DNA of 35,845 nucleotides, taken from the IMG/VR virus record IMGVR_UViG_2671180473_000015; one strand, given 5' to 3'. The stretch comes from a virus (Duplodnaviria > Heunggongvirae > Uroviricota > Caudoviricetes). The notes beneath the pieces are model-generated. The model had not been told where the DNA came from, made no database searches, and was given only the letters and a program-made list of their open reading frames with translations. Positions 1 through 35,845 of this stretch are shown one piece after another (positions within the stretch are counted from its first letter, which is position 1; each line of letters begins with the position of its first letter). The translations under genes were made by a program, and so were the position numbers.

Positions 1-573
1 ATGTTTTGCGAAGAAAAAGTAGCTCAAATGGCTGCATACCTACTTCTTAAGCGAGGTGGGCGCATGGCATATCTGAAATTGATGAAGCTGCTCTATCTGT
101 CTAACCGCAAGTCGATTTTGAAGCATGGCAGGATGATCGGCGAAGATAGCCTTTACTCTATGAAATTTGGTCCAGTCATGTCGAATACGCTGAACTTGAT
201 TCGTGGTAAGGCTGAAGGTATTGGTGACTACTGGTACAACCTGATAGAGACGAACGGGCATGATGTGTTGTTGCGTTCAGATCCGAGGGAAATGGATGCA
301 GACGAGGTCTTTGATGAGTTGAGCCGTGCAGATATCCGGATTTTAGATGAAATCTATTCTCTGTATGGGCATATGAACCGATTTGATCTCGCAAACATGA
401 CGCATTTAGAAAGCGTTTGTCCAGAGTGGCACAATCCTGGCAATTCTCGTAAGCCTATAGACCTGAAAGAAATGCTGATCAGTGAGGGTAAAAGCGAGGA
501 TGAGGCTAATCGTATAATTGGCAAAATGGAAGAATCTCAGAAACTTAAGGAATTTTCTTTGCAATTATCATGA
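1..573 (+). CDS. Panacea-domain (DUF4065) phage-associated protein, SocA/GepA-like putative antitoxin
   Basis: 190-aa ORF starting at window position 1 (N-terminus may lie upstream). The segment AQMAAYLLLKRGGRMAYLKLMKLLYLSNR matches the conserved helix of DUF4065/Panacea proteins as I recall them. Stop overlaps the next ORF start (ATGA at 570-573). Confidence 0.6.
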   Translation: MFCEEKVAQMAAYLLLKRGGRMAYLKLMKLLYLSNRKSILKHGRMIGEDSLYSMKFGPVMSNTLNLIRGKAEGIGDYWYNLIETNGHDVLLRSDPREMDADEVFDELSRADIRILDEIYSLYGHMNRFDLANMTHLESVCPEWHNPGNSRKPIDLKEMLISEGKSEDEANRIIGKMEESQKLKEFSLQLS

Positions 574-989
574 CGGATTATCAGCCATACAGGAAAGGAA
601 CTGTGCTTGCCCCAACTGGGCCATGCAATCATCTTCATGTGATTTGTAATGATCCTGTTTATTACCCCGTTAACGATTGTTATTGTGTTTTAGTTGTTAA
701 TATTTCTAGTATCAAGGATGGTGTCCCCCACGATCCGTCTTGCGTCTTGAATTCTGGTGATCATCGCTTTATCAAGCATCCAAGTTATGTTGTTTACGCT
801 GAAGCTATAATTTGGCGAGTGGATAACATGGTTAGAAAGCAGCGATCGGGTGAGATTTCCGTTCATGATGATATGCCAGAAGCTACATTCAATAGAATTC
901 TGGACGGTTTTGATATATCTGATGAAGTTACGCCAAAGAACCTTAAATTTAAAAATAAATATTGCGTATCATCTATTGATGATGAGTAA
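570..989 (+). CDS. hypothetical protein translationally coupled to the Panacea-domain gene; candidate toxin partner
   Basis: 139-aa ORF whose ATG overlaps the upstream stop (ATGA). No family recognised. Contains an R-x6-H motif (RSGEISVH) reminiscent of HEPN, which is speculative. AT-rich. Confidence 0.45.
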   Translation: MTDYQPYRKGTVLAPTGPCNHLHVICNDPVYYPVNDCYCVLVVNISSIKDGVPHDPSCVLNSGDHRFIKHPSYVVYAEAIIWRVDNMVRKQRSGEISVHDDMPEATFNRILDGFDISDEVTPKNLKFKNKYCVSSIDDE

Positions 990-1028
990 ACAACAGGAAT
1001 TGTTTCGGTATAGCTTCTGGAGTTTTCT

Positions 1029-1202
1029 ATGGAAGATCAAAAAGCAACCAAGCCACAGGTTAAGTTCGACACAATGAAAGCATTCGCAGGTATGGGTGCT
1101 GCTGTTGAAGTTCTGATGAAGGCTGCTCCTAATGCGTTCACTCACGCTACTGTCTCTGGTAAAGAGCAGCAGGGTAAGCTTCGTCGTCGCAAAGCAGCAT
1201 GA
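1029..1202 (+). CDS. small hypothetical protein (57 aa)
   Basis: ATG at 1029, TGA at 1200-1202, immediately followed by a strong intrinsic terminator. Below the 60-aa cut-off of the ORF track. No recognisable family. Confidence 0.3.
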   Translation: MEDQKATKPQVKFDTMKAFAGMGAAVEVLMKAAPNAFTHATVSGKEQQGKLRRRKAA

Positions 1203-1220
1203 TCATAGCTGGTGCTTTTT

Positions 1221-1248
1221 GAAAACCCGCCTTTAGGCGGGTTTTTTC
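1221..1248. terminator. bidirectional rho-independent terminator
   Basis: A-run, stem CCCGCC / GGCGGG with loop TTTA, then T-run (gaaaacccgcctttaggcgggtttttt). Sits between convergent genes ending at 1202 (+) and 1250 (-). Confidence 0.6.
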
Positions 1249-1249
1249 T

Positions 1250-1531
1250 TTAGTGATGTTCTTTGCCCTTCTGTTTGCCTGTTCTGACCTGTTCCCACTC
1301 GATACGTCCTTCTTCTCGTCTTTTGTCTATGTATTCCGCAAGATCCTGAATATTGATGCAACGTTTTGCTTTTTGTGATGTACCGATGCGATATGTAGGT
1401 ACAGGCAACTTACAAGCGTTTGCTTTTGCTTCTGCTGTGGCTGGACTCATACCAAAGTATTTTTGACTAACTGCTGAGAGTTCAATGTTTGGGGTATTGA
1501 ATTCAGCCATCAGTAAAAACAAGGTATTCAT
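1250..1531 (-). CDS. PrtN/AlpA-like excisionase-family small DNA-binding protein (putative)
   Basis: 93-aa ORF. N-terminus MNTLFLLMAEF and the motif PTYRIGTSQKAKRCINIQDLAEYIDKRREE resemble the PrtN / phage excisionase-like family from memory. Confidence 0.5.
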   Translation of the reverse strand: MNTLFLLMAEFNTPNIELSAVSQKYFGMSPATAEAKANACKLPVPTYRIGTSQKAKRCINIQDLAEYIDKRREEGRIEWEQVRTGKQKGKEHH

Positions 1532-1567
1532 ATCATTTCTCCATCATAACCGGCTGCACCCGGTGAG

Positions 1568-2383
1568 TTACTTATTCATTTCAATAATATTATTTTCTAT
1601 CATTGATTTATTTAAAACCAAAGAAGGAGCAAGATGGTTGTCTATTTTAAACAATGCATAACTTTTAAACTGTTGGTGATATCCGTAACTAATAAGGATG
1701 CTAGAAAAATCTCTTAATTCATCTTCTTTTAAAAAATTAAAATGAAATGGGTTGTCACCATTTATGAACAATGAAACATCTATTATGCAGTATTTCTCTC
1801 CGTTGTCATTTGCATAGAAAAAAATATAAGACATTCTGTTTGTTAAGACAATGCCATTAAATTTTCTTATGTCTGTAGCTATTTTGTTTTCCATGTTTGG
1901 TGCTACATATTTATTTTCAGAAATACATTTAATTTCATCTCCAGATGTCGTGATTATATAAAAATGAAACTTATCAGAAATATCTAACTTAACTACGCCA
2001 TCATTATTGTAAAGGCTGCTAAATTTTGGTGGTTCAACTTTTAAAGAATCATAGTTCTTTAAAAGAAGAGGGGAGTCAAATTTAATAACTTGTAGTATCC
2101 CTTTACCTTCAACCTCCATATTGATTGAAGATATAGCAATTGCATTATCTCTTTTATTATTCAGGATTATGGTTGATATATGCATGTCATATATTCTACT
2201 TGCATTTGCTGAATACGACACTGTCACCTTTTTTGATATTTTTTGCACGCCAAAATATATAGTGAAGGCAGCGGCAAGAATAGATAAGAATTTAATGTCA
2301 AATAAGGACCATAGCCACATTAGTTGCTCAATTGCTTCAGAGTTAATCATTTGCTTTACCATTATCGCTGTAATACAACACAT
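1568..2383 (-). CDS. hypothetical single-pass membrane protein encoded in a strongly AT-rich segment (moron-like)
   Basis: Long minus-strand ORF (track 1568..2401 with TTG start; first ATG gives 2383). Hydrophobic N-terminal segment FLSILAAAFTIYFGV followed by a long soluble domain. Local AT content is far above the rest of the prophage. Start codon uncertain (ATG candidates at 2383, 2362, 2350; no clear SD). Confidence 0.5.
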   Translation of the reverse strand: MCCITAIMVKQMINSEAIEQLMWLWSLFDIKFLSILAAAFTIYFGVQKISKKVTVSYSANASRIYDMHISTIILNNKRDNAIAISSINMEVEGKGILQVIKFDSPLLLKNYDSLKVEPPKFSSLYNNDGVVKLDISDKFHFYIITTSGDEIKCISENKYVAPNMENKIATDIRKFNGIVLTNRMSYIFFYANDNGEKYCIIDVSLFINGDNPFHFNFLKEDELRDFSSILISYGYHQQFKSYALFKIDNHLAPSLVLNKSMIENNIIEMNK

Positions 2384-2504
2384 GTGTGTATATATACGCA
2401 ATGCAATTATTTTGCAAGTGCTTCATTTACTATCAATAGCTACGTCACGTTATTGTTTAATGGTTCTTTATAGGGGCGGCAATAGTTAAAATTATCGCTT
2501 CCGT

Positions 2505-2526
2505 AAATGCCCCCGCAGGGGCATTT
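2505..2526 (-). terminator. stem-loop downstream of the YfdQ-like gene (weak terminator or RNA stability element)
   Basis: Perfect 9-bp stem AAATGCCCC / GGGGCATTT with a 4-nt loop. No clean U-tract on the minus strand, so termination efficiency is uncertain. Confidence 0.3.
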
Positions 2527-2538
2527 GCAGTAATGAAA

Positions 2539-3363
2539 TCAGGCGGTGAAAGTACCAATAAAGGTTTCTACTTTGCTGTCTTTGAATTTCTCAACAAGCA
2601 GATCACGAAATTCGTTAGCCATTTCTTCCTGTACCGCTTCCAGCTGAATAATGCGCAGAACCAGTACAGGACGATCGCCAGTGATAATGCTGAGGCGTAA
2701 TTTAAACGGACGTTCTTTCAGACCTTCAAACGGAACGCATTTAAATTCAAATGCCACTGGCATAATGTCTTTGGTCTTCGCTTCGACAGACTCCATCAGG
2801 GAGCGTTTGCCGCTGAAGTCATTATCTTCAAAATCAGCGGTCTGGTTCGCTTCAATTGTGATTTTACGGATCGCCGCAGCCGCTTTGGTTGCCTGAATGG
2901 CGTCACCATTAGCATCAAAGCCCACAAGGTAGTCGGCCCAGTCTTCAATCCATTCTGCCAGTGACTTCTGGGAGTTACGCTCGCCATTAACAGACAACAG
3001 AGCAGAGAACGGAGCTGTCTTTTTCAGTTTGAGAGTGGCGGTGTTATCTGCGTGACCTGGTTCATCAATAGTACCCAGGTTAAGAACACTGACGGCACGC
3101 ATATTATCAGCATCGATAAAGCAGCGGGTGCCTTCATCTGCAAGATCTTTAGAATAACGAGTAAAGTCATCGATGCTGGCAGTGGAAAGCGCACCACGGA
3201 AACGGAAACGATTTAAATTTAATTTTTCCAGATCATGAATGCGGAAATTCTCAGGCAATGCCACAGCATCGGCACCAATCTTACTGATAATTTCATTAAC
3301 ACCCTGAGCAGAAATAAGGGCATGGATTTGATTAATTGCGGTTGCGTCTAAGTTCTGAGACAT
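2539..3363 (-). CDS. DUF2303 / YfdQ-like prophage protein
   Basis: 274-aa ORF. Length and sequence character match what I recall of the YfdQ (DUF2303) family of E. coli CPS-53-type prophages. Follows the YfdP-like gene in the same leftward operon. Confidence 0.55.
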
Positions 3364-3428
3364 AATAAGTCCTCACTATATAAAGATATTCAGTGATGAG
3401 ATAAATAATCGGTTAATTAAGAACGATA

Positions 3429-3791
3429 TTAATGACCTGCTGCGCGGAGTTTTCCGTCAGGTTCACCGGCAAGAGTCAGTAATTGTCCCTGGTCTTCCTG
3501 CAGAATAGTCAGGCGACCACCGCGATTGACATACATCGGCGTTTCGGTGGTGTCTTCTTCGGAAATTTTCCCGCGGTTAGTCGGGCGAACATATGAGAGT
3601 TTGTGTTTGATTTTCACACGGTTCTCATCAAATGGTTCGATTTCCAGGTTGAGTGAGACCTTACCTTTGGTTTTCGTGTTCATCACACCGGAAGCGACTT
3701 CACTGAGAACTGCGCCGATTTTGGTTTCAAATACGCCGCCGTCCAGCTCCCCAATAAATGCCTGCACATCAGTACTGCGTTCGCTAGCCAT
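3429..3791 (-). CDS. conserved prophage early-left protein (YfdP-like), about 120 aa
   Basis: The track ORF 3429..3977 starts with TTG far upstream. An internal ATG at 3791 (MASERSTDVQAFIGELDGG...) has a good SD (AGGAGC, 6-7 nt upstream) and gives a 120-aa product. Confidence 0.55.
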   Translation of the reverse strand: MASERSTDVQAFIGELDGGVFETKIGAVLSEVASGVMNTKTKGKVSLNLEIEPFDENRVKIKHKLSYVRPTNRGKISEEDTTETPMYVNRGGRLTILQEDQGQLLTLAGEPDGKLRAAGH

Positions 3792-3840
3792 TTTGCTGCT
3801 CCTAATCATATCGACCCTGCAAGGTCGGTTGGTTTCTCCA

Positions 3841-3927
3841 CAAAACAGAGAAGAACACCTGCGGTGGCAGCCGCCCGGATGGATTTGGTTATGAGCCCGT
3901 CGTCCGGTGATGCTCTTCTCTGTTTTG
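3841..3927 (-). repeat. 87-bp inverted repeat with perfect 14-bp arms (long RNA stem in the early-left leader)
   Basis: Arms CAAAACAGAGAAGA (3841-3854) and TCTTCTCTGTTTTG (3914-3927) are exact reverse complements. The 59-nt spacer contains further self-complementary GC-rich segments. Lies just upstream of the YfdP-like start on the transcribed (minus) strand. Confidence 0.6.
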
Positions 3928-3928
3928 T

Positions 3929-3978
3929 AAAAAGAGCGGTACCAGCCGGAAGCAAGTGTACAAACTGGTACCGCCAAA
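3929..3978 (-). ncRNA. DicF-like small RNA candidate ending in an intrinsic terminator
   Basis: Minus-strand sequence TTTGGCGGTACCAGTTT...CTGGTACCGCTCTTTTT: an 11-bp stem (GGCGGTACCAG / CTGGTACCGCT, one G-U) followed by a U-run. Its 5' half closely resembles the core of DicF (TTTGGCGGTATCAGTTT) as I recall it. Located in the early-left operon downstream of the repressor gene, as DicF is in Qin. The 5' end is not determinable. Confidence 0.4.
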
Positions 3979-4406
3979 GCAGTGGCTGTTGTGGTGACCG
4001 GTGCTGATCTCCGGCTTGCGGTTATTTCAGACTCTCACGGGCGTTTAATTGCCCCGCCGAACAGCTCTTTTCCGCATTAGCTGCAATGTCTTTCGCGCAT
4101 CAGCCTGCGCATTCACCACAACGCTGAGAGCACTTAGCCAGTTACGGCACCACACTTTGTCGCGGTTCCATAAATGTCCTCATCGTTGCACCCTGGTCTC
4201 TTCCCAGGCGTCAAACCGAATCGCCACGCTGGTTAGGCGTCTTATCAGCATCATCATTGACTTGCACATTCCGGCTACCTGGTTTGTTTGCCCGAGCAAG
4301 GAGTGGATTGTCCCCTTTAACGTCCCCAGACCGCTAACGACGCATGTGCCATACGCCGTGTTACAACCAAATTTTGTTTAATCTTGCCTGTGCTGTGTTT
4401 CTTTTA

Positions 4407-4439
4407 GATACATTATGTATCCCAAAGGTACATTGTCAA
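4407..4439 (-). promoter_or_regulatory. PL-like early-left promoter overlapped by two operator palindromes
   Basis: On the minus strand: perfect -35 TTGACA (plus 4434-4439), 16-nt spacer, -10 CATAAT (plus 4412-4417). Overlapping palindromes TGTATCCCAAAGGTACA (4416-4432) and GATACATTATGTATC (4407-4421) share half-sites with the operators next to the repressor gene. Confidence 0.6.
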
Positions 4440-4440
4440 G

Positions 4441-4466
4441 TATAAAAAAACCTGCCGAAGCAGGTT
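4441..4466 (-). terminator. rho-independent terminator immediately downstream of the repressor gene
   Basis: Stem AACCTGC / GCAGGTT (loop CGAA) followed on the minus strand by a 7-nt U-run. The repressor stop is at 4478-4480. Confidence 0.55.
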
Positions 4467-4477
4467 ATAAATATTGA

Positions 4478-5152
4478 TTAGGCCTTTATTATGTATCTTC
4501 TTGGTTTTCCTGAGAAAATCACTGTACCAATTATAGAGCAATTACCGTTAATCTTAATGTAAGGCTCAGGCCAGTTTGGGTTTAATGCTTTGAGATAACG
4601 CTGTGTTCCATCTTCTATCAACCGCTTGAAGGTGGTTTCGCCTGTATCGTGCATCAATGCAATAACGTCGTCACCGTGGCAGGCAGGGACTTCAGGATCA
4701 ACAAAAATCATGTCTCCCGGGCGGTACTCATCAATCATTGAATCACCAATCACCCGCAAGATATAAGTCATTTCGCCACAGGGTACAGGGCAGGGATAAG
4801 TTTCTGCTGTGCTCAAATCAACCTCAGAATAGCCAACTTCTTTCCATGCTCCGGCCTGTACCCATGATATGACAGGGACTAACGTTATTTGTTTGTTAGT
4901 GATTGAAACGTCAGGTTTTTTTGTGATGTTCGTTGTCTGGTGTTCTTGATCAAGCCATCCGACAGGCAGGTCGAAACATTTTTCGATGTGCCGTGCCATG
5001 CTGTCACCGATATTTTTAGTTGCACCATCTCCCATAAACCTGCTGGTCTGGGTTGGCTCGCGATCAATCATGGTGGCAAAGGAAGAATTCCCGCCAACAC
5101 CATCTCTCAGTTTTCTGGCGTTAGACCGCCGGATGTCATGGACTGTTTTCAT
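4478..5152 (-). CDS. CI-like prophage repressor (HTH domain plus S24 LexA-like autopeptidase domain)
   Basis: 224-aa ORF. C-terminal domain carries the GDSM Ser motif (LRVIGDSM) and a downstream Lys (TFKRL) typical of S24 self-cleaving repressors. Divergent from the cro-like gene, with operator palindromes between them. Confidence 0.85.
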   Translation of the reverse strand: MKTVHDIRRSNARKLRDGVGGNSSFATMIDREPTQTSRFMGDGATKNIGDSMARHIEKCFDLPVGWLDQEHQTTNITKKPDVSITNKQITLVPVISWVQAGAWKEVGYSEVDLSTAETYPCPVPCGEMTYILRVIGDSMIDEYRPGDMIFVDPEVPACHGDDVIALMHDTGETTFKRLIEDGTQRYLKALNPNWPEPYIKINGNCSIIGTVIFSGKPRRYIIKA

Positions 5153-5169
5153 AAAGAAATTAAAACCTT

Positions 5170-5236
5170 TGTACCGATAAGGTACAAGTATCTTGAAGGT
5201 TCATCTCAATCATGTAATATGTATACCGGAGGTACA
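5170..5236. promoter_or_regulatory. OR-like operator/promoter region (divergent PRM / PR)
   Basis: Two 17-bp palindromes: TGTACCGATAAGGTACA (5170-5186) and TGTATACCGGAGGTACA (5220-5236), consensus TGTAyM-N5-GGTACA. Candidate PR elements: -35 TTGAAG (5193-5198) and -10 TAATAT (5215-5220), the latter overlapped by the second operator. Repressor start is at 5152, cro-like start at 5243. Confidence 0.6.
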
Positions 5237-5242
5237 TATTGT

Positions 5243-5443
5243 ATGAAAGCGTATTGGGACTCTTTAACCAAAGAACAGCAGGGTGAGTTGGCCGGAAAAG
5301 TTGGCTCAACACCAGGCTACTTACGGCTGGTTTTCAATGGTTATAAAAAAGCCAGTTTTGTGCTGGCTAAAAAACTTGAGCAATGCACGTCAGGTGCAAT
5401 TACGAAATCTGACTTAAGACCGGATATCTATCCGAAAGATTAA
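5243..5443 (+). CDS. Cro-like small HTH repressor
   Basis: 66-aa ORF with SD GGAGGT about 9 nt upstream of the ATG. Divergent from the repressor gene. The track ORF 4940..5443 is an upstream extension across the operators and is rejected. Confidence 0.7.
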   Translation: MKAYWDSLTKEQQGELAGKVGSTPGYLRLVFNGYKKASFVLAKKLEQCTSGAITKSDLRPDIYPKD

Positions 5444-5474
5444 CAGAACACCTTCAATTTTTAACCACAGAACG

Positions 5475-6038
5475 ATGAGGCTAACCGTGGGTAAGCATCA
5501 CTGGAAAGTAGAAAAACAGCCTGAGTGGTACGTGAAAGCTGTCAGAAAAACTATCGCGGCGTTGCCGGGGGGTTACGCTGAAGCTGCTGAGTGGCTGGAT
5601 GTAACAGAGAACGCTTTATTCAACCGCCTTCGTGCAGATGGCGATCAGATTTTCCCGCTGGGATGGGCAATGATTTTACAGCGCGCGGCTGGCACTCACT
5701 ACATTGCGGATGCTGTCGCACAGTCTGCTGGTGGGGTGTTTGTATCGCTTCCTGAAATTGAGGAAGTAGAGAACGCCGATATAAACCAGCGCCTGCTGGA
5801 AGTCATCGAACAGATCGGGAGTTACTCAAAGCAGATTCGTTCGGCAATCGAAGATGGGGTAGTGGAGCCACACGAGCAGACAGCAATTAATGATGAGTTG
5901 TATCTGTCAATTTCGAAGCTCCAGGAGCATGCAGCACTGGTCTACAAAATCTTTTGCGCTCCAGAAAAGAGTGACGCCCGCGAGTGTGCAGCTCCGGGCG
6001 TCGTGGCGTTTTGTGTCTGTGGAGAAACTAACGCATGA
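5475..6038 (+). CDS. early regulatory protein at the cII position (CII/YdaT-like, family uncertain)
   Basis: 187-aa ORF directly downstream of cro. Stop overlaps the next start (ATGA). Family assignment is from position and weak recollection only. Confidence 0.4.
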   Translation: MRLTVGKHHWKVEKQPEWYVKAVRKTIAALPGGYAEAAEWLDVTENALFNRLRADGDQIFPLGWAMILQRAAGTHYIADAVAQSAGGVFVSLPEIEEVENADINQRLLEVIEQIGSYSKQIRSAIEDGVVEPHEQTAINDELYLSISKLQEHAALVYKIFCAPEKSDARECAAPGVVAFCVCGETNA

Positions 6039-6871
6039 ACAGTTTAACGGCAAATAACCGTTTGTCGCAACAGCTGGTGGTCAGCGTCGCTGAACACCTG
6101 TTGTTACGGCATGAATGCAGATTACCAAATCACCTGGCTGTAAGTAACCACAGAGAACTTTACCTGACTGTGGGGGGCGAGTTGTGCAGGAACTTAACCG
6201 CTGGTTTCGTGACGGAAGAGGACTTTATGTTCATGTTATTCGTTGGGAGCCAGAAACACAGCGCGTTATCTATCTTCGCAAAGACTACCCGCATGAGTGC
6301 TTTAGTCCTTTGTGGAAATTCAGGCGTGATTTTGTTGAGTGTGAAGGACCACCAGCACATTGATTCTGCCATTCCGGGACGTTACACTGTTCAGGCACCT
6401 TATAAAGCGGGTGCCGGGATTGGCGTCCTGGAATTGATCAAGGCGATATATGACGCGCCAGCGTCTTTTTTATCGTCCGCATTTGCTCACATCAAAGTTA
6501 TGGTGGGCTGGGCGGGGGCATCGAAAGATGCGCCGGTTTCCTTGATCACCGGTTACGCCAACCCCGTTCAGTTCACCACCAGCGAAATTGGCGTTTCCGG
6601 TGGTGGAAGTATTTCACCGATCAAGGAGGCTGCCATCATGGCTACTGTCCCAGCCCTCACTCGTCTGAATGATGAAGACTTACATAAACTCAGTTATGTA
6701 ACAACTGCACTACGTGCTCTGCGCAAGGTAACTCTTTCGGATCCGCAGGCACATCAGGTTCTGGTAGAAACCCTTCTTAACTTGCAAGCTGAACGTATTC
6801 GTCTGGCGGATAAGGCTAATTTTCATATTCACCGTCTCCTGAATATCAGCGGAGGGCATCGTCATGCTTAA
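6035..6871 (+). CDS. hypothetical protein (gene structure uncertain)
   Basis: 278-codon open frame with SD GGAG upstream of the ATG at 6035, translationally coupled at both ends. No family recognised. An alternative 59-aa ORF in another frame (6184..6363) starts just after a G6 homopolymer, so a frameshift or overlapping genes cannot be excluded. Confidence 0.35.
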   Translation: MNSLTANNRLSQQLVVSVAEHLLLRHECRLPNHLAVSNHRELYLTVGGELCRNLTAGFVTEEDFMFMLFVGSQKHSALSIFAKTTRMSALVLCGNSGVILLSVKDHQHIDSAIPGRYTVQAPYKAGAGIGVLELIKAIYDAPASFLSSAFAHIKVMVGWAGASKDAPVSLITGYANPVQFTTSEIGVSGGGSISPIKEAAIMATVPALTRLNDEDLHKLSYVTTALRALRKVTLSDPQAHQVLVETLLNLQAERIRLADKANFHIHRLLNISGGHRHA

Positions 6872-7100
6872 TCCGTTGATCCTCAATATTTGCCGTTTGC
6901 TTCAGCGTAAAAAAATATCAATTCCTACAGTTGGGCAGTGGTACACCACGCCTGCAGGGCATGTTCTACGTGTTAGCCTGGTTGACCGTGAATGCCAGAA
7001 GGTGATTTGTGAACCGCTGGGCCGTAATTACCGCGTCAGTATGCCGCTTATAGCCTTTCGCTCCGGAAAAAACATGAAGCATCTCGGAGGTGCAGCATGA
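6864..7100 (+). CDS. small hypothetical protein (78 aa)
   Basis: ATG with upstream GGAGGG SD. Start overlaps the upstream stop and its stop overlaps the O-like start (ATGA), i.e. translational coupling within the early-right operon. Confidence 0.4.
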   Translation: MLNPLILNICRLLQRKKISIPTVGQWYTTPAGHVLRVSLVDRECQKVICEPLGRNYRVSMPLIAFRSGKNMKHLGGAA

Positions 7101-7915
7101 GTATGGAGCTGATGGTTAAAGCGATGAAAATTCGAGTGGGTAATCCATTGCGAAAACTGGTTCTGATCAAGCTGGCTGATAATGCCAGCGATCAGGGTGA
7201 GTGCTGGCCCAGCTACCAGCATATTGCTGACCAGTGCGAAATTAGCAAACGTTCTGTGATGAATCATATTGCGGCCCTTTGTGAGTCCGGGCTGGTAAAA
7301 AAAGTCACCCGGAAAGGTGAAAAAGGTAACTCAAGTAATATCTATCTCCTTCATCTGGATGGTGCAGGAGATTCACTAGGGGGTAGTGCAAATAATTCAC
7401 TATCTGGTGCAGCAAATTCACCAGGTAGTGCAGGAGTTGCACCAGGGGGTAGTGCAGGAGATTCACCCAGAACCAGTCACTCTTTTGAACCAGTCAAAGA
7501 ACCAGTCAATGAACCAATAGCTGTTGGTGCATCAGTTGATGAGTCCGTGCGAGTTCGTTCAAACCGACCGGAATACTCTCCGGAGTTTGAGCAGGCATGG
7601 CTGGCATATCCCAAACGTGCTGGTGGCAATTCAAAATCTGCAGCCTTCAAAGCCTGGAAAGCCCGTTTGAATGAGGGAGTAAACCCCGAAACCATGCTGG
7701 AAGGTGTGAAACGCTACGCGGGATGGGTATCTGCGATGGGTAACAGCGGCACACAATTTGTGAAACAGGCTGTCACGTTCTTTGGTCCGGATCGTCATTT
7801 CGAAGAATTCTGGGAAGTTCCTGCGGTATCTGCAGCCAGACGCGAGGACCCGTACTTCAAAGCCAGTTACGACAACGTGGACTACAGCCAGATCCCGGCA
7901 GGATTCAGGGGGTGA
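7097..7915 (+). CDS. replication initiator, lambda O-like (N-terminal winged-HTH replisome organiser)
   Basis: 272-aa ORF. N-terminus (KLVLIKLADNASDQGECWPSYQHIADQCEISKRSVMNHIAAL) is the classic phage replication-initiator HTH. A Gly/Ser-rich linker is encoded by an internal iteron array, as in lambda O. Confidence 0.7.
   Translation: MSMELMVKAMKIRVGNPLRKLVLIKLADNASDQGECWPSYQHIADQCEISKRSVMNHIAALCESGLVKKVTRKGEKGNSSNIYLLHLDGAGDSLGGSANNSLSGAANSPGSAGVAPGGSAGDSPRTSHSFEPVKEPVNEPIAVGASVDESVRVRSNRPEYSPEFEQAWLAYPKRAGGNSKSAAFKAWKARLNEGVNPETMLEGVKRYAGWVSAMGNSGTQFVKQAVTFFGPDRHFEEFWEVPAVSAARREDPYFKASYDNVDYSQIPAGFRG
7361..7508 (+). repeat. iteron array (candidate replication origin) inside the O-like gene
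   Basis: Five direct repeats of about 19 bp (consensus GGTAGTGCAGGAGATTCAC) at roughly 7361, 7382, 7406, 7424 and 7448, followed by three copies of AACCAGTCA at 7471, 7488 and 7500. Confidence 0.55.
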
Positions 7916-8406
7916 TCATGAGTCTTTTGAATGAAGTTCAGAAATTCATTGAAGCCCATCCGGGGTGTACTTCCGGAGACATTGCGGATGCTTTTGCAGG
8001 TTACTCACGGCAGCGCGTTCTGCAGTCAGCAAGCAAGTTACGTCAGAGTGGGCGTGTGGCTCACCGTTATGAAGGAGATACACGCAGACATTTCCCACGC
8101 CTGACTGAGAGAGCGCAGGAGCCGGAACCACAACCAGTTCGTGAAACCAGACCTGTGCGCAATTTCTATGTCGGCACTAACGATCCCCGGGTGATTTTGT
8201 GCCTGACCCGCCAGGCGGAAGAACTGGAGTCCAGGGGCTTATACCGTCGTGCTGCAACGGTGTGGATGGCGGCATTCCGTGAAAGCCACTCCCAGCCAGA
8301 ACGAAACAATTTTCTGGCGCGTCGTGAGCGGTGCTTACGGAAAAGCAGCAAGCGCGCTGCATCGGGTGAAGAGTGGTATCTGTCAGGGAATTACGTGGGG
8401 GCTTAA
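7912..8406 (+). CDS. winged-helix protein with PerC/ANR-like C-terminal region (putative regulator)
   Basis: 164-aa ORF. C-terminal AEELESRGLYRRAATVWMAAF...NFLARRERCL resembles the PerC motif (LEEAGYWRRAAECW...RRKQC) from memory. Occupies the position where lambda has P. Confidence 0.45.
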   Translation: MIMSLLNEVQKFIEAHPGCTSGDIADAFAGYSRQRVLQSASKLRQSGRVAHRYEGDTRRHFPRLTERAQEPEPQPVRETRPVRNFYVGTNDPRVILCLTRQAEELESRGLYRRAATVWMAAFRESHSQPERNNFLARRERCLRKSSKRAASGEEWYLSGNYVGA

Positions 8407-9059
8407 TGAGTAATAAATATTGCCAGGCGCTGGTGGAGCTGCGGAACAAACCAGCCCATGAACTGAAGGAAGTGGGCGATCAGTGGCGCACGCCGGATAA
8501 CATTTTCTGGGGAATTAACACCCTGTTTGGCCCGTTTGTTCTGGATCTGTTCACTGATGGTGATAACGCCAAATGTGCCGCTTATTACACTGCGGAAGAC
8601 AACGCGCTGGCGCATGACTGGTCTGAACGTCTTGCGGAGCTTAAAGGTGCTGCCTTTGGTAATCCCCCGTACAGCCGCGCCAGTCAGCATGAAGGGCAAT
8701 ACATCACCGGCATGCGTTACATCATGAAACATGCCAGTGCCATGCGTGATAAGGGCGGACGCTATGTTTTCCTGATCAAAGCTGCCACCAGCGAAGTGTG
8801 GTGGCCGGAAGATGCAGATCATATTGCTTTTATTCGCGGGCGTATTGGTTTTGAACTGCCTGCCTGGTTTATCCCGAAGGACGAGAAGCAGGTGCCGACA
8901 GGCGCTTTCTTCGCTGGTGCTATTGCTGTTTTCGACAAGACCTGGAAGGGACCGGCAATCAGCTACATCGGGCGCGATGAACTTGAGGCATGTGGTGAGG
9001 CGTTTCTGGCGCAGGTTCGCCAGCAGGCGGAAAAACTGGTCAGGGAGATGGCGGCATGA
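8406..9059 (+). CDS. phage Dam-family DNA N6-adenine methyltransferase
   Basis: 217-aa product from the ATG at 8406. NPPY catalytic motif (AFGNPPYSR) and overall similarity to phage Dam methylases (PF05869-like) as I recall them. No adjacent restriction endonuclease. Confidence 0.8.
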   Translation: MSNKYCQALVELRNKPAHELKEVGDQWRTPDNIFWGINTLFGPFVLDLFTDGDNAKCAAYYTAEDNALAHDWSERLAELKGAAFGNPPYSRASQHEGQYITGMRYIMKHASAMRDKGGRYVFLIKAATSEVWWPEDADHIAFIRGRIGFELPAWFIPKDEKQVPTGAFFAGAIAVFDKTWKGPAISYIGRDELEACGEAFLAQVRQQAEKLVREMAA

Positions 9060-9382
9060 CGACGTTAACTCAATGCCAGCAGCAGGTGCTGGATATGCTG
9101 ATTTCTTACCAGAAAGAACGTGGCTTCCCGCCAACCAATCAGGAGGTGGCAACCATGCTGGGATACCGTTCAGTGAATGCAGCGGTGGAACATCTTCGCG
9201 CACTGGAGAAAAAAGGCGTCATCACGATAAAGCGTGGCATGGCCCGGGGTATCACTCTTCATACCGCGGTGAAGGACGACGACAGCGAGGCGGTCGGGAT
9301 TATCCGCTCACTGCTTGCCGGTGAGGAAAACGCCAGGCTGCGTGCAACCCACTGGTTACATGAGAGAGGCCTGAAAGTATGA
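9056..9382 (+). CDS. LexA N-terminal DNA-binding-domain protein lacking the S24 peptidase domain
   Basis: 108-aa ORF. LTQCQQQVLDMLISYQKERGFPPTNQEVATMLGYRSVNAAVEHLRALEKKGVITI aligns closely with the E. coli LexA N-terminus ([55 protein letters not shown]). The protein ends before any Ser-Lys peptidase domain. Confidence 0.7.
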   Translation: MTTLTQCQQQVLDMLISYQKERGFPPTNQEVATMLGYRSVNAAVEHLRALEKKGVITIKRGMARGITLHTAVKDDDSEAVGIIRSLLAGEENARLRATHWLHERGLKV

Positions 9383-9768
9383 AGCTGATCCTGCCTTTCC
9401 CGCCCAGCGTGAACACGTACTGGCGACACCCCAACAAAGGGGCATTTGCTGGTAAGAGCCTGATAAGCGCGGCGGGGCGAAAATTTCAGAGCGCGGCGTG
9501 CGCAGCAATAGTTGAGCAGTTACGTCGTCTGCCAAAACCAACGTCGGCACCTGCTTCAGTGGAGATCGTGTTGTTTCCTCCGGATAACCGGATCCGCGAT
9601 CTGGACAACTATAACAAGGCGCTGTTTGACGCCCTGACCCACGCGGGGGTGTGGGAAGACGACAGCCAGGTGAAAAGAATGCTGGTGGAGTGGGGACCGG
9701 TTATCCAGAAAGGGAAGGTCGAGATCACTATCAGTAAGTATGAGAAACCGGCGGGTGCAGCCGCCTGA
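9379..9768 (+). CDS. rusA: RusA-family Holliday junction resolvase
   Basis: 129-aa ORF starting MKLILPFPPSVNTYW, the RusA signature, with conserved acidic residues (DLDNYNKALFDAL). Confidence 0.85.
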   Translation: MKLILPFPPSVNTYWRHPNKGAFAGKSLISAAGRKFQSAACAAIVEQLRRLPKPTSAPASVEIVLFPPDNRIRDLDNYNKALFDALTHAGVWEDDSQVKRMLVEWGPVIQKGKVEITISKYEKPAGAAA

Positions 9769-9787
9769 TCAAGAGGAGAAACGAAGT

Positions 9788-10597
9788 ATGAATAATCTGA
9801 TGGTCATTGATGGTATTGAAGTTCGTCGTGATGCTTATGGGCGTTACAGCCTGAACGATCTGCACAGGGCAGCCGGGGGAGAACAAAAAAACCGCCCGAA
9901 ATACTGGCTCTCCAATAAGCAAACCTGTGAATTGATTGAACAACTTTTCACCGAGGGTGGAATTCCGCCTCTGGAACAAAATCAACCAGTTAGCGTCATT
10001 AATGGCGGAAATAACCAGGGGACGTATGTCTGCAAAGAACTGGTGTATGCCTATGCAATGTGGATCAGCCCGTCATTCCATCTGAAGGTGATCCGTACTT
10101 TCGACATGGTAACCAGCGCACCGGAAAAATTATCCGGACAGGCTGCTGACAAGATGCAGGCTGGCGTGATCCTGCTGGACTTTATGCGCCGGGAATTAAA
10201 TCTGTCTAACTCATCAGTGCTTGGAGCCTGTCAGAAGCTTCAGGAGGCTGTTGGCTTACCGAATCTGGCACCGCGCTATGCCATTGATGCTCCTGCTGAC
10301 GCGCCTGATGGCTCAAGTCGCCCCACGCTGTCGCTGAGTGCACTGCTGAAGCAGTATGGTATCCGCCTGACGGCTAATCAGGCATATCACCAGATGGTGA
10401 AGCTGGGGATCGTTGAACAACGCGAACGATACAGCCGTACCGCGATTAACAACATCAAAAAATTCTGGTCGCTGACGGCGAAAGGCTGCATGTTCGGCAA
10501 GAACATCACCAGTCCTGCAAATCCGCGCGAGACGCAGCCGCATTTCTTCGAATCCCGATTCCCTGAGCTGTTAAAGCTGCTCGATACCGTTCATTGA
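9788..10597 (+). CDS. KilA-N domain protein (antirepressor-like)
   Basis: 269-aa product from the ATG at 9788 (SD GAGGAG upstream). N-terminal KilA-N domain (VIDGIEVRRDAYGRYSLNDLHRAAGGEQKNRPKYWLSNKQTCELIEQL...YAMWISPSFHLKVIRTF). Confidence 0.7.
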   Translation: MNNLMVIDGIEVRRDAYGRYSLNDLHRAAGGEQKNRPKYWLSNKQTCELIEQLFTEGGIPPLEQNQPVSVINGGNNQGTYVCKELVYAYAMWISPSFHLKVIRTFDMVTSAPEKLSGQAADKMQAGVILLDFMRRELNLSNSSVLGACQKLQEAVGLPNLAPRYAIDAPADAPDGSSRPTLSLSALLKQYGIRLTANQAYHQMVKLGIVEQRERYSRTAINNIKKFWSLTAKGCMFGKNITSPANPRETQPHFFESRFPELLKLLDTVH

Positions 10598-10598
10598 G

Positions 10599-11594
10599 GT
10601 GACCGTGAGAGCACTACTGACCCCTGAAATTGCCCCGCGTATGGGGATCGTATTGTTCAGGCCAGGTTCAGAGCTGATGCCCCTGTTTATGCAGGGGCGT
10701 GTTCTGCTGGAGCCTGAGCCGGAACGTTATTCATCTTTCGCCAGTGGTGCCGTTCCGGCGGCATCACAACCGCTGGCGGATGATCCTGCCGTTCGGGCCG
10801 TGTTCCGCAATGAGGCAGTGATCCGTCGTGCTGGTGGCGTGGAATGTCTTGAAAGCTGGTTACTTCGTGAAAAAGGCTGCCAGTGGCCTCATTCCGACTG
10901 GCACAGCGAGAACATGACCACAATGCGACACGCTCCGGGCGCAATCCGTCTGTGCTGGCACTGCGATAACCAGCTGCGCGATCAGTTCACGGAACGGCTG
11001 GAATCAATGGCAACGGATAACTGTGCCCGCTGGGTGTTGTCTGTTGTGCGTCGGGATCTCGGTTTTGATGATAGTCACGTTGTGACAATGCCGGAACTGT
11101 GCTGGTGGCTGATTCGTAATGACCTGGCGGATGCCTTACCGGAAAGTGCAGCCCGTAAGGCACTGAGATTACCAAAGCCTGTTGTGCCGTCTGTCACCCG
11201 GGAAAGTGACCTTGTGCCTTCGGTTCCTGCCACCAGCATCATCCAGGATAAGGCAAAAAAGGTGCTGGCGCTGAAAGTGGATCCGGAGTCGCCGGAGTCT
11301 TTTATGTTACGCCCAAAACGCCGCCGCTGGGTTAATGAAAAGTACACGCGCTGGGTTAAGACACAGCCGTGTGCATGTTGTGGAAAGCCTGCTGATGATC
11401 CCCACCACCTGATAGGCCACGGTCAGGGTGGAATGGGTACAAAAGCGCATGACCTCTTTGTGTTGCCTTTGTGCAGAAAGCATCACGACGAGCTGCATGC
11501 GGATACCGTGGCATTTGAAGAGAAGTATGGCTCCCAGCTGGAGCTGATATTTCGTTTTATCGATCGTGCGCTGGCAATTGGCGTATTGGCGTAA
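10599..11594 (+). CDS. DUF968 / YdfU-like protein with C-terminal Cys/His zinc-binding (HNH-like) motif
   Basis: 331-aa ORF with GTG start at 10599 (alternative GTG at 10605). C-terminus CACCGKPADDPHHLIGHGQGG...CRKHHDELH. Family assigned from memory. Confidence 0.55.
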   Translation: MTVRALLTPEIAPRMGIVLFRPGSELMPLFMQGRVLLEPEPERYSSFASGAVPAASQPLADDPAVRAVFRNEAVIRRAGGVECLESWLLREKGCQWPHSDWHSENMTTMRHAPGAIRLCWHCDNQLRDQFTERLESMATDNCARWVLSVVRRDLGFDDSHVVTMPELCWWLIRNDLADALPESAARKALRLPKPVVPSVTRESDLVPSVPATSIIQDKAKKVLALKVDPESPESFMLRPKRRRWVNEKYTRWVKTQPCACCGKPADDPHHLIGHGQGGMGTKAHDLFVLPLCRKHHDELHADTVAFEEKYGSQLELIFRFIDRALAIGVLA

Positions 11595-11607
11595 GTGGAG
11601 AACGAGC

Positions 11608-12360
11608 ATGAACCTTGAAGCCTTACCAAAATATTACTCCCCAAAATCTCCAAAATTGAGCGATGACGCACCGGCGACAGGCTCAGGTGGTTTAACGATT
11701 ACGGATGTGATGGCTGCGCAGGGGATGGTGCAGTCGAAAGCACCGCTTGGGTTTGCCTTATTCCTGGCAAAAGTTGGTGTTCAGGATCCTCAATTTGCGA
11801 TTGAAGGTCTGCTCAATTACGCGATGGCACTGGATAACCCGACATTGAACAAATTGAGTGAAGAAACCCGGTTACAGATCATCCCTTACCTTGTGAATTT
11901 TGCCTTTGCTGATTATTCCAGGTCTGCGGCAAGTAAGGCTCGCTGTGAGCATTGTGCTGGTACTGGATTTCATAATGTATTGCGCGAAGTGGTGAAACAC
12001 TCCAGAAGCGGGGAATCTGTTATCAAGGAAGAGTGGGTGAAGGAACTATGTCAGCATTGCCATGGTAAGGGAGAAGTCAGCACAGCGTGCAGAGGGTGTA
12101 AGGGTAAAGGTATTGTCCTGGATGAAAAAAGAACCCGGCTTCATGGTGTGCCTGTTTATAAGATTTGTGGGCGTTGCAATGGCAACCGGTTTAGCCGTTT
12201 ACCAACCACACTGGCGCGGCATCATGTCCAGAAACTGGTACCGGACCTGACGGATTATCAGTGGTACAAAGGATATGCAGACGTTATTAATAAACTGGTT
12301 ACAAAGTGCTGGCAGGAAGAAGCGTATGCTGAATCGCAATTGAGAAAAGTGACAAGATAG
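11608..12360 (+). CDS. Q: late-gene antitermination protein Q
   Basis: 250-aa product from the ATG at 11608 (SD GGAG 7 nt upstream). Paired CxxC zinc-finger motifs (CEHCAGTGF, CQHCHGKGE, CRGCKGKG, CGRCNGNRF) typical of Q antiterminators. Immediately upstream of a promoter-plus-terminator unit. Confidence 0.8.
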   Translation: MNLEALPKYYSPKSPKLSDDAPATGSGGLTITDVMAAQGMVQSKAPLGFALFLAKVGVQDPQFAIEGLLNYAMALDNPTLNKLSEETRLQIIPYLVNFAFADYSRSAASKARCEHCAGTGFHNVLREVVKHSRSGESVIKEEWVKELCQHCHGKGEVSTACRGCKGKGIVLDEKRTRLHGVPVYKICGRCNGNRFSRLPTTLARHHVQKLVPDLTDYQWYKGYADVINKLVTKCWQEEAYAESQLRKVTR

Positions 12361-12391
12361 ATAATTTTCGCCGAAGATGTCGACGTGATAC

Positions 12392-12420
12392 TTGCATTTT
12401 TCAAAAAATATGGATAAGAT
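12392..12420 (+). promoter_or_regulatory. PR'-like late promoter (candidate Q-utilisation region)
   Basis: -35 TTGCAT (12392-12397), 17-nt spacer, -10 TAAGAT (12415-12420). Lies between the Q stop and the tR'-like terminator, as in lambda. Confidence 0.45.
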
Positions 12421-12463
12421 TTTCTCAACGATGGGCCTTGTATGTCTACCGTTGGTAAATGTC

Positions 12464-12490
12464 AAAAACCCGCCGCTGAGCGGGTTTTTT
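12464..12490 (+). terminator. tR'-like rho-independent terminator
   Basis: AAAAACCCGCCGCTGAGCGGGTTTTTTGTGCC: GC stem plus T-run about 45 nt downstream of the candidate late promoter. Confidence 0.7.
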
Positions 12491-12639
12491 GTGCCTGATG
12501 TCTCATGAAACTATGAAATGGATTGGTGCGTTAAACATTTTTTCTTATTATCTTTTAGATTTTGGAGAGATGGTTAACGTCTGTATTCCAGAAACTCGAT
12601 GGTTATTTAATAAATTAGTTTCAATGATGCTTCTAGGTT

Positions 12640-13065
12640 ATGACTGTAATGAAAAAGGTATTAATAGCAGCGATAGGTTTTTGTTTAGTTGGTTGTGCAG
12701 GTATGAAATTACCTGAGTATTCGCAAGTTAAAGCAAGTCCGTATTATACAGATTGCCGTGCGTTTGCCATGGATGTTTATAAAAATGATGGATACAGCAA
12801 AATTGCGAAAACTACTATCCTTAGCATGGATGATGTGAAAGCTAGATATATTGTGACAGGGTGTGTAGTTGCTATGGGGAAAAACACTGTAGAGGAAATC
12901 AAAGCTGATCTCTCTGCTAAAGGGAGTTCTTTTGGGCTTATCAGTGGAGCTTGTTCTAGTGCGGCATGTCGGGTTGATGTAGAGCAGCAAATGAACGCTT
13001 ATGTACTTGGTAGTTATTATGCTGCAAATAAAAAATTCCCGGATAAAATGAAAGCAGAGTTTTAA
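12640..13065 (+). CDS. lipoprotein encoded by an AT-rich moron between Q and the lysis genes
   Basis: 141-aa ORF. Signal peptide with lipobox (MKKVLIAAIGFCLVGCAG; Cys in LVGC). Several further Cys residues. The flanking region 12490-13140 is markedly AT-rich and bounded by two near-identical terminators. Confidence 0.65.
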   Translation: MTVMKKVLIAAIGFCLVGCAGMKLPEYSQVKASPYYTDCRAFAMDVYKNDGYSKIAKTTILSMDDVKARYIVTGCVVAMGKNTVEEIKADLSAKGSSFGLISGACSSAACRVDVEQQMNAYVLGSYYAANKKFPDKMKAEF

Positions 13066-13142
13066 GCAAACCTTGTTTTCGATTATATGTCGAAGATAAA
13101 TGTTAGTAACGGCATAATAAGTAAATATATAGCTGTGATAGC

Positions 13143-13168
13143 AACCCGCCACTGAGCGGGTTTTTTGT
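13143..13168 (+). terminator. second tR'-like terminator (near-duplicate of 12464-12490)
   Basis: CAACCCGCCACTGAGCGGGTTTTTTGTACCC: same stem and T-run as the terminator at 12464-12490 with two substitutions. Confidence 0.7.
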
Positions 13169-13288
13169 ACCCGTAAACTTGGTGCAGTACAGTAAACACG
13201 CTGGTGGTCGTGAATACTGACTTTTTATCTTGCTGGCTTTTTAGACAAGAGTTATTGGTATGTCATGTTAACCAGAAGGGAAAAAGAC

Positions 13289-13492
13289 ATGCTAAAACAG
13301 CAAGATATGACAGAAACCGCCGCCGCAGTCCTTCATTTCTTACCTGCTGACAAGTGGGTAACGCCACGCATGATGACGAGAACTACCGGAGTAAGCGAAG
13401 CCCGGTGCCAGTTAATACTGACTCAGTTAGTTCTGGCGGGTCTGGCGAAGGATAACGGCGGGTACGGGAATAAATTCAGACGCTGCCAGTAA
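13289..13492 (+). CDS. small hypothetical protein (possible winged-helix protein)
   Basis: 67-aa product from an ATG with an AAGGGA SD-like sequence upstream (track ORF 13265..13492). No recognised family. Directly upstream of the second methyltransferase gene. Confidence 0.35.
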   Translation: MLKQQDMTETAAAVLHFLPADKWVTPRMMTRTTGVSEARCQLILTQLVLAGLAKDNGGYGNKFRRCQ

Positions 13493-13642
13493 TGGCGGTT
13501 TCCTGCTGTGAAAATGGGCGGCTGGTGGGTGTTGGTAGCACCTGCCAGCCATTCGCTCATGCTTACTGGTCACAAGCGAACCACGGCCCACTGCTTTAGC
13601 GCAAAAGCAGAGTGAGCCTACCAGAGTTACGCTTACTGATCC

Positions 13643-14695
13643 ATGAAAAATACTGTAAAAATAAACAGTGTTGATTTAATCAACGCTGATTGCCTGCATT
13701 TTATTCAGTCCCTGCCTGATGATTCCATTGACCTGATTGTTACCGATCCGCCTTACTTCAAGGTGAAACCCAACGGTTGGGACAATCAGTGGAAAGGGGA
13801 CGAAGATTACCTTAAGTGGCTGGACCACTGTCTGGCCCAGTTCTGGCGGGTGTTGAAACCTGCCGGAAGCCTTTACCTGTTCTGTGGGCATCGCCTGGCA
13901 TCTGATATTGAGATCATGATGCGTGAACGTTTCAACGTGCTTAACCATATCATCTGGGCGAAGCCGTCCGGACGTTGGAATGGGTGTAATAAAGAAAGTC
14001 TGCGCGCATATTTTCCTGCCACAGAGCGCGTTCTGTTTGCTGAACATTACCAGGGGCCATATCGCGGCAAAAGTGACGGCTATGCGGCAAAAGAAAGGGA
14101 ACTCAAACAGCACATAATGGCACCGCTGATATCGTATTTCAGGGATGCTCGTGCCGAACTGGGTATAACGGCAAAACAAATTGCCGAAGCCACAGGTAAG
14201 AAAAATATGGTTTCCCACTGGTTTGGTGCCAGTCAGTGGCAGTTGCCGAATGAGGCTGACTATCGGAAGTTACAGGCACTGTTTTCCCGTATAGCGGCAG
14301 AGAAGTTTCAGGAACAACAACTGGAACAACCACACCACCAGCTGGTGGCATCTTATGATTCACTGAATCGTAAATATTCTGAATTGCTGGATGAGTTTAA
14401 ATCTCTCCGGCGCTATTTCTCCGTATCAGTCTCCGTGCCTTATACCGATGTCTGGATGCATAAACCCGTTCAGTTCTACCCGGGGAAACATCCGTGTGAG
14501 AAACCGGCGGATATGCTCAGGCAAATAATCAATGCCAGTAGTCGACCAGGTGATCTGGTTGCTGATTTTTTTATGGGATCCGGTTCCACAATAAAAGCAG
14601 CAATGGCGCTGGGGCGTCGGGCCTTAGGTGTTGAGCTTGAGTCAGAGCGGTTTAATCAGACAGTGAAAGAGATAAACGAGCTGGTGGGGAAATAA
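13643..14695 (+). CDS. DNA methyltransferase, N4/N6 beta-class (DPPY motif before FxGxG motif)
   Basis: 350-aa ORF. Catalytic motif IVTDPPYF near the N-terminus and SAM-binding DFFMGSGST near the C-terminus (PF01555-type order). No cognate endonuclease in the window. Confidence 0.85.
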
Positions 14696-14697
14696 TC

Positions 14698-14725
14698 TGG
14701 TGGCCACGTCAGGTGGCCTTTTTAT
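14698..14725 (+). terminator. rho-independent terminator after the methyltransferase gene
   Basis: Stem GGCCAC / GTGGCC with loop GTCAG, followed by TTTTT. Confidence 0.5.
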
Positions 14726-14762
14726 TTCCATTACACAGCACCCGCATCTGCGAGGTGGGGTT

Positions 14763-14900
14763 ATGAAATCCATGGATAAGTTAACAACGGGTGTCGCCTA
14801 TGGCACCTCAGCAGGTAGTGCCGGGTACTGGTTTTTACAGTTGCTCGATAAAGTCACGCCCTCACAGTGGGCGGCAATAGGTGTGCTGGGTAGTCTGGTA
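14763..14900 (+). CDS. S: S21-type pinholin (class II holin), 3' end lost in an N-run
   Basis: ATG at 14763 with [57 protein letters not shown] matches phage 21 S21 ([46 protein letters not shown]) from memory, including the dual-start Met1/Met4 motif. The true stop lies within the N-run (expected near 14978 if 71 aa). Confidence 0.8.
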
Positions 14901-15140
14901 NNNNNNNNNNNNNNNNNNNNNNNNNNNNNNNNNNNNNNNNNNNNNNNNNNNNNNNNNNNNNNNNNNNNNNNNNNNNNNNNNNNNNNNNNNNNNNNNNNNN
15001 NNNNNNNNNNNNNNNNNNNNNNNNNNNNNNNNNNNNNNNNNNNNNNNNNNNNNNNNNNNNNNNNNNNNNNNNNNNNNNNNNNNNNNNNNNNNNNNNNNNN
15101 NNNNNNNNNNNNNNNNNNNNNNNNNNNNNNNNNNNNNNNN
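14901..15140. other. N-run (240 nt) - assembly gap or masked sequence
   Basis: Continuous n characters; removes the holin 3' end and the holin-endolysin junction. Confidence 0.95.
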
Positions 15141-15207
15141 TTAAGTCACTGACCGGAACAGATAAACCTGTCCGTGGGCAGAAACCGATAAATCCTGATA
15201 AATATCC

Positions 15208-15741
15208 ATGAACGCAAAAATCAGATACGGCCTGTCGGCTGCCGTTCTGGCACTGATTGCCGTCGGTGCGCCCGCGCCTGATATTCTCGACCAGTTTCTG
15301 GATGAAAAAGAAGGTAACCACACAACGGCATACCGCGATGGGTCCGGCATCTGGACCATCTGTCGGGGTGCCACGATGGTGGATGGAAAACCCGTTTTTC
15401 CCGGTATGAAACTGTCGAAGGAAAAATGCGACCAGGTCAACGCCATTGAGCGTGATAAGGCGCTGGCATGGGTGGAGCGCAATATTAAAGTACCACTGAC
15501 CGAGCCACAAAAAGCGGGTATCGCGTCATTTTGTCCCTATAACATTGGCCCCGGTAAGTGTTTTCCGTCGACGTTTTATAAGCGGCTGAATGCTGGTGAT
15601 CGTAAAGGTGCATGCGAGGCGATTCGCTGGTGGATAAAAGATGGTGGGCGCGATTGCCGCATACGTTCAAATAACTGCTATGGACAGGTTATTCGTCGTG
15701 ACCAGGAAAGCGCATTAGCCTGTTGGGGGATAGATCAGTGA
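15208..15741 (+). CDS. R: SAR endolysin (signal-arrest-release lysozyme, R21-like)
   Basis: 177-aa ORF. N-terminal weakly hydrophobic SAR segment ([18 protein letters not shown]) followed by E-x8-D-x5-T catalytic spacing ([16 protein letters not shown]). Pairs functionally with the pinholin. Confidence 0.85.
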
Positions 15742-16205
15742 GCAGAGTCGCCGCGATTATTTATGCTCTGGTTATCTGCATCATCGTCTGCCTGTCGTGG
15801 GCGGTCAATCATTACCGTGATAACGCCATCGCCTACAAAGAACAGCGTGATAAAAAAGTCAGTGAGCTGAAGCAGGCGACCGCCACCATTACTGACATGC
15901 AGCAACGCCAGCGTGCTGCTGATGTACTCGATGCTAAATACACGAAGGAGTTGGCTGATGCGAAAGCTGAAAATGATGCTCTTCGGCGCAAGCTTGATAA
16001 TGGTGGTCGGGTGCTCGTCAAAGGAAAATGCCCTGTGCCATCCTCAGCCGAAACCTCCAGCGCCTCCGGCATGGGCAATGATGCCACCGTCGAACTCTCT
16101 CCAGTTGCTGGACGAAACGTTCTCGGTATCCGGGACGGAATCATCAGAGACCAGACAGCACTGAGAACGCTTCAGGAATATATCAGGACGCAATGCCTTC
16201 GATGA
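15738..16205 (+). CDS. Rz: Rz i-spanin
   Basis: GTG start overlapping the endolysin stop (GTGA). N-terminal TM segment ([17 protein letters not shown]) and coiled-coil-like periplasmic domain. Contains Rz1 in the +1 frame. Confidence 0.75.
15958..16164 (+). CDS. Rz1: Rz1 o-spanin (lipoprotein embedded in Rz)
   Basis: ATG at 15958 with strong SD AAGGAG 7 nt upstream. Signal peptide and lipobox ([21 protein letters not shown]) and a Pro-rich mature region ([16 protein letters not shown]). Fully inside Rz in a different frame. Confidence 0.75.
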
Positions 16206-16379
16206 TAGCGATAATTTTACTCATCATCCTTCACATTTGGCTCTGTAGACAGGGTGGTGATCACTTCTGGAGTGAATCCAGATTAAACATCTCATTGCTG
16301 ATGCTTGAAGTTGAGCATCTGGCGCGCGGTAAGGGGCTGCGTTGAAATAAGAGCCAGTCATTAAAAATACCTGGATTTA

Positions 16380-16405
16380 GCCTCGCATTCGCGGGGCTTT
16401 TTATT
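16380..16405 (+). terminator. candidate rho-independent terminator downstream of the lysis cassette
   Basis: Stem GCCTCGC / GCGGGGC (one G-U) with loop ATTC followed by TTTTT. A second perfect 8-bp hairpin (AGCCACTC / GAGTGGCT) follows at about 16417-16438. Confidence 0.4.
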
Positions 16406-16889
16406 GCCATTACAAAAGCCACTCCCTACAGAGTGGCTTTGATAATGGCTTATACCCTACACGGGATAACTTAACTGATATCCCTTTTAACGGATAAAGG
16501 TATTCAAGCCTGACACATCATGCGCTGTATCGTCGCCGTATTCCCGTATTAACAGAGACCGTAGCCCGACGGGGAACTCCTTCTGCGAGAGTGTGCGGGA
16601 ATAATCAAAAACGATGCACACCGGGTTTTTACCGCGTTTATGGTTCGCGGGTTTGTCCCTCATGCTCGCCAGTCCTGTGCGGGGGTGGAAGAAACAGGAT
16701 ACTCACACAGATTCTTGTGGGCACGATGCTATTCCTTTCTGGATTATCCCGATGCCATTCATGCAAGGCGCTGTATCAGACGTTCGTCATGTCTGTCAGG
16801 CTGACGGGTCCTCCCGGTGGAGTGGCCTGCCACGGGGCGGGAGCGTCGCGGAAAAAGGCTAGTTTTTGAAATTTCATTCGTCATCACCA

Positions 16890-16917
16890 CCACTGTAATA
16901 GATTGATATTACAGTGG
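16890..16917. repeat. perfect 11-bp inverted repeat upstream of the terminase genes
   Basis: CCACTGTAATA-GATTGA-TATTACAGTGG followed by a T-rich tract. About 100 bp upstream of the terminase small-subunit start. Could be a terminator or a protein-binding/packaging-related site. Confidence 0.5.
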
Positions 16918-17020
16918 TTTTGTTTTTATGGTGTCGATTTTGATTGTTTTTTGTTCATCACTAACACCGTTTGCCTAAAGTTGTTCGCGAGATGCATGTT
17001 TAAAACATTCTGGAGCGGGT

Positions 17021-17515
17021 ATGGATCGAGAGTTAAAAAATCTGACGCTGAATATCAGTCAACTGGCGGCACTGTCAGGTGTACATCGCCAGACTGCTGC
17101 GGCAAGGCTGCAAAATCTACCCGTTGCAGGGGGGCATGAAAGCAACCTCAAGCTTTATCGGGTGGTTGATATTGTGTCGGCATTTCTGGCATTGCCACCG
17201 CCGGTTGCAGAAGGCGAAATGGACGCGCATGAGCGCAAAGCCTGGTATCAGTCTGAACGTGAGCGTCTTAAGTTCGAACAGGAAACGGCACAACTCATTC
17301 CGGCCAGTGATGTCAGACGGGAGTTTGCCATCTGGGCAAAAGCGGTCGTGCAGGTGCTGGAGACATTACCGGATATTCTGGAACGTGACTGCGGTCTGCA
17401 GCCTGCCGCTGTGAGCCGTGTTCAGTCCATTATTGATGATCTGCGCGATCAGATAGCCCTGCGGGTGACTGAAGCAGGTGCGGATGATGAGGAGGAATTA
17501 CAGCAGGAGGAGTAA
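17021..17515 (+). CDS. terminase small subunit (Nu1-like HTH DNA-recognition protein)
   Basis: 164-aa ORF with SD GGAG upstream. N-terminal HTH (LNISQLAALSGVHRQTAAARLQNLPV) resembling Nu1-type small subunits. Acidic C-terminus. Stop overlaps the large-subunit start. Confidence 0.7.
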   Translation: MDRELKNLTLNISQLAALSGVHRQTAAARLQNLPVAGGHESNLKLYRVVDIVSAFLALPPPVAEGEMDAHERKAWYQSERERLKFEQETAQLIPASDVRREFAIWAKAVVQVLETLPDILERDCGLQPAAVSRVQSIIDDLRDQIALRVTEAGADDEEELQQEE

Positions 17516-19617
17516 TGCTGAATCAGGAAACCGCAAAGGCAGCACGAACCGATTCAGGTTATATCCTTCGCGCACCGAGACGAATGCGGGTTGCTGATGC
17601 CGTTGCTCAGTATATGCGGGTGCCCATGGGGGCAGGGAACTCAGTCCCGTGGGATCCGCTGGTGGCACCGTATGTTATTGAGCCGATGAACTGCCTGGCC
17701 TCGCGTGAATACGACGCAGTGATATTTGTTGGCCCGGCACGAACCGGCAAGACTATCGGCCTGATTGACGGCTGGGTGATTTACAACGTGATTTGCGATC
17801 CTGCTGATATGCTGATCATTCAGATGACGGAGGAAAAAGCCCGCGAACACTCCAAAAAACGACTCGCCAGAACGTTTCGCGTCAGCCCGGAAGTGGTCAG
17901 TCGCCTGAGTCCGAACAAAAATGACAACAACGTTTATGACAGAACATTCCTTGCTGGTAACTACCTGAAAATCGGCTGGCCGTCAGTCAATATCATGTCC
18001 TCATCAGATTATAAATGCGTCGCGCTGACGGATTATGACCGTTTTCCGGAAGATATTGATGGCGAGGGGGATGCTTTCTCTCTTGCCTCAAAACGTACCA
18101 CAACATTTATGTCCAGTGGTATGACGCTTGTGGAGAGTTCCCCCGGCAGGGATGTGAAGGATGTGAAATGGCGACGGACTTCACCGCATGAGGCTCCACC
18201 AACCACGGGGATACTGTCGCTCTATAACCGTGGCGATCGCCGTCGCTGGTACTGGCCCTGTCCACACTGTGGTGAGTATTTTCAGCCCTGCGGCGATGTG
18301 GTTGCTGGTTTCCGTGATATTGCCGATCCCGTGCTGGCAAGTGAGGCGGCTTATATTCAGTGTCCTTCCTGTTCAGGACGGATTATGCCTGAACACAAAC
18401 GTGAGCTGAACGGACGTGGGGTCTGGTTGCGGGATGGTGAATCCATCAATGCGGATGGCAGTCGTTATGGTGATCCCCGACGCTCACGTATTGCGTCATT
18501 CTGGATGGAGGGTCCGGCAGCTGCTTACCAGACACTCTCGCAACTCGTTTACAAACTGCTTACTGCAGAACAGGAATACGAGACAACCGGAAGTGAAGAA
18601 ACACTCAAGACGGTTATCAATACCGACTGGGGATTACCTTATCTTCCCCGCGCCAGCATGGAGCAACGAAAAAGTGAACTGCTTGAGCAGCGGGCAGAGC
18701 CAGTTCCTTCCCGCAGTGTGCCGGATGGCGTTAATTTCCTTGTGGCGACAGTGGATGTGCAGGCGGGACGTCATCGCCGTTTTGTGGTTCAGGTAACGGG
18801 CTATGGCAGCCGTGGCGAACGCTGGATTATTGATCGTTACAACATCACGCAGTCATTGCGCGGTGACAGCGACGGGGAGAGCCAGCGAATTGATCCGGCC
18901 AGCTATCCGGAAGACTGGGATGTCCTGCTGACGGATGTTTTTCATAAAAGCTGGCCGCTGGCCTCCGATCCTTCTCAACAAATGCGACTGATGGCAATGG
19001 CGGTGGACTCCGGCGGTGAAGACGGGGTCACTGATAATGCCTATAAATTCTGGCGTCGTTGCCGTCGTGATGGCCTTGGTAAACGTATTTACCTGTTTAA
19101 GGGCGACAGCATCCGGCGCGCAAAACTGATCACCCGTACATTCCCTGATAACACCGGACGAACGGGCCGACGGGCGCAGGCCGCAGGTGATGTGCCGCTC
19201 TGGCTTCTTCAGACGGATGCACTGAAAGACCGGGTGAATAACGCGTTATGGCGTGACTCGCCAGGTCCCGGCTATGTGCATTTCCCTGACTGGCTGGGGA
19301 GCTGGTTTTACGACGAACTGACGTATGAAGAGCGGAGCAGTGACGGGAAATGGAGTAAGCCGGGTCGCGGTGCCAACGAAGCTTTTGACCTGATGGTGTA
19401 TGCCGAGGCTCTGGTCATTCTGCATGGATACGAAAAGATCCGCTGGCCGGATGCACCGGAGTGGGCGAGCCGGGAAACCTGGCTGGAGTGTGTCCCGGAC
19501 AGTACCGAACCGTCACCCTCACCGGAACCGGTATCCACGCCTGTTAAAAAACAAAAACGGAAGAAAACAGTAACTGACGATGTTAACCCCTGGCTGACTT
19601 CCGGAGGATGGTTATGA
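17515..19617 (+). CDS. terminase large subunit (lambda gpA family)
   Basis: 700-aa ORF. Walker A-like FVGPARTGKT. Size and C-terminal similarity to lambda gpA from memory. Start overlaps the small-subunit stop. Confidence 0.9.
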   Translation: MLNQETAKAARTDSGYILRAPRRMRVADAVAQYMRVPMGAGNSVPWDPLVAPYVIEPMNCLASREYDAVIFVGPARTGKTIGLIDGWVIYNVICDPADMLIIQMTEEKAREHSKKRLARTFRVSPEVVSRLSPNKNDNNVYDRTFLAGNYLKIGWPSVNIMSSSDYKCVALTDYDRFPEDIDGEGDAFSLASKRTTTFMSSGMTLVESSPGRDVKDVKWRRTSPHEAPPTTGILSLYNRGDRRRWYWPCPHCGEYFQPCGDVVAGFRDIADPVLASEAAYIQCPSCSGRIMPEHKRELNGRGVWLRDGESINADGSRYGDPRRSRIASFWMEGPAAAYQTLSQLVYKLLTAEQEYETTGSEETLKTVINTDWGLPYLPRASMEQRKSELLEQRAEPVPSRSVPDGVNFLVATVDVQAGRHRRFVVQVTGYGSRGERWIIDRYNITQSLRGDSDGESQRIDPASYPEDWDVLLTDVFHKSWPLASDPSQQMRLMAMAVDSGGEDGVTDNAYKFWRRCRRDGLGKRIYLFKGDSIRRAKLITRTFPDNTGRTGRRAQAAGDVPLWLLQTDALKDRVNNALWRDSPGPGYVHFPDWLGSWFYDELTYEERSSDGKWSKPGRGANEAFDLMVYAEALVILHGYEKIRWPDAPEWASRETWLECVPDSTEPSPSPEPVSTPVKKQKRKKTVTDDVNPWLTSGGWL

Positions 19618-19826
19618 ACCAGAATGATATTGAAGCCATGATTCAGCGTTATACGGAAGCTGAAATGGCGGTGCTGGACGGAAAATCCGTCACCTTTAAT
19701 GGTCAGCAGATGACCATGGAAAACTTATCTGAGATCCGGCAGGGACGGCAGGAGTGGGAGCGCCGCCTTGCGGCTCTGATTACACGACGACGGGGGCATC
19801 CCGGGTACCGGCTGGCGAGGTTCTGA
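19608..19826 (+). CDS. head-tail connector / head completion protein, lambda W-like
   Basis: 72-aa ORF between terminase and portal, ending ...RRRGHPGYRLARF (compare lambda W ...RRRGPAGFYV). Confidence 0.65.
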   Translation: MVMNQNDIEAMIQRYTEAEMAVLDGKSVTFNGQQMTMENLSEIRQGRQEWERRLAALITRRRGHPGYRLARF

Positions 19827-21334
19827 TGGCAATTCTTGATGATGTGATTGGCGTTTTTTCACCAGGATGGAAAGCGGCAAGGCTGCGTTCCCGTGCGGTG
19901 ATCCAGGCTTATGAGGCCGTAAAAACGACGCGGACACACAAAGGCCGGCGGGAAAACCGAACTGCCGACCAGTTAAGCCAGTACGGGGCCGTGTCGTTAC
20001 GTGAGCAGGCCCGTTACCTTGATAACAACCACGATCTGGTTATTGGTGTATTTGACAAGCTGGAAGAACGGGTGGTGGGGAAAAACGGGATTATTGTCGA
20101 GCCACATCCGGTATTACGCAATGGGGCCATTGCCCGTGACCTGGCTGCGGAGATTCGCACCCGATGGAGTGAATGGTCTGTCAGCCCGGAAGTCACCGGG
20201 CAGTTTACCCGTCCGATGCTGGAACGTCTGATGCTGCGTACCTGGCTGCGCGATGGTGAGGTGTTTGCCCAGATGGTTTCCGGGCGCATAAACAGCCTGA
20301 CGCCTTCTGCCGGTGTTCATTTCTGGCTGGAGGCGCTCGAGCCGGACTTTATTCCCATGACCAGTGATGAGAGCAACAGGCTGAATCAGGGCGTGTTTGT
20401 TGATGACTGGGGGCGTCCCGAAAAATATCTGGTGTATAAAAGCCGTCCCGTATCCGGACGGCAGATGGAAACCAAAGAAGTGGATGCAGAGCGAATGCTG
20501 CATCTTAAATTTGTTCGCCGTCTGCACCAGATGCGCGGGACGTCTTTGTTGTCCGGTGTGCTGATCCGCCTCAGTGCCCTGAAAGATTATGAAGATTATG
20601 AGCTGACTGCAGCAAGGATCGCCGCTGCTCTGGGGATGTACATCCGCAAAGGCGACGGGCAGAGCTATGAACCGGATGGTAATGGCAGCAAGGATAAGGA
20701 ACGCGAGCTTACCATTCAGCCAGGCATTATTTACGACGATCTGAAACCCGGCGAAGAAATCGGAATGGTGAAGTCGGATCGCCCCAATCCTAACCTTGAA
20801 ACTTTTCGTAATGGTCAGTTGCGTGCCGTGGCGGCGGGCAGTCGTCTGAGTTTTTCCAGTACAGCGCGCAACTATAACGGCACTTACAGCGCCCAGCGTC
20901 AGGAGCTGGTTGAATCTACTGATGGCTACCTGATCCTGCAGGACTGGTTTATTGGTGCCGTCACCCGCCCGATGTATCGTGCATGGCTGAAACAGGCTGT
21001 GGCATCCGGTGTTATCAGGCTACCCCGCGATCTTGACCGTTCTTCACTGTATACCGCGGTGTATTCCGGACCGGTGATGCCGTGGATTGACCCTGTTAAG
21101 GAGGCTGAGGCCTGGAAAATCCAGATTCGTGGTGGAGCGGCGACAGAATCAGACTGGGTACGTGCAGGTGGTCGTAATCCGGATGATGTCAAACGTCGGC
21201 GCAAGGCCGAAATTGATGAAAACCGCAAGCTGGATCTGGTATTTGATACCGATCCGGCCAGTGATAAAGGAGGCAGCAGTGCCGCAACGAAACGACAGGA
21301 GCCGCAGCACACCGACGACCAGTCCGAAGAATAA
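19826..21334 (+). CDS. B: portal protein (lambda gpB-like)
   Basis: 502-aa product from the ATG at 19826, which overlaps the W-like stop (TGATG). Position and size fit a portal. The track ORF 19754..21334 is an upstream extension. Confidence 0.85.
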   Translation: MAILDDVIGVFSPGWKAARLRSRAVIQAYEAVKTTRTHKGRRENRTADQLSQYGAVSLREQARYLDNNHDLVIGVFDKLEERVVGKNGIIVEPHPVLRNGAIARDLAAEIRTRWSEWSVSPEVTGQFTRPMLERLMLRTWLRDGEVFAQMVSGRINSLTPSAGVHFWLEALEPDFIPMTSDESNRLNQGVFVDDWGRPEKYLVYKSRPVSGRQMETKEVDAERMLHLKFVRRLHQMRGTSLLSGVLIRLSALKDYEDYELTAARIAAALGMYIRKGDGQSYEPDGNGSKDKERELTIQPGIIYDDLKPGEEIGMVKSDRPNPNLETFRNGQLRAVAAGSRLSFSSTARNYNGTYSAQRQELVESTDGYLILQDWFIGAVTRPMYRAWLKQAVASGVIRLPRDLDRSSLYTAVYSGPVMPWIDPVKEAEAWKIQIRGGAATESDWVRAGGRNPDDVKRRRKAEIDENRKLDLVFDTDPASDKGGSSAATKRQEPQHTDDQSEE

Positions 21335-21347
21335 TTCCTGGTTCAGG

Positions 21348-23306
21348 ATGCAGGCTGGTCACCAGAGTGACGCGGATATTTATATTTATGACGAGATTGG
21401 TTTCTGGGGTGTTACAGCGAAGCAGTTTATCAGTGATCTGAATGCACTGGGCGATATCACCCACATTAATCTCCATATTAATTCACCGGGTGGCGATGTC
21501 TTTGAAGGCATCGCCATTTTTAATGCGCTGAAAACACATGGTGCGTCCATTACCGTTTATGTCGACGGTGTGGCGGCGTCAATGGCGTCGGTCATTGCGA
21601 TGGTGGGAAACCCGGTCATTATGCCGGAAAACACCTTCATGATGATTCATAAACCATTTGGCTTTACGGGCGGTGATGCGGAGGACATGCGCACCTATGC
21701 CGACCTGCTCGATAAGGTTGAGGCGGTTCTGTTACCCGCTTATGCACAGAAAACCGGGAAAACCACCGATGAAATTGCTGCCATGCTGGCGGATGAGACC
21801 TGGATGTCCGGTGCCGAATGTCTGGCACAGGGATTTGCTGATCAGGTGACGCCAGCCGTTAAGGCAATGGCATGTATTCAGTCAAAACGTACAGAGGAAT
21901 TTAAAAAGATGCCGGAATCCATTCGAAACATGATTACTCCGCCACGCAACAGTGCTCCACGCGTACAGGATGATGAACCTGCAGCCTCCCGGACGCCAGT
22001 GCAGGCAGCAGCACCCGTGGTGGATGAAAACAGTATCCGTGCGCAGGTACTGGCAGAGCAAAAAGCGCGTGTAAACGGTATTAATGATCTGTTTGCCATG
22101 TTTGGCGGGCGTTATCAGACGCTGCAGGCTCAGTGTCTTGCCGATCCTGAATGTTCGCTGGAGCAGGCCCGCGAAAAGCTGTTGAACGAGATGGGGCGCG
22201 AGTCCACGCCATCCAATAAAAATACCCCGGCTCATATTTATGCCGGAAACGGTAATTTTGTGGGGGACGGGATCCGCCAGGCGCTGATGGCGCGTGCCGG
22301 ATTTGAAAAAACCGAACGTGATAATGTCTACAACGGGATGACCCTGCGTGAATATGCCCGTATGTCACTGACTGAACGGGGTATTGGGGTTTCCAGTTAT
22401 AACCCGATGCAGATGGTCGGTGCGGCGTTCACACACAGTACGTCTGACTTCGGTAATATTCTGCTGGATGTTGCGAACAAAGCCATTCTGCAGGGCTGGG
22501 AAGATGCCCCTGAAACCTATGAACAGTGGACGCGGAAAGGTCAGTTGTCTGATTTTAAAATTGCCCATCGTGTGGGTATGGGGGGCTTCAGTGCTCTGCG
22601 TCAGGTGCGTGAAGGGGCGGAATATAAATACGTCACCACCGGAGATAAACAGGCCACTATTGCACTGGCGACCTATGGCGAGCTGTTCAGTATCACCCGT
22701 CAGGCCATTATCAATGATGATCTGAATATGCTGACCGATGTCCCGATGAAACTGGGCCGTGCGGCGAAATCCACTATTGCCGATCTGGTTTATGCCATTC
22801 TGACGTCTAACCCGAAAATCTCCACAGATAATGTAAGTCTGTTCGATAAAGCGAAACATGCAAACGTACTGGATAGCGCTGCAATGGACGTGGCATCGCT
22901 GGATAAAGCCCGCCAGTTGATGCGCGTTCAGAAAGAGGGGGAGCGTCATCTGAATATTCGTCCTGCGTTCGTACTGGTACCGACGGCGATGGAGTCTGTT
23001 GCTAACCAGGTCATTCGCTCCTCAAGTGTCAAGGGGGCCGACATTAACGCCGGTATTATTAACCCGGTGAAAGATTTTGCGACCGTTATTGCAGAGCCTC
23101 GTCTTGATGATAACAGCCAGACCACCTTCTACCTGGCTGCGTCAAAAGGCTCCGATACGATTGAAGTGGCTTATCTCAACGGTGTGGATACGCCATATAT
23201 TGATCAGATGGAGGGCTTCAGTGTGGATGGCGTGACAACGAAAGTGCGTATTGACGCCGGTGTCGCGCCAGTTGATCACCGCGGTCTGGTGAAATGTACG
23301 GCGTAA
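21348..23306 (+). CDS. prohead protease (ClpP/S14-like) fused to scaffold-like linker and HK97-fold major capsid protein
   Basis: 652-aa product from the ATG at 21348, 14 nt after the portal stop. N-terminal ClpP-like domain (DIYIYDEIGFWGV...INSPGGDVFEGIAIFNALKTHGASITVYVDGVAASMASVIAMVG), then an Ala/Gln-rich linker, then a capsid-like domain of about 380 aa. Confidence 0.75.
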   Translation: MQAGHQSDADIYIYDEIGFWGVTAKQFISDLNALGDITHINLHINSPGGDVFEGIAIFNALKTHGASITVYVDGVAASMASVIAMVGNPVIMPENTFMMIHKPFGFTGGDAEDMRTYADLLDKVEAVLLPAYAQKTGKTTDEIAAMLADETWMSGAECLAQGFADQVTPAVKAMACIQSKRTEEFKKMPESIRNMITPPRNSAPRVQDDEPAASRTPVQAAAPVVDENSIRAQVLAEQKARVNGINDLFAMFGGRYQTLQAQCLADPECSLEQAREKLLNEMGRESTPSNKNTPAHIYAGNGNFVGDGIRQALMARAGFEKTERDNVYNGMTLREYARMSLTERGIGVSSYNPMQMVGAAFTHSTSDFGNILLDVANKAILQGWEDAPETYEQWTRKGQLSDFKIAHRVGMGGFSALRQVREGAEYKYVTTGDKQATIALATYGELFSITRQAIINDDLNMLTDVPMKLGRAAKSTIADLVYAILTSNPKISTDNVSLFDKAKHANVLDSAAMDVASLDKARQLMRVQKEGERHLNIRPAFVLVPTAMESVANQVIRSSSVKGADINAGIINPVKDFATVIAEPRLDDNSQTTFYLAASKGSDTIEVAYLNGVDTPYIDQMEGFSVDGVTTKVRIDAGVAPVDHRGLVKCTA

Positions 23307-23329
23307 ACGTCGCAGACAACAACTCTGAT

Positions 23330-23349
23330 GGCCCGTAAGGGCTTTTTTT
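23330..23349 (+). terminator. short rho-independent terminator/attenuator after the capsid gene
   Basis: GGCCCGTAAGGGC followed by TTTTTTT. A second hairpin AGCCCC-TGAA-CGGGGCT follows at about 23362-23378. Confidence 0.5.
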
Positions 23350-23392
23350 GTACCTGAAATCAGCCCCTGAACGGGGCTGTGCGGAGACAGTT

Positions 23393-23716
23393 ATGGCAAA
23401 GAATTTTGTAGAAGAAGGAAAAACGGTGGCGATTGTTGCCAGTGCAGCCATCAGCAGCGGAGATCTGGTGCAGGTGGGTGATGTTTTTGCGGTGGCACTG
23501 ACCGATATTCCACAGGGTGAAACAGGCGACGGCCTGACCGAAGGTGTGTTTATGCTGCCTAAGCTGAAAACGGATGACATGAAAACGGGTAAGAAGGTTT
23601 ATCTGAAGTCCGGAAAAGTTCAGCTGACTAACAGCGGCTCTGATCCGCTGGTCGGGGTTGTCTGGGCAGATGCCGGAACCAGTGCAGAAGAAGTGCCGGT
23701 AAAACTCAATGTCTGA
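23393..23716 (+). CDS. small head protein, DUF2190-like (putative decoration/cement protein)
   Basis: 107-aa product from the ATG at 23393 with SD GGAG 6 nt upstream. Sits directly after the capsid gene. Family from memory. Confidence 0.5.
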   Translation: MAKNFVEEGKTVAIVASAAISSGDLVQVGDVFAVALTDIPQGETGDGLTEGVFMLPKLKTDDMKTGKKVYLKSGKVQLTNSGSDPLVGVVWADAGTSAEEVPVKLNV

Positions 23717-23984
23717 TCCCTTTTCCCGGCTGGCAGCGCGTATGGATGCGATCACGGTCAGAAAGATGGGAAAGACAGCCTCGATTAATGATGTCGATAT
23801 GACTGTGATCCCGGGAGAAACACTGGCAGAGCTGAATGCTCTGTCCGGACCTGCGGTCTCTCTGGTGGTGTTTTCTTCGGGATACCGCCCACGGCGCGGG
23901 GATCGCGTTGTTTATGACGGACAACAATGGACGGTCACACGGCATGAACGCTTTAACGGTAAGCCAATGATCTTTATTGAGTAA
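23709..23984 (+). CDS. head-tail joining protein, FII-like
   Basis: 91-aa ORF overlapping the upstream stop. Pattern ...RRGDRVVYDGQQWTV resembles lambda FII ...RRGDTLTIGEENFWV. Confidence 0.5.
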   Translation: MSDPFSRLAARMDAITVRKMGKTASINDVDMTVIPGETLAELNALSGPAVSLVVFSSGYRPRRGDRVVYDGQQWTVTRHERFNGKPMIFIE

Positions 23985-23995
23985 AGAGGTGTGGG

Positions 23996-24574
23996 ATGAA
24001 GGGGCTTGAGAATGCCATCCGCAATCTGAACAGCCTTGATACCCGTATGGTGCCACAGGCCAGCGCATGGGCGATAAACCGTGTGGCACAGAAAGCGGTC
24101 TCGGTTGCCACCCGGCAGGTTGCCGGGAATACCGTTGCGGGAGATAACCAGGTGAAAGGGATCCCCCTGAAACTGGTACGTCAGCGTGTCCGGGTGTTTA
24201 AAGCCAGTCCGTCAGGAAAAATGACGGCCAGGATCCGCGTTAACCGGGGCAATCTGCCCGCCATTAAGCTGGGGACAGCCCGGGTCAGACTGGCCCGGCG
24301 TGGTGGAAAACTGCAGTACCGTGGCAGTGTGCTGAAGGTGGGTAAATATCTTTTCCGGGATGCGTTTATTCAGCAACTGGCGAATGGTCGCTGGCATGTG
24401 ATGCGGCGTATTGATGGCAAAAATCGTTACCCCATTGATGTGGTGAAAATCCCGCTGTCCGGACCGCTGACACAGGCATTTGAAGATGCCCGCGACCGCA
24501 TCATTGCTGCGGAAATGCCGAAACAGCTGGGGTATGCACTGAAACAACAACTGAGGTTATGGCTGACCCGATGA
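23996..24574 (+). CDS. Z: minor tail protein Z-like (tail completion)
   Basis: 192-aa ORF, the same length as lambda gpZ, in the position immediately before U. Confidence 0.6.
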   Translation: MKGLENAIRNLNSLDTRMVPQASAWAINRVAQKAVSVATRQVAGNTVAGDNQVKGIPLKLVRQRVRVFKASPSGKMTARIRVNRGNLPAIKLGTARVRLARRGGKLQYRGSVLKVGKYLFRDAFIQQLANGRWHVMRRIDGKNRYPIDVVKIPLSGPLTQAFEDARDRIIAAEMPKQLGYALKQQLRLWLTR

Positions 24575-24972
24575 ACCGACATACACAAATCCGCCAGGTC
24601 GTACTGGCACGCCTTCGGGAACAGTGTGGAGACAGCGCCACGTTTTTTGACGGGCTTCCGGCATTTGTTGATGCGCAGGAACTGCCTGCCGTGGCGGTGT
24701 GGCTGAGTGATGCTCAGTACACCGGAAAAATGACGGATGAAGATGACTGGCAGGCTGTTCTGCATATTGCTGTCTTCATCCGGGCACAGGCACCGGATTC
24801 AGAGCTGGATATGTGGATGGAGAGCACCATTTTCCCGGCCTTGAATGATGTACCAGCACTTTCCGGACTCATCGACACCCTGATCCCACTCGGTTTTAAC
24901 TATCAACGTGATAATGAGATGGCCACCTGGGCGATGGCGGAAATCACGTACCAGATCACGTACACGAATTAA
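24571..24972 (+). CDS. U: tail terminator protein U
   Basis: 133-aa product from the ATG at 24571 (ATGA overlap with the Z stop). Strong similarity to lambda U from memory (ATFFDG.PA.FDE..FPAVAVYL...DSELD.WMES.I.P...IPALS.LI). The track start at 24559 is less likely. Confidence 0.7.
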   Translation: MNRHTQIRQVVLARLREQCGDSATFFDGLPAFVDAQELPAVAVWLSDAQYTGKMTDEDDWQAVLHIAVFIRAQAPDSELDMWMESTIFPALNDVPALSGLIDTLIPLGFNYQRDNEMATWAMAEITYQITYTN

Positions 24973-24982
24973 GGAGGTGGTA

Positions 24983-25726
24983 ATGACCACACCAAATCCA
25001 CTGGCAAAAACGAAAGGTGCGGGAACGACGTTCTGGATGTATACCGGCAAGGGCGATGCGTTTGCGAACCCTTTATCGGACACTGACTGGCTGCGTCTTG
25101 CGATGGTGAAGGATCTGCAACCTGGCGAAATGACCGCTGATGCAGAAGATGACACTTATCTCGATGATGAAGATGCAGACTGGAAAACGACAACCCAGGG
25201 GCAGAAATCCGTTGGTGATACTTCGGCGACGCTGGCCTGGCGTCCGGGTGACAGCGGGCAGAAAAAACTGGTTCAGTTGTTCGACTCCGGTGAAGTCTGC
25301 GCGTTTCGTATCAAATATCCCAACGGTACTGTTGATGTTTTCCGTGGCTGGCTGAGTTCACTGGGTAAAACCATTGCCTCAAAAGACGTGATGACCCGCA
25401 CAGTGAAAATCAGCGGTGTGGGGCGTCCGTATCTGGCAGAGGAAGGCACTGAAACAGTGAGCGTTACCGGGCTGACGGTGGCACCGGCATCTGCCAGTGT
25501 AAAAGTGGGAGCAACCACCACGCTGACCTTTACAGTAAAACCTGACGGAGCCAGTGACAAAGCGATCAGTGTGCATTCGACAGATCCACAGACTGCCACG
25601 GTGACCCTGAACGGGCTTGTGGCCACGGTGAAAGGCGTGAAGCAGGGCAGTGTCAGCATTGTGGGCATGACCGCTGACGGGAATTTTGTGGCAGTGGCTA
25701 CGGTGACTGTCAGCGCAGCAGGTTAA
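24983..25726 (+). CDS. V: major tail protein V with C-terminal Ig-like domain
   Basis: 247-aa product from the ATG at 24983 with SD AAGGAGGTGG. Close similarity to lambda V from memory (KGAGTT.W.Y.G.GD..ANPLSD.DW.RLA.VKDL.PGE.TA...DD.YLDDEDADW...GQGQKS.GDTS.TLAW.PG). Confidence 0.85.
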   Translation: MTTPNPLAKTKGAGTTFWMYTGKGDAFANPLSDTDWLRLAMVKDLQPGEMTADAEDDTYLDDEDADWKTTTQGQKSVGDTSATLAWRPGDSGQKKLVQLFDSGEVCAFRIKYPNGTVDVFRGWLSSLGKTIASKDVMTRTVKISGVGRPYLAEEGTETVSVTGLTVAPASASVKVGATTTLTFTVKPDGASDKAISVHSTDPQTATVTLNGLVATVKGVKQGSVSIVGMTADGNFVAVATVTVSAAG

Positions 25727-25746
25727 CAGGACGATACTCATCATTT

Positions 25747-25770
25747 GCCCCGGTTATTCGGGGCTTTTTT
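25747..25770 (+). terminator. rho-independent terminator/attenuator after V
   Basis: Stem GCCCCG / CGGGGC with loop GTTATT, followed by TTTTTT. Confidence 0.55.
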
Positions 25771-25783
25771 ACAGGTGGAGAAC

Positions 25784-26173
25784 ATGATGTTTCTGAAACA
25801 GGACACGTTTAATTATGAAAAACAGTCCGTGGTGCTCAGTGAGCTGTCCGGGCTGCAGAGAATTGAATATCTGACGTTTGTTCAGCAGCGAACGGCAAAG
25901 TTTGATGCCGGGGAGGGAGAACTGCCGGAGGCTGAACGACAGATTGCTTTTCTGCGGATGGGGATGGATATCAATGCCTGGCTGGTTTCCCGCTCACTGT
26001 GGAATGCGGAACAGTCTCAGGATGTTGAGACGCTTTACGCATCCGTTATTACAACATGGTCGTATGATGCCCTGGGTGCGGGGGCGGAGATGGTTCTGTC
26101 GCTGAGCGGTATGGGGGCCATTGATAATGCCGGGGATTTGGAGCATGAGGGGCTGACGCCGGAAAAGTCCTGA
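25784..26173 (+). CDS. G: tail assembly chaperone G
   Basis: Start MMFLKQDTFNYEKQSVVLSELSGLQRIEYL matches lambda G (MFLKTESFEHNGVTVTLSELSALQRIEHL) from memory. Stop at 26171-26173. Confidence 0.8.
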   Translation: MMFLKQDTFNYEKQSVVLSELSGLQRIEYLTFVQQRTAKFDAGEGELPEAERQIAFLRMGMDINAWLVSRSLWNAEQSQDVETLYASVITTWSYDALGAGAEMVLSLSGMGAIDNAGDLEHEGLTPEKS

Positions 26174-26511
26174 CGCGGGAAATGCAGTTTGTCATGCGGC
26201 TTGCCCGGGAGTTCCGGCGGGCAGACTGGCGGCGGATGCTGTCGGAAATGTCGGCCACTGAGCTTGGTCAGTGGGGCGATTATTTCCGGATGCAGAGCTT
26301 CAGTGATGTGTGGATGGATGCGCAGTTTGCCTCGCTGAAGGCATTGATCGTGAGAATGGTGTCCGGCAGCAGTGATGCTGCGGTGGCTGATTTCAGCCTT
26401 TTACCGGAAGAGAACGGGATACCGGAGCGAACGGACGAAGAACTGATGCATCTTGGGGAAGGTATTTCCGGAGGTGTGCGTTATGGACCAGATAGCCAAC
26501 CTGGTCATTGA
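25784..26511 (+). CDS. T: tail assembly chaperone G-T fusion via predicted -1 programmed ribosomal frameshift
   Basis: The T frame is open from 26149 in the -1 frame relative to G and has no plausible independent start context. Candidate slip site G GAA AAG at 26161-26167 (lambda uses G GGA AAG). The T ORF ends at 26511, overlapping the tape-measure start. Confidence 0.55.
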
Positions 26512-29500
26512 TTTGGGGATTGATGCGGCAGAGTTTAAAAATGAAATTCCCCGTATCAAAAACCTTCTGAATGGTGCAGCCAGCGATGCAGAACGGTCTT
26601 CTGCCCGTATGCAGCGTTTTATGGAGCGTCAGACTCAGGCCGCCCGGCAGACAACGCAGGCGGCTTCTTCGGCTGCAACAGCCGCATCCGTCCATGCGCA
26701 GACGGTGGAGAAGAACGCACAGGCTCATGAACGCATGTCCCGCGAGGTGGAGAAAACCCGCCAGCGCATGGAGGCACTGAGCCAGAAAATGCGCGAGGAA
26801 CAGGCGCAGGCCATGGCTCTGGCGGAGGCTCAGGATAAAGCGGCTGCTGCGTTTTATCGTCAGATTGACAGTGTGAAACAGGCCAGTGCGGGGCTGCAGG
26901 AATTACAGCGTATTCAGCAGCAGATCCGACAGGCCAGAAACAGTGGCGGGATTGGTCAGCAGGATTATCTGGCGCTGATTTCTGAGGTTACGGCGAAAAC
27001 CCGTGTTCTTACACAGGCTGAGGAAGAGGCTACCCGACAGAAAGTGGCGTTTATCCGTCAGCTTAAAGAGCAGGCAACCCGCCAGAATCTTTCATCTTCT
27101 GAGTTGCTTCGTGCTAAGGCTGCCCAGCTGGGGGTAAGCAGTGCTGCAGAAGTGTATATCCGCAAAATGGAGCAGGCAGGAAAAGCCACGCATTCGCTGG
27201 GTCTGAAAAGTGCAGCAGCCCGCCAGGAGATAGGCGTTCTGATAGGTGAACTGGCCCGCGGCAATTTAGGGGCGCTGAGGGGGTCCGGAATAACGCTGGC
27301 TAACCGTGCCGGATGGATAGACACACTGATGTCACCGAAAGGCATGATGCTGGGCGGGGTTATTGGCGGTATTGCCGCGGCTGTCTATGGTCTGGGTAAA
27401 GCCTGGTATGACGGTCAGAAGGAGGGGGAAGAATTTAACCGCCAGTTGTCGCTGACGGGGCATTATGCCGGAGTCACTGCCGGGCAGCTGTGGACGCTCA
27501 GTCGTGCTATTTCCGGGAATGGTATTACGCAACATGCTGCAGCCGGTGCGCTGGCTCAGGTGGTGGGGAGTGGTGCATTTCGTGGAAACGATATCGGTAT
27601 GGTGGCGAGAGCTGCCGCACAGATGGAGCGATCGGTTGGCCAGTCGGTCAGCGATACCATAAATCAGTTTAAGCGGCTGAAGGATGATCCTGTAAATGCC
27701 GCGAAGGCTCTGGACAATGAGCTGCATTTTCTTACTGCCACTCAGCTTGAGCAGATACGCGTCCTTGGGGAACAGGGGCGGTCCAGTGATGCGGCACGGA
27801 TAGCCATGTCTGCACTGGCAGAGGAAACCGGTCGGCGTACTGCGGATATTGATAATAACCTCAATGCGCTGGGCAGTACGCTGAAGTATCTGTCTGATTT
27901 ATGGAGTCGTTTCTGGGATGCGGCCATGAATATTGGTCGTGAAGACTCGCTGGATGAACAGATTTCCGCTTTACAGGAGAAAGTGTCGCGGGCGAAAAGA
28001 CTCCCCTGGACGGCATCATCTTCTCAGGTTGAGTACGATCAGCAGCGTCTTAACGAGCTTCAGGAGAAAAAACGCCAGAAGGATTTGCAGGATGCAAAAG
28101 AGCAGGCAGAGCGGAATTATCAGGAGCAACAGAAACGCCGTAATGCTGAAAATGCTGCACTGAACCGGATGAATGAAACGGAAGCAGCACGACATCAGCG
28201 TGAAATTGCGCGTATTAATTCCATGCAGTACGCCGATCAGGCTGTCAGGGATGCGGCGATACAACGTGAAAATGAACGTTACGAGAAAGCCCTGGCATCC
28301 GGTAAGAAAAAAACACGCGAACCCCGTAATGATGAGGCCACCCGGTTATTGCTGCAGTACAGTCAGCAACAGGCACAGGTGGAAGGACAGATTGCTGCTG
28401 CCAGACAGTCAGCAGGCATTGCCACGGAAAGGATGACAGAAGCGCATAAACAGCTTCTGGCTCTGCAGCAGCGCATCAGCGACCTGGACGGGAAAAAACT
28501 GACGGCAGATGAAAAGAGTGTGCTGGCCCGTAAAGATGAACTGATTCAGGCACTGACGCTGCTGGATGTAAAACAGCAGGAGCTTCAGAAACAGACGGCA
28601 CTCAACGAGCTGAAGAAAAAAACAATTCAGCTGACCAGTCAACTGGCTGAAGAAGAGCGCGCTCAGCGTCAGCAACATGACCTGGATATCGCCACGGTGG
28701 GTATGGGTGATCAGCAGCGGCAGCGATATCAGGTACAACTGAGTCTTCGCCAGAAATACCAGCAACAGCTGGAGCAGTTGAGGCGGGATAGTGAGCAGAA
28801 AGGAACATATAACACGGATGACTACAGAAAGGCCGAGCAGGCGCTGACGGAGAGCCTGAACCGACAACTGAATGAGAATCGCCGTTACTGGCAACAGCTT
28901 GAAGTTGTGCAGGGTAACTGGAAAAACGGAGTCCTGCGTGCATTTCAGGATTTTACCGTGGATGCAGATAATACGGCAGGAACAGCAGAACAGGTGTTCT
29001 CGTCAGCCTTCAGCAACATGGGAAATGGCCTGGCAACTTTTGTCACTACCGGCAAACTCAATTTCAAATCCTTCACCTCTTCTGTGCTGTCAGATATGGC
29101 GAAAATCCTGGCGCAGGCAACCATGATGAAATCGATAAAAGGGATTGGCAGTGTACTGGGATTTGATCTCAGCAGCCTTTCCCTGAATGCCAATGGGGGG
29201 ATTTATCAGTCTGCTGATTTGAGTCGTTACAGTGGCACGGTGGTTAACCGTCCGACGTTTTTTGCTTTTGCAAAAGGCGCGGGTGTGATGGGGGAAGCGG
29301 GACCTGAAGCCATTCTGCCACTGCGTCGTGGTGCTGACGGTAAGCTGGGGGTTGTGGCGGATATTGGTGGTTCAGGTATGGCGATGTTTGCCCCGCAGTA
29401 CAACATCGAGATCAATAACGATGGCACGAACGGGCAGATAGGTCCGGCTGCCCTGAAGGTGGTTTATGACCTTGGGAAAAAAGCGGCAGCGGACTTTATG

Positions 29501-29548
29501 CAACAGCAGGCCCGTGATGGTGGTCGGTTAAGTGGAGCATATCGGTAA
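26483..29548 (+). CDS. H: tail tape measure protein (lambda gpH-like)
   Basis: About 1021 aa from the ATG at 26483 (SD GGAGGTG). Long coiled-coil, Ala/Gln/Arg-rich sequence and size typical of siphovirus tape measure proteins. Confidence 0.9.
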   Translation: MDQIANLVIDLGIDAAEFKNEIPRIKNLLNGAASDAERSSARMQRFMERQTQAARQTTQAASSAATAASVHAQTVEKNAQAHERMSREVEKTRQRMEALSQKMREEQAQAMALAEAQDKAAAAFYRQIDSVKQASAGLQELQRIQQQIRQARNSGGIGQQDYLALISEVTAKTRVLTQAEEEATRQKVAFIRQLKEQATRQNLSSSELLRAKAAQLGVSSAAEVYIRKMEQAGKATHSLGLKSAAARQEIGVLIGELARGNLGALRGSGITLANRAGWIDTLMSPKGMMLGGVIGGIAAAVYGLGKAWYDGQKEGEEFNRQLSLTGHYAGVTAGQLWTLSRAISGNGITQHAAAGALAQVVGSGAFRGNDIGMVARAAAQMERSVGQSVSDTINQFKRLKDDPVNAAKALDNELHFLTATQLEQIRVLGEQGRSSDAARIAMSALAEETGRRTADIDNNLNALGSTLKYLSDLWSRFWDAAMNIGREDSLDEQISALQEKVSRAKRLPWTASSSQVEYDQQRLNELQEKKRQKDLQDAKEQAERNYQEQQKRRNAENAALNRMNETEAARHQREIARINSMQYADQAVRDAAIQRENERYEKALASGKKKTREPRNDEATRLLLQYSQQQAQVEGQIAAARQSAGIATERMTEAHKQLLALQQRISDLDGKKLTADEKSVLARKDELIQALTLLDVKQQELQKQTALNELKKKTIQLTSQLAEEERAQRQQHDLDIATVGMGDQQRQRYQVQLSLRQKYQQQLEQLRRDSEQKGTYNTDDYRKAEQALTESLNRQLNENRRYWQQLEVVQGNWKNGVLRAFQDFTVDADNTAGTAEQVFSSAFSNMGNGLATFVTTGKLNFKSFTSSVLSDMAKILAQATMMKSIKGIGSVLGFDLSSLSLNANGGIYQSADLSRYSGTVVNRPTFFAFAKGAGVMGEAGPEAILPLRRGADGKLGVVADIGGSGMAMFAPQYNIEINNDGTNGQIGPAALKVVYDLGKKAAADFMQQQARDGGRLSGAYR

Positions 29549-29877
29549 TGGAGACGTTTCACTGGAAAGTGCGCCCGGATATGAATGTGGTATCAGAGCC
29601 GAAAGTGGTGACAGTGAAGCTGGGCGATGGTTATGAACAGCGTCGTGCGGCGGGACTGAATAACCAGTTGTCGACTTACAGCGTGACGATACGTGTTCGT
29701 AAATGTGAACACCCATCTTTAAAAGCCTTTCTGGAACGGCACGGTGGCGTCCGCGCATTTCAGTGGACGCCACCTTATGACTGGAAGCCGATCAGGGTGG
29801 TTTGTCGTAAATGGTCGGCAAGCGTGGGGGCGTTGTGGGTAACCATAACGGCAGATTTTGAACAGGTCGTGGCATAG
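29548..29877 (+). CDS. M: minor tail protein M
   Basis: 109 aa, the same length as lambda M, with similar sequence (METF.WKV.P.M.V.S.P.V..V..GDGY.QR...GLN..L.TYSVT). Confidence 0.85.
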   Translation: METFHWKVRPDMNVVSEPKVVTVKLGDGYEQRRAAGLNNQLSTYSVTIRVRKCEHPSLKAFLERHGGVRAFQWTPPYDWKPIRVVCRKWSASVGALWVTITADFEQVVA

Positions 29878-29886
29878 GAGTCTCTG

Positions 29887-30545
29887 ATGCAGGATATTCC
29901 ACAGGAAACACATCATGAGACGACACGCCTCACTCAGTCAGCCCAGGTGGTGCTCTGGGAAATCGATCTGACAGAGGTCGGTGGAGAACGTTATTTTTTC
30001 TGTAATGAGCAGAACGAAAAAGGTGAGCCGGTCACCTGGCAGGGGCGACAGTATCAGGCGTATCCCATTCAGGGGACGGGATTTGAACTGAACGGCAAGG
30101 GCAGTGCTGCCCGTCCGNGGCGGAAGATCTGCAGAGTCTGGTCGGCGGAACGGTGGTCCGGCGTAAGGTTTACGCCCGTTTTCTGGATGCGGTGAACTTC
30201 GTCAACGGAAACAGTGACGCCGATCCGGAGCAGGAGGTGATCAGCCGCTGGCGCATCGAGCAGTGCAGCGAACTGAGCGCGGTGAGTGCCTCTTTTGTAC
30301 TGTCCACGCCGACGGAAACGGACGGTGCCGTTTTTCCGGGGCGCATCATGCTTGCTAATACCTGCACCTGGACCTATCGCGGCGATGAGTGCGGTTATCA
30401 CGGTCCGGCGGTCGCGGATGAATATGATCAGCCGACGTCCGATATCACGAAGGATAAATGCAGCAAATGCCTGAGCGGCTGTAAGTTTCGCAATAACGTC
30501 GGCAACTTTGGCGGCTTCCTTTCCATTAACAAACTTTCGCAGTAA
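29887..30545 (+). CDS. L: minor tail protein L, reading frame broken at a single N (likely collapsed assembly gap)
   Basis: N-terminal part (track ORF 29887..30195) and C-terminal part (30153..30545) both match lambda L almost residue-for-residue from memory. About 14 codons expected between ...GKGSAARP and AEDLQSLVGG are missing exactly at the n at 30118. Confidence 0.75.
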
Positions 30546-30550
30546 ATCCC

Positions 30551-31294
30551 ATGACACAGACAGAATCAGCGATTCTGGCGCACGCCCGGCGATGTGCGCC
30601 AGCGGAGTCGTGCGGCTTCGTGGTGAGAACACCGGAGGGGGAAAGATATTTTCCCTGCGTGAATATCTCCGGTGAGCCGGAGGAGTATTTCCGGATGTCG
30701 CCGGAGGACTGGCTGCGGGCAGAGATGCAGGGTGAGATTGTGGCGCTGGTCCACAGCCACCCCGGTGGTCTGCCCTGGCTGAGTGAGGCCGACCGGCGGC
30801 TGCAGGTGCAGAGTGATTTGCCGTGGTGGCTGGTCTGCCGGGGGGCGATTCACAAGTTCCGCTGTGTGCCACATCTTACCGGGCGGCGCTTTGAGCACGG
30901 GGTGACGGACTGTTACACGCTGTTCCGGGATGCTTACCATCTGGCGGGGATTGAGATGCCGGATTTTCATCGCGGGGATGACTGGTGGCGTCACGGTCAG
31001 AATCTCTATCTGGATAATCTGGAGGCTACAGGGCTGTATCAGGTGCCGTTGTCAGCGGCGCAGCCGGGCGATGTGCTGCTGTGCTGTTTTGGTTCATCGG
31101 TGCCGAATCATGCCGCCATTTACTGTGGTGACGGCGAGCTGCTGCACCATATTCCTGAACAACTGAGCAAACGAGAGAGGTATACCGACAAATGGCAGCG
31201 ACGCACACACTCCCTCTGGCGTCACCGGGCATGGCACGCATCTGCCTTTACGGGGATTTACAACGATTTGGCCGCCGCATCGACCTTCGAGTGA
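30551..31294 (+). CDS. K: tail assembly protein K (JAB/MPN plus NlpC/P60-like domains)
   Basis: 247-aa ORF. MTQTESAILAHARRCAPAESCGFVV...HSHPGG... matches lambda K from memory. Confidence 0.85.
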   Translation: MTQTESAILAHARRCAPAESCGFVVRTPEGERYFPCVNISGEPEEYFRMSPEDWLRAEMQGEIVALVHSHPGGLPWLSEADRRLQVQSDLPWWLVCRGAIHKFRCVPHLTGRRFEHGVTDCYTLFRDAYHLAGIEMPDFHRGDDWWRHGQNLYLDNLEATGLYQVPLSAAQPGDVLLCCFGSSVPNHAAIYCGDGELLHHIPEQLSKRERYTDKWQRRTHSLWRHRAWHASAFTGIYNDLAAASTFE

Positions 31295-31896
31295 AAACGG
31301 GGTCCGAAGCCATCCGGGCGCTGGCCATGCAGATCCCGGCGTTTCGTCAGAAACTGAATGAGGGCTGGTATCAGGTGCGCATTGCCGGGCGTGATGCAGG
31401 CGAAAATGAATTATCTGCCCGTCTTAATGAGCCGCTGGCAAATGGTGCCGTGATCCACATCGTGCCGCGTCTGGCGGGAGCTAAAAGTGGCGGTGTGTTT
31501 CAGGTGGTGCTTGGGGCGGCGCTGATTGCGGTGGCATGGTGGAACCCTGTGGGCTGGCTGGGGNNNNNNNNNNNNNNNNNNNNNNNNNNNNNNNNNNNNN
31601 NNNNNNNNNNNNNNNNNNNNNNNNNNNNNNNNNNNNNNNNNNNNNNNNNNNNNNNNNNNNNNNNNNNNNNNNNNNNNNNNNNNNNNNNNNNNNNNNNNNN
31701 NNNNNNNNNNNNNNNNNNNNNNNNNNNNNNNNNNNNNNNNNNNNNNNNNNNNNNNNNNNNNNNNNNNNNNNNNNNNNNNNNNNNNNNNNNNNNNNNNNNN
31801 NNNNNNNNNNNNNNNNNNNNNNNNNNNNNNNNNNNNNNNNNNNTCAGCACGGCAGACGAAGGGGATGGTGGTCAGGTTGTGGTGATTGGTCGCTGA
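31192..31896 (+). CDS. I: tail assembly protein I (interrupted by an N-run)
   Basis: Starts MAATHTLPLASPGMARICLYGDLQRFGRRIDLRV as in lambda I. Overlaps the 3' end of K in another frame, as in lambda. The middle is lost in the N-run 31564-31843. Ends ...STADEGDGGQVVVIGR. Confidence 0.75.
   Translation: MAATHTLPLASPGMARICLYGDLQRFGRRIDLRVKTGSEAIRALAMQIPAFRQKLNEGWYQVRIAGRDAGENELSARLNEPLANGAVIHIVPRLAGAKSGGVFQVVLGAALIAVAWWNPVGWLGXXXXXXXXXXXXXXXXXXXXXXXXXXXXXXXXXXXXXXXXXXXXXXXXXXXXXXXXXXXXXXXXXXXXXXXXXXXXXXXXXXXXXXXXXXXXXXSTADEGDGGQVVVIGR
31564..31843. other. N-run (280 nt) - assembly gap or masked sequence
   Basis: Continuous n characters inside gene I. Confidence 0.95.
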
Positions 31897-31956
31897 TGCA
31901 AAATGTTTTATGTGAAACCGCCTCCGGGCGGTTTTGTCGTTTATGGAGCGTGAGGA

Positions 31957-35502
<3,546 letters not shown>

Positions 35503-35520
35503 AATATTTATAACCCCAAT

Positions 35521-35550
35521 AAAGGGCGTCAGGAATGACGCCTTTTTTAT
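35521..35550 (+). terminator. rho-independent terminator after J
   Basis: Stem GGCGTCA / TGACGCC with loop GGAA, followed by TTTTTT. Confidence 0.6.
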
Positions 35551-35572
35551 TGCAGAAAAGCGAGAGGTAATT

Positions 35573-35845
35573 ATGCGTAAAGTTTGTGCAGCCATTTTGT
35601 CCGCAGCCATTTGCCTGGCCGTATCCGGTGCGCCTGCATGGGCGTCTGAACATCAGTCCACGCTGAGCGCGGGGTATCTTCATGCCTCGACGAACGTCCC
35701 CGGCAGTGATGATCTGAACGGGATTAACGTGAAATACCGTTATGAGTTTACGGACACACTGGGGCTGGTGACGTCATTCAGCTATGCAGGAGACAAGAAT
35801 CGCCAGCTGACCCGTTACAGCGATACCCGCTGGCATGAAGATTCC
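35573..35845 (+). CDS. lom: Lom-like outer membrane protein (Ail/Lom family), 3'-truncated by the window end
   Basis: ATG at 35573 with SD GAGAGG. Signal peptide MRKVCAAILSAAICLAVSGAPAWA. The motif GINVKYRYEFTD matches lambda Lom GINVKYRYELTD. The ORF runs off the window end. Confidence 0.8.
   Translation, partial: MRKVCAAILSAAICLAVSGAPAWASEHQSTLSAGYLHASTNVPGSDDLNGINVKYRYEFTDTLGLVTSFSYAGDKNRQLTRYSDTRWHEDS

Follow-up and report, generated by a model that had tools for sequence, protein, structure and literature searches.

Introduction

The question raised by this locus is what a lambdoid phage does with a small protein that carries the DNA-binding head of the host repressor LexA but none of the autoprotease domain that allows LexA to be inactivated when DNA is damaged. 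The stretch of DNA analyzed here, referred to below as the window, is a lambdoid Escherichia coli prophage of 35,845 nucleotides, long stretches of which are 97-98% identical to PhiR55_1, mEp460 and Stx2c phages. The gene in question, called mini-LexA or sLexA in what follows, is identical to a copy in E. coli A14 (NZ_CP028760), where the exactly matching protein, WP_001610361.1, is annotated as 'LexA repressor'. The gene is common and has been annotated before, and truncated phage homologues of LexA have precedent. The usual annotation is 'LexA family protein', with 'LexA DNA binding domain protein' also in use, and the gene has in addition been mis-annotated as 'SOS-response repressor and protease LexA'. 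A survey of the full-text literature found no experimental or functional study of this enterobacterial protein, and returned only GIL01 gp6 and general work on LexA.

A preliminary description of the window had proposed that the product binds DNA without being open to RecA-stimulated self-cleavage, and had offered three roles for it: an uncleavable repressor, a dominant-negative partner of host LexA, or a dedicated regulator of phage genes such as the downstream KilA-N gene. The reading preferred in the present work, to which we assign an even chance of being correct, is that sLexA is a RecA-insensitive surrogate LexA which re-occupies SOS boxes after induction. The DNA specificity, dimerisation, expression timing and physiological pay-off that are ascribed to sLexA below are what we infer; the architecture, the gene order and the distribution of SOS boxes are given as they were found.

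A LexA-type head without an autoprotease domain

Residues 1-65 of sLexA match the whole of the Pfam LexA_DNA_bind profile (PF01726, positions 1-65 of 65; E=2.1e-19; score 69.5 bits, with the cutoff at 23.7), and the Pfam search of the protein gave no match to Peptidase_S24. The NCBIfam equivalog model for lexA, TIGR00498, is aligned at model positions 1-91 of 203 only, with a score of 71.3 bits that lies below the cutoff of 110.95, and it follows from this partial, sub-cutoff match that the S24 half is absent. A phmmer search of the PDB finds the E. coli LexA structures 1lea, 3jso and 1jhh at E values of about 1e-15, and Foldseek superimposes the AF2 model of sLexA (mean pLDDT 84.7) on the E. 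coli LexA-DNA complex 3jso with an rmsd of 1.0 Å over 68 residues, at 50% identity. The AF2 secondary structure of the head comprises helices at residues 6-22, 28-35 and 40-52 and strands at residues 56-58 and 66-68, the wing being formed by residues 56-68. Since the protein ends at residue 108, and Ser119 and Lys156 of LexA have no equivalents in it, the preliminary description was right both in recognizing a LexA DNA-binding domain without the autoprotease and in holding that RecA-stimulated self-cleavage is not available to this protein.

The residues that read the operator are largely those of LexA. PMC3091678 gives S39, N41, A42, E44 and E45 as the base contacts of LexA, and of these five residues sLexA retains four (S39, N41, A42 and E45), with E44 replaced by V; the RGI wing of E. 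coli LexA is retained as well. Among 45 members of the family, no substitution occurs at S39, R64 or G65, and N41 is conserved to at least 90%; these two head positions and two wing positions are the most conserved in the family. Position 44, by contrast, lacks an acidic residue throughout the family, and some Klebsiella-type members have L or T at position 45, a variation which suggests that operator specificity may have been shifted.

The variation at positions 44 and 45 is one of the points that speak for a different view of the protein, namely that it is a dedicated phage transcription factor which recognizes an operator of its own, distinct from the SOS box, and switches phage promoters in the lytic programme. 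There is a precedent for a factor of this kind in gp6 of GIL01, which consists essentially of a LexA DNA-binding domain and acts as an activator at a distinct palindrome (PMC6182141). The retention of four of the five base contacts, together with the 50% identity to E. coli LexA, tells against a private operator, and the further evidence from the operators and the gene order, which is given below, leaves us regarding this view as unlikely.

The hinge and the C-terminal hairpin

Beyond the head, sLexA continues with an acidic hinge, predicted to be disordered, which aligns with the LexA hinge QEEEEG, and then with a two-helix hairpin that is specific to the family (Table 1). The hairpin carries the motif IIRALLxGExxARxRAxxWLxxxG, in which A97 and L101 are invariant, and it is kept in relatives of 40-60% identity. 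Searches of Pfam and the PDB with the C-terminal tail gave no significant match, and the next neighbours of the model in Foldseek, all of them weak matches, are BlaI-, MntR- and GntR-like repressors, in which a winged helix-turn-helix is joined to a helical dimerisation module at the C-terminus. The hairpin is proposed to be a dimerisation or partner-binding module that stands in the place of S24, and we infer that dimerisation takes place via this tail.

The gene is widespread. With a threshold of 90% identity, 2233 of the 5426 complete E. coli genomes (about 40%) have it, in up to four copies each, and it is carried by 50-61 phage records, which include SfV (orf42), SfII, SfIV, mEp460, cdtI and Stx2a, Stx2c and Stx2k phages. 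The copies in the 2233 genomes and in 50 phage records show 95-100% identity. Residues 1-108 are aligned with positions 1-106 of the 106 of PHROG 362 ('transcriptional repressor'; E=4e-59). The same architecture, with a length of 105-135 amino acids, recurs in relatives of 40-60% identity from at least seven genera of Enterobacterales (Salmonella, Citrobacter, Cronobacter, Klebsiella, Enterobacter, Atlantibacter and Hafnia). Across fifty alleles taken from related loci, dN is 0.007 and dS is 0.097, and the resulting dN/dS of about 0.07 places the gene under purifying selection.

These data bear directly on whether sLexA might be nothing more than a remnant without function, left by a LexA or CI-type gene that lost its 3' half and now hitch-hikes in the nin region. 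The HMMER alignment to LexA does run through the hinge and sets A88-G89 opposite the LexA scissile bond A84-G85, in the manner of a relic, and many frameshifted copies exist in the databases. Relatives, however, do not keep the Ala-Gly pair (Citrobacter has AN at this place, and other residues are found elsewhere), whereas the length and the tail are conserved across the genera just listed, the gene is preceded by a proper Shine-Dalgarno sequence and translationally coupled to its neighbours, and the dN/dS is that of a constrained protein. The remnant explanation is scarcely credible in consequence, being effectively refuted by the conservation data. Nor is sLexA a recent truncation of LexA, given the conserved hairpin and the dN/dS; it is more than a shortened LexA, being a stable and selected architecture in which a LexA head is joined to a private helical hairpin. 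Cleavage in trans at A88-G89 was also considered and was rejected, because the Ala-Gly pair varies between relatives and a helical structure is predicted for this region.

Position of the gene in the prophage

The order of genes in the window is replication initiator (HTH_36), PerC-like, Dam, sLexA, RusA, KilA-N, DUF968/HNH and Q antiterminator. The stop codon of the Dam gene overlaps the ATG of sLexA in the sequence ATGA, and the stop codon of sLexA overlaps the ATG of rusA in the same way. Simple scans of the plus strand from the replication genes to kilA-N found no sigma-70-like promoters and no terminators, and the promoter scan of the region directly 5' of sLexA likewise gave no sigma-70-like promoter; taken together with the overlapping start and stop codons, these results are consistent with co-transcription of sLexA alongside the early-right genes. 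The gene is thus translationally coupled between Dam and rusA in a nin-like early-right operon.

Table 1. Positions in the window of sLexA, its parts, its neighbours and the strong SOS box
Feature	Coordinates	Strand	Details and basis
Immunity repressor, YmfK-like, HTH (HTH_3-type) and S24	4478..5152	-	'ymfK, LexA family protein' in L001; ORF list
Phage N6-adenine methyltransferase Dam (PF05869)	8406..9059	+	Pfam E=1e-45; annotation in L001
Shine-Dalgarno sequence AGGGAG	9042..9047	+	8 nt 5' of the sLexA ATG, within the 3' end of the Dam gene; read from the sequence
Mini-LexA (sLexA) CDS	9056..9382	+	ATG start, 108 aa, TGA stop; ORF list, PF01726, PHROG 362
Winged helix-turn-helix domain (aa 1-68)	9056..9259	+	AF2 model, Foldseek
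Recognition helix (aa 40-52)	9173-9211	+	AF2 secondary structure
Acidic hinge (aa 69-74, HTAVKD, then DD), predicted disordered	9260..9277	+	pLDDT <50 at residues 71-74
Two-helix hairpin (aa 75-88 and 93-103), family-specific	9278..9364	+	pLDDT ~90
RusA Holliday-junction resolvase (PF05866)	9379..9768	+	Pfam
KilA-N domain protein (PF04383; PHROG 129 'transcriptional regulator')	9788..10597	+	Pfam, PHROGs; the 'antirepressor' of the preliminary description
Q, late activator/antiterminator	11566-12360
Strong SOS (LexA) box TACTGTAAAAATAAACAGTG	13651..13670	.	Exact CTGT-N8-ACAG; PWM 22.5 bits

The immunity repressor of the prophage is the YmfK-like protein and not sLexA: ymfT/cro adjoins the gene for the YmfK-like repressor, and sLexA is located in the rightward operon, 4 kb downstream. 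The control of the downstream KilA-N gene by sLexA that had been suggested is unsupported in the window, where the gap between rusA and kilA-N measures 19 nt and holds no box. PADLOC made no defence-system call for sLexA, RusA, KilA-N or DUF968.

Two minor points concern the methylase gene and methyltransferases. A conserved element, for which no family was found in Rfam, sits upstream of the methylase gene. The prophage rRNA methyltransferase of PMC10810198 is a different, MT-A70 gene and is irrelevant here.

Gene order in relatives

The neighbourhood of the gene was counted in 80 IMG/VR loci that carry sLexA. In 79 of these rusA adjoins sLexA, and in 52 Dam does; downstream, a KilA-N protein is present in 78 and DUF968 in 75. 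The more distant relatives from Cronobacter (48% identity) and Salmonella (53-60%), and the locus L100, have the order methyltransferase-sLexA-RusA-(KilA-N or Rha/ANT)-DUF968-Q, in which the methyltransferase slot beside sLexA is filled by any of three different families. The constancy of this module suggests a role internal to the phage, which counts in favour of a private operator; late transcription, on the other hand, already has a dedicated activator in Q.

A second arrangement is found in Klebsiella and Enterobacter, where a homologue of 130-135 amino acids is part of a rightward unit with a canonical SOS box at its head. In Klebsiella the box TACTGTTTATTTATACAGTA lies 40 nt upstream of dinI-orfX-sLexA, and in Enterobacter the box ACCTGTACATTCATACAGTA lies upstream of orfX-sLexA, the two orfX products being 54% identical. 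The Enterobacter loci retain rusA, and it is absent from the Klebsiella loci. The placing of these homologues behind canonical SOS boxes is a further point against an operator unrelated to that of LexA.

The association with rusA in 79 of the 80 loci is close enough to raise the question of whether sLexA might act chiefly on another protein, its hairpin docking on host LexA, RecA, RusA, the KilA-N or Rha/ANT protein, or the prophage repressor, with DNA binding a secondary property or one that serves for targeting only. Such a modulator, of which the dominant-negative partner of LexA would be one form, would account for the fact that the hairpin, which has no known homologue, is the most family-specific and, outside the head, the best conserved part of the protein; small phage proteins that bind LexA do exist, an example being the gp7 of GIL01 that is mentioned in PMC6182141. 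The Klebsiella loci nevertheless do without rusA, and the DNA-reading and wing residues are the most conserved of all, which argues for DNA binding as the selected function. In addition, the binding of host LexA by its normal route is precluded. LexA dimerises through its C-terminal domain, and since this domain, which holds the dimer interface, is missing from sLexA, canonical heterodimers are impossible and the proposal of a dominant-negative partner becomes unlikely. As a whole, the modulator explanation is considered improbable.

SOS boxes in the window and in related loci

The preliminary description had reported no canonical SOS box in the window. This is wrong, as the exact pattern CTGT-N8-ACAG occurs in it twice, once as a strong site. 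Candidate sites were scored with a position weight matrix (PWM) built from an uncurated set of 24 E. coli LexA sites. By this matrix the strong box (Table 1) scores 22.5 bits, compared with a maximum of 15.9 bits over 100 shuffles, and falls within the upper half of the training sites. The second occurrence (6138-6153) scores 7.1 bits, has poor flanks and a poor spacer, and is taken to be a chance match.

The strong box lies in codons 3-9 of the gene for a late-region DNA methyltransferase (13643-14695), and the promoter scan found no recognizable, sigma-70-like promoter beside it in this coding region. The pattern CTGT-N8-(A/C)CAG is kept in homologues of this methyltransferase (77-88% identity) from phages of Citrobacter, Klebsiella, Morganella and Providencia. 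Judged by its sequence and this conservation, the box is a candidate cis target both of host LexA and of sLexA.

A survey with a threshold of at least 20 bits, scored by the same matrix, was carried out on the 80 sLexA-anchored IMG/VR loci and on a control of 80 lambdoid loci from the same collection that were anchored on lambda NinG, none of which carries sLexA. The sLexA-anchored loci contain 58 boxes, distributed over 45 of the 80 loci in 1.33 Mb, and the control contains a single box, in one of 80 loci and 1.25 Mb. Because the loci in each set are related and not phylogenetically independent, and the boxes fall into some four to five site families, the contrast of 45/80 with 1/80 reflects an association at the level of module types and should not be counted as 80 independent events. 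The site families among the sLexA loci include the methyltransferase box, in 26 loci inclusive of one variant, and a perfect palindrome within the linker of a CI-like repressor gene, in 27 loci.

A less frequent family, found in 4 of the 80 related loci (L043, L056, L060 and L021), places an SOS box in front of an allelic KilA-N gene, in the spacer that separates this gene from rusA.

The boxes do not point in one direction only. Host LexA alone explains every phage-borne SOS box equally well, and a strong SOS box is missing from the flanks examined in 35 of the 80 E. coli loci and in the loci of Cronobacter and Salmonella; both observations would be natural if sLexA had an operator of its own. 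Scans of the divergent loci for CTGT/ACAG with spacers of 2-14, however, revealed nothing recurrent and no alternative conserved palindrome. It also has to be set against the private-operator view that SOS boxes are concentrated in prophages of the sLexA type.

A proposed RecA-proof surrogate LexA

The surrogate LexA that is preferred here would work as follows. When DNA is damaged, the S24 repressor of the prophage would be inactivated and sLexA would be made from the early-right operon, appearing exactly when host LexA has been cleaved. Because the YmfK-like repressor is separate from sLexA and sLexA belongs to the lytic operon, its expression is expected after RecA-dependent induction, and when the early-right type of operon is considered together with the SOS-box-headed type of Klebsiella and Enterobacter, production of sLexA after DNA damage is predicted for both arrangements. 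A dimer of sLexA, its subunits joined by the hairpin, by head-to-head contacts on the DNA or by both, would then bind LexA-type operators (CTGT-N8-ACAG), and, lacking both a cleavage site and a catalytic domain, it would be proof against removal by activated RecA. The dimer would settle again on the SOS boxes of the phage, here the strong box of the window, and on those of the chromosome, and the expected outcome is that LexA-controlled genes would be shut during lytic growth, with sLexA in the role of an SOS brake or a RecA-proof substitute for LexA.

That a protein of this construction could repress is suggested by the behaviour of LexA itself. The free N-terminal domain of LexA retains SOS-box binding and repression, and its removal by ClpXP is needed to complete SOS induction (PMC10584840), from which it follows that a stable protein consisting of the head without S24 should repress too. 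The roles put forward in the preliminary description can be weighed accordingly: the uncleavable repressor is the one that is favoured, both by this property of the free domain and by the four of five base contacts kept (PMC3091678).

The association with rusA can be brought into the same scheme on a more speculative footing. The ruvAB genes are SOS-controlled, and DinI is an SOS damper. Re-repression by sLexA would turn off ruvAB, and rusA might be carried along for this reason. The most extended form of the proposal, in which the surrogate LexA of about 40% of E. coli genomes, beyond the reach of RecA, actively re-closes the SOS regulon together with any LexA-controlled genes of the phage itself or of rival mobile elements, and in which RusA replaces the re-repressed RuvAB, is tentative, and we hold it to be somewhat doubtful.

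Comparison with known systems

The closest counterpart of sLexA within the host is the N-terminal domain of E. coli LexA (residues 1-84), which is freed by autocleavage and has the same winged-helix fold and acidic hinge. Compared with the complete LexA, sLexA has no S24 domain, no Ser/Lys dyad, no conserved Ala-Gly and no LexA-type dimer interface, and it has instead a two-helix hairpin of its own and is encoded by a phage, in a phage early operon. The LexA fragment reportedly (Neher et al. are said to have described this in 2003) exposes a VAA end that is recognized by ClpX, whereas the C-terminus of sLexA is LKV.

Among phage proteins, the nearest characterised analogue of sLexA is gp6 of the Bacillus thuringiensis tectivirus GIL01, a truncated LexA homologue which is made early after DNA damage, and which binds its own palindrome at the late promoter P3 and activates transcription (PMC6182141). 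As far as the description of gp6 goes, both are phage-encoded LexA DNA-binding domains without an autoprotease. They differ in that the sLexA family has an extra conserved hairpin and keeps most of the reading head of E. coli LexA, and in their setting, GIL01 being a linear plasmid-prophage of a Gram-positive host and sLexA belonging to lambdoid phages that already have Q, where its place is the nin region.

In its predicted effect, sLexA resembles the non-inducible mutants of LexA (Ind-, for example G85D and S119A), since it is expected to bind SOS boxes and to be beyond inactivation by RecA; the mutants, however, are full-length dimers with a normal C-terminal domain (1jhf, 1jhh), whereas in sLexA this domain has been replaced and not mutated. 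It would also share with phage and plasmid SOS dampers such as DinI the property of being a mobile-element gene that lowers the SOS response, although DinI acts on RecA filaments and sLexA would act at operators. The two kinds of gene occur together in the Klebsiella prophages, where dinI heads the SOS-box-controlled unit that contains the sLexA homologue. Within the prophage itself, sLexA and the CI/LexA-family repressor YmfK are both labelled 'LexA family protein' and are both DNA binders of the repressor type, but YmfK, the immunity repressor, combines a head of the HTH_3 type with an S24 domain, while sLexA has a LexA-type head and no S24 and belongs to the lytic operon.

Implications

If sLexA does bind SOS boxes in a RecA-proof manner, then induced prophages would reset the host SOS response from within, and this would concern a large fraction of E. 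coli, Shigella, Salmonella, Klebsiella and Cronobacter strains. Mutagenesis, persistence, the induction of Shiga-toxin phages and other mobile elements wired to LexA, all of which are SOS-controlled, would be affected, with possible effects on Stx output, on mutagenesis and on competition between prophages. It would also amount to an unrecognized phage strategy, in which the DNA-damage circuit of the host is captured at the level of its operators. Should sLexA turn out to have an operator of its own instead, it would be the second independent case, after GIL01 gp6, of a LexA head used as a private regulator. The gene is small and ubiquitous, and what is widely annotated as a 'LexA family protein' is directly testable.

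SOS boxes in the sLexA loci

In 27 of the 80 IMG/VR loci that carry sLexA, and also in one divergent lineage, an SOS box that is a perfect palindrome, TACTGTTTTTA[C/T]ATACAGTA or TACTGTTTATAAATACAGTA, lies inside the coding sequence of the gene for a CI-like HTH+S24 repressor, where it falls in the linker that joins the HTH and S24 domains. In 4 of the 80, rusA and the gene for a KilA-N protein are parted by a spacer of 150 nt that contains the SOS box TACTGTATTTATGAACAGTG, and the C-terminal half of the KilA-N protein encoded behind this box matches the KilA-N protein of the window. The gene thus placed appears to be an allele, under LexA control, of the one that the preliminary description had called an antirepressor gene.

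The strong SOS box of the window itself is kept across genera. It occupies early codons of the methyltransferase gene, which has the antiterminator gene Q on one side and the lysis genes on the other, and beside the box in the window no sigma-70 promoter could be recognised. Five runs of the window are masked, with 964 N in total, and all of them are distant from the sLexA finding.

Coordinates of SOS boxes, RNA elements and masked runs in the window and in related loci (L numbers)
Feature	Location	Strand	Remarks
Palindrome in CI-like repressor gene	L004 5546-5565; L042 5334-5353; L100 836-855		Related loci, outside the window
Spacer SOS box TACTGTATTTATGAACAGTG	L043 10765-10784		Likewise in L056, L060, L021
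Strong SOS box	Window 13651-13670		Codons 3-9 of late-region DNA methyltransferase gene 13643-14695
Units holding the Klebsiella and Enterobacter sLexA homologues	L082 4385-5393; L095 5560-6408		SOS box at head
Noncoding block, ~115 nt	Window 13510-13625		Upstream of methyltransferase gene 13643-14695
isrK	Window 6395-6471	+	Rfam match, 64 bits, exceeds gathering score
C4 antisense RNA	Window 6496-6583	+	Rfam match, 82 bits, exceeds gathering score
Masked N runs	Window 14901-15140, 30118, 31564-31843, 32455-32681, 34451-34666		

Gene neighbourhood and homologues of sLexA

A DNA methyltransferase gene is always directly upstream of sLexA (8406-9059 in the window; likewise in L090, L097 and L100), and its product belongs, according to lineage, to one of three Pfam families: PF05869 (Dam), PF02086 (D12-class) or PF00145 (C5). 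The homologues from Klebsiella and Enterobacter, which are extended at the N-terminus to 130-135 aa, share their SOS-box-headed unit with a conserved ORF of PHROG 1813, and in Klebsiella dinI is present in the unit as well.

Two tandem LexA DNA-binding domains with no S24 domain occur in many unrelated proteins of the representative library (140-350 aa; P0132, P0134 and P0150 among others), and this arrangement is an alternative route to a LexA-type “dimer” that dispenses with the protease domain.

RNA elements

The noncoding block that precedes the late-region methyltransferase gene is common to phages of E. coli, Citrobacter, Klebsiella, Morganella and Providencia, and within it the hairpin AAATGGGCGGCTGGTGGGTGTT...CCAGCCAT is invariant. 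Rfam holds no family for the block, in which RNAalifold predicted hairpins with a few compensatory pairs. The isrK and C4 pair, which lies inside or upstream of an “ash family” ORF (6326-6871), is an antisense module like that of P1 immI.

Follow-up and report, generated by a model that had tools for sequence, protein, structure and literature searches.

The window analysed here, a stretch of DNA of 35,845 nucleotides, belongs to a lambdoid prophage of E. coli. The gene at positions 9788–10597 on its + strand encodes a KilA-N-domain protein of 269 amino acids. We propose for this protein the role of an accessory nucleic-acid-binding regulator within the Bro network, one which would act after derepression of the prophage and would be governed by an RNA hairpin located 5' of its gene, and we give this explanation an even chance of being correct. 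The gene itself was identified from its open reading frame, from Pfam and PHROG matches and from DNA identity to annotated E. coli genes. The enclosing open reading frame spans positions 9740–10597 (+), and the ATG at position 9788 gives the 269-residue product. This ATG is the RefSeq start in the identical copies, and its assignment is supported by the invariance of Met1 in alignments of the homologues and by a strong Shine-Dalgarno sequence, AAGAGGAG, at positions 9771–9778 (+). The protein is 100% identical to RefSeq WP_001061380.1, named 'KilA-N domain-containing protein', and 100% identical copies of the gene are annotated in many E. coli chromosomes.

Homologues of the gene with at least 80% DNA identity were found in 2293 of 5426 complete E. 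coli genomes (about 40%), with up to 4 copies per genome. Among phages, orf44 of SfV showed 96.9% DNA identity and the copies in Stx2c phages 99.8–99.9% identity to the gene of the window; it also occurs in SfII, mEp460, cdtI and Stx2c/Stx2a phages, and in Shigella and Salmonella. SfV Orf44 and WP_001061380.1 represent the same gene within the same block of Dam, LexA-like, RusA, KilA-N and DUF968 genes, with no substantive difference. At the protein level, full-length homologues of 37–100% identity are found in Enterobacterales and further afield, and this demonstrates that the open reading frame is genuinely protein-coding rather than a product of chance. The gene is very common in the lambda-like prophages of E. 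coli and has already been annotated. The homologous copies carry the labels 'unknown', 'transcriptional regulator' and 'KilA-N domain protein', and our literature search found no functional study of this protein family. The initial annotation had placed a KilA-N gene at 9788–10597, downstream of LexA-like and RusA genes. Both points are borne out, since the open reading frame, the Pfam match and the homologues agree and the genes at 9056–9382 and 9379–9768 precede position 9788.

The N-terminal part of the protein (residues 7–109, positions 9806–10114, +) is a KilA-N domain with an APSES-like alpha/beta DNA-binding fold. It matched the Pfam KilA-N family PF04383 with E = 4.6e-27 and 94.4 bits, against a cut-off of 23.8, over profile positions 5–105 of 107, and the whole protein matched the PHROG family phrog_129, 'transcriptional regulator' (E = 1.9e-128). 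The fungal APSES domains (Mbp1, Swi4, Bqt4) belong to eukaryotic transcription factors and share only 13–16% identity with the KilA-N domain, so that the likeness informs on the fold and on likely DNA binding but not on the biological role. An AlphaFold2 model built from 45 homologues of 37–91% identity (mean pLDDT 81.8) consisted of the KilA-N domain (residues 1–109), two long helices (residues 114–155), a region of low confidence (residues ∼156–179) and a C-terminal domain (residues 180–269). The two helices (positions 10127–10252, +), defined by the secondary structure of the model, open a C-terminal module that is kept behind other N-terminal domains, and they are a possible oligomerisation region. 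The best-conserved motif of the C-terminal half, LxPxYAIDAP...DGSSRPT, was identified from the alignment at residues 160–180 (positions 10265–10327, +), and its residues P162, Y164, A165, D167, A168, P169, G175, S176, S177 and T180 are invariant or nearly so. The motif is conserved despite low model confidence (pLDDT about 61); it is probably disordered and is a candidate docking motif.

The C-terminal domain (positions 10325–10594, +) has in the model a winged-helix-like beta-alpha-alpha-beta-hairpin core, which may be related to MerR/excisionase-like winged-helix domains, and belongs to no Pfam family. No Pfam, NCBIfam or PDB sequence match was obtained for the C-terminal 160 residues. When eight diverse C-modules were searched against Pfam at E ≤ 10, only scattered sub-threshold matches of winged-helix type appeared, none of them to ANT/KilAC (PF03374). 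The PDB sequence search returned no relative, Foldseek against the PDB gave nothing at E ≤ 0.001, and NCBIfam held no family. Both the KilA-N and the C-terminal domains are predicted to have nucleic-acid-binding folds, and it is from the fold that DNA binding is inferred.

To place this domain arrangement among known proteins, partial relatives were sought among 1.84 billion representative proteins, and two kinds were obtained. Proteins of the first kind shared only the C-terminal ∼150 residues, at 42–54% identity, and carried Phage_pRha, P22_AR_N, Bro-N or unassigned N-termini. Those of the second kind shared only the KilA-N domain and ended in ANT/KilAC or other C-termini. The alignment showed that the shared C-module runs from about residue 125 to the end of the protein, and its last ∼85 residues are also present in Pseudomonas, Paenibacillus and Ruminococcus phages. 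The allele of SfIV combines a divergent KilA-N domain with a C-terminus essentially identical to that of the window protein, which indicates recombination at the domain boundary. A 'Bro network' of domain-swapping phage regulators has been described (PMC10111431; Iyer et al. 2002). Since the protein carries an N-terminal domain of this network and its C-module recurs behind other domains of the network (Rha, Bro-N and P22_AR_N), its sequence places it among the members. P22 Ant, the prototype antirepressor (P22_AR_N + P22_AR_C), belongs to the same domain-swapping network, and in the phage protein P0172 the P22_AR_N domain is followed by the C-module of the window protein. P1 KilA (KilA-N + ANT/KilAC) shares the N-terminal KilA-N domain with the window protein but differs in its C-terminal part, the window protein having no ANT/KilAC domain (PF03374) at its C-terminus.

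The position of the gene bears on when the protein would be made. The CI-type repressor, encoded at 4478–5152 on the − strand, is the primary induction switch; it contains an S24 self-cleavage domain (Pfam Peptidase_S24, E = 1.5e-26) and the hallmarks of a self-cleaving repressor, namely a QAG/AW site, a GDSM serine and an FKRL lysine. The + strand carries a Cro/YdaS-like gene, the coordinates of which were not delimited, followed in order of coordinates by the genes for CII (CP76; 5475–6038), an Ash-family protein (6035–6871), a replication protein (7097–7915), a PerC-like protein (7912–8406) and a Dam methylase (ending at 9059). Next is the LexA-like gene (9056–9382), the 108-residue product of which consists of the DNA-binding domain only (Pfam LexA_DNA_bind, E = 2.1e-19), with no S24 peptidase domain detected by Pfam; it is 43% identical to residues 1–86 of E. 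coli LexA and its recognition helix is conserved. The RusA Holliday-junction resolvase gene (9379–9768; Pfam RusA, E = 2.4e-15) ends 19 nt before the KilA-N start. The KilA-N stop is abutted by the start of a DUF968 gene (10599–11594; Pfam DUF968, E = 3.5e-81, and HNHc_6) that encodes an Orf/NinB-like domain and an HNH nuclease motif, and the gene for the Q antiterminator ends at 12360. Neighbouring genes overlap or abut throughout 7097–12360, in a nin-like early-right operon that has the KilA-N gene upstream of Q and 4.6 kb from cI. The same placement relative to an S24 repressor and Q was found in Proteus, Dickeya and many other genera.

Consensus scans upstream of the KilA-N gene of the window detected no promoter-like site and no CTGT-N8-ACAG LexA box; a weak internal or upstream promoter may escape such scans. 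Because the gap to rusA is only 19 nt and the operon is packed, with neither promoter nor SOS box before the gene, we infer that the window copy is a delayed-early gene, read from pR and made only after CI is gone. A protein made at that time would not be able to trigger the induction of its own prophage. The suggestion of the initial annotation that the gene provides a second, cleavage-independent induction route is thus not sustained for this copy, which follows rusA so closely without a promoter or LexA box of its own and in a prophage with a self-cleaving CI.

We also determined how far the neighbourhood of the gene is conserved. The stretch from the LexA-like to the KilA-N gene was mostly present in 50 of 54 phage records. 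A scan of IMG/VR gave close relatives only (81–100% identity), and distant co-occurrence was taken instead from a scan of genome contigs, with one genome per species and the loci binned by identity to the window protein. The LexA-like gene was found upstream in 6/6 loci at ≥70% identity and in 4/10 at 60–70%, and in none at 50–60% (0/28) or below 50% (0/5). For RusA upstream the corresponding counts were 6/6, 6/10, 12/28 and 0/5. A DUF968 gene was located directly downstream in 5/6, 6/9, 24/31 and 1/5 loci, respectively; in the 50–60% class the stop and start codons often overlapped, and the frequency was far above that of other neighbours. Prophages of ST64B, Proteus and Dickeya carry the KilA-N gene without the LexA-like gene. 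The LexA-like and KilA-N genes therefore show no conserved co-occurrence across divergent relatives, and the block of Dam, LexA-like, RusA and KilA-N genes is simply co-inherited among close phage relatives. These counts lend no support to the proposal that the two genes form a coupled regulatory pair, and adjacency in the mosaic nin region should not be taken as evidence for such a pair. The conserved partner of the KilA-N gene, if any, is DUF968.

In the window, the sequence immediately upstream of the KilA-N gene can form an RNA hairpin, GGCGG-GUGCAG-CCGCC (positions 9750–9765, +), with a 5-bp stem and a hexaloop in the minimum free energy structure. It overlaps the last codons of rusA, and 5 nt separate its end from the Shine-Dalgarno sequence. 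The motif K-TGCAG was present no more than 100 nt ahead of the start codon in 114 of 145 related loci, compared with 8.3% of background 100-nt windows, and at least 4 flanking complementary bases accompanied it in 19 of 22 distinct lineage variants, compared with 9.2% of other K-TGCAG occurrences. The stem sequences vary by lineage (among others GGCGG/CCGCC, CGGGA/UCCCG, UUCAU/AUGAG, GUCGG/CCGAC and CUAUGUCAG/CUGACAUAG), and the UGCAG of the loop is invariant across the family. In an ungapped alignment of 17 sequences, 92.9% of the cells were paired, against 58.4% in shuffles (0/500) and 33–53% in slid controls, and compensatory changes occurred in all 5 stem pairs. The G.U pairs are workable on the sense strand only, which suggests that the hairpin is an RNA element. 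The stability of the window hairpin is ordinary for its composition (z = −0.47), and the case for it rests on covariation rather than on folding energy. Rfam holds no family for the hairpin or for the leader described below.

The conservation and position of the hairpin suggest that it is a post-transcriptional control element of the KilA-N cistron, and most likely it would control the translation or stability of this cistron. Two further ideas were rejected. A kissing interaction of the loop with CUGCAC at the Leu25-His26 codons does not agree with the free variation of these codons among hairpin-bearing lineages. Nor is there any indication that the window contains a set of such hairpins forming a regulon, since 8 of 61 K-TGCAG sites with at least 4 flanking pairs is close to background.

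In many relatives of 54–72% identity, a leader of 100–125 nt takes the place of the 19-nt gap. It contains, in this order, a LexA-box-like palindrome of 16 bp, a promoter-like pair and the hairpin. The promoter-like pair is conserved as TTGAAA or TTGATA, N17, TAAGGT or TAATGT. Perfect forms of the palindrome lie 115 nt upstream in SfIV (TACTGTATTTATGAACAGTA) and 109 nt upstream in a Citrobacter copy (CTGTTCAAACATACAG); other leaders have forms such as CTGG...CCAG or GTGG...ACAG, which we take to resemble known weaker SOS boxes. The SfIV-type leader together with its 5' allele was present in 187 of 5426 E. coli genomes, and leaders were also found in several other genera. Judged from these leader sequences, the family is probably often an autonomous, SOS-controlled unit, of which the window copy has lost the operator and promoter and retained the hairpin. 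The SOS leader of the sister alleles is the strongest support for an SOS-linked role of the protein, either as an antirepressor or as an SOS modulator, and it is the reason why we regard the first idea about this gene, that of an antirepressor, as partly supported.

Taken together, the observations can be accommodated in the following model. The protein would be an accessory, non-structural factor of a lambdoid prophage that acts downstream of the induction decision and is synthesized after inactivation of CI by read-through from pR. Its KilA-N domain would bind nucleic acid and provide phage-specific targeting. The constant C-module, with its helices, conserved disordered motif and winged-helix-like domain, would contribute a shared effector or partner-binding activity. 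Overall, the protein would tune gene expression or DNA transactions in the course of SOS or lytic growth, by analogy with AriS of Listeria phage phi10403S. Sister alleles with the SOS-box promoter would be autonomous SOS-induced units, and the window copy would retain only the hairpin of that leader. AriS (AntA/AntB + ANT/KilAC) was annotated as an 'antirepressor'; experiments showed that it regulates its own phage through the variable N-domain and inhibits the host SOS response through the constant C-domain (PMC9043618). Like the window protein, AriS is a two-domain Bro-network protein; the type of its N-domain varies (AntA/B, Bro-N, Rha) and it acts during SOS or lytic induction. The two proteins share no sequence homology, the window protein having a KilA-N domain and a C-module that lacks a Pfam family, and the analogy is accordingly an architectural one.

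The first alternative is the function proposed initially, that of an antirepressor which binds CI-type repressors non-covalently and inactivates them, and we consider it rather unlikely. From the window copy such a protein would reinforce the commitment to lysis or cross-induce co-resident prophages in trans; from alleles with the SOS leader it would provide a true second induction route. The SOS-box-like operator and promoter on many sister alleles resemble the arrangement of LexA-controlled antirepressors, the C-module also occurs behind a P22_AR_N domain, and the presence of up to 4 copies in one E. coli genome makes effects in trans conceivable. PHROG anti-repressor families matched the protein weakly (4e-8 and 9e-4) and within the KilA-N domain only. 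No similarity to P22 Ant, the one experimentally characterised antirepressor used for comparison, was detected by BLASTP or hhalign, and comparisons of P22 Ant and P22 Rha with the protein or its C-module profile gave nothing. The ant gene of P22 belongs to an immI operon of its own, controlled by Arc, Mnt and the sar RNA, whereas the window gene lies inside the pR operon, and in the window no LexA- or secondary-repressor-controlled promoter was found that would allow repressor-independent expression. All associated prophages that were examined carry S24 self-cleaving repressors, located upstream in most relatives, and such repressors need no antirepressor.

Further evidence against this function comes from the repressors found together with the gene. 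KilA-N alleles 99–100% identical to that of the window occur with at least three different S24 CI types, namely that of the window itself, another with 42% identity to the window repressor, and an HTH_3/S24 repressor; this argues against a specific pairing with CI but not against a promiscuous one. The predicted nucleic-acid-binding folds of both domains also speak against an antirepressor, and AriS shows that this label can mislead when applied to Bro-network proteins. None of the sources consulted names any homologue of the protein an antirepressor, and functional characterisation was lacking for all bacterial KilA-N proteins as of 2021 (Owen et al.). 'KilA-N' should thus not be equated with 'antirepressor'. 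From the initial annotation we retain the KilA-N identity and the position of the gene and, for this copy, give up the antirepressor label, the induction route and the pairing with the LexA-like gene, while the SOS leaders of the sister alleles keep the underlying idea alive.

Alternatively, the protein could be a modulator of the host SOS response in the manner of AriS, with the constant C-module targeting RecA or LexA function. It would then tune SOS after induction, and the non-cleavable LexA-like neighbour would add to the same theme. The parallel architecture of a variable N-domain and a constant C-domain, the SOS wiring of the sister alleles and the presence, two genes upstream, of a gene for a LexA DNA-binding domain with a conserved recognition helix are in agreement with this possibility. 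We nevertheless judge it decidedly unlikely, since the C-module is not ANT/KilAC by Pfam and reached a probability of only 8.7% over 27 residues in hhalign against an ANT domain, the LexA-like gene does not accompany the KilA-N gene beyond close relatives, and the AriS precedent comes from a Gram-positive host.

Very unlikely, in our estimation, is a role of the protein as an accessory factor of DNA metabolism together with the DUF968 nuclease and RusA, for instance by targeting or regulating the nuclease in phage recombination or replication. The frequent abutment of DUF968 described above would fit such a role. Members of the DUF968 family have been described as fusions of an Orf/NinB-like domain with an HNH nuclease motif, and lambda orf is located in the ninR region of DNA-metabolism genes (Curtis et al., PMC4118853); this region of the window corresponds to ninR of lambda, in which recombination genes are found. 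Conserved gene order in the nin region of lambdoid phages, however, need not imply physical interaction, some relatives, those in Dickeya, Symbiopectobacterium and Arsenophonus, have no DUF968 gene beside the KilA-N gene, and the same C-module is found in phages with other gene contexts.

A function in defence or host killing, either BstA-like abortive infection and superinfection exclusion or P1 KilA-like toxicity, appears highly improbable: the gene lies in a repressed early operon and not beside the repressor with a lysogen-active promoter, the protein lacks the ANT/KilAC domain of P1 KilA, and PADLOC, the model set of which may not include BstA, matched only the candidate PDC-S22, weakly (E = 1.2e-6, 36 residues). 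The points in its favor, apart from this match, are that BstA, an abortive-infection factor, has a KilA-N-like N-domain, that KilA-N proteins have been linked to defence islands, and that P1 KilA is lethal on expression (Owen et al. and work cited therein). BstA, found in Salmonella, Klebsiella and E. coli prophages, is like the window protein a prophage-encoded combination of a KilA-N(-like) N-domain with a second domain, but it is expressed in the lysogen and has its own anti-BstA DNA element.

The reading that we prefer, an accessory Bro-network regulator acting after derepression, leaves room for a more far-reaching one, which we hold to be unlikely. The KilA-N gene could form, together with the SOS-box operator, the promoter and the UGCAG hairpin, a mobile cassette with an SOS-timed product that acts in trans on co-resident prophages. 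This product would be a promiscuous antirepressor or would modulate SOS in the manner of AriS. The hairpin would represent a post-transcriptional operator of a kind not described before, possibly with autoregulation by RNA binding of the KilA-N protein, and the cassette of the window would have been captured into the pR operon through loss of its promoter and operator. The details that are new here, a covarying 5' hairpin without an Rfam family and an SOS-box promoter on sister alleles, make a role of this family as an SOS-responsive regulator of prophage induction or of cross-talk between prophages directly testable. These details could deserve a modest follow-up because the gene is so widespread and is present in Stx2c phages. 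Since the same allele is carried by Stx2c phages, the induction of Shiga-toxin phages could be influenced by this protein if the mobile-cassette reading is true.

In the related locus L003 (SfIV), a sister allele of the KilA-N gene is preceded, at positions 4720–4881, by a leader of 100–125 nt that contains a LexA-box-like palindrome, a promoter-like sequence and an RNA hairpin. Such leaders were also detected in the related loci L094, L095, L097, L098, L100, L103, L106, L109, L122, L128, L129 and L132, upstream of approximately position 7001. Their promoter is conserved and of the TTGAAA-N17-TAAGGT type, and in several of them an extra GTGCA(A) motif was found 20–30 nt upstream of the UGCAG loop. 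Of the three leader elements, the KilA-N copy of the window contains only the UGCAG-loop hairpin.

SOS-box-like sites were present elsewhere in the window and in its relatives. A near-consensus SOS box, TACTGTAAAAATAAACAGT (13651–13669, + strand), overlaps codons 3–9 of the N6_N4 DNA methylase gene, which starts at 13643, downstream of Q. Matches to the pattern of this box (TACTGT-N8-ACAGT) occurred in many related loci at a similar distance downstream of the KilA-N gene. A second perfect CTGT-N8-ACAG (6138–6153) is located within the Ash-family gene. In the related locus L016 a perfect palindromic SOS-box-like site, TACTGTTTTTACATACAGTA (1814–1833), lies in the linker region of the HTH_3/S24 CI repressor coding sequence, and about 20 further related loci showed such a palindrome at the equivalent position. 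The prophages with this palindrome-bearing alternative CI gene carry the same KilA-N allele as the window. The palindrome could be an internal LexA site or else a coincidence of coding.

The KilA-N domain was also found joined to RusA or Ash-family sequences. Several metagenome-derived database proteins of 401–405 aa (P0012, P0015 and P0019–P0023) are RusA–KilA-N fusions (Pfam PF05866 and PF04383) corresponding to window positions 9379–10597; these putative fusions probably result from read-through, or from a frameshift, in the hairpin/stop region (9750–9768), with sequencing error being possible. Another database protein, P0126, is a chimera of KilA-N and Ash, the latter being the family of the second Bro-network gene (6035–6871, + strand; 278 aa) in the early operon. 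Its structure fits a recombination event, or a deletion, between the Ash and KilA-N genes. In related prophages the Ash slot is occupied by a protein of 383 aa. The L001 annotation places it in the Rha family, and in L016 it matches the window protein over its N-terminus. Within the C-terminal module of the KilA-N protein, conservation was strongest in the YAIDAP...DGSSRPT motif (residues 160–180; 10265–10327, + strand), where the structure was predicted with low confidence and the chain may be disordered; this combination is what a short linear motif for docking onto a partner would show, and the stretch is a possible candidate for one.

Two further genes were noted. The 141-aa ORF between Q and the late region (12640–13065, + strand; GC about 41%, which is low), with a lipoprotein-like signal sequence, MKKVLIAAIGFCLVGC, looks like a moron, since terminator-like hairpins flank it on both sides (approximately 12468–12490 and 13143–13162). 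The replication and nin operon contains a gene for a YfdN-like PerC-family protein (7912–8406, + strand; 164 aa). In pathogenic E. coli, homologues of PerC are virulence-gene regulators.

The LexA-like protein encoded upstream of RusA (9056–9382, + strand; 108 aa) showed 43% identity to residues 1–86 of E. coli LexA. The alignment includes the recognition helix (RSVNAAVEHLRAL versus RSPNAAEEHLKAL), and an AGE aligns with the LexA cleavage-site position. The S24 catalytic domain is absent from the 108-aa protein. A possible role for this protein is that of a non-cleavable LexA mimic, which would occupy SOS boxes in lytic growth.

Follow-up and report, generated by a model that had tools for sequence, protein, structure and literature searches.

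The window, by which we mean the whole stretch of DNA analysed (35,845 nucleotides, or 35.8 kb), is a lambda-like siphovirus prophage of E. coli. The terminase, portal, tape measure and J-type tail tip genes are all located downstream of the region of interest, which is made up of the following features.

11608-12360, + strand: Q, the late antiterminator gene, 250 aa (Pfam PF03589 Antitermination protein Q, E-value 4.7e-54)
12392-12420, + strand: late promoter PR', with the -35 hexamer TTGCAT at 12392-12397, a 17-nt spacer and the -10 hexamer TAAGAT at 12415-12420 (alignment with lambda)
12424-12435, + strand: CTCAACGATGGG block, identical at 12 of 12 positions to the start of the lambda PR' transcript (alignment)
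12467-12495, + strand: T1, or tR', the first intrinsic terminator after PR' and the left copy of a 29-nt direct repeat (hairpin and U-run)
12496-13142, + strand: AT-rich cargo block, 647 bp (35.7% GC versus 51.6% in the rest of the window; absent from empty-site phages)
12523-12551, + strand: promoter-like element of the cassette, TTGGTG, 17-nt spacer, TATTAT (consensus level only)
12649-13065, + strand: lipoprotein gene encoding a 138-aa precursor (phrog_4748; lipobox; conserved Cys; dN/dS; start shared with Salmonella)
13143-13171, + strand: T2, the second terminator and the right copy of the direct repeat (near-copy of T1; terminator scan)
13265-14695, + strand: downstream context outside the cassette, a 75-aa ORF (phrog_331) and a 350-aa DNA methyltransferase (Pfam PF01555)

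The start of Q at 11608 was taken from the Q genes annotated at the homologous position in SfV, Ayreon and 720R4. The TTGCAT hexamer begins 32 nt past the Q stop codon. We fetched lambda positions 43800-45300 and aligned the PR' region with the window, and the two promoters fell in register, with -35 TTGCAT opposite TTGACT and -10 TAAGAT opposite TAAATT. In lambda, CTCAACGATGGG opens the late transcript and holds a -10-like AACGAT element, which pauses sigma70-RNA polymerase for Q loading. Carrying this role over from lambda biology, the block in the window is a putative pause element, and by the same analogy transcription from PR' is predicted to start at about position 12427. T1 follows about 40 nt beyond PR', and its site is annotated as a terminator in the SfV and Ayreon records. 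The region therefore has the composition of a lambdoid late control unit: a sigma70 promoter right after a PF03589 Q gene, a promoter-proximal -10-like putative pause element, and an intrinsic terminator shortly 3' of PR'. The PR' promoter of Stx phages and of lambda, 21, phi80, 82 and P22 is active constitutively, and in lysogens its transcripts end at tR' as a short RNA (PMC7547250). A scan of positions 11500-15000 against Rfam returned nothing near the gathering scores.

The two terminators are near-copies of each other. T1 reads AACCCGCCGCTGAGCGGGTTTTTTGTGCC and T2 reads AACCCGCCACTGAGCGGGTTTTTTGTACC; they are identical at 27 of 29 bases, and their starts are 676 bp apart. Each consists of a GC-rich stem followed by six U, with hairpin energies of -13.9 kcal/mol for T1 and -13.3 kcal/mol for T2. 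A search allowing up to three mismatches found only these two copies of the motif in the whole window, while a second copy appeared in none of 100 shuffled windows (expected number 0.00). A simple terminator scan picked up T2 and missed T1, likely because the T1 stem can extend via A-U pairs into its own T-run. T2 also forms the left edge of a conserved module of the small ORF and the methylase. In PhiR40_1 and the cdtI phage, the first base of T2 is exactly where homology to the window sets in, and the insertion boundary of the cassette can be resolved to within the 29-nt repeat.

The AT-rich block between the terminators contains one convincing ORF, the lipoprotein gene. Comparison with Salmonella places its conserved start at the ATG at 12649 (MKKVL...) and not at 12640. 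Relative to the Salmonella homologues its dN/dS is 0.07-0.12, with dS near saturation, and the gene is a real coding sequence under strong purifying selection. Two other ORFs were judged to be non-coding. One, at 12489-12716 (phrog_37626), is annotated in some phages and is broken by frame-disrupting indels of 1 and 2 nt relative to the Salmonella cassette. The other, an antisense ORF of 147 aa at 12709-13152, is not kept open in homologues.

The precursor begins with MKKVLIAAIGFCLVG followed by the lipobox Cys, which gives a short signal peptide with the lipobox L-V-G-C. All parts of such a signal are present in the layout MKK-VLIAAIGFC-LVG-C, namely a basic n-region, a hydrophobic h-region and a match to the lipobox [LVI][ASTVI][GAS]C. 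The lipobox Cys is invariant in eight of eight family members and is also found in the Serratia and IMG/VR homologues. Together with four other Cys it makes up the five that are invariant across the family, and these four suggest two disulfides in the periplasm. Residue +2 is Ala in the window protein and Ala or Ser in the members, never Asp. According to the Lol rule of E. coli, a lipoprotein without Asp at +2 is sorted to the outer membrane, and the product is predicted to be lipidated and sorted accordingly. An AlphaFold2 model built from an alignment of eight sequences predicts a helical bundle (mean pLDDT 79.3, pTM 0.75).

The protein's sole significant match in PHROGs is phrog_4748 (E-value 7.5e-91), a family without assigned function. 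There was no sequence match in Pfam, NCBIfam or the PDB and no fold match, including to known immunity proteins. No PADLOC defence family was hit at E-values up to 0.1, and no profile match linked the protein to the Bor/Iss, Cor, Llp, Rz1 or lysis accessory families. The family is tiny: nine clusters turned up among 5.8 billion proteins in a word-indexed search, and eight matches among 1.84 billion representatives in an exhaustive profile search, with no annotated distant relatives in either. It is represented in E. coli, Salmonella, Serratia, Buttiauxella and one metagenome read-run assembly. The sequence is already present in GenBank in several phages, where it is annotated as hypothetical. 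No paper describing the gene came up in literature searches on the protein accession, on combinations of lipoprotein, Q and moron, or on the Stx2k phage.

An earlier note, made by reading this DNA without database searches, had picked out a late promoter TTGCAT-17-TAAGAT after Q, two near-identical tR'-like terminators differing by two bases, an AT-rich block of about 650 bp, and a Cys-rich lipoprotein with a classic lipobox. All four are borne out at the coordinates listed above. The promoter aligns in register with lambda PR', the terminators match at 27 of 29 bases, the block measures 647 bp with the GC contrast given above, and the protein combines L-V-G-C with five family-invariant Cys.

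We then compared the locus with phages and genomes that carry or lack the cassette. Phages mEp460, Ayreon, phiSTEC1575-Stx2k and PhiR47_1 and fifteen Stx2c phages share a 1-kb region with the window at 97-100% identity. The cassette itself recurs at 95-100% identity in about 20 sequenced phages and 215 complete genomes. The Ayreon record has both terminators annotated and calls the ORF hypothetical. A search of 5426 complete E. coli genomes with the inner 641 bp of the cassette gave matches in 215, always full-length, at least 95% identical and chromosomal. In phiSTEC1575-Stx2k the cassette is located between Q and stx2k on the same strand, followed by tRNA genes and then stx2k.

Two collinear phages have one terminator and no cassette at this position. 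In a pairwise BLAST comparison, the left arm of SfV matches the window at 96.4% up to position 12501 and the right arm at 91.4% from position 13143; the arms overlap by 37 bp on the single SfV terminator. The arms of vB_EcoM-720R4 match at 96.4% and 98.1% and are likewise joined at one terminator. Read directly, the 720R4 sequence consists of the T1-side left flank, a single terminator and the T2-side right flank. The annotated order in both phages is Q, (terminator), small ORF, 1053-bp methylase and holin. In 720R4 the whole terminator is of the T2 type, with loop A and a GTACC tail; in SfV, loop and tail are of the T1 type.

The empty junction is also common in bacterial genomes. We used 161 bp across the 720R4 junction as a query, which is short enough that pieces split by a cassette cannot merge into one match. 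The contiguous empty junction was present in 186 of the 5426 complete E. coli genomes. More than 1000 further genomes matched only query positions 1-97/99 or only positions 69-161, and the terminator falls within both ranges. Considering that the partial matches on either side all include the terminator, the hairpin acts as a mosaic joint at which left (Q/PR') and right modules are reassorted. Other loci show different right or left partners. Homology of the IMG/VR loci to the window ends at 13166, 13207, 13277 or 13464. In IHE3034, tRNA genes follow T2, and one more genome has a methylase remnant and tRNA genes behind a single terminator. In PhiR40_1 and the cdtI phage, a lambda-type Q region (PF06530) is joined to the same terminator, and the slot holds a non-homologous lipoprotein gene on the reverse strand. 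In other phages, too, this slot is repeatedly occupied by lipoprotein genes unrelated to the one described here.

These comparisons bear on the interpretation proposed in the earlier note, that a cargo cassette had been inserted at tR'. Its expectation that relatives lacking the cassette would have a clean single-terminator junction held in SfV, 720R4 and the 186 E. coli genomes, and the insertion reading is supported by them. We found no locus with two terminators and no cargo gene, and every cassette locus for which both flanks were available had both terminators. The likeness drawn there to the slot occupied by stx proved apt, as the cassette of phiSTEC1575-Stx2k lies between Q and the toxin genes. 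Nor is the protein a known lysis accessory protein, the other finding that would have told against the proposal: it has no Pfam or NCBIfam match, the window has a separate lysis set, and copies of the gene lie away from lysis regions and in non-phage DNA.

The gene is independently mobile, with copies at several prophage sites, on a plasmid and in chromosomes. In Salmonella prophages it lies behind a different type of Q (PF06530/DUF1133), and two terminators are retained. The order there is the same T1 sequence, a homologous leader, the gene, a related but distinct second terminator, a methylase remnant and holin; the second terminator differs from the E. coli T2 in the loop and in details of the stem. 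In S. diarizonae the gene is found in the early region, adjoining vapBC. In Serratia it occupies chromosomal islets, one of which lies between emrB and a gene for an RNA methyltransferase. A Buttiauxella plasmid and one IMG/VR phage have a second small lipoprotein gene after it; the second lipoprotein that follows the gene in loci L061 and L008 is 99 aa long and has no Pfam match. A distant homologue (P0015) has IS, reverse-transcriptase and resolvase genes as its neighbours, and no partner gene was seen there. The GC content of the gene is 39-45% in every host examined, with flanks of 44-57% (57% in Serratia). Outside the Q slot, the hairpins 3' of the gene are unrelated to T1 and T2. Since unrelated hairpins follow the gene elsewhere, the best reading of T2 is that it copies the tR' of the phage and did not arrive with the gene.

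Downstream of the methyltransferase, the window encodes a holin, a lysozyme and Rz (PF04971, PF00959, PF03245). Considering that the prophage has its own lysis proteins and that SfV is viable without the gene, the lipoprotein is not a lysis component. The phages cdtI, PhiR40_1 and Tritos have the same tail module and no cassette, which speaks weakly against a function of the Cor or Llp kind directed at the phage's own receptor. A link to tail type, as known for Cor and Llp, was weakly rejected, as phages with the same tail lack the cassette and the Stx2k phage carries it together with a partly different tail region.

The leader between T1 and the start codon contains the element TTGGTG-17-TATTAT, a weak candidate for a sigma70-like promoter of the cassette. 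Its -35 hexamer matches the consensus at three of six positions and the element scores below the scan threshold in the window; its conservation is judged from two lineages. The leaders of the E. coli and Salmonella cassettes are 73% identical, and both hexamers are kept while the spacer differs. The Salmonella counterpart reads TTGGTA, 18-nt spacer, TATCAT, with a scan score of 9/12. That a terminator is kept between the gene and the late genes in both lineages is an indirect argument for transcription starting inside the cassette.

Taken together, the locus is best explained as a moron: a single-gene cargo cassette placed exactly at tR', the terminator that opens the late operon in this lambdoid E. 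coli prophage, and flanked by that terminator at both ends. This placement is supported by the clean absence of the gene at the same position in the collinear relatives SfV and 720R4, by its atypical composition, and by a factor-independent terminator at its 3' end, which is T2 here and has a counterpart in the Salmonella cassette. In a lysogen, constitutive transcripts from PR' would stop at T1 (around 12490) without Q, leaving an RNA of roughly 60-65 nt. The lipoprotein would then be made, if at all, from the weak sigma70-like promoter of its own cassette, and T2 would halt that transcript ahead of the methylase and lysis genes. Upon induction, Q-modified RNA polymerase would read through T1 and T2, and the lipoprotein would be the first protein made from the late transcript, probably in abundance. 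Its gene lies upstream of stx in the Stx2k and Stx2c phages. The cargo may have entered, or may be exchanged, through recombination at the conserved terminator hairpin. The product would be a lipoprotein that the Lol system sorts to the periplasmic face of the outer membrane; it would have a helical domain of about 120 aa, probably held together by two disulfides. We consider this explanation as a whole, with the regulation, origin and product that it implies, to be probable. As for its role, an envelope-acting lysogenic-conversion factor that provides protection or exclusion at the outer membrane is a tentative guess rather than a homology-based assignment.

Several alternatives can be weighed against this explanation. 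The state with two terminators and the lipoprotein could be the older one, with single-terminator sites arising as deletions by homologous recombination between the 29-nt repeats and no recent insertion having taken place. The 720R4 junction fits this, because a crossover at the left end of the repeat would produce just such a T1-side flank joined to a wholly T2-type terminator. The architecture also predates the 27% nucleotide divergence of the E. coli and Salmonella cassettes, both of which have two terminators. However, the cargo is compositionally foreign (35.7% versus 51.6% GC), the same gene is found in unrelated contexts with unrelated terminators, and in more than 1000 genomes the terminator is joined to other left or right modules. 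Moreover, the loss of some copies still requires an original acquisition. We find this alternative quite unlikely. Compositional foreignness and independent mobility point to acquisition, the 29-nt repeats would also permit loss by homologous recombination, and both gains and losses of the cassette have probably occurred. That the repeat and the ORF arose by chance or as an assembly artefact has a negligible probability, given the shuffling result (0/100 with a second copy), the occurrence of the cassette in 215 complete genomes and about 20 phages at 95-100% identity, and the strong purifying selection on the gene.

Two further alternatives concern expression and function. The cassette might have no promoter active in lysogens, the lipoprotein being purely late, made by Q read-through, and acting at or after lysis, for example through Llp-like masking of a receptor, or else modulating the envelope before lysis. 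The gene does come first after PR'/tR' on the late strand and the putative cassette promoter is weak, and both points speak for such a late role. Yet T2 would be needless if the interval between T1 and T2 were silent in lysogens, and a terminator is kept in both cassette lineages. Copies of the gene also lie where there is no Q read-through (an early region, a plasmid, Serratia chromosomes). The phages cdtI, PhiR40_1 and Tritos do without it despite sharing the tail module, and the lysis set is complete without it. Purely late expression seems unlikely. A more specific function is that of a superinfection-exclusion protein, blocking a receptor or DNA entry as Cor or Llp do, or of an orphan immunity protein against a toxin that acts in the periplasm. 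A predicted outer-membrane lipoprotein with a disulfide-stabilised periplasmic domain would suit either task, as would a stand-alone mobile gene that occurs in prophages, a plasmid and islets and whose slot repeatedly holds unrelated lipoprotein genes in other phages. Against this, the protein has no PADLOC match, no match to any known exclusion or immunity family and no fold match to known immunity proteins, and the gene has neither a linked effector gene nor a link to tail type. These assignments are improbable.

The moron concept reportedly goes back to Juhala, Hendrix and colleagues, who developed it from HK97 and HK022. Among lambdoid phages, bor and lom of lambda are examples. Like these, the cassette is an extra AT-rich gene present in some collinear phages, with a promoter-like element at its 5' side and an intrinsic terminator at its 3' side, and it is dispensable for lytic growth, as shown by SfV, which lacks the gene. 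Unlike in usual morons, the flanking terminator is the phage's own tR' in duplicate (27/29) and not an unrelated terminator of the cassette, and the product is unrelated to Bor, Lom or other named moron products. Like the stx operons and tRNA genes of Stx phages, the cassette occupies the slot between Q and S, 3' of PR'/tR' and 5' of the lysis genes. By analogy with stx, its position downstream of PR'/tR' would cause expression to rise with Q antitermination. Unlike stx, the cassette encodes no toxin, is insulated by a 3' terminator and lies nearer to PR'.

The predicted PR' transcript resembles lambda 6S RNA and StxS (PMC7547250) in that an intrinsic terminator lies close behind PR', and its first transcribed block is identical to that of lambda. 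It differs in its predicted length, approximately 60-65 nt in the window versus 194 nt in lambda and 258 nt for the StxS precursor, and in having no Rfam match. The sRNA-17 of an mEp460-like prophage (PMC7719688) was considered as a candidate for this intergenic region and rejected, as its primers fall at window positions 3930-4123.

Outer-membrane lipoproteins encoded by phages include Cor (phi80, N15 and HK022), Llp (T5), Bor/Iss and Rz1. Llp of T5 masks the receptor, which keeps progeny from being wasted on cell debris. Like these, the cassette product is small and phage-borne; it has a short signal peptide that includes a lipobox, and its residue +2 is not Asp. Unlike them, it has a helical predicted fold with four conserved Cys and shares no sequence or profile similarity with any of them. 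Unlike cor and llp, its gene does not lie beside tail or receptor-binding genes, and unlike Rz1 it is not embedded in Rz.

The cassette fits ordinary phage cargo and is no new kind of element. Since its architecture matches existing concepts, its value lies in offering a candidate gene for phenotype testing rather than a new principle. It is a clean example of cargo added at the head of a lambdoid late operon, where a terminator on each side keeps both the silence of the prophage and the autonomy of the cargo. A far-reaching version would have the lipoprotein found a new narrow family of mobile envelope factors, for example for superinfection exclusion or orphan immunity. Lysogens would make little of the protein and induced cells very large amounts, and in Stx2c and Stx2k phages its gene would share a transcript with stx. 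On this view the tR' hairpin would serve as a portable joint for recombination, through which unrelated cargo (this gene, the PhiR40_1/cdtI lipoprotein, tRNA genes, stx) is exchanged at the first position of the late operon. We regard this combination as speculative and hold it to be rather improbable as a whole. The conserved and uncharacterised lipoprotein gene is present in about 4% of complete E. coli genomes, including that of the ExPEC strain IHE3034, as well as in Stx2c and Stx2k phages, where the lipoprotein would be the first product of the Shiga toxin transcript.

The slot between Q and the terminator repeatedly holds unrelated lipoprotein cargo. Phages PhiR40_1 and cdtI each carry an AT-rich lipoprotein gene other than that of the window between a lambda-type Q (PF06530) and the same terminator, of the T2 type, on the opposite strand:

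PhiR40_1 (L005), 1930-2376, minus strand: non-homologous AT-rich lipoprotein gene, 148 aa, MNKMTVLLLSATIISGC...
cdtI (L006), 979-1422: lipoprotein gene in the slot

The 148-aa PhiR40_1 lipoprotein showed no homology to the window lipoprotein and no match in a Pfam search.

The genomes with a homologue of the window lipoprotein included two in which a second small lipoprotein gene, with an LSAC/LSGC lipobox, starts about 10 nt after that homologue:

IMG/VR phage (L061), 3437-3736: second small lipoprotein gene, 99 aa
Buttiauxella plasmid (L008), 4446-4745: second small lipoprotein gene, 99 aa

A Pfam search with this 99-aa lipoprotein gave no match. The homologue and the 99-aa gene may form a two-gene unit, one not present in the E. 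coli cassette. Beyond the second terminator of the cassette, the DNA methyltransferase is intact in the window (13643-14695), whereas the Salmonella prophage (L007) retains only a C-terminal remnant at 4540-4810, 3' of its own second terminator. The remnant points to a scar on the right side of that terminator, left by deletion or recombination.

At PR', the block transcribed first (window 12424-12435) has the same bases as in lambda. The window Q (11608-12360) belongs to PF03589, a different Pfam family from the lambda-type PF06530 matched by the PhiR40_1 Q. The promoter-proximal pause element appears to be common to different Q types.

ORF calls are unreliable in the N-masked stretches of the window. 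The runs hide some of the sequence of the holin gene (P21 holin S type, PF04971) and some of that of the tail-tip genes:

14901-15140, 31564-31843, 32455-32681 and 34451-34666: N runs
30118: single N

Elsewhere in the window, both full-length primers for sRNA-17, a 193-nt ArcA-modulated sRNA described in E. coli K1 RS218, where it lies in an mEp460-like prophage (PMC7719688), match exactly at 3930-4123 on the plus strand. Therefore, the published sRNA-17 locus is present in this prophage; it has no relation to the lipoprotein cassette.

Follow-up and report, generated by a model that had tools for sequence, protein, structure and literature searches.

What stands between the holin gene and the endolysin gene of a phage when the assembly has put a run of N's exactly there? 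The DNA that we analysed (the window, 35,845 nucleotides of IMG/VR virus record IMGVR_UViG_2671180473_000015, assigned to the Caudoviricetes) raises this question at 14763–16205 on the plus strand, where a run of same-strand open reading frames makes up the lysis genes. The initial annotation found a pinholin, a SAR endolysin and an embedded spanin, called this well-described biology and also unambiguous, and supposed that the N's covered the end of the holin gene together with the holin–endolysin junction. Well described it certainly is: this is a standard lambdoid lysis set, its matches to family models lie far beyond chance, and Pfam and PHROG assignments were obtained for all visible lysis genes. 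Unambiguous was too strong a word, because the last third of the holin is out of sight and because pinhole formation and release of the SAR endolysin are things that we infer.

In this paper, we have tried to say what the gap holds and how the genes around it would work together. We are confident that the locus belongs to a lambdoid E. coli prophage and makes up the lysis module of its late operon, with a predicted order S-ydfR-R-Rz/Rz1 followed by a 50-residue membrane ORF, lying between two terminators and operating, as we expect, by a mechanism of the phage 21 and 933W type. The late-operon placement would follow from the neighbors, since a Q antiterminator gene (11566–12360, PF03589) and an N6/N4 DNA methylase gene stand upstream of the block and genes for a DUF1441 protein and the large terminase stand downstream. 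The features discussed below are these:

14702–14718, plus strand: intrinsic terminator (terminator scan) separating the holin gene from the DNA methylase gene before it, GGCCAC-loop-GTGGCC then TTTTTATTT
14752–14757, plus strand: Shine-Dalgarno GAGGTG, the single one for Met1 (14763) and, 9 nt on, Met4 (14772)
14763–14900, plus strand: holin gene, visible codons 1–46, EssD-type, P21 holin S family (PF04971)
14901–15140, no strand: scaffold gap of 240 N, a nominal length that is unreliable
15142–15144, plus strand: TAA stop of a hidden YdfR-family gene, bases 2–4 after the N-run and, besides the downstream spacer, the sole visible piece of that gene
15208–15741, plus strand: endolysin R, a 177-aa GH24 lysozyme (PF00959) with a predicted SAR domain at about residues 7–24
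15738–16205, plus strand: i-spanin Rz, 155 aa (PF03245, E 6.9e-29; phrog_13, E 4.6e-73)
15958–16164, plus strand: o-spanin Rz1, 68 aa, in the +1 frame and wholly inside Rz (PF06085, E 3.7e-21; phrog_3198)
16193–16345, plus strand: conserved ORF of 50 aa that has a hydrophobic helix at the N-terminus (phrog_11822, E 8.6e-38, a family of unknown function)
16379–16398, plus strand: intrinsic terminator (terminator scan) closing the lysis block, an 8-bp GC-rich stem then TTTTTATT

The two hairpins that bound the block fold at -12.2 kcal/mol (z = -2.2) and -15.4 kcal/mol (z = -2.45), respectively, and the annotation of phage Ayreon has a terminator for the upstream element as well as at the position equivalent to the downstream one. 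Late transcription antiterminated by Q presumably reads through the first of them.

The holin and the spanins

The holin frame opens with the ATG at 14763 and enters the N-run at 14901, so that TMD1 and the first part of TMD2 can be read and the last 25 codons, including most of TMD2, cannot. Even this 46-residue fragment matches the Pfam family of the phage P21 holin S (PF04971) at 73.4 bits (E 1.5e-20; cut-off 26), and the complete 71-aa holin of a close relative scores 121 bits. Neither E. coli K-12 EssD nor the relatives' 71-aa holin differs from ours at any of the visible residues. As the prototype with which to compare them, we used the curated genome of phage 21 (OL657228; PMC9119081), in which the annotation, by the Young laboratory, has S21-71 for the antiholin and S21-68 for the pinholin and places a SAR endolysin, an i-spanin, and an o-spanin after S21. 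The initial annotation had pointed to a dual-start motif at the head of the holin and had proposed alignment with S21 and R21 as a check. The motif is there (Met1-Lys2-Ser3-Met4, in a hexapeptide, MKSMDK, identical to that of S21), and the S21 half of the alignment bears it out, with 87% identity over the visible 46 residues to S21-71; the GAGGTG site at 14752–14757 lines up with the annotated ribosome-binding site of S21. By this homology, the protein would be a class II dual-start pinholin and antiholin of the phage 21 family, with both starts in use and with pinholes of the size known from S21-68, which forms nanometre-scale heptameric channels that do not release a cytoplasmic endolysin (reviewed in PMC9636201).

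Two other ways of reading the start of the holin gene were considered and set aside. A hairpin in the leader (approximately 14739–14757) could pair with the GAGGTG site, and one might imagine RNA control of the dual start; its folding energy is no better than that of shuffled controls (z = 0.13 and 0.45), and we dropped the idea. The annotation of phage mEp460 would have a 92-codon holin ORF begin at the GTG at 14700, a start that falls within the terminator hairpin; in the homologous S21, the start and its ribosome site line up with 14763 instead.

At the other end of the cassette, the spanins leave little to argue about. Rz starts with a GTG at 15738 that overlaps the stop of R as GTGA (PGAP gives the same start in the relative), and it has an N-terminal TMD at residues 4–22 and periplasmic cysteines at 98 and 153. 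The initial annotation's statement that Rz1 is fully embedded in Rz in the +1 frame behind a strong Shine-Dalgarno sequence stands: Rz1 begins with the ATG at 15958, with AAGGAG at 15945–15950, 7 nt upstream, and it occupies 0.47–0.91 of the length of Rz, a position that fits the norm for embedded o-spanins (PMC6139136). Its lipobox is VVGC with Cys19, and the mature protein of 50 aa holds 8 Pro and a cysteine at 27. C98 and C153 of Rz and C27 of Rz1, candidates for intermolecular disulfides, parallel C99 and C152 of lambda Rz and C29 of lambda Rz1 (PMC6139136). Rz and Rz1 thus have the predicted features of a two-component spanin of the embedded lambda type. The 50-aa ORF that follows shares 13 nt with the 3' end of Rz, and no further ORF comes between it and the terminator; it is annotated as a hypothetical protein in the E. 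coli relatives, mEp460, Ayreon, and PhiR40_1.

The endolysin and its anchor

R is plainly a lysozyme (PF00959 at E 1.4e-24), with the catalytic motif E35-x8-D44-x5-T50 and 8 cysteines, none of them in the anchor. Its relatives in the PDB include R21 (3HDE and 3HDF) and RrrD (4ZPU), and its domain aligns with R21 3HDE. Here the proposed check turned out differently than it had for the holin: R is just 34% identical to R21 (165 aa, with an unrelated anchor sequence) and so is not its orthologue. Identities of 92% to phage 933W R and 94% to K-12 RrrQ place it, by sequence, in the 933W R/RrrQ subfamily, and orthology with R21 is ruled out.

Is the N-terminus of R a SAR domain, as the initial annotation had it? 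Lys4 and Arg6 are followed by 18 weakly hydrophobic residues, 50% of them Gly, Ala, Ser, or Thr (6 Ala, 2 Gly, 1 Ser), and over 15 residues the Kyte-Doolittle value peaks at 2.15, vs 3.2 for the TMD of Rz. One could argue instead that R is secreted with a cleavable signal peptide or stays stably anchored, in either of which cases the holin would not control it through depolarisation, and the N-terminus does have the look of a signal peptide, with a basic n-region, a hydrophobic core, and A-P-A. Each possible A-x-A site, however, is followed by proline in all three of R, 933W R, and RrrQ. Proline at +1 blocks signal peptidase I, and cleavage of R is for this reason disfavoured. The segment, half Gly, Ala, Ser, and Thr after two basic residues, resembles the SAR domains for which the published criteria are a weakly hydrophobic TMD, rich in these residues, after 1–3 basic residues (PMC9239132). 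The Young laboratory has used 933W R, so close to the present protein, as a SAR endolysin (PMC9239132), and the partner gene encodes a P21-family pinholin, which is the usual partner of SAR endolysins (PMC9636201; PMC8136144). We consider a secreted or permanently tethered R very unlikely. The SAR segment proposed at the outset is thus retained as a prediction, and R would be a membrane-anchored SAR-type endolysin whose release from the membrane we infer from its kin.

How might such a set of proteins end an infection? By homology to the phage 21 and 933W prototypes, in which pinholin triggering and SAR release have been described (PMC9636201; PMC9239132), translation from Met4 would give an active pinholin of 68 aa and translation from Met1 an antiholin of 71 aa, in which the additional Lys2 would retard the exit of TMD1 from the membrane. 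R would leave the cytoplasm through Sec and stay inactive in the inner membrane, tethered there by its weakly hydrophobic N-terminal anchor, until, at a programmed time, the pinholin made many nanometre-scale channels and the proton-motive force collapsed. The anchor would then leave the bilayer, the lysozyme would refold and cleave the murein, and the complex of Rz and Rz1 across the periplasm would finally disrupt the outer membrane.

The content of the gap

Everything so far concerns what can be seen, and the question with which we began concerns what cannot. The initial annotation was right that the N-run hides the 3' end of the holin gene; that it also hides a junction of holin with endolysin is the part that did not hold, because the 67 visible nucleotides between the gap and the start of R open with the stop of ydfR and continue with its downstream spacer. 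Those 67 nt are identical to the relatives that carry ydfR. The TAA at 15142–15144 corresponds to 3732–3734 of the relative's locus (L001), which is the stop of an annotated YdfR family protein (WP_001545374.1), and of the E. coli matches that we sampled, all 14 that extend as far as the base directly behind the gap fall there on an annotated YdfR.

The relatives also tell us how much is missing. All 20 of the best E. coli matches (99.7–99.9% identity) take 1990 nt to span what is 1801 nt in our query, and the genes annotated there are EssD, YdfR family protein, lysozyme, and lysis protein. The interval that corresponds to the gap is 429 nt in the relative, made up of holin codons 47–71 and a TAA, the 4 nt TTCA, and codons 1–116 of a YdfR-family (DUF1327) gene, the product of which scores 144 bits against PF07041. 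Searching IMG/VR for the exact flanks of the gap at a spacing of 415–445 nt returned 21 viral contigs, in every one of which (21/21) the spacing is exactly 429 nt; at 225–255 nt, the same search of IMG/VR gave 0 matches. In a collection of genome contigs with one genome per species, the exact flanks had no match at either spacing. Among 80 ydfR loci of IMG/VR that we surveyed by pattern counts, the holin stop lies 4 nt upstream of the ydfR start in all 80, and the lysozyme catalytic motif lies at the same distance downstream in at least 64.

How seriously should one take the number of N's? Not very: the N-runs of this window are scaffold gaps of estimated size that do not preserve length, as can be told from their disagreement with the collinear relative elsewhere in the window too. 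There are five of them, and nominal lengths against those of the relative run 240 vs 429, 280 vs 223, 227 vs 262, and 1 vs 41 nt. As observations on the gap itself that count against the content we read into it, the nominal 240 nt is less than the 429 nt of the relatives, and the last 25 codons of the holin, with all of ydfR bar its stop, are hidden in this genome, which may thus have an insertion, a frameshift, or another allele there.

Because the relatives' gap interval holds a complete YdfR-family gene, no direct holin–endolysin junction is to be expected, and this phage probably lacks one. The likely layout, judged from these relatives, is S-ydfR-R-Rz/Rz1, as in the Qin prophage of K-12, and not S joined directly to R. 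The initial annotation had named two outcomes of resequencing that would tell against it, a disrupted holin frame or a different gene in the gap; going by the relatives, there is indeed a further gene in the gap, ydfR, and the holin frame is intact, the relative's holin being a complete protein.

A less cheerful explanation for the break is that this is a decayed prophage remnant, with the holin gene or ydfR interrupted, for example by an IS element, inside the gap, where it broke the assembly. Assembly gaps do often mark repeats, K-12 carries the same genes in its cryptic prophages DLP12 and Qin, and in the close relative, E. coli O177:H21, an IS3 element has inserted into the same prophage and rusA is frameshifted. 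No such event is needed, however, because an E. coli genome has the lysis genes in a median of three places, which by itself accounts for a short-read assembly that breaks at them. Every visible lysis ORF in the window is intact, R shows no difference from the relative's, and the terminase, portal, capsid, and tail genes are full length and collinear with the relative's. Decay of the cassette is, in our judgment, highly improbable. As for the notion that the gap hides just the 3' end of the holin gene and a short junction, with S abutting R, we give it almost no credence, for all that S and R are adjacent or overlapping in phage 21 and 933W and the N-run is only 240 nt, since the holin needs only 78 nt more, the bases before R are ydfR stop and spacer and not holin sequence, the flanks recur at 429 nt and never at 225–255 nt in IMG/VR, and the other N-runs of the window mismatch the relative in length as well.

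The preferred layout, with ydfR between S and R, can be set beside its better-known kin. Phage 21 has a holin of the same family, a GH24 lysozyme that also bears an N-terminal anchor, and an Rz1 that is likewise embedded in the +1 frame; its spanins are 58% (Rz) and 48% (Rz1) identical to ours. It differs in that S overlaps R with no gene between them and in that bor follows Rz where the window has the 50-aa ORF. The Stx phage 933W, with the order S-R-(ant)-Rz/Rz1, has a P21-family holin that is 82% identical and an embedded Rz1, but it lacks ydfR between S and R, has ant between R and Rz, and begins its holin with MYQM, without Lys at position 2.

K-12 Qin (essQ-ydfR-rrrQ-rzpQ/rzoQ) has the same order, with a ydfR-family gene between holin and lysozyme, and EssQ is 93% identical over the visible holin. 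Its YdfR, of 103 aa, is 64% identical with a different C-terminus, and its spanin RzpQ (DUF2514) is not of the same family as our Rz. In Qin, ydfR overlaps the start of rrrQ as ATGA, whereas the relatives' ydfR, with its stop at what is 15142–15144 in the window, ends 63 nt before R. Unlike rrrQ, R has no start/stop coupling to ydfR, and no recognisable Shine-Dalgarno sequence was found upstream of it; both points count against our reading of the cassette. We looked for another upstream ORF to which R might be coupled and rejected the one candidate, a frame ending in ATGA at the start of R that lacks a start codon and stays open over no more than 30 codons.

Closest of all are the prophage of E. 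coli O177:H21/JJ1886, in which the same module (methylase, holin, YdfR, lysozyme, Rz, 50-aa ORF) is found at up to 99.9% identity, and the isolated, viable temperate phages mEp460, PhiR40_1, and PhiR55_1, which carry the same cassette at 97% nucleotide identity (mEp460 with a YdfR variant of 104 aa). Next to nothing sets them apart from the window: Rz differs from that of those relatives by one amino acid (P99 vs S99).

YdfR and what the cassette tells us

If a gene for a YdfR-family protein does sit in the gap, what would it be doing there? The family is a narrow one, with 313 clusters at 90% identity whose names are nearly all Escherichia and Shigella. Its proteins share a conserved N-terminal region of some 77–113 residues and have variable C-termini (103–183 aa in total), and YdfR has no TMD. 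A search by sequence found no relative of solved structure. The AlphaFold2 model that we built from 25 homologues is of moderate quality (mean pLDDT 59), with a core of beta-beta-beta-alpha at residues 4–73 (pLDDT 63–84) and an unreliable C-terminus; Foldseek with this model against the PDB gave nothing with E < 0.06, and the PUR-repeat and dsRBD matches that it did return are weak, and we do not regard them as meaningful.

K-12 YdfR has been reported in a 2026 paper as a protein that binds RNase E, in its catalytic half, and that brings RNA along in purification (PMC13232886). This report, together with the constant place of ydfR, always with 4 nt between it and the holin stop and shortly before a lysozyme of the 933W/RrrQ type, leads us to suggest that the gene could assist the pinholin/SAR-endolysin cassette as a functional accessory and not be a passive passenger. 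YdfR could, for example, influence how stable the lysis transcript is or how well it is translated, and hence the timing of lysis, or alternatively, it could shield late mRNAs from the degradosome. We offer this as a speculation that we ourselves think improbable.

The larger picture is a familiar one. Pinholin with SAR endolysin is the rule in Stx and lambdoid phages, a pairing found in almost all Stx phages (PMC8136144; PMC10462455), and the pathway from pinholin through SAR endolysin to embedded spanin is textbook phage biology, so that the importance of this one cassette is low. All of its visible parts are already known and extremely common, and each of the 20 complete E. coli genomes that match best has the exact module with an identity of at least 99.7%. 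What the locus does offer is a reminder that ydfR/DUF1327 and the 50-aa ORF are conserved residents of lysis cassettes without an assigned role and that an apparent hidden junction may conceal a whole gene; annotation across such gaps needs to be checked against the relatives.

The YdfR family and the endolysin start

15145-15207, plus strand: spacer between the ydfR stop codon and the endolysin start, sequence …CCTGATAAATATCCATG

The endolysin of the window starts 63 nt past the stop codon of ydfR, whereas in rrrQ, the lysozyme gene of the cryptic prophage Qin, the ATG overlaps that stop codon. Within 15145-15207 we found no recognisable Shine-Dalgarno sequence for the endolysin, and the frame that closes in the ATGA at its start runs through 30 open codons that include no start codon. 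This frame appears to be what is left of a ydfR 3' end that once extended further.

The homologues of YdfR are alike over residues 1 to about 77-113 and then diverge into at least four unrelated C-termini, so that whole proteins measure 103, 104, 114-116 or 172-183 aa; the longest class carries an extra tail that is helical and charged (…EKLEKKLSVLIPSEDEKKRRDEQFAAFYDY…). Several database proteins of 139-187 aa (P0016, P0032, P0040, P0082, P0092, P0109 and P0118 in our survey of the family) join the holin domain, PF04971, and the YdfR domain, PF07041, on one polypeptide, as in P0040 (…KIREDRRKAARESNSMTQNYEL…). These may be real frameshift fusions, or they may be assembly errors.

Genes upstream of the lysis block and at its end

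12640-13065, plus strand: predicted lipoprotein of 141 aa (MTVMKKVLIAAIGFCLVGCAG…)
13143-13162: terminator
13265-13492, plus strand: ORF of 75 aa
16193-16345, plus strand: conserved ORF of 50 aa with a hydrophobic N-terminal helix and a match to phrog_11822

The first three features follow the Q antiterminator and precede the methylase. Neither the predicted lipoprotein nor the 75-aa ORF has a Pfam match; the two are moron-like cargo, in the position that the stx genes occupy in Stx phages, and over 11590-13143 the window and the O177:H21 relative differ.

The 50-aa ORF shares 13 nt with the end of Rz, is preceded by AGGA at a distance of 4 nt and is the final ORF ahead of the terminator. E. 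coli relatives and the phages mEp460, Ayreon and PhiR40_1 have it annotated as hypothetical; possibly the lysis block has here a membrane component that has so far gone unrecognised.

Gap lengths in the tail-gene region

Beyond the N-run in the lysis cassette, four more lie in the tail-gene region:

30118: 1 nt, versus 41 nt in the collinear relative
31564-31843: 280 nt, versus 223 nt
32455-32681: 227 nt, versus 262 nt
34451-34666: 216 nt; across the gap, 403 nt in the window versus about 322 nt

Because these lengths disagree with the relative, a reading frame cannot be carried across the N-runs of this scaffold.

The start of the 933W holin

The phage 933W holin (1331-1546 of its locus, L008) begins MYQM and so keeps the Met1/Met4 spacing, but it lacks Lys2, the residue that confers antiholin character on S21-71; holins of the P21 family may thus not all follow one dual-start logic.

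Follow-up and report, generated by a model that had tools for sequence, protein, structure and literature searches.

The 215 bp directly upstream of the small-terminase gene (positions 16806-17020) are very probably the lambda-type cohesive-end site (cos) of the phage analysed here, whose DNA was examined as a single window of 35,845 nucleotides. This assignment is based on sequence identities with lambda, on the uniqueness of the pattern in the window, on its conservation among relatives, on its coincidence with the ends of deposited genomes, and on the families to which the two terminase subunits belong. The first-pass annotation had proposed a packaging (cos) region between the lysis and terminase genes, and this location is supported. 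The features listed there were confirmed, all of them being recovered at most 1-2 nt from where they had been placed. Its interpretation of the site as a different type of cos, of a palindrome as the key element and of a 58-aa ORF as a real gene was not supported. What is described here is an ordinary example of a familiar type of site, and the value of the result lies mainly in the correction of annotation.

Genomic context and distribution

The window derives from a lambdoid prophage of E. coli. Between its lysis and terminase genes lies a region of 815 bp (16206-17020) that is 100% identical to E. coli CDF6 and 99.9% identical to E. coli A14. Of the 5426 complete E. coli genomes, 767 contain at least 80% of it. 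The nearest phages over the region are vB_EcoS-569R4 (98%), mEp460 (97%) and Ayreon (96%). The genes are arranged in the following order.

Methylase
Holin (partly masked by N)
15208-15741: endolysin
15723-16205: Rz
16206-17020: the 815-bp region
17021-17515: 164-aa protein
17515-19617: 700-aa protein
gpW-like protein
Portal

The gap is thus as described earlier, with the end of Rz at 16205 and the start of the small-terminase ORF at 17021. It was also fair to call it free of confident genes, since the NCBI pipeline predicts just two small hypothetical proteins there, at 16193-16345 (plus strand) and 16487-16663 (minus strand).

cosQ and cosN

The earlier search had not found the lambda 12-mer GGGCGGCGACCT, and the region indeed holds no match to it even at three mismatches. 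What was overlooked, about 55 bases to the left of the palindrome, is a variant with four mismatches, GGGCGGGAGCGT, with the lambda flanks. [quoted passage not shown]

16806-16812, plus strand: cosQ, GGGTCCT, corresponding to the last GGGTCCT 7-mer before the lambda right end
16835-16846, plus strand: cosN cohesive-end sequence GGGCGGGAGCGT, located by the composite pattern and by record ends
16847-16867 (bp 13-33), plus strand: cosN-proximal block CGCGGAAAAAGGCTAGTTTTT, kept in Enterobacterales and Pasteurellaceae relatives
16881-16893 (bp 47-59), plus strand: R3-like candidate small-terminase site TCATCACCACCAC, assigned by the lambda/N15 offset and by covariation with the recognition helix
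16889-16918 (bp 55-84), no strand assigned: perfect 12-bp palindrome with a 6-nt spacer, followed by TTTTGTTTTT
16896-16908, minus strand: I1-like candidate IHF site TATCAATCTATTA, a perfect match to WATCAANNNNTTR
16928-16937, minus strand: R2-like candidate site, inverted, ATGGTGTCGA (reverse complement TCGACACCAT), assigned from the alignment of relatives
16955-16964, plus strand: R1-like candidate site TCATCACTAA, assigned from the same alignment
17021-17515, plus strand: small terminase, DUF1441 (Pfam PF07278, E 2.7e-41; phrog_141 'terminase small subunit')
17515-19617, plus strand: large terminase of the lambda gpA family (Pfam GpA_ATPase PF05876 and GpA_nuclease PF20454)

The junction of the window reads GGGTCCT CCCGGTGGAGTGGCCTGCCACG GGGCGGGAGCGT CGCGG, with CCACG as the left flank of the cohesive end, and that of lambda reads GGGTCCT TTCCGGTGATCCGACAGGTTACG GGGCGGCGACCT CGCGG, with TTACG as the left flank. 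The lambda GGGTCCT is its cosQ. The distance from cosQ to the nick is 22 bp in the window and 23 bp in lambda. The ACG| and |CGCGG flanks are identical in both, and GGGCGGGAGCGT agrees with the lambda end at 8 of 12 positions (1-6, 10 and 12), including the whole left half, and differs at positions 7, 8, 9 and 11. Since cosQ, cosN and their spacing are those of lambda, and the cohesive end is a single base away from that of Gifsy-1, the suggestion of a different type of cos is not supported. In the 35.8-kb window the composite cosQ-cosN pattern has a single occurrence, and 100 shuffles yielded none. By analogy with lambda, the nicks would fall at 16834/16835 on the top strand and at 16846/16847 on the bottom strand, producing a 12-nt 5' overhang. 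Counting against the lambda-type assignment is the two-fold symmetry of cosN, which extends to 8 of 16 positions in the window and to 10 of 16 in lambda.

Among 88 close relatives the 12-mer of the window is present in 66, and in the variants all changes fall at positions 7, 11 or 12. cosQ is near-invariant even where its flanks differ. The same regularity has been published: cosN varies in its right half, whereas cosQ is highly conserved (PMC4669245). The exact cosN 33-mer was found in at least 120 viral contigs, and every match is internal to a prophage-derived contig. A literature search for the exact cohesive-end sequence returned no relevant paper.

Genome ends in related phage records

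The records of phages cdtI and Tritos both start with GGGCGGGAGCGTCGCGGAAAAAGGCTAGTTTTT, which equals 16835-16867 of the window, and both finish with ...CCTGCCACG, which equals the window up to 16834. The cdtI record is circular and numbered from the cohesive-end base, and the Tritos record is linear. These ends, which may have been measured or set by analogy, coincide exactly with the top-strand nick placed above. In the LLS record bases 1-12 are annotated as the cohesive site, GGGCGGCGCGCT, with the layout seen in the window, and its authors report that reads did not span cos. The mEp460_4F5 record is broken 5 nt to the left of the site and has lost integrity within cosN through a 3-nt defect, which would be expected close to physical ends. 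The starts of the mEp460 and Ayreon records (16996 of the window) were also considered as genome ends and rejected as arbitrary openings at the small-terminase gene, as the authors of Ayreon state explicitly for their phage; cos is annotated in none of the mEp460, Ayreon and vB_EcoS-569R4 records. The search was validated on Gifsy-1, where it yielded GGGCGGCAGCGT, which is unlike the lambda end at positions 8, 9 and 11, the same differences described by Feiss and colleagues (PMC4669245).

Terminase subunits and cosB

The large terminase shows 25% identity to lambda gpA (E 8e-19), and a gpA-type enzyme predicts lambda-style cohesive ends. Headful (pac) packaging fits neither this type of large terminase nor the fixed ends in the related records. 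The small terminase does not belong to the Nu1 family, as its Pfam assignment is DUF1441 rather than Phage_Nu1 and BLASTP against lambda Nu1 gave an E value of 20. The site is a lambda-like cos in Feiss's sense, departing only in the Nu1 protein family. An AlphaFold model of the small terminase (mean pLDDT 79.8) has a strand-helix-helix-wing-helix N-terminus, a predicted winged helix-turn-helix; locally this fold comes closest to MerR-like domains and other winged HTH domains that bind DNA, with no match reaching significance, and a sequence search of the PDB with this protein found nothing.

To describe cosB, 50-odd loci with DUF1441 small terminases from other species, ranging from 100% to about 45% identity, were aligned with cosN as the anchor. 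The layout is fixed in the alignment. The CGCGGnAAnCGGCTAGTTTTT block occupies bp 13-33, and a short repeat is found three times, at bp 46-59, inverted at bp 94-103, and again in direct orientation at bp 117-130. Between the first two copies, at bp 62-74 of the minus strand, lies an IHF-like core. For comparison, R3 lies at bp 50-65 in lambda and at bp 48-59 in N15. Thus lambda-style cosB repeats, with an IHF site between R3 and R2, appear to be present in the window.

The short repeat changes with the protein. Across relatives, the predicted recognition helix HRQT pairs with a CATCAT or CATCAC repeat, NRNx with GCAGCAGCA, and HRDT (the cdtI type) with GGCGGCAGCA; the repeats of Gifsy-2 are CAGCACTGA, CAGTGTCGA and CGACACTGA. 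The assignment of the repeats as terminase-binding sites draws its main independent support from this covariation. The clustering of R motifs is no independent test, because these same three sites were used to derive the degenerate motif. As for IHF, a search for its sites had been recommended, and the consensus matches only three positions in 35.8 kb, one of them at 16896-16908. The best IHF-like match of the enterobacterial relatives lies at the same position (bp 62-64) and on the same strand, and a score of at least 8/9 is reached in 55% of them versus 4% of background windows. From lambda, the small terminase is predicted to bind at the R sites and IHF at the core.

The palindrome

The inverted repeat had been reported as an 11-bp perfect palindrome; it is present, and its arms are one base pair longer, 12 bp (ACCACTGTAATA at 16889-16900 and TATTACAGTGGT at 16907-16918). 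A perfect inverted repeat of at least 12 bp appeared in none of 2000 shuffles of the 815-bp region. The palindrome extends from the final five bases of R3, across the entire IHF core, into the beginning of the T run. The T runs noted next to it are likewise there (16918-21, 16923-27, 16938-41, 16947-52), with a phasing that is only loose. Of the 88 loci that share the small terminase, 11 have perfect palindrome arms; the rest carry one to four mismatches, or seven in two loci, one of which (L014) has an identical small terminase, and no compensating changes are seen. In relatives further away, R3, the IHF core, R2 and R1 are retained and the dyad is not.

These data bear directly on the view that the palindrome itself is the packaging recognition site, with a DUF1441 dimer bound on its two arms in a non-lambda cos. 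The repeat is far beyond chance, its left arm begins at bp 55, where the lambda small terminase contacts R3 (bp 55-63), and the small terminase is of another sequence family than Nu1. However, since it is perfect in only 11 of the 88 relatives, the palindrome is not the conserved recognition element; its mismatches are uncompensated, the distant relatives lack the dyad, and cosQ and cosN are plainly those of lambda, which together make this view highly improbable. Nor is it supported as the key element that it had been taken for: most relatives whose small terminase is identical have an eroded palindrome, whereas the (CAY)4 R3 motif and the IHF core, both overlapped by it, are kept. We read the palindrome as a lineage-specific extension of a partial dyad around the IHF core. 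It is possible, if doubtful, that palindrome and T run also form an intrinsic terminator that prevents non-antiterminated transcripts from the lysis side or the filler from entering the head genes. A terminator scan flags the 12-bp stem, the 6-nt loop and TTTTGTTTTT, the RNA fold (-19.4 kcal/mol, z -4.2) is well below shuffled controls, and the T run varies at a single position among close relatives; but the stem is A+U-rich with just four G-C pairs, its mismatches are uncompensated, and distant relatives have no consistent hairpin there. Two elements, 16379-16398 and 16889-16918, pass the scan for terminator form (a stem-loop with G+C, then a T run), and as 1.5 are expected from shuffles, the scan shows form only. 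A terminator role would be compatible with the position inside cosB, in addition to the packaging role and not instead of it.

The region to the left of cos

The remaining 600 bp (16206-16805) are recombination-prone filler between the lysis cassette and cos, with ORFs that are probably chance or decayed. Among loci with the same small terminase, homology is lost at recurrent points, namely about 16405, 16521, 16634-16642, 16802-16806 and 16831-16835; the last two correspond to the cosQ start and to cosN. The main features of this part are as follows.

16193-16345, plus strand: 50-aa ORF over the Rz stop with a hydrophobic N-terminus, a candidate gene (phrog_11822; PGAP WP_001139681)
16379-16405, plus strand: hairpin 1 and T run, terminator-like, at the end of the lysis module (terminator scan and fold)
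16406-16449, no strand assigned: hairpin 2, a long imperfect inverted repeat with 19-nt arms and the better T tail on the minus strand
16487-16663, minus strand: 58-aa ORF, lying across the block common to lambda and DLP12
16521-16628, no strand assigned: bor-flank block, about 82% identical by BLAST to lambda 46868-46974 and K-12 DLP12 579009-579116, both of them segments that carry no annotated feature

The two consecutive hairpins noted at the first reading were both found, at 16379-16398 and 16406-16449. Hairpin 1 has an 8-bp stem (16379-16398) followed by TTTTTATT (-15.4 kcal/mol, z -2.9), and module boundaries recur near it, at about 16404-16407, in related loci. Hairpin 2 folds at -26.8 kcal/mol on the plus strand and -30.1 kcal/mol on the minus strand (z -8.8 and -7.3); it was annotated as a terminator by the authors of Ayreon and has a recurrent mosaic junction at its left edge. 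The segment 16100-16404, with the Rz end, the 50-aa ORF and hairpin 1, travels with HK620-type lysis cassettes. The 50-aa ORF, a part of this module, is unannotated in HK620; its variable sites by codon position are 4/4/7, and it contains a stop in 1 of 27 loci. The plus-strand ORFs at 16591-16869 were rejected as genes: three frames are open, substitutions are random with respect to codons, and relatives have stops and frameshifts. These ORFs are annotated as hypothetical in mEp460 and as 'putative late gene regulator' in Ayreon.

The 58-aa minus-strand ORF exists exactly as first described (16487..16663). It had been considered a real small gene in the slot where lambda carries bor, and the search for homologues of the peptide recommended with that proposal recovered them only in Escherichia and Shigella, with lengths of 35-91 aa. 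No Pfam or PHROG match and no resemblance to Bor was found, and at the DNA level the similarity, which involves the middle of the ORF, is to the segment next to bor and not to the bor gene. The ORF is disrupted in 7 of 35 related loci (five with a stop at codon 9 and two with frameshifts), and its variable sites are distributed 7/4/8 over the codon positions, close to random, versus 30/13/112 in the large-terminase control. An indel breaks the frame in the lambda alignment, and the frame is not kept in the lambda/DLP12 segment. The ORF is therefore probably not a protein-coding gene. That it could nevertheless be a lysogenic-conversion 'moron' gene ending at hairpin 2 is improbable: it was annotated by the NCBI pipeline and in one phage record, it is followed downstream by hairpin 2, which has the better of its T tails on the minus strand, and the synonymous fraction is 0.45 versus 0.24 expected for random changes, but in addition to the disruptions, the codon-position pattern, the restricted homologues and the lost frame, a frequent recombination junction (16634-16642) cuts the ORF, and no promoter-like site lies upstream.

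The shared block admits another explanation, in which the block (16521-16628) and hairpin 2 are a remnant of, or produce an sRNA from, the bor promoter region after loss of bor. In favour of this are its 82% identity, its shared orientation and its equivalent position immediately upstream of bor or borD, as well as the strong hairpin in the window where bor would be. However, the minus strand has no promoter-like match, no Rfam family is matched, and functionless shared ancestry accounts equally well for the identity, so that we consider such a remnant unlikely. In the Rfam search of 15500-17600 at a permissive threshold only three weak matches appeared, all far below the gathering scores. Another candidate was sRNA-17, which is reported from an mEp460-like prophage of E. 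coli K1; it maps to window positions 3967-3996, outside the region. Similarly, there is little probability that the dyad has a dual use, as cosB on DNA and as an RNA terminator shielding the head operon, or that the bor-flank block and hairpin 2 form a prophage sRNA; conservation supports neither.

Proposed packaging mechanism

During lytic growth, the small terminase would bind the three short cosB repeats, R3, inverted R2 and R1, while host IHF would bend the DNA between R3 and R2. The gpA-type large terminase would thereby be placed to nick both strands of cosN, 12 bases apart, leaving 5' overhangs of GGGCGGGAGCGT that start at 16835. When the motor reaches the next cos on the concatemer, cosQ (16806-16812) would act as the signal for the terminating cut.

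The assignment would fix the genome ends for a widespread E. coli prophage group, and likewise for mEp460 and Ayreon, whose records were opened arbitrarily with cos unmarked. It also suggests that the DUF1441 small-terminase family uses the R3-IHF-R2-R1 layout of lambda with a repeat sequence of its own. For specialists in lambda packaging nothing here is surprising. The same cosQ-cosN block occurs together with at least two different cosB/small-terminase specificities, which fits cos as a module boundary in lambdoid mosaicism.

Comparison with known phages

In lambda the order and orientation of R3, the IHF site, inverted R2 and R1 are as in the window, at similar offsets, and the first codon of the small-terminase gene lies at bp 191 compared with bp 187 in the window; the R sequences, however, are unrelated (CGTTTCC in lambda versus the TCATCAC type). 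The phages mEp460, Ayreon and vB_EcoS-569R4 share 93-98% identity over the whole region and have an identical or near-identical small terminase. cdtI (AB285204) and Tritos (OV696610) agree with the window at every base between the start of cosQ and bp 33 of the left end. They too encode DUF1441 small terminases, but these are only 42% identical to that of the window and have another predicted recognition helix, and from bp 34 on their cosB, with a GGCGGCGGCA-type motif, is unrelated to that of the window.

The Salmonella phage Gifsy-1 has a cohesive end, GGGCGGCAGCGT, whose sole difference from that of the window is at position 7, and it likewise has cosQ and a complex cosB; in contrast to the window, its small terminase is of the Nu1 type and its R sequences are lambda/21-like. 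LLS, mEp213 and Gifsy-2 have DUF1441 small terminases with 47-58% identity to that of the window (58% for LLS), and their layout is the same: cosQ, cosN, the CGCGG..GGCTAGTTTTT block, R3, an IHF-like core, inverted R2 and R1. Their R motifs differ from those of the window, being CATCATCAT in LLS-type relatives and CAGCACTGA in Gifsy-2, their cosB is shorter, with the first codon at bp 130, and the cohesive end of LLS is GGGCGGCGCGCT. The window thus appears to combine cosQ and cosN identical to those of cdtI and Tritos, and nearly those of Gifsy-1, with a cosB adapted to a small terminase of the DUF1441 family, like the cosB of LLS, mEp213 and Gifsy-2.

cos as a probable module boundary

Counting from the start of the cosN cohesive end, the block running from cosQ through bp 33 is common to the window (16835-16867 compared), phage cdtI (1-33) and phage Tritos (1-33). 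It is the same in all of them, yet it adjoins two unrelated cosB sequences, one in the window and the other in cdtI and Tritos, and the small terminases behind it share only 42% identity between the window and these two phages. Among the related loci, breaks in homology recur precisely at cosQ and at cosN. Because one block is joined to two cosB sequences and to such divergent small terminases, and because the breaks recur at these two sites, cos looks like a point where recombination joins the lysis-side module to the head-side module.

In the mEp460 record (1-60, compared with window 17021-17050), the start codon of the small terminase is ACG and the A6 run has one A fewer; therefore, the small terminase is annotated there from an upstream ATG and has a different N-terminus. 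Either a genuine variant or an error in sequencing could explain the difference.

Lysis-side sequences

Features on this side include:

16193-16345, +, 50-aa ORF, a possible gene, overlapping the Rz stop codon, with a hydrophobic N-terminus; annotated by PGAP and included in PHROG 11822

16521-16628, block of ~108 bp, 82% conserved among the window, lambda (46868-46974) and K-12 DLP12 (579009-579116)

Phage HK620 carries the same DNA as window 16193-16345, but the 50-aa ORF is not annotated there. The ~108-bp block, which bears no annotated feature in lambda and DLP12, always lies immediately upstream of bor in these two, whereas the window lacks bor and has a strong hairpin at that position. 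A recurrent mosaic junction coincides with the position of hairpin 2 (16406-16449), a long imperfect inverted repeat, and a second copy of this hairpin, 84% identical, was found in one related viral contig. Hairpin 2 may act as a terminator that moves between genomes, or mark a hotspot of recombination.

Other features of the window

Far outside the cos region, 3967-3996 (+) exactly matches 30 nt of sRNA-17, a small RNA that is modulated by ArcA in E. coli K1 RS218 and was reported from an mEp460-like prophage (PMC7719688). Masked sequence (N runs) occupies the following positions:

14901-15140
30118
31564-31843
32455-32681
34451-34666

Since the run at 14901-15140 falls within the holin and upstream-lysis region, the ORFs listed there are artefacts.

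cos of Pasteurellaceae prophages

The Haemophilus, Pasteurella and Mannheimia relatives (Pasteurellaceae prophages, L050-L065) keep a cosQ variant, GGTACTCC, together with a cosN-like GGGTTnCGG and a sequence resembling R3, CATCATCATC. In these prophages cosB spans no more than about 97-126 bp and lacks an IHF-like core; such a simpler cosB recalls N15.

Follow-up and report, generated by a model that had tools for sequence, protein, structure and literature searches.

Does a single gene in this phage genome encode both a protease and the major capsid protein, and if so, where does it begin? The window, i.e., the whole stretch of 35,845 nucleotides analyzed here (IMG/VR record IMGVR_UViG_2671180473_000015, Caudoviricetes), is a mEp460/cdtI-like lambdoid phage genome. 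The first-pass annotation of its sequence described a 652-aa gene at positions 21348-23306 that fuses a ClpP-like prohead protease to the major capsid protein through an Ala/Gln-rich scaffold-like linker. We consider it very probable that this is the head-assembly gene of a mEp460/cdtI-like lambdoid phage or prophage, orthologous to the Gifsy-2 gene, and that it encodes a GTG-started polypeptide of 675 aa with protease, linker-scaffold and capsid parts that would process itself inside the shell. The fusion is a known type; new here is the most likely start, which lies 69 bases (23 codons) 5' of the reported one.

A single uninterrupted reading frame

The gene as we read it is the following:

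21279 to 23306, plus strand: full coding sequence of the protease-scaffold-major capsid protein fusion, 675 codons plus TAA, 73.5 kDa, from the likely GTG start

On the plus strand, the frame that ends with the TAA at 23304-23306 is open back to 21078, and counted from the ATG at 21348 it holds 652 aa. An open frame of 2 kb is not a chance event. The same unbroken single ORF is found in 74 phage records and, as one continuous frame, in 80 viral contigs (related loci all at least 73% identical), and fusions of like kind and length make up most of the best 150 cluster representatives at 50% identity. One cluster, P0014, by itself has 8230 member sequences. Because the identical ORF layout recurs in phage records, viral contigs and cluster representatives, a hidden stop or frameshift is excluded, and the missed stop or frameshift between two genes that the first-pass annotation had raised can be ruled out. 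The description of one continuous ORF with three segments is likewise correct: the frame contains matches to CLP_protease and Phage_capsid_4, and between them lie a disordered stretch rich in Pro, Ala and Gln and a helical region.

Separate genes are the usual arrangement in lambdoid phages, and the gene is disrupted in one Pseudomonas record (PAN70). One might therefore suspect that a protease/scaffold gene and a capsid gene were joined here by a sequencing error. However, the recurrence of the ORF across the phage records, the viral contigs and most of the best 150 representatives already effectively refutes such an artefact, as do the size of P0014 and the existence of a curated NCBIfam model for the fusion. 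We give it practically no chance.

Neighbouring genes

The gene lies between two other head genes, with a terminator-like element on its 3' side:

19826 to 21334, plus strand: lambda-family portal gene, directly upstream (PF05136, 2.5e-81; annotated in phi458)
23330 to 23353, plus strand: GC hairpin with a T run behind it, resembling a terminator; lies between the capsid and cement genes
23393 to 23716, plus strand: head cement/decoration protein gene, 107 aa (PF09956 Phage_cement_2, 2.3e-20)

The mEp213 record annotates a rho-independent terminator at the same place as the hairpin. The cement gene product is 61% identical to the Gifsy-2 neighbour STM1034, and further downstream there is a gene of the Gifsy-2-family head-tail type.

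The last 56 nt of the portal gene overlap the fusion gene in another frame. Proteins of 1159 aa with a portal-protease-capsid architecture occur in public assemblies, and programmed frameshifting within the 56-nt overlap could be imagined to produce such a polyprotein. Each of these proteins forms a singleton cluster, though, and the shift required would be +1 or -2, with no slippery motif seen. In the copy examined, the joined frame results from the loss at DNA level of one G, at window position 21284. This one-base deletion accounts for the joined frame in that copy, and we rejected a programmed portal/protease frameshift, which we regard as highly improbable.

The start codon

The features that bear on the 5' end of the gene are:

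21268 to 21273, plus strand: Shine-Dalgarno sequence AGGAGG, 5 nt before the GTG at 21279 and within the last codons of the portal gene; conserved in relatives
21279 to 21347, plus strand: N-terminal 23 residues missed by the reported start; basic, variable tail with pI 12, predicted to be disordered
21348 to 21350, plus strand: ATG taken as the start by the first-pass annotation and by most GenBank phage records; probably internal Met24

The first-pass annotation saw the frame open for about 260 nt upstream, into the portal gene, and asked for confirmation of the start. The frame does extend, by another 270 nt 5' of 21348; its first TTG is at 21087, and it differs from the frame of the portal gene. 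On the evidence of the Shine-Dalgarno sequence, conservation and RefSeq, the start moves to the GTG at 21279, which is the likely start and gives a protein of 675 aa and 73.5 kDa with the ATG at 21348 probably as an internal Met24. Of the gene first drawn as 652 aa at 21348-23306, the open frame and the TAA stand, while the 5' end and the length need to be changed. The roughly 190 nt of open frame 5' of the GTG are non-coding.

A start at the ATG, with the upstream open frame as a chance by-product of the portal gene sequence, might still seem the natural choice. ATG is the commonest start codon, and this one is the annotated start in the GenBank records of phi458, cdtI and mEp460, whose genes are 99% identical to the present one. 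Furthermore, the alignment to the NCBIfam model NF045540 starts at residue 9 of the 652-aa form, and residues 1-20 of the longer form vary in sequence and are predicted to be disordered. Several observations nevertheless make this start quite unlikely. No Shine-Dalgarno sequence was found upstream of the ATG, whereas AGGAGG precedes the GTG by 5 nt. Of 52 distinct upstream sequences from relatives, 44, from enterobacteria, show a start codon and Shine-Dalgarno sequence at the corresponding place; in three of them (L048, L049 and L051) the codon is ATG instead of GTG. The RefSeq E. coli proteins P0004 (357 member sequences) and P0014 are both 675 aa long.

Conservation of the encoded residues points the same way. 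The tail missed by the reported start ends in a conserved Ser20-Trp21-Phe22, and the in-frame residues just 5' of the ATG read Asn-Ser-Trp-Phe-Arg. Both S20 and W21 are invariant in 17 relatives, and Ser-Trp-(Phe/Tyr) is kept in Gifsy-2, Fels-1, mEp213, an Stx2d phage, a Providencia phage and Pseudomonas F10. Since the Ser of this motif is spelled with different codons among relatives (TCC, AGC, TCG, AGT), the conservation acts at the protein level. We also compared the protein with an alignment of 88 more distant fusion proteins that are 34-52% identical to it. Of the 61 that reach the position of Trp21, 44 have Trp there, mostly 2-10 residues away from the N-terminus.

Gifsy-2, Fels-1 and F10 have an Ile codon, ATC or ATT, where the present gene has the ATG at 21348, and their proteins must therefore begin upstream of it. 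Among the 88 distant fusions, the position of Met24 is occupied by Ile in 43 and by Met in only 11. In addition, the ClpP profile alignment begins at profile position 5-6, ahead of Met24. We therefore read the gene as 21279-23306, because of the Shine-Dalgarno sequence, the conserved Ser-Trp motif, the Ile at the ATG position and the RefSeq length. The first 56 nt of the gene read in this way overlap the 3' end of the portal gene, and translation from the GTG is probably coupled to the end of the portal gene. In practical terms, the gene should be read from GTG 21279 as a 675-aa protein that overlaps the portal gene, and in most genomes deposited for phages of the mEp460/cdtI group the annotated start probably lies 23 codons too far downstream.

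The protease domain

The N-terminal part of the protein carries the following features, numbered on the 675-aa form unless stated otherwise:

21339 to 21854, plus strand: ClpP-like (S14) protease domain, residues about 21-192
21579 to 21581, plus strand: codon for Ser101 (Ser78 in the 652-aa form), predicted to be catalytic; the surrounding GVAASMAS motif aligns with the ClpP active-site AASM
21648 to 21650, plus strand: codon for His124, likewise predicted to be catalytic; the surrounding MMIHKP motif aligns with ClpP MIHQP
21795 to 21797, plus strand: codon for Glu173, which the alignment to 1y7o places where ClpP has its triad Asp

The proposed S14/ClpP similarity is borne out by formal search. 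Pfam CLP_protease (PF00574) matches residues 23-168 in 652-aa numbering with 124 bits against a cut-off of 20.2 (6.5e-36), and solved ClpP structures in the PDB are matched with an E value of 1e-15 by sequence and 5e-34 with a family profile. The N-terminal domain has the ClpP fold (S14, clan SK) and a score above the Pfam gathering cut-off. Its catalytic triad positions are homologous to those of ClpP; Ser and His are kept, and the third residue is Glu173 instead of Asp. Across the alignment, Ser101 and His124 are invariant (88/88), while the position of Glu173 holds Glu in 75/88 and Asp in 9/88. We would not expect a heptameric barrel of the cellular ClpP type to be formed by a domain that is tethered to capsid subunits.

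Linker and scaffold-like region

Two features follow the protease domain:

21951 to 22016, plus strand: linker rich in Pro, Ala, Gln and Thr and in indels, residues about 225-246; predicted to be disordered, pLDDT <50
22005 to 22328, plus strand: scaffold-like region, residues about 243-350; helices from the AlphaFold model; aligns with the Nu3 part of lambda gpC

The linker is hypervariable among relatives and also changes in length. In an AlphaFold model built on the alignment of 88 fusions (mean pLDDT 89.3), pLDDT falls below 50 only at residues 1-20 and 225-246, with a further dip at about 310-325. The model places helices of the scaffold-like region at residues 250-273, 280-288 and 294-307 and, after the weakly predicted and indel-rich loop at 308-326, at 327-339. 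The Ala/Gln-rich, scaffold-like linker seen at first pass thus corresponds to a disordered Pro/Ala/Gln-rich stretch together with helices that align with the Nu3/scaffold portion of lambda gpC.

No Pfam family matched the central 185 residues. With hhalign, residues 60-350 align with residues 123-433 of lambda gpC at a probability of 89.7% (E 1.8e-6; a single lambda sequence), and within this match the scaffold-like region pairs with gpC residues 339-433. We call the middle of the protein scaffold-like on the basis of its position, its helicity and this one match. Lambda gpC is 439 residues long, which would put the boundary between the C/Nu3-like part and the capsid part near residue 356.

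The capsid domain

The remainder of the protein is accounted for by one feature:

22401 to 23294, plus strand: HK97-fold major capsid protein domain of the Mu-gpT/Phage_capsid_4 type, residues about 375-672

Judged from the alignment with lambda gpC, the capsid part may start already near residue 357. Pfam Phage_capsid_4 matches residues 352-649 in 652-aa numbering (7.9e-55), with a secondary match to Mu-like gpT; the scores are 187.4 bits against a cut-off of 27 for PF25209 and 33.6 bits against 20.1 for PF10124. The confident model contains the N-arm, the E-loop hairpin, the spine helix and the A domain of the HK97 fold. The assignment of an HK97-fold capsid domain to the C-terminus can therefore be retained, given Pfam matches above cut-off and the fold in the model. 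By sequence, the capsid part finds in the PDB no more than a weak match, the Mu-gpT-type capsid protein of JBD30 (E 2.8e-4). Profile comparison detected no similarity between the capsid domain and lambda gpE, and the domain is therefore not lambda-E-like.

Proposed assembly, processing and stoichiometry

From homology we infer how such a protein could be processed, where it may be cleaved and in which stoichiometry its parts would occur. The C-terminal HK97-fold domains would assemble on the portal into the shell of a T=7 procapsid, and the N-terminal parts, protease and scaffold, would face its interior. There, the scaffold part would direct assembly, as does the delta domain of HK97 or Nu3 of lambda. 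The ClpP-fold domains, enclosed and concentrated, would then cut off and digest residues 1 to about 310-375, so that the mature capsid protein would measure roughly 33-40 kDa. Cleavage would most plausibly fall in the loop at 308-326 or at the equivalent of the gpC end near residue 356. The shell would expand on DNA packaging and would afterwards be stabilised by the cement protein encoded just downstream.

A fused gene would also be expected to impose a strict 1:1 ratio of protease to capsid protein. We estimate that 415 subunits of a T=7 procapsid, each with an internal part of about 39 kDa, would amount to about 16 MDa inside the procapsid, a load that by the same estimate is larger than in the HK97, lambda and P22 procapsids. 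With a procapsid this crowded, early processing or a shorter second product is conceivable. A candidate for the start of such a product lies within the gene:

21909 to 21911, plus strand: ATG of Met211, candidate internal start for a 465-aa, 50.7 kDa scaffold-capsid product without the protease

If this ATG were used in addition to the start of the full-length protein, a protease-less scaffold-capsid protein would be made, and protease and capsid would not be present 1:1. The phage would then tune this ratio instead of having it locked, and a strict 1:1 stoichiometry would be relaxed. The crowding estimate favours the shorter product, and a nested scaffold has a precedent in lambda, where Nu3 lies within C; the Z gene of Mu, which lies within I, is a similar nested gene. 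Met211 is invariant across the enterobacterial and Pseudomonas clade. The sequence GAGGA (AGGAG in F10) precedes its ATG by 9-10 nt. Across 15 distinct haplotypes this sequence does not change, and Glu206 is always encoded by GAG, while neighbouring codons vary synonymously. Gene-wide, Glu is encoded by 20 GAA and 15 GAG codons.

However, these haplotypes are related, which weakens the argument from the GAG codon, and the Shine-Dalgarno match covers only 4-5 nt with a spacing at the long end. In the wider family, Ala, Val, Ile or Pro stands in place of Met211, while its neighbours Pro212 and Phe208 are conserved, which points to a constraint at the protein level. The start of lambda Nu3, moreover, aligns elsewhere, near residue 155. 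On balance, we regard internal initiation at Met211 as a tentative possibility that is rather unlikely to apply, and we prefer a single full-length polypeptide that would deliver protease and capsid parts in equal numbers.

Comparison with known systems

The 'tripartite capsid gene' of Gifsy-2 was reportedly described by Effantin et al. in 2010, in Virology 402:355. Fusions of this kind have been in the literature since 2010 and have curated NCBIfam and PHROG families. The NCBIfam model NF045540, 'ClpP-like prohead protease/major capsid protein fusion protein', scores 985.2 bits against a cut-off of 475, with residues 9-651 of the 652-aa form aligned to model positions 2-651 of 652, and phrog_133 matches end to end. 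The arrangement is among the commoner ones for head genes in proteobacterial prophages.

Several published systems correspond to it. The prohead protease and coat genes of Gifsy-2 are stated to be fused, and heads of the mEp213 and LLS type to resemble that of Gifsy-2 (PMC12315714). The Gifsy-2 capsid is given as T=7 (PMC8814770), and its cement protein as trimeric and located at the threefold axes (PMC8538268). In Pseudomonas phage MD8, gp5 is described as protease, scaffold and capsid protein encoded by one gene, and HHpred relates it to the Mu capsid protein as well as to lambda gpC (PMC8508860). A fusion of ClpP with Mu-gpT occurs in 34% of Paracoccus siphovirus prophages (PMC6536676). As the literature on Gifsy-2, MD8 and Paracoccus describes such fusions, the present type is already known; it is Gifsy-2-like and widespread in prophages. 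For the Gifsy-2 orthologue, it is accepted that the protease is delivered in cis and that the protein processes itself (PMC12315714, PMC8508860).

The closest genes, with DNA identities of 99.0-99.9%, are those of phi458, cdtI, mEp460, Tritos and Ayreon. In these phages, both the gene and the head and tail module around it are essentially identical to ours, and the only difference is one of annotation, namely the ATG start. The names given to near-identical genes in GenBank vary and include protease, Nu3, major head protein and preconnector protease C. Labels such as 'Nu3', 'putative protease' and 'terminase protein' mask the identity of the product as a major capsid protein. At the protein level, identity is 74-78% to mEp213, LLS and several Stx phages, 72% to Fels-1 and 57% to Pseudomonas F10 and MD8.

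The Gifsy-2 gene STM1034.3n is 69% identical over 668 residues, i.e., full length, with conservation visibly highest in the capsid part. In both genes, one ORF encodes a protease resembling ClpP, then a central domain some 200 residues long and finally a capsid protein with the HK97 fold, and both stand in a lambdoid genome in the order lambda-type portal, fusion gene and cement protein. They differ in the sequence and length of the linker, with a 7-residue insertion near residue 316 in Gifsy-2, and in the Ile that Gifsy-2 has at the position of our Met24. The gp5 proteins of MD8 and F10 come from phages of another host and are 57% identical over the full length, but their annotated N-terminus is longer (693 aa) and starts at an ATG with GGAGG upstream.

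With lambda, the present phage shares a polypeptide in which a protease of the ClpP/SppA clan is followed by a scaffold region, in gpC, or a scaffold-like one, here, as well as a lambda-family portal and a decoration protein encoded nearby. Lambda C differs in being an S49 peptidase, and a nested start additionally yields its scaffold Nu3. The capsid protein of lambda, gpE, has a gene of its own and shows no detectable similarity to the present capsid domain. In HK97, the protease is also a separate gene and belongs to a herpesvirus-protease-like family, not to ClpP, and the head is stabilised by covalent chainmail instead of a cement protein.

Overlap of the portal and fusion genes

The fusion gene encoding the ClpP-like protease, scaffold and major capsid protein probably begins within the portal gene, in another reading frame, and two positions in this region are relevant here:

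21268-21334: SD sequence plus codons 1-19 of the fusion gene, within the 3' end of the portal gene
21284: position of the G lost in the inspected joined copy described below, in GCCGCAA within 21279-21290 (see also L088:1915-2035)

The SD sequence lies in the portal codons Lys-Gly-Gly (AAA GGA GGC). Since both this sequence and the first 19 fusion-gene codons fall inside the end of the portal gene, the portal C-terminus and the fusion protein N-terminus are dual-coded, and translation of the two genes is probably coupled.

Public assemblies also contain 1159-aa proteins (P0006-P0017) in which portal, protease and capsid are joined. In the one copy inspected, GCA_012637905.1, the joined protein originates from the loss of a single G, so that the portal frame runs on in that of the protease/capsid gene directly 3' of the GTG start. 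Programmed frameshifting was considered as the source of these proteins and rejected, as the inspected copy carries the one-G loss in the DNA itself. Mutation or misassembly appears to account for the joined frame.

Candidate signals within and downstream of the fusion gene

21894-21898: GAGGA, 10 nt 5' of the Met211 ATG
21909-21911: invariant in-frame ATG (Met211), candidate nested start
23330-23353: terminator-like hairpin, GGCCCGTAAGGGCT followed by T7, between the capsid and cement genes

The GAG codon in GAGGA is constant across 15 distinct haplotypes, while the flanking codons carry synonymous changes. Met211 is a possible nested start of a scaffold-capsid product; this Met is not conserved in distant members of the fusion family.

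The hairpin begins 24 nt 3' of the capsid gene stop and 5' of the cement gene, and a rho-independent terminator is annotated at the equivalent place in the mEp213 record. This putative terminator might reduce expression of the genes 3' of the very abundant capsid protein.

Naming of the fusion gene

GenBank records of phi458, cdtI, mEp460, PhiR55_1, mEp043 and others name the fusion gene differently (putative protease, protease/scaffold, Major head protein, head-tail preconnector protein Nu3, preconnector protease C, and even terminase protein), and most use the probably internal ATG (21348-21350) as gene start. Automated searches for major capsid proteins can overlook this gene. In PMC8814770, Gifsy-2 is listed among the phages that yielded no HK97-fold capsid protein.

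Base composition and the major tail protein

G+C content is 0.37-0.46 in 1-3000, 12000-16000, 31000-33000 and 34000-35000, and about 0.52-0.56 in the head and tail genes. The low-G+C blocks fit the usual lambdoid mosaic pattern of early, lysis, accessory and tail-fibre regions. Among the tail genes, one ORF is of note:

24908-25726: major tail protein, ending in a putative Ig-like (Big_2-type) segment

In translation, this final segment (…VSVTGLTVAPASASVKVGATTTLTFTVKPDG…) reads like an Ig-like (Big_2-type) domain. Lambda gpV has an Ig-like domain, and F10 has a 'major tail protein with Ig-like domain', both resembling the putative arrangement here.

What the first reader, a model, noticed from the sequence alone, without database searches (positions are those of the whole stretch)
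26149..26173. G-T programmed -1 frameshift with a non-canonical slippery site
The T reading frame is open only from 26149 and is -1 relative to G, which stops at 26173, as required for the conserved G-T chaperone fusion. The only plausible slip site in the overlap is G GAA AAG (26161-26167), which differs from the lambda G GGA AAG heptamer at one position. That difference could alter the G to G-T ratio.
Basis: partly seen in the sequence, partly recalled or inferred. Interest (0 to 1): 0.4.

Follow-up and report, generated by a model that had tools for sequence, protein, structure and literature searches.

The report
Phage tail chaperone G-T frameshift site
This is the ordinary lambda-type frameshift that lets a phage make two tail-assembly proteins (G and G-T) from overlapping genes; its slip sequence GGAAAAG breaks the textbook rule but is the commonest form in this gene family.

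Summary
G (25787-26173) ends ...CCG GAA AAG TCC TGA. The T frame is -1 and is open only from 26149, because a TGA sits at 26146-48. The only in-frame A_AAG site in the 25-nt overlap is G_GAA_AAG at 26161-67. Pfam identifies G, T, V and H in lambda order. The window is an mEp460/cdtI-type E. coli prophage, found at over 95% identity in 1847 of 5426 complete E. coli genomes.

The heptamer is not a one-off mutation of lambda's G_GGA_AAG. It sits at the homologous position in 32 of 42 dereplicated loci from many Enterobacterales. It is conserved while the G tail just upstream is hypervariable. The T-frame protein aligns without gaps from the heptamer onward.

Of 71 family representatives from an exhaustive search, 48 end in ...EK and only 4 in lambda-like ...GK. 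One GenBank record (phage LLS) already annotates GGAAAAG as the -1 frameshift site. Published in vivo data give about 20% shifting for A_GAA_AAG against 57% for G_GGA_AAG in the dnaX context.

I found no stimulator next to the site. No experiment exists for this heptamer in its native context. Verdict: a real, ordinary G-T frameshift using a recognised variant heptamer; low to moderate interest.

The parts
25787..26173 (+). Gene G, the tail assembly chaperone (128 aa). An alternative ATG lies at 25784.
   Evidence: Pfam PF06894 Phage_TAC_2, E=1e-40. 31% identical to lambda G. RefSeq annotates the identical sequence as gpG. GGAG lies 6 nt upstream of 25787.
26146..26148 (+). TGA in the -1 (T) frame, which closes that frame upstream and sets the 5' limit of any shift.
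   Evidence: Direct reading. Conserved in all 80 close relatives.
26149..26173 (+). G/T overlap, the 25-nt stretch in which the shift must occur.
26161..26167 (+). Shift heptamer G_GAA_AAG. P-site codon GAA (Glu) and A-site codon AAG (Lys); after the -1 shift these read GGA and AAA.
   Evidence: Invariant in 80/80 close relatives. Present at the homologous site in 32 of 42 dereplicated loci. Annotated as the -1 frameshift site in phage LLS.
26167..26511 (+). T-frame part of G-T. The first -1 codon is GTC at 26167-69 and the stop is at 26509-11. The predicted G-T joins 25787..26167 to 26167..26511 and is 241 aa, with junction ...GLTPEK|VLTREMQF...
   Evidence: Pfam PF06223 Phage_tail_T, E=3e-14. 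38% identical to lambda T. The -1 frame protein aligns without gaps from the heptamer in 28 dereplicated loci. Product sequence.
26182..26184 (+). ATG used by public annotation as an independent T start; probably not a real start.
   Evidence: annotate T from here. Anti-SD pairing is only -4.3 kcal/mol with no spacer, against -13.8 for V and -13.1 for H. The codon is CTG, CGT or CAT in other clades.
24983..25726 (+). Gene V, the major tail tube protein with a C-terminal Ig-like domain (context).
   Evidence: Pfam PF16461 E=1.5e-66 and PF02368.
26483..29548 (+). Gene H, the tape measure protein (context). Its start overlaps the end of T.
   Evidence: Pfam PF06791, PF09718 and PF24622. Strong GGAGGTG Shine-Dalgarno sequence.
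26216..26256 (+). Local RNA hairpin region inside T, 50-90 nt downstream of the heptamer. Its link to the frameshift is unproven.
   Evidence: MFE structure. Sliding-window z about -2.4 in this clade at +40..+100, and a family mean of z -2.5 at +30..+80.

Best explanation
This is the lambda-type tail assembly chaperone pair. Most ribosomes translate G (25787-26173) and stop at TGA, giving the 128-aa chaperone.

A minority slip back one base on G_GAA_AAG (26161-67). This happens while tRNA-Glu holds GAA in the P site and tRNA-Lys holds AAG in the A site. tRNA-Lys re-pairs perfectly with AAA; this is the well-known A_AAG driver in E. coli. tRNA-Glu re-pairs with GGA, keeping two Watson-Crick pairs and one G.U pair in the middle position.

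Translation then continues with GTC CTG ACG... to 26511. The result is a 241-aa G-T fusion with junction ...LTPEK-VLTREMQF.... By analogy with lambda, G and the G part of G-T coat the tape measure protein H, and the T part recruits the tube protein V.

Shown here: the frame geometry, the gene identities and order, conservation of the heptamer and of its fixed distance to the T motifs, and the lack of a conserved T start. Inferred: that the slip happens at this site, which tRNAs move, the product, and its level. The level is probably a few percent, possibly somewhat below lambda's.
For: - **Gene identity and order.** Pfam assigns G, T, V and H in lambda order. BLASTP to lambda G and T gives E=4e-16 and 9e-27.
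- **Limits on the shift site.** The -1 frame is open only from 26149. In Edwardsiella the overlap is only 16 nt and still contains the homologous heptamer.
- **Close relatives.** CCGGAAAAGTC is invariant in 80/80 near relatives.
- **Census.** All 374 G loci carry an in-frame A_AAR site at the homologous spot. After dereplication, 42 loci give 32 GGAAAAG, 7 GGGAAAG, 1 AGAAAAG, 1 AAAAAAG and 1 GGAAAAA.
- **Synonymous constraint.** GAA is never GAG, and AAG is AAA only once. The preceding codon varies (GCG, CCG, CTG, GTG, also TTG; four amino acids) but ends in G in 33 of 34 loci. The next base is always T or C.
- **Contrast with the flank.** G homologues down to 56% identity end in PEK plus one residue, although the 20 residues before that are hypervariable.
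- **Family level.** 48 of 71 representatives from an exhaustive HMMER search end in EK plus 0, 1 or 5 residues.
- **Fixed spacing to T.** The -1 frame protein aligns gap-free from the heptamer onward in 28 dereplicated loci.
- **Interchangeability.** GGGAAAG clades are scattered among GGAAAAG clades on the G-T tree, which implies the two heptamers can replace each other.
- **Published measurements.** In vivo in the dnaX context: A_GAA_AAG 20%, G_GGA_AAG 57%, A_AAA_AAG 81% (Tsuchihashi and Brown values in Bock 2019, Suppl. Table 3). A_AAG is the best tetramer in E. coli. G_GA-type first halves and NNA_AAG hexamers are recognised shift sites.
Against: - There is no experimental evidence for this heptamer in a G-T context.
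- In a reconstituted E. coli system without stimulators, AUG GAA AAG gave mainly 0-frame product and was described as unfavourable for slippage.
- I found no stimulator next to the site. SD-like pairing upstream is not enriched across the family. The 60 nt after the heptamer are unstructured, with z about 0.
- This window has an ATG 9 nt after the G stop, so a separate T is not excluded by ORF structure alone.
- The nucleotide census used queries related to the window and so over-samples its relatives. The HMMER census is exhaustive, but it is a protein-level proxy built on a profile of the window's clade.
- Morganella has A_GAA_AAG, so the first G is not absolutely required.
Confidence: 0.85

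Rival explanations
1. The site and product are the same, but only tRNA-Lys slips. This would be the NNA_AAG hexamer or A_AAG tetramer mechanism, as in IS1222, B. subtilis cdd and IS3. Re-pairing of the P-site tRNA-Glu would be irrelevant, and GAA would be kept by descent or for other reasons.
For: A_AAG alone is the most shift-prone tetramer in E. coli. NNA_AAG hexamers give low-level shifting, which is all that G-T needs. A_GAA_AAG, which has a first-position mismatch as well, still gives 20% in the dnaX context. Morganella uses A_GAA_AAG. Some family representatives end in AK, PK, VK, SK or TK, which implies other NNA codons can serve.
Against: Position 1 is G in 33 of 34 GAA-type dereplicated loci, across five different preceding codons. 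The P-site codon is almost only GAA or GGA, although the flanking tail is hypervariable. That pattern is unexpected if any NNA codon would do.
Confidence: 0.3
2. T is made on its own from ATG 26182, as public records annotate it. This could happen by re-initiation after termination at the G stop 9 nt upstream. No frameshift would be needed.
For: There is an in-frame ATG 9 nt after the G stop. RefSeq and several phage records annotate T this way. Some genes in the window, such as K, also lack an SD.
Against: Anti-SD pairing is weak and has no spacer. The ATG is absent in most other clades, where the first possible start lies downstream of the conserved LAREFGRPDWR motif. The heptamer and its exact spacing to T are conserved. 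By established knowledge of lambda (Xu, Hendrix and Duda 2013/2014, as summarised), T must be tethered to G to link H and V.
Confidence: 0.05
3. The shift occurs elsewhere in the overlap, for example on G_GGG at 26149-26152.
For: G_GGG would allow cognate re-pairing of tRNA-Gly, and it lies just inside the open T frame.
Against: The GGG codon is GTG or GCG in all 80 close relatives. G_GGG is not shift-prone in E. coli; the apparent signal was attributed to SD-like initiation. In other clades the overlap is shorter and excludes this position.
Confidence: 0.03
4. RNA polymerase slips on the A run and produces a shifted mRNA.
For: The site contains four consecutive A residues.
Against: By established knowledge, productive transcriptional slippage needs runs of about 7 or more identical bases. 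Lambda's GGGAAAG has only three A's and is a proven ribosomal shift site.
Confidence: 0.01

Closest known systems
Phage lambda G / G-T programmed -1 frameshift at G_GGA_AAG (Levin, Hendrix and Casjens 1993; Xu, Hendrix and Duda 2004, 2013, 2014)
   Same: Homologous G and T domains. The same position between V and H. The same -1 geometry, with the heptamer at the homologous place near the G stop. The same A-site A_AAG. The same Lys-Val join.
   Different: The third base of the heptamer is A, not G, so the P-site codon is GAA (tRNA-Glu) rather than GGA (tRNA-Gly). The single G.U pair after the shift falls in the middle codon position instead of the wobble position. The G stop is 1 codon after the site, against 5 in lambda. 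Efficiency has not been measured.
Escherichia phage LLS (GenBank PQ299149.1) tail assembly chaperone, annotated '-1 programmed translational frameshift site GGAAAAG'
   Same: The same heptamer in the same register (GTG GAA AAG) at the homologous site of a homologous G/T pair. It is annotated as a joined CDS.
   Different: Its G is only about 35% identical. The stop is 5 codons after the site. It is an annotation, not an experiment.
NNA_AAG hexanucleotide and A_AAG tetranucleotide -1 shift sites in bacteria (IS1222 G_CGA_AAG, B. subtilis cdd A_CGA_AAG, IS3 C_CAA_AAG; Licznar 2003 as summarised in Atkins 2016)
   Same: tRNA-Lys slips from AAG to AAA. The upstream codon ends in A but cannot re-pair in the canonical way. 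Shifting is at a low level.
   Different: Those sites usually rely on a downstream pseudoknot or hairpin. None is found adjacent here.
G_GAN_NNN heptamers of eukaryotic RNA viruses (dianthoviruses, umbraviruses, insect-specific flaviviruses, mesoniviruses)
   Same: The first half of the heptamer is G_GA rather than X_XX, so the P-site tRNA re-pairs GAN to GGA with a second-position mismatch.
   Different: These use eukaryotic ribosomes and a different second half (U_UUN or A_AAC). They have strong downstream RNA structures and an unrelated biological role.
E. coli dnaX A_AAA_AAG with an upstream SD-like element and a downstream stem-loop
   Same: The same A-site A_AAG and the same host tRNA-Lys. 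The mutant A_GAA_AAG was measured in this context at 20%.
   Different: No SD-like element is enriched in the G family, and there is no adjacent stem-loop. The shifted product here is longer rather than shorter.

Membership tests
Lambda-type tail assembly chaperone G/G-T with programmed -1 frameshift | The upstream ORF is a gpG-family chaperone. | tested here: met
   PF06894 E=1.2e-40. BLASTP to lambda G E=4e-16.
Lambda-type tail assembly chaperone G/G-T with programmed -1 frameshift | The downstream ORF carries the T domain, is in the -1 frame and overlaps the end of G. | tested here: met
   PF06223 E=2.8e-14. Frames read directly. BLASTP to lambda T E=9e-27.
Lambda-type tail assembly chaperone G/G-T with programmed -1 frameshift | The pair lies between the major tail tube gene and the tape measure gene. 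| tested here: met
   V at 24983-25726 and H at 26483-29548, by Pfam and RefSeq annotation.
Lambda-type tail assembly chaperone G/G-T with programmed -1 frameshift | A shift-prone sequence lies inside the overlap and is conserved in position among relatives. | tested here: met
   An in-frame A_AAR site at the homologous spot in 374/374 loci, with a gap-free T frame from the site onward.
Lambda-type tail assembly chaperone G/G-T with programmed -1 frameshift | T has no start or ribosome binding site of its own. | tested here: inconclusive
   This window has an ATG at 26182, but with poor SD pairing. That ATG is absent in most other clades. Independent initiation cannot be excluded from sequence alone.
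Lambda-type tail assembly chaperone G/G-T with programmed -1 frameshift | The heptamer obeys the canonical X_XXY_YYZ rule. | tested here: not met
   G_GAA_AAG: the first three bases are GGA. This rule is not a defining feature of the family in practice, because most members lack it.
Lambda-type tail assembly chaperone G/G-T with programmed -1 frameshift | Two products, G and G-T, at roughly 30:1, both needed for tail assembly. | not testable with these tools
   Needs protein analysis or genetics. The lambda values come from the literature.
NNA_AAG / A_AAG single-tRNA -1 shift sites (IS3, IS1222, cdd type) | An in-frame A_AAG preceded by a codon ending in A. | tested here: met
   GAA AAG in the G frame.
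NNA_AAG / A_AAG single-tRNA -1 shift sites (IS3, IS1222, cdd type) | A stimulatory hairpin or pseudoknot a few nucleotides downstream. | tested here: not met
   z = -0.8 and +0.3 for the window. The family mean is z about 0 for +3..+63 and for sliding windows from 0 to +70.
dnaX-type frameshift signal | An SD-like element 6-17 nt upstream of the heptamer. | tested here: inconclusive
   The window has GAGG 10 nt upstream, but it is conserved only among near-identical relatives. Across 28 dereplicated loci there is no positional enrichment of anti-SD pairing.

The most novel reading that the evidence does not exclude
G_GAA_AAG, not lambda's G_GGA_AAG, is the predominant and probably ancestral shift heptamer of the lambda-type G/G-T family. 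Selection maintains it, including its first G. That would imply true two-tRNA slippage, with tRNA-Glu tolerating a middle-position G.U pair. This is a sequence that in vitro work has used as a poorly slippery control. Its in vivo efficiency might be set by something not yet recognised. One candidate is the hairpin that recurs 30-90 nt downstream: it could pause a leading ribosome so that the next ribosome queues on the heptamer.
Probability: 0.2. Interest if true: 0.5.

Novelty: new member of a known kind. Interest (0 to 1): 0.25.

Why it matters
There are three practical consequences.

- **Annotation.** Public records for this very common E. coli prophage type annotate T as a free-standing gene starting at an incidental ATG, and they miss the G-T fusion. 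This includes RefSeq, mEp460, cdtI-like phages, Ayreon, Tritos and PhiR55_1. Frameshift finders restricted to X_XXY_YYZ will miss most members of lambda's own chaperone family.
- **A natural comparison.** The family offers a replicated comparison of G_GGA_AAG against G_GAA_AAG at one homologous site, and occasionally A_AAA_AAG. That could be used to test how much P-site re-pairing matters in vivo.
- **Limits.** The biology itself (G and G-T chaperones for tail length and assembly) is textbook, and the heptamer variant has already been noted by at least one annotator. A specialist would not be surprised.

Tried and rejected
- **Upstream SD-like stimulator, as in dnaX.** The window has GAGG 10 nt upstream. 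However, the anti-SD pairing profile over 28 dereplicated loci shows no peak at 6-17 nt compared with other positions. Rejected as a family feature.
- **Adjacent downstream hairpin or pseudoknot.** Folding of 26168-26260 and 26130-26230 gives unremarkable z-scores. The family mean is z about 0 for the first 60 nt. Rejected. A structure further downstream (+30 to +90) does exist, but it is too far away to be a classical stimulator.
- **Alternative shift at G_GGG 26149-52.** It is allele-specific, and G_GGG is not shift-prone.
- **Independent T start.** Weak SD pairing and a non-conserved ATG argue against it.
- **Natural fused G-T proteins P0033 and P0050.** These are internal deletion derivatives, not read-through of the site, so they say nothing about the junction.
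- **Literature searches.** Searches for GGAAAAG together with frameshift or tail returned only primers and unrelated hits. Xu et al. 2004, which lists slip sequences for many phages, is not held in the library. I therefore could not check whether it already lists this heptamer.
- **Loci without a motif call.** The four loci L272 and L295-297 have indels inside G but still carry GGAAAAG at the expected place.

Full report
**What is in the sequence**

The window around the finding reads, in the G frame...GAG GGG CTG ACG CCG GAA AAG TCC TGA, with the stop at 26171-26173. The frame one base back has TGA at 26146-26148 and then stays open to 26509-26511. G_GAA_AAG sits at 26161-26167 in the register needed for a -1 shift.

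Pfam identifies four products in lambda gene order:
- the 128-aa product of 25787-26173 as the lambda gpG chaperone family (PF06894, E=1e-40);
- the -1 frame product as Phage_tail_T (PF06223, E=3e-14);
- the upstream gene as a lambda-type tail tube protein with an Ig-like domain;
- the downstream gene as a tape measure protein.

BLASTP to lambda G and T gives 31% and 38% identity. Lambda carries GCG GGA AAG at the corresponding place.

**Where the window comes from**

The 901 bases around the site match 17 sequenced phages at 97.7-99.1% identity, including mEp460, cdtI, Ayreon and Tritos. They also match 1847 of 5426 complete E. coli genomes, nearly all at over 95% identity, and are 100% identical to strain A14. 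This is a very common lambdoid prophage type.

None of the records I opened joins G and T. They annotate T as a separate CDS from the ATG equivalent to 26182, or from an ATG further downstream in Ayreon.

**Is the heptamer more than chance?**

The bare heptamer is not rare: 8 copies in the window against 5.7 expected. The argument therefore rests on position and conservation.

- All 80 close relatives from IMG/VR keep CCGGAAAAGTC. The GGG codon at 26150-52 is GTG or GCG in them, which removes the only other repeat in the overlap as a conserved candidate. G_GGG is in any case not shift-prone in E. coli.
- G homologues down to 56% identity end in P-E-K plus one residue, although the preceding 20 residues are hypervariable.
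- I collected 374 loci from five scans: relatives of the window, lambda, an Enterobacter type, a Proteus type, and a mixed profile. All of them have an in-frame A_AAR site at the homologous spot.
- After dereplication at 90% identity over 127 nt, 42 loci remain: 32 GGAAAAG, 7 GGGAAAG, and one each of AGAAAAG, AAAAAAG and GGAAAAA.
- Within the GAA class, Glu is never GAG and Lys is AAA only once. The preceding codon varies among GCG, CCG, CTG and GTG (TTG is also seen before dereplication) but ends in G in 33 of 34 loci. The next base is always a pyrimidine.
- The -1 frame protein aligns without a single gap from the heptamer onward in 28 dereplicated loci: K-[VA]-x-x-x-[EQ]-x-x-F-x-[LM]-x-[LF]-[AS]-[RH]-E.... 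The shift site is therefore fixed relative to T while the G tail before it drifts freely.
- In Edwardsiella the overlap is only 16 nt and still contains the homologous heptamer.

**Family-wide view**

I ran an exhaustive HMMER search of 1.84 billion cluster representatives with a profile of the window's clade. It found 128 proteins, 71 of them near full length. Of those 71, 48 end in E-K plus 0, 1 or 5 residues, 4 in G-K (lambda-like), 4 in A-K, 3 in P-K and 2 in K-K.

On a neighbour-joining tree of predicted G-T proteins, the GGGAAAG lineages fall in three separate places among GGAAAAG lineages. These are lambda plus Stx2a phages, a Serratia/Symbiopectobacterium group, and Edwardsiella.

The heptamer that looks non-canonical is therefore the norm in this family, and lambda's is the minority form. 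Two caveats apply. The nucleotide census is biased by the choice of queries. The protein census is a proxy, and the tree is only a quick distance tree.

**Named phages**

- Fels-1: CCG GAA AAG.
- mEp043: GCG GAA AAG.
- Providencia phage PSTCR8lys: CTG GAA AAG TAG.
- An Stx2 phage: TCA AAA AAG.
- Another Stx2a phage: GCG GGA AAG.
- Phage LLS (PQ299149.1): GTG GAA AAG. At least one annotator has therefore already recognised the variant.

**Mechanism**

The A-site half, A_AAG, is the most shift-prone tetramer in E. coli, because the single tRNA-Lys pairs better with AAA.

The P-site half is unusual. tRNA-Glu leaves GAA and must sit on GGA, which keeps two Watson-Crick pairs plus a G.U pair in the middle position. 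In lambda, tRNA-Gly moves from GGA to GGG, and the G.U pair falls at the wobble position. This base-pair accounting is my inference from the anticodons.

The literature bears on it in four ways:
- Peng et al. 2019 used AUG GAA AAG U as the 'less slippery' sequence, 'unfavorable for slippage' because of the second-position mismatch. They saw mainly 0-frame product in a purified system without stimulators.
- The in vivo dnaX-context data of Tsuchihashi and Brown, tabulated by Bock et al. 2019, give A_AAA_AAG 81%, G_GGA_AAG 57%, A_GAA_AAG 20%, A_ACA_AAG 22% and A_AGA_AAG 5%.
- The Atkins 2016 review lists G_GA-type first halves in several eukaryotic virus groups. It also describes NNA_AAG hexamers as low-level shift sites.
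- Lambda needs only about one G-T per 30 G.

A heptamer some two- to three-fold weaker than lambda's would therefore still be in a workable range. Whether the ratio here differs from lambda's is unknown.

The conservation of the first G, and of GAA or GGA as the P-site codon, favours two-tRNA slippage. The Morganella A_GAA_AAG, and the AK, PK, VK, SK and TK endings among family representatives, show that a single-tRNA mechanism cannot be dismissed.

**Stimulators**

I looked for the two classical kinds and found neither.
- Anti-SD pairing upstream shows no positional peak across 28 dereplicated loci. The window does have GAGG 10 nt upstream.
- The 60 nt after the heptamer are no more structured than shuffled controls, both in the window and across the family.

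There is a clear local minimum of folding z-score further downstream: mean -2.5 at +30 to +80, and about -2.4 at +40 to +100 in the window's clade. It arises from GC-rich hairpins built from the codons of the conserved LAR and WR(A/R)M motifs. The 5' arm sits in different places in different clades. This is too far away to be a classical stimulator. A role through ribosome queuing is speculation.

**Independent T?**

The ATG at 26182 lies 9 nt after the G stop, so re-initiation is conceivable. Three points count against it:
- Its anti-SD pairing is -4.3 kcal/mol with no spacer, against -13.8 for V, -13.1 for H and -7.0 for G.
- The codon is CTG, CGT or CAT in most other clades.
- In Enterobacter-type phages the first possible start lies downstream of the conserved LAREFGRPDWR motif. 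Annotated T proteins there are truncated.

I rate independent T at about 5%.

**Verdict**

The feature is a normal member of the lambda G/G-T frameshift family. It uses a heptamer that breaks the X_XXY_YYZ rule, but that heptamer is the family's commonest form and is already annotated as such in one GenBank record.

The predicted products are G (128 aa) and G-T (241 aa, junction ...GLTPEK-VLTREMQF...). Nothing here is experimental. The main practical point is that public annotation of this very common prophage type misses the fusion.

Noticed in passing
window 25747-25770 (+): A terminator-like hairpin, GCCCCGGTTATTCGGGGC followed by TTTTTT, lies between the tube gene V and G. mEp460 and Ayreon annotate it as a rho-independent terminator. 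It could lower transcription of G, T and H relative to the abundant tube protein.
   Followed up: partly
window 26201-26261 (hairpin about 26216-26256); homologous +30..+90 region in L003, L093, L098, L103, L105 and others: A local RNA structure recurs 30-90 nt downstream of the shift site (family mean z -2.5; up to -6.5 for +3..+93 in Morganella). It is built from the codons of the conserved LAR and WR(A/R)M motifs. The 3' arm stays in the same place while the 5' arm differs between the Enterobacter and Proteus types. It may be a by-product of GC-rich palindromic codons (GGCGCGCC) or a selected element.
   Followed up: partly
window 26182-26511, and records NZ_CP028760.1, NC_019716.1, PV340571.1, OV696610.1, MF807953.1, NC_010391.1, NC_019706.1: Public annotation gives T as a free-standing CDS from whichever ATG comes first, and in some clades this truncates the conserved N-terminal T motifs. 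Only PQ299149.1 (phage LLS) joins G and T.
   Followed up: yes
proteins P0033 and P0050 (E. coli and a metagenome contig): These are natural in-frame G-T fusions created by internal deletions that remove the G tail and the shift site. An example junction is ...WSYDAGKVLTREMQF. A phage carrying one would make only G-T.
   Followed up: partly
L361 and L364 (IMG/VR); L103 (Morganella); L303 (Stx2 phage): Rare heptamer variants occur at the homologous site: G_GAA_AAA followed directly by TAG, A_GAA_AAG followed by TAA, and A_AAA_AAG. In the Proteus, Providencia and Morganella types the stop codon follows the AAG immediately.
   Followed up: partly
all 42 dereplicated loci; window 26168: The base after the heptamer is always a pyrimidine (21 T, 21 C), so the first T-frame residue after Lys is always Val or Ala. 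I could not separate a 3'-context effect on shifting from a protein constraint.
   Followed up: no
window 14901-15140, 30118, 31564-31843, 32455-32681, 34451-34666: The window contains runs of N and a single N at 30118, inside the lambda-L-like gene at 29887-30195. The single N gives an X in the translation and appears to break that ORF.
   Followed up: no
window 21087-23306 (+): A long ORF of 739 aa as listed. It appears to combine a ClpP/S49-like prohead protease region with a major capsid protein region, upstream of the tail genes. I recognised this by eye only. The listed TTG start is probably too far upstream.
   Followed up: no

Follow-up and report, generated by a model that had tools for sequence, protein, structure and literature searches.

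The C-terminal cysteine cluster of gpL, the tail tip protein L of bacteriophage lambda, has been reported to bind an Fe-S cluster. With lambda gpL (NP_040597.1; PDB 8IYK chain L), the gene considered here shares a length of 232 aa after repair of its sequence, membership of the Pfam family PF05100, and the gene order H-M-L-K-I-J. The intact homologue and lambda gpL are 93% identical, differing in that the N-terminal 20 residues and residues 72–76 of the present L come from another allele. The head genes of lambda are unlike those of this prophage, in whose reference a ClpP-like protease/major capsid fusion is annotated. Closer still is WP_001152385.1 (‘phage minor tail protein L’), encoded by the prophages that adjoin dusA in E. 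coli A14, CDF6, and EC12. The surrounding 30 kb are colinear with these prophages at a DNA identity of 99.9–100%, and both halves of L match this protein at 100%; the WP_001152385.1 gene differs in holding 41 bases that are absent at a single N in the present record, and in five synonymous differences at 30341–30359.

On the technical side, the closest described cases are minimal-placeholder (single N) joins in short-read drafts. SSPACE puts one ‘n’ where the gap estimate is zero or below, and gap closers can leave one N behind. Single N insertions in scaffolds have been described as ‘indicative of construction anomalies’ (PMC5902842), one N counts as a gap (PMC4445982), and with ALLPATHS-LG and Meraculous, adjacent contigs left unmerged have received zero or negative gap estimates (PMC5368935, PMC3158087). 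The locus described here resembles such joins in that the N stands at a discontinuity, other gaps of the same record are sized, and the sequence belongs to a region that is multi-copy in most complete E. coli genomes; it differs in that no more than 41 nt are hidden, all of them inside one gene, and for this reason it mimics a frameshift pseudogene.

Results

The window, meaning the whole stretch of 35,845 nucleotides that was analyzed, represents positions 9999–45843 of the draft scaffold CWVR01000019.1 (GCA_001256935.1; 45,845 bp). Stretches fetched from CWVR01000019.1 were exact substrings of the window including the N’s, which therefore belong to the public draft record. The exact 247-aa sequence of K was present in one contig only of a 153-billion-gene index, namely CWVR01000019.1, and our literature search returned no paper that mentions CWVR01 or GCA_001256935. 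The scaffold ends inside J, two bases past the window end (35845 corresponding to record position 45843), so that other contigs have to hold the attachment site and the tail-fibre end of the prophage.

The region around L is arranged as follows:

29548..29877, plus strand: gene M, minor tail protein, intact, 0 aa differences from the A14 homologue
29887..30117, plus strand: 5’ part of L, codons 1–77, 100% protein identity to residues 1–77 of WP_001152385, read here as the end of the left contig
30118, no strand: single N, read here as a join in place of 41 bases (L nt 232–272), also in CWVR01000019.1
30119..30545, plus strand: 3’ part of L, comprising the last base of codon 91, codons 92–232, and the stop, read here as the start of the right contig
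30551..31294, plus strand: gene K, JAB/NlpC-P60 tail tip protein, intact, 247 aa, 2 aa differences from A14

Exactly one isolated N is present in the window, at 30118, the four further N runs all being long. Alignment with A14, CDF6, and phage mEp460_ev081 revealed that this N replaces the 41 bases ACACTGACGGTTTCTAACCTGCACGGCATGGTCACCGGGAT, with both flanks perfect; these bases correspond to L nt 232–272, start with ACACTG, end with CCGGGAT, and are present in every close relative. As written, the left flank of the N ends with ...GCCCGTCCG and the right flank begins with GGCGGAAGATC...; a true deletion would link ...CCCGTCCG directly to GGCGGAAG.... The net loss amounts to 40 nt and therefore shifts the L reading frame, and in a megablast comparison of 29850–30600 intact relatives spanned 791 bases versus 751 in the window. 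Missing from the protein are residues 78–91 (TLTVSNLHGMVTGM, 14 codons), with residues 1–77 and 92–232 retained. The first-pass annotation had described L as broken exactly at a single N, with about 14 codons absent and a change of frame across it, and this description was borne out by the comparison with three intact prophages, the loss now being specified as exactly 41 bases.

As written, the first ORF (29887..30195, 102 aa) comprises 77 true L residues, an X, 24 out-of-frame residues, and a stop, and the second L fragment is a 130-aa ORF at 30153..30545; L of the source record is split into 102-aa and 130-aa products in the collection’s gene calls, too. The sequence as written contains no full-length alternative ORF for L, and an uninterrupted frame of about 232 codons appears once the 41 reference bases are inserted: this in silico repair results in a 699-nt ORF whose 232-aa product equals WP_001152385. 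We attribute the split ORF to the record, not to the gene. Taken literally, a frameshifted sequence lacking an alternative full-length ORF would speak for L having truly lost 40 or 41 bp, with the junction base called ambiguous, resulting in a frameshifted pseudogene and a prophage devoid of a tail tip, which we consider very unlikely. Determined sequence over the junction, as expected for a deletion pseudogene, is lacking because the junction base is an N, and for the same reason the record does not assert a deletion junction. As the chance of a lone ambiguous base coinciding with the only indel breakpoint in ~35 kb would be about 1 in 35,000, we infer a common cause for the N and the discontinuity.

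Both parts of L are readily recognized. The gene order deduced from ORFs and reference annotation is H(TMP)-M-L-K-I-J. Phage_tail_L (PF05100) was detected on the 5’ half (profile positions 1–49, 71.9 bits, E=5.9e-20) as well as on the 3’ half (profile positions 64–206, 219 bits, E=5.2e-65), each above the gathering cut-off of 25 bits, with 331.6 bits obtained for the intact homologue; the intact L protein also matched the lambda tail tip protein L in PDB 8IYK over its full length. The claim that both halves follow lambda L almost residue for residue holds for the C-terminal part (residues 92–232, 138/141 identical, 98%), but the N-terminal match is looser (residues 1–77, 65/77 identical, 84%). 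Within the 218 retained codons we found 0 non-synonymous and 5 synonymous differences. In the C-terminal stretch ...NTCTWTYRGDECGY...KCSKCLSGCKF... every cysteine is as in lambda gpL; by sequence, L retains the C-terminal cysteine cluster, with metal binding being a putative property here.

The N at 30118 is one of five gaps in the window, the lengths of which compare with the A14 prophage as follows:

14901..15140, no strand: scaffold gap, 240 N, 429 bases in A14, difference -189
30118, no strand: single N, 41 bases in A14, difference -40
31564..31843, no strand: scaffold gap in gene I, 280 N, 223 bases in A14, difference +57
32455..32681, no strand: scaffold gap in gene J, 227 N, 262 bases in A14, difference -35
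34451..34666, no strand: scaffold gap in gene J, 216 N, immediate flanks unalignable to A14, mosaic part of J

Since the lengths of the N runs miss those in A14, the runs represent gap-size estimates, and one N for 41 bases (-40) falls within the error range of the other gaps (-189 to +57). The length difference at 32455–32681 is no multiple of 3, and the frame carried over the other gaps is no less arbitrary. The presence of four sized N gaps on the same scaffold, three of them in genes adjacent to L, argues against a real deletion at the fifth site. The idea that the N runs are length-preserving masks was rejected, as their lengths differ from A14 and the same N’s stand in the NCBI record. 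Judged from A14, the gap at 14901–15140 probably takes out the end of the holin gene and a YdfR-family gene of the lysis cassette; EC12 is arranged differently there.

The nearest finished prophage is that of E. coli A14 (NZ_CP028760), adjoining dusA. Window positions 1–10100 are 100% identical to A14, and the alignment blocks covering 10039–32454 (~22 kb) are ungapped, every length difference coinciding with an N. Across all five gaps, gene order and orientation are as in the reference prophage. The other fully mapped genes are all intact (23/23), with 0–2 aa differences from A14, but the view of an otherwise pristine tail module is only partly correct, as three of the long N runs break up genes I and J. 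The combination of 23 intact neighbouring genes and an L sequence devoid of non-synonymous changes in its 218 codons shows no sign of decay and speaks against a genuine deletion.

The junction as written, with any base allowed at the N, gave 0 matches in genome_contigs, viral_contigs, and metagenome_contigs. The intact junctions of the allele present here served as positive controls and were recovered from viral contigs, the left one from at least 120 and the right one from 106. In 25/25 of the best among 4,122 matching complete-genome records, the flanks were 141 nt apart. That the junction is absent from the three collections and from these best 25 records, the prophage itself being present in several strains at 99.9–100% identity, again weighs against a real deletion, as does the breakpoint, which shows 0 nt of microhomology on either side. 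A slipped-strand deletion was rejected, given a breakpoint without direct repeat or microhomology, and so were overlapping contig ends (a true negative gap), since the flanks share no overlap and leave a gap of 41 bases. In sum, none of the signs that would support a deletion pseudogene, i.e., the same junction in the three collections or the best 25 records, microhomology, or decay of L or its neighbours, was seen, and what was seen is an N at a discontinuity with perfect flanks in a scaffolded draft with estimated gaps.

Mismatches to A14 number 6 in 14,977 nt (0.04%) left of the N versus 7 in 1,445 nt (0.48%) right of it, where five synonymous ones form a 19-bp cluster, corresponding to a 12-fold jump in mismatch density at 30118. 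The coincidence of this divergence step with the N is a further point against a real deletion. Two features on the right-hand side are relevant here:

30119..31563, no strand: contig-sized block of 1,445 bp from the N up to the following gap, comprising the 3’ part of L, K, and the 5’ part of I, and belonging to a multi-copy prophage repeat
30341..30359, plus strand: foreign-allele tract in which five synonymous changes cluster relative to A14, CDF6, EC12, and lambda L

The block at 30119–31563 turned up 14,853 times across 4,388 complete E. coli genomes (median of 3 and maximum of 15 per genome), and the equally long block left of the N at 8,332 places (median 2, maximum 8 per genome). Four of the five gaps lie within 4.5 kb of L-K-I-J, and such clustering on the multi-copy L-K-I-J sequence is the pattern expected from short-read assembly breaking on prophage repeats. 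On both sides of the N, the best matches are A14, CDF6, and EC12 (100% left, 99.5% right, colinear). An origin of the right block from a different prophage lineage was rejected, as the three references are best on both sides and only the 19-bp tract at 30341–30359 deviates. This tract is located 223 bp right of the N and also occurs in 18 IMG/VR viral contigs that are otherwise just 94.6–97.3% identical to 30119–31563; it could result from gene conversion or from reads mixed in from a second prophage copy.

Directly left of the N, L nt 218–231 are allele-specific relative to lambda L; within the missing 41 nt, three positions vary between alleles, and the right-hand sequence is nearly invariant among lambdoid prophages. 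The ends of stored viral-contig stretches were ~3-fold denser per kb downstream than upstream of mid-L among loci chosen through patterns inside L, and in the same L-ascertained loci these ends did not focus on L nt 232–272; as regards the breakpoint, the downstream excess is suggestive only.

Gaps of related kinds are documented in other assemblies. In the independent draft GCA_034543675.1 (JAWVUH010000097.1; L249:2754-2985), 232 N take the place of L nt 61–291, a stretch of 231 bases in A14. A second draft being gapped in the same part, the variable 5’ part of L can be regarded as a site of recurring assembly trouble. We encountered six single N’s in the 221 viral loci that were fetched. At two of them (L037:5497, L099:3050), relatives read straight through and the N is just an ambiguous base with no sequence hidden, and the one in L221 gave no informative match. 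The remaining three (L188:8240, L188:10180, L218:5990) sit around the end of the tape-measure gene in draft-derived prophage contigs, with flanks that are 1.6–1.8 kb apart in most related loci. As single N’s thus fall in both classes, an N alone is not diagnostic; the N at 30118 belongs with the L188/L218 class, where sequence is hidden between the flanks.

In four further loci (L248:2694-3393, L250, L251, L252), L is split by 1–2-nt indels at L nt 284–306 in sequence free of N’s, the sources being three contigs of 4.9–5.0 Mb and one metagenome scaffold. These indels cluster beside a GATC site (gaagatc/tg/cag), and other tail genes are split as well in L250 and L252; long-read errors that recur systematically at Dam sites are one possible cause, true frameshifts the other. 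It follows that L lesions, or sequencing errors mimicking them, are not rare, and the small frameshifts in these assemblies thereby lend some credit to a real deletion in the present record.

Discussion

Our analysis makes it highly probable that the N at 30118 marks the unmerged join of two neighbouring contigs with 41 bases of L left unassembled, L itself most likely being intact. Judged from the sequence comparisons, L in the organism would most likely be an intact 232-codon gene identical to WP_001152385, embedded in a functional tail module. The first-pass annotation had favored an unresolved assembly gap over a pseudogene, and this preference gained support from the estimated lengths of the N runs, the restriction of indels to N’s, the lack of microhomology, and the mismatch jump, further from the failure to find the junction as written in any of the three collections, the lack of codon decay, and the precedents for N gaps. 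The N is thus almost certainly an ordinary assembly artefact that entails no new biology.

As to how such a join may arise, we envisage that a scaffolding or gap-closing program joined two adjacent contigs that it could not merge; with the gap estimated at about zero, it would then have written the smallest placeholder, a single N, although this presumes a certain behaviour of the assembler. The break probably falls at this site because, in most E. coli genomes, several lambdoid prophages share a nearly identical L-K-I-J, and short-read assemblies come apart where copy-specific sequence passes into shared sequence. A second lambdoid prophage in the source genome, if present, would cause the assembly graph to branch exactly at the break.

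A true loss of 40 bp would imply that the dusA-adjacent prophage has been inactivated very recently by a microhomology-free deletion in L. Prophage decay is common in E. coli, which is in favor of such an event; in view of the evidence presented above, we nonetheless hold it to be quite improbable. If it were true, a widely distributed and conserved lambdoid prophage would have been caught at the first step of domestication. Even less credible is a chimeric join, in which the two sides of the N derive from different lambdoid prophages of one genome and were wrongly linked, so that neither L copy is correct: the 12-fold mismatch jump, the 19-bp tract of the other L allele 223 bp to the right, and the multi-copy state of the region in most E. 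coli genomes would fit, but A14, CDF6, and EC12 are the best, colinear matches on both sides and all five gaps conform to the reference in order and orientation; this reading is in any case a sub-case of an assembly artefact and not a biological alternative.

The main value of this probable contig join inside L is cautionary. Under most annotation conventions a single N is too short for gap status, and pipelines therefore read through it, with the consequence that L is reported either in two pieces or as a pseudogene with a frameshift. Tallies of prophage completeness or of pseudogenes that draw on drafts of this kind would mistake the prophage for a tail-defective one.

Two observations concern the right-hand end of the prophage. 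Along J, the closest relative switches: A14 is closest at 31844–32454 (99.8% versus 95.9%), the sequence at 34420–34822, immediately around the fifth N run, has no alignable counterpart in A14 J, and at 34823–35845 identity is 92.9% to A14 versus 96.7% to CDF6 and EC12. J is therefore either mosaic between lineages or has been assembled from more than one copy. Outside the window, the finished references carry genes with a reverse-transcriptase domain and a SLATT domain, flanked by the tail fibre assembly gene on one side and the integrase gene on the other (L004:30421-32320), a module that looks like defence-type cargo.
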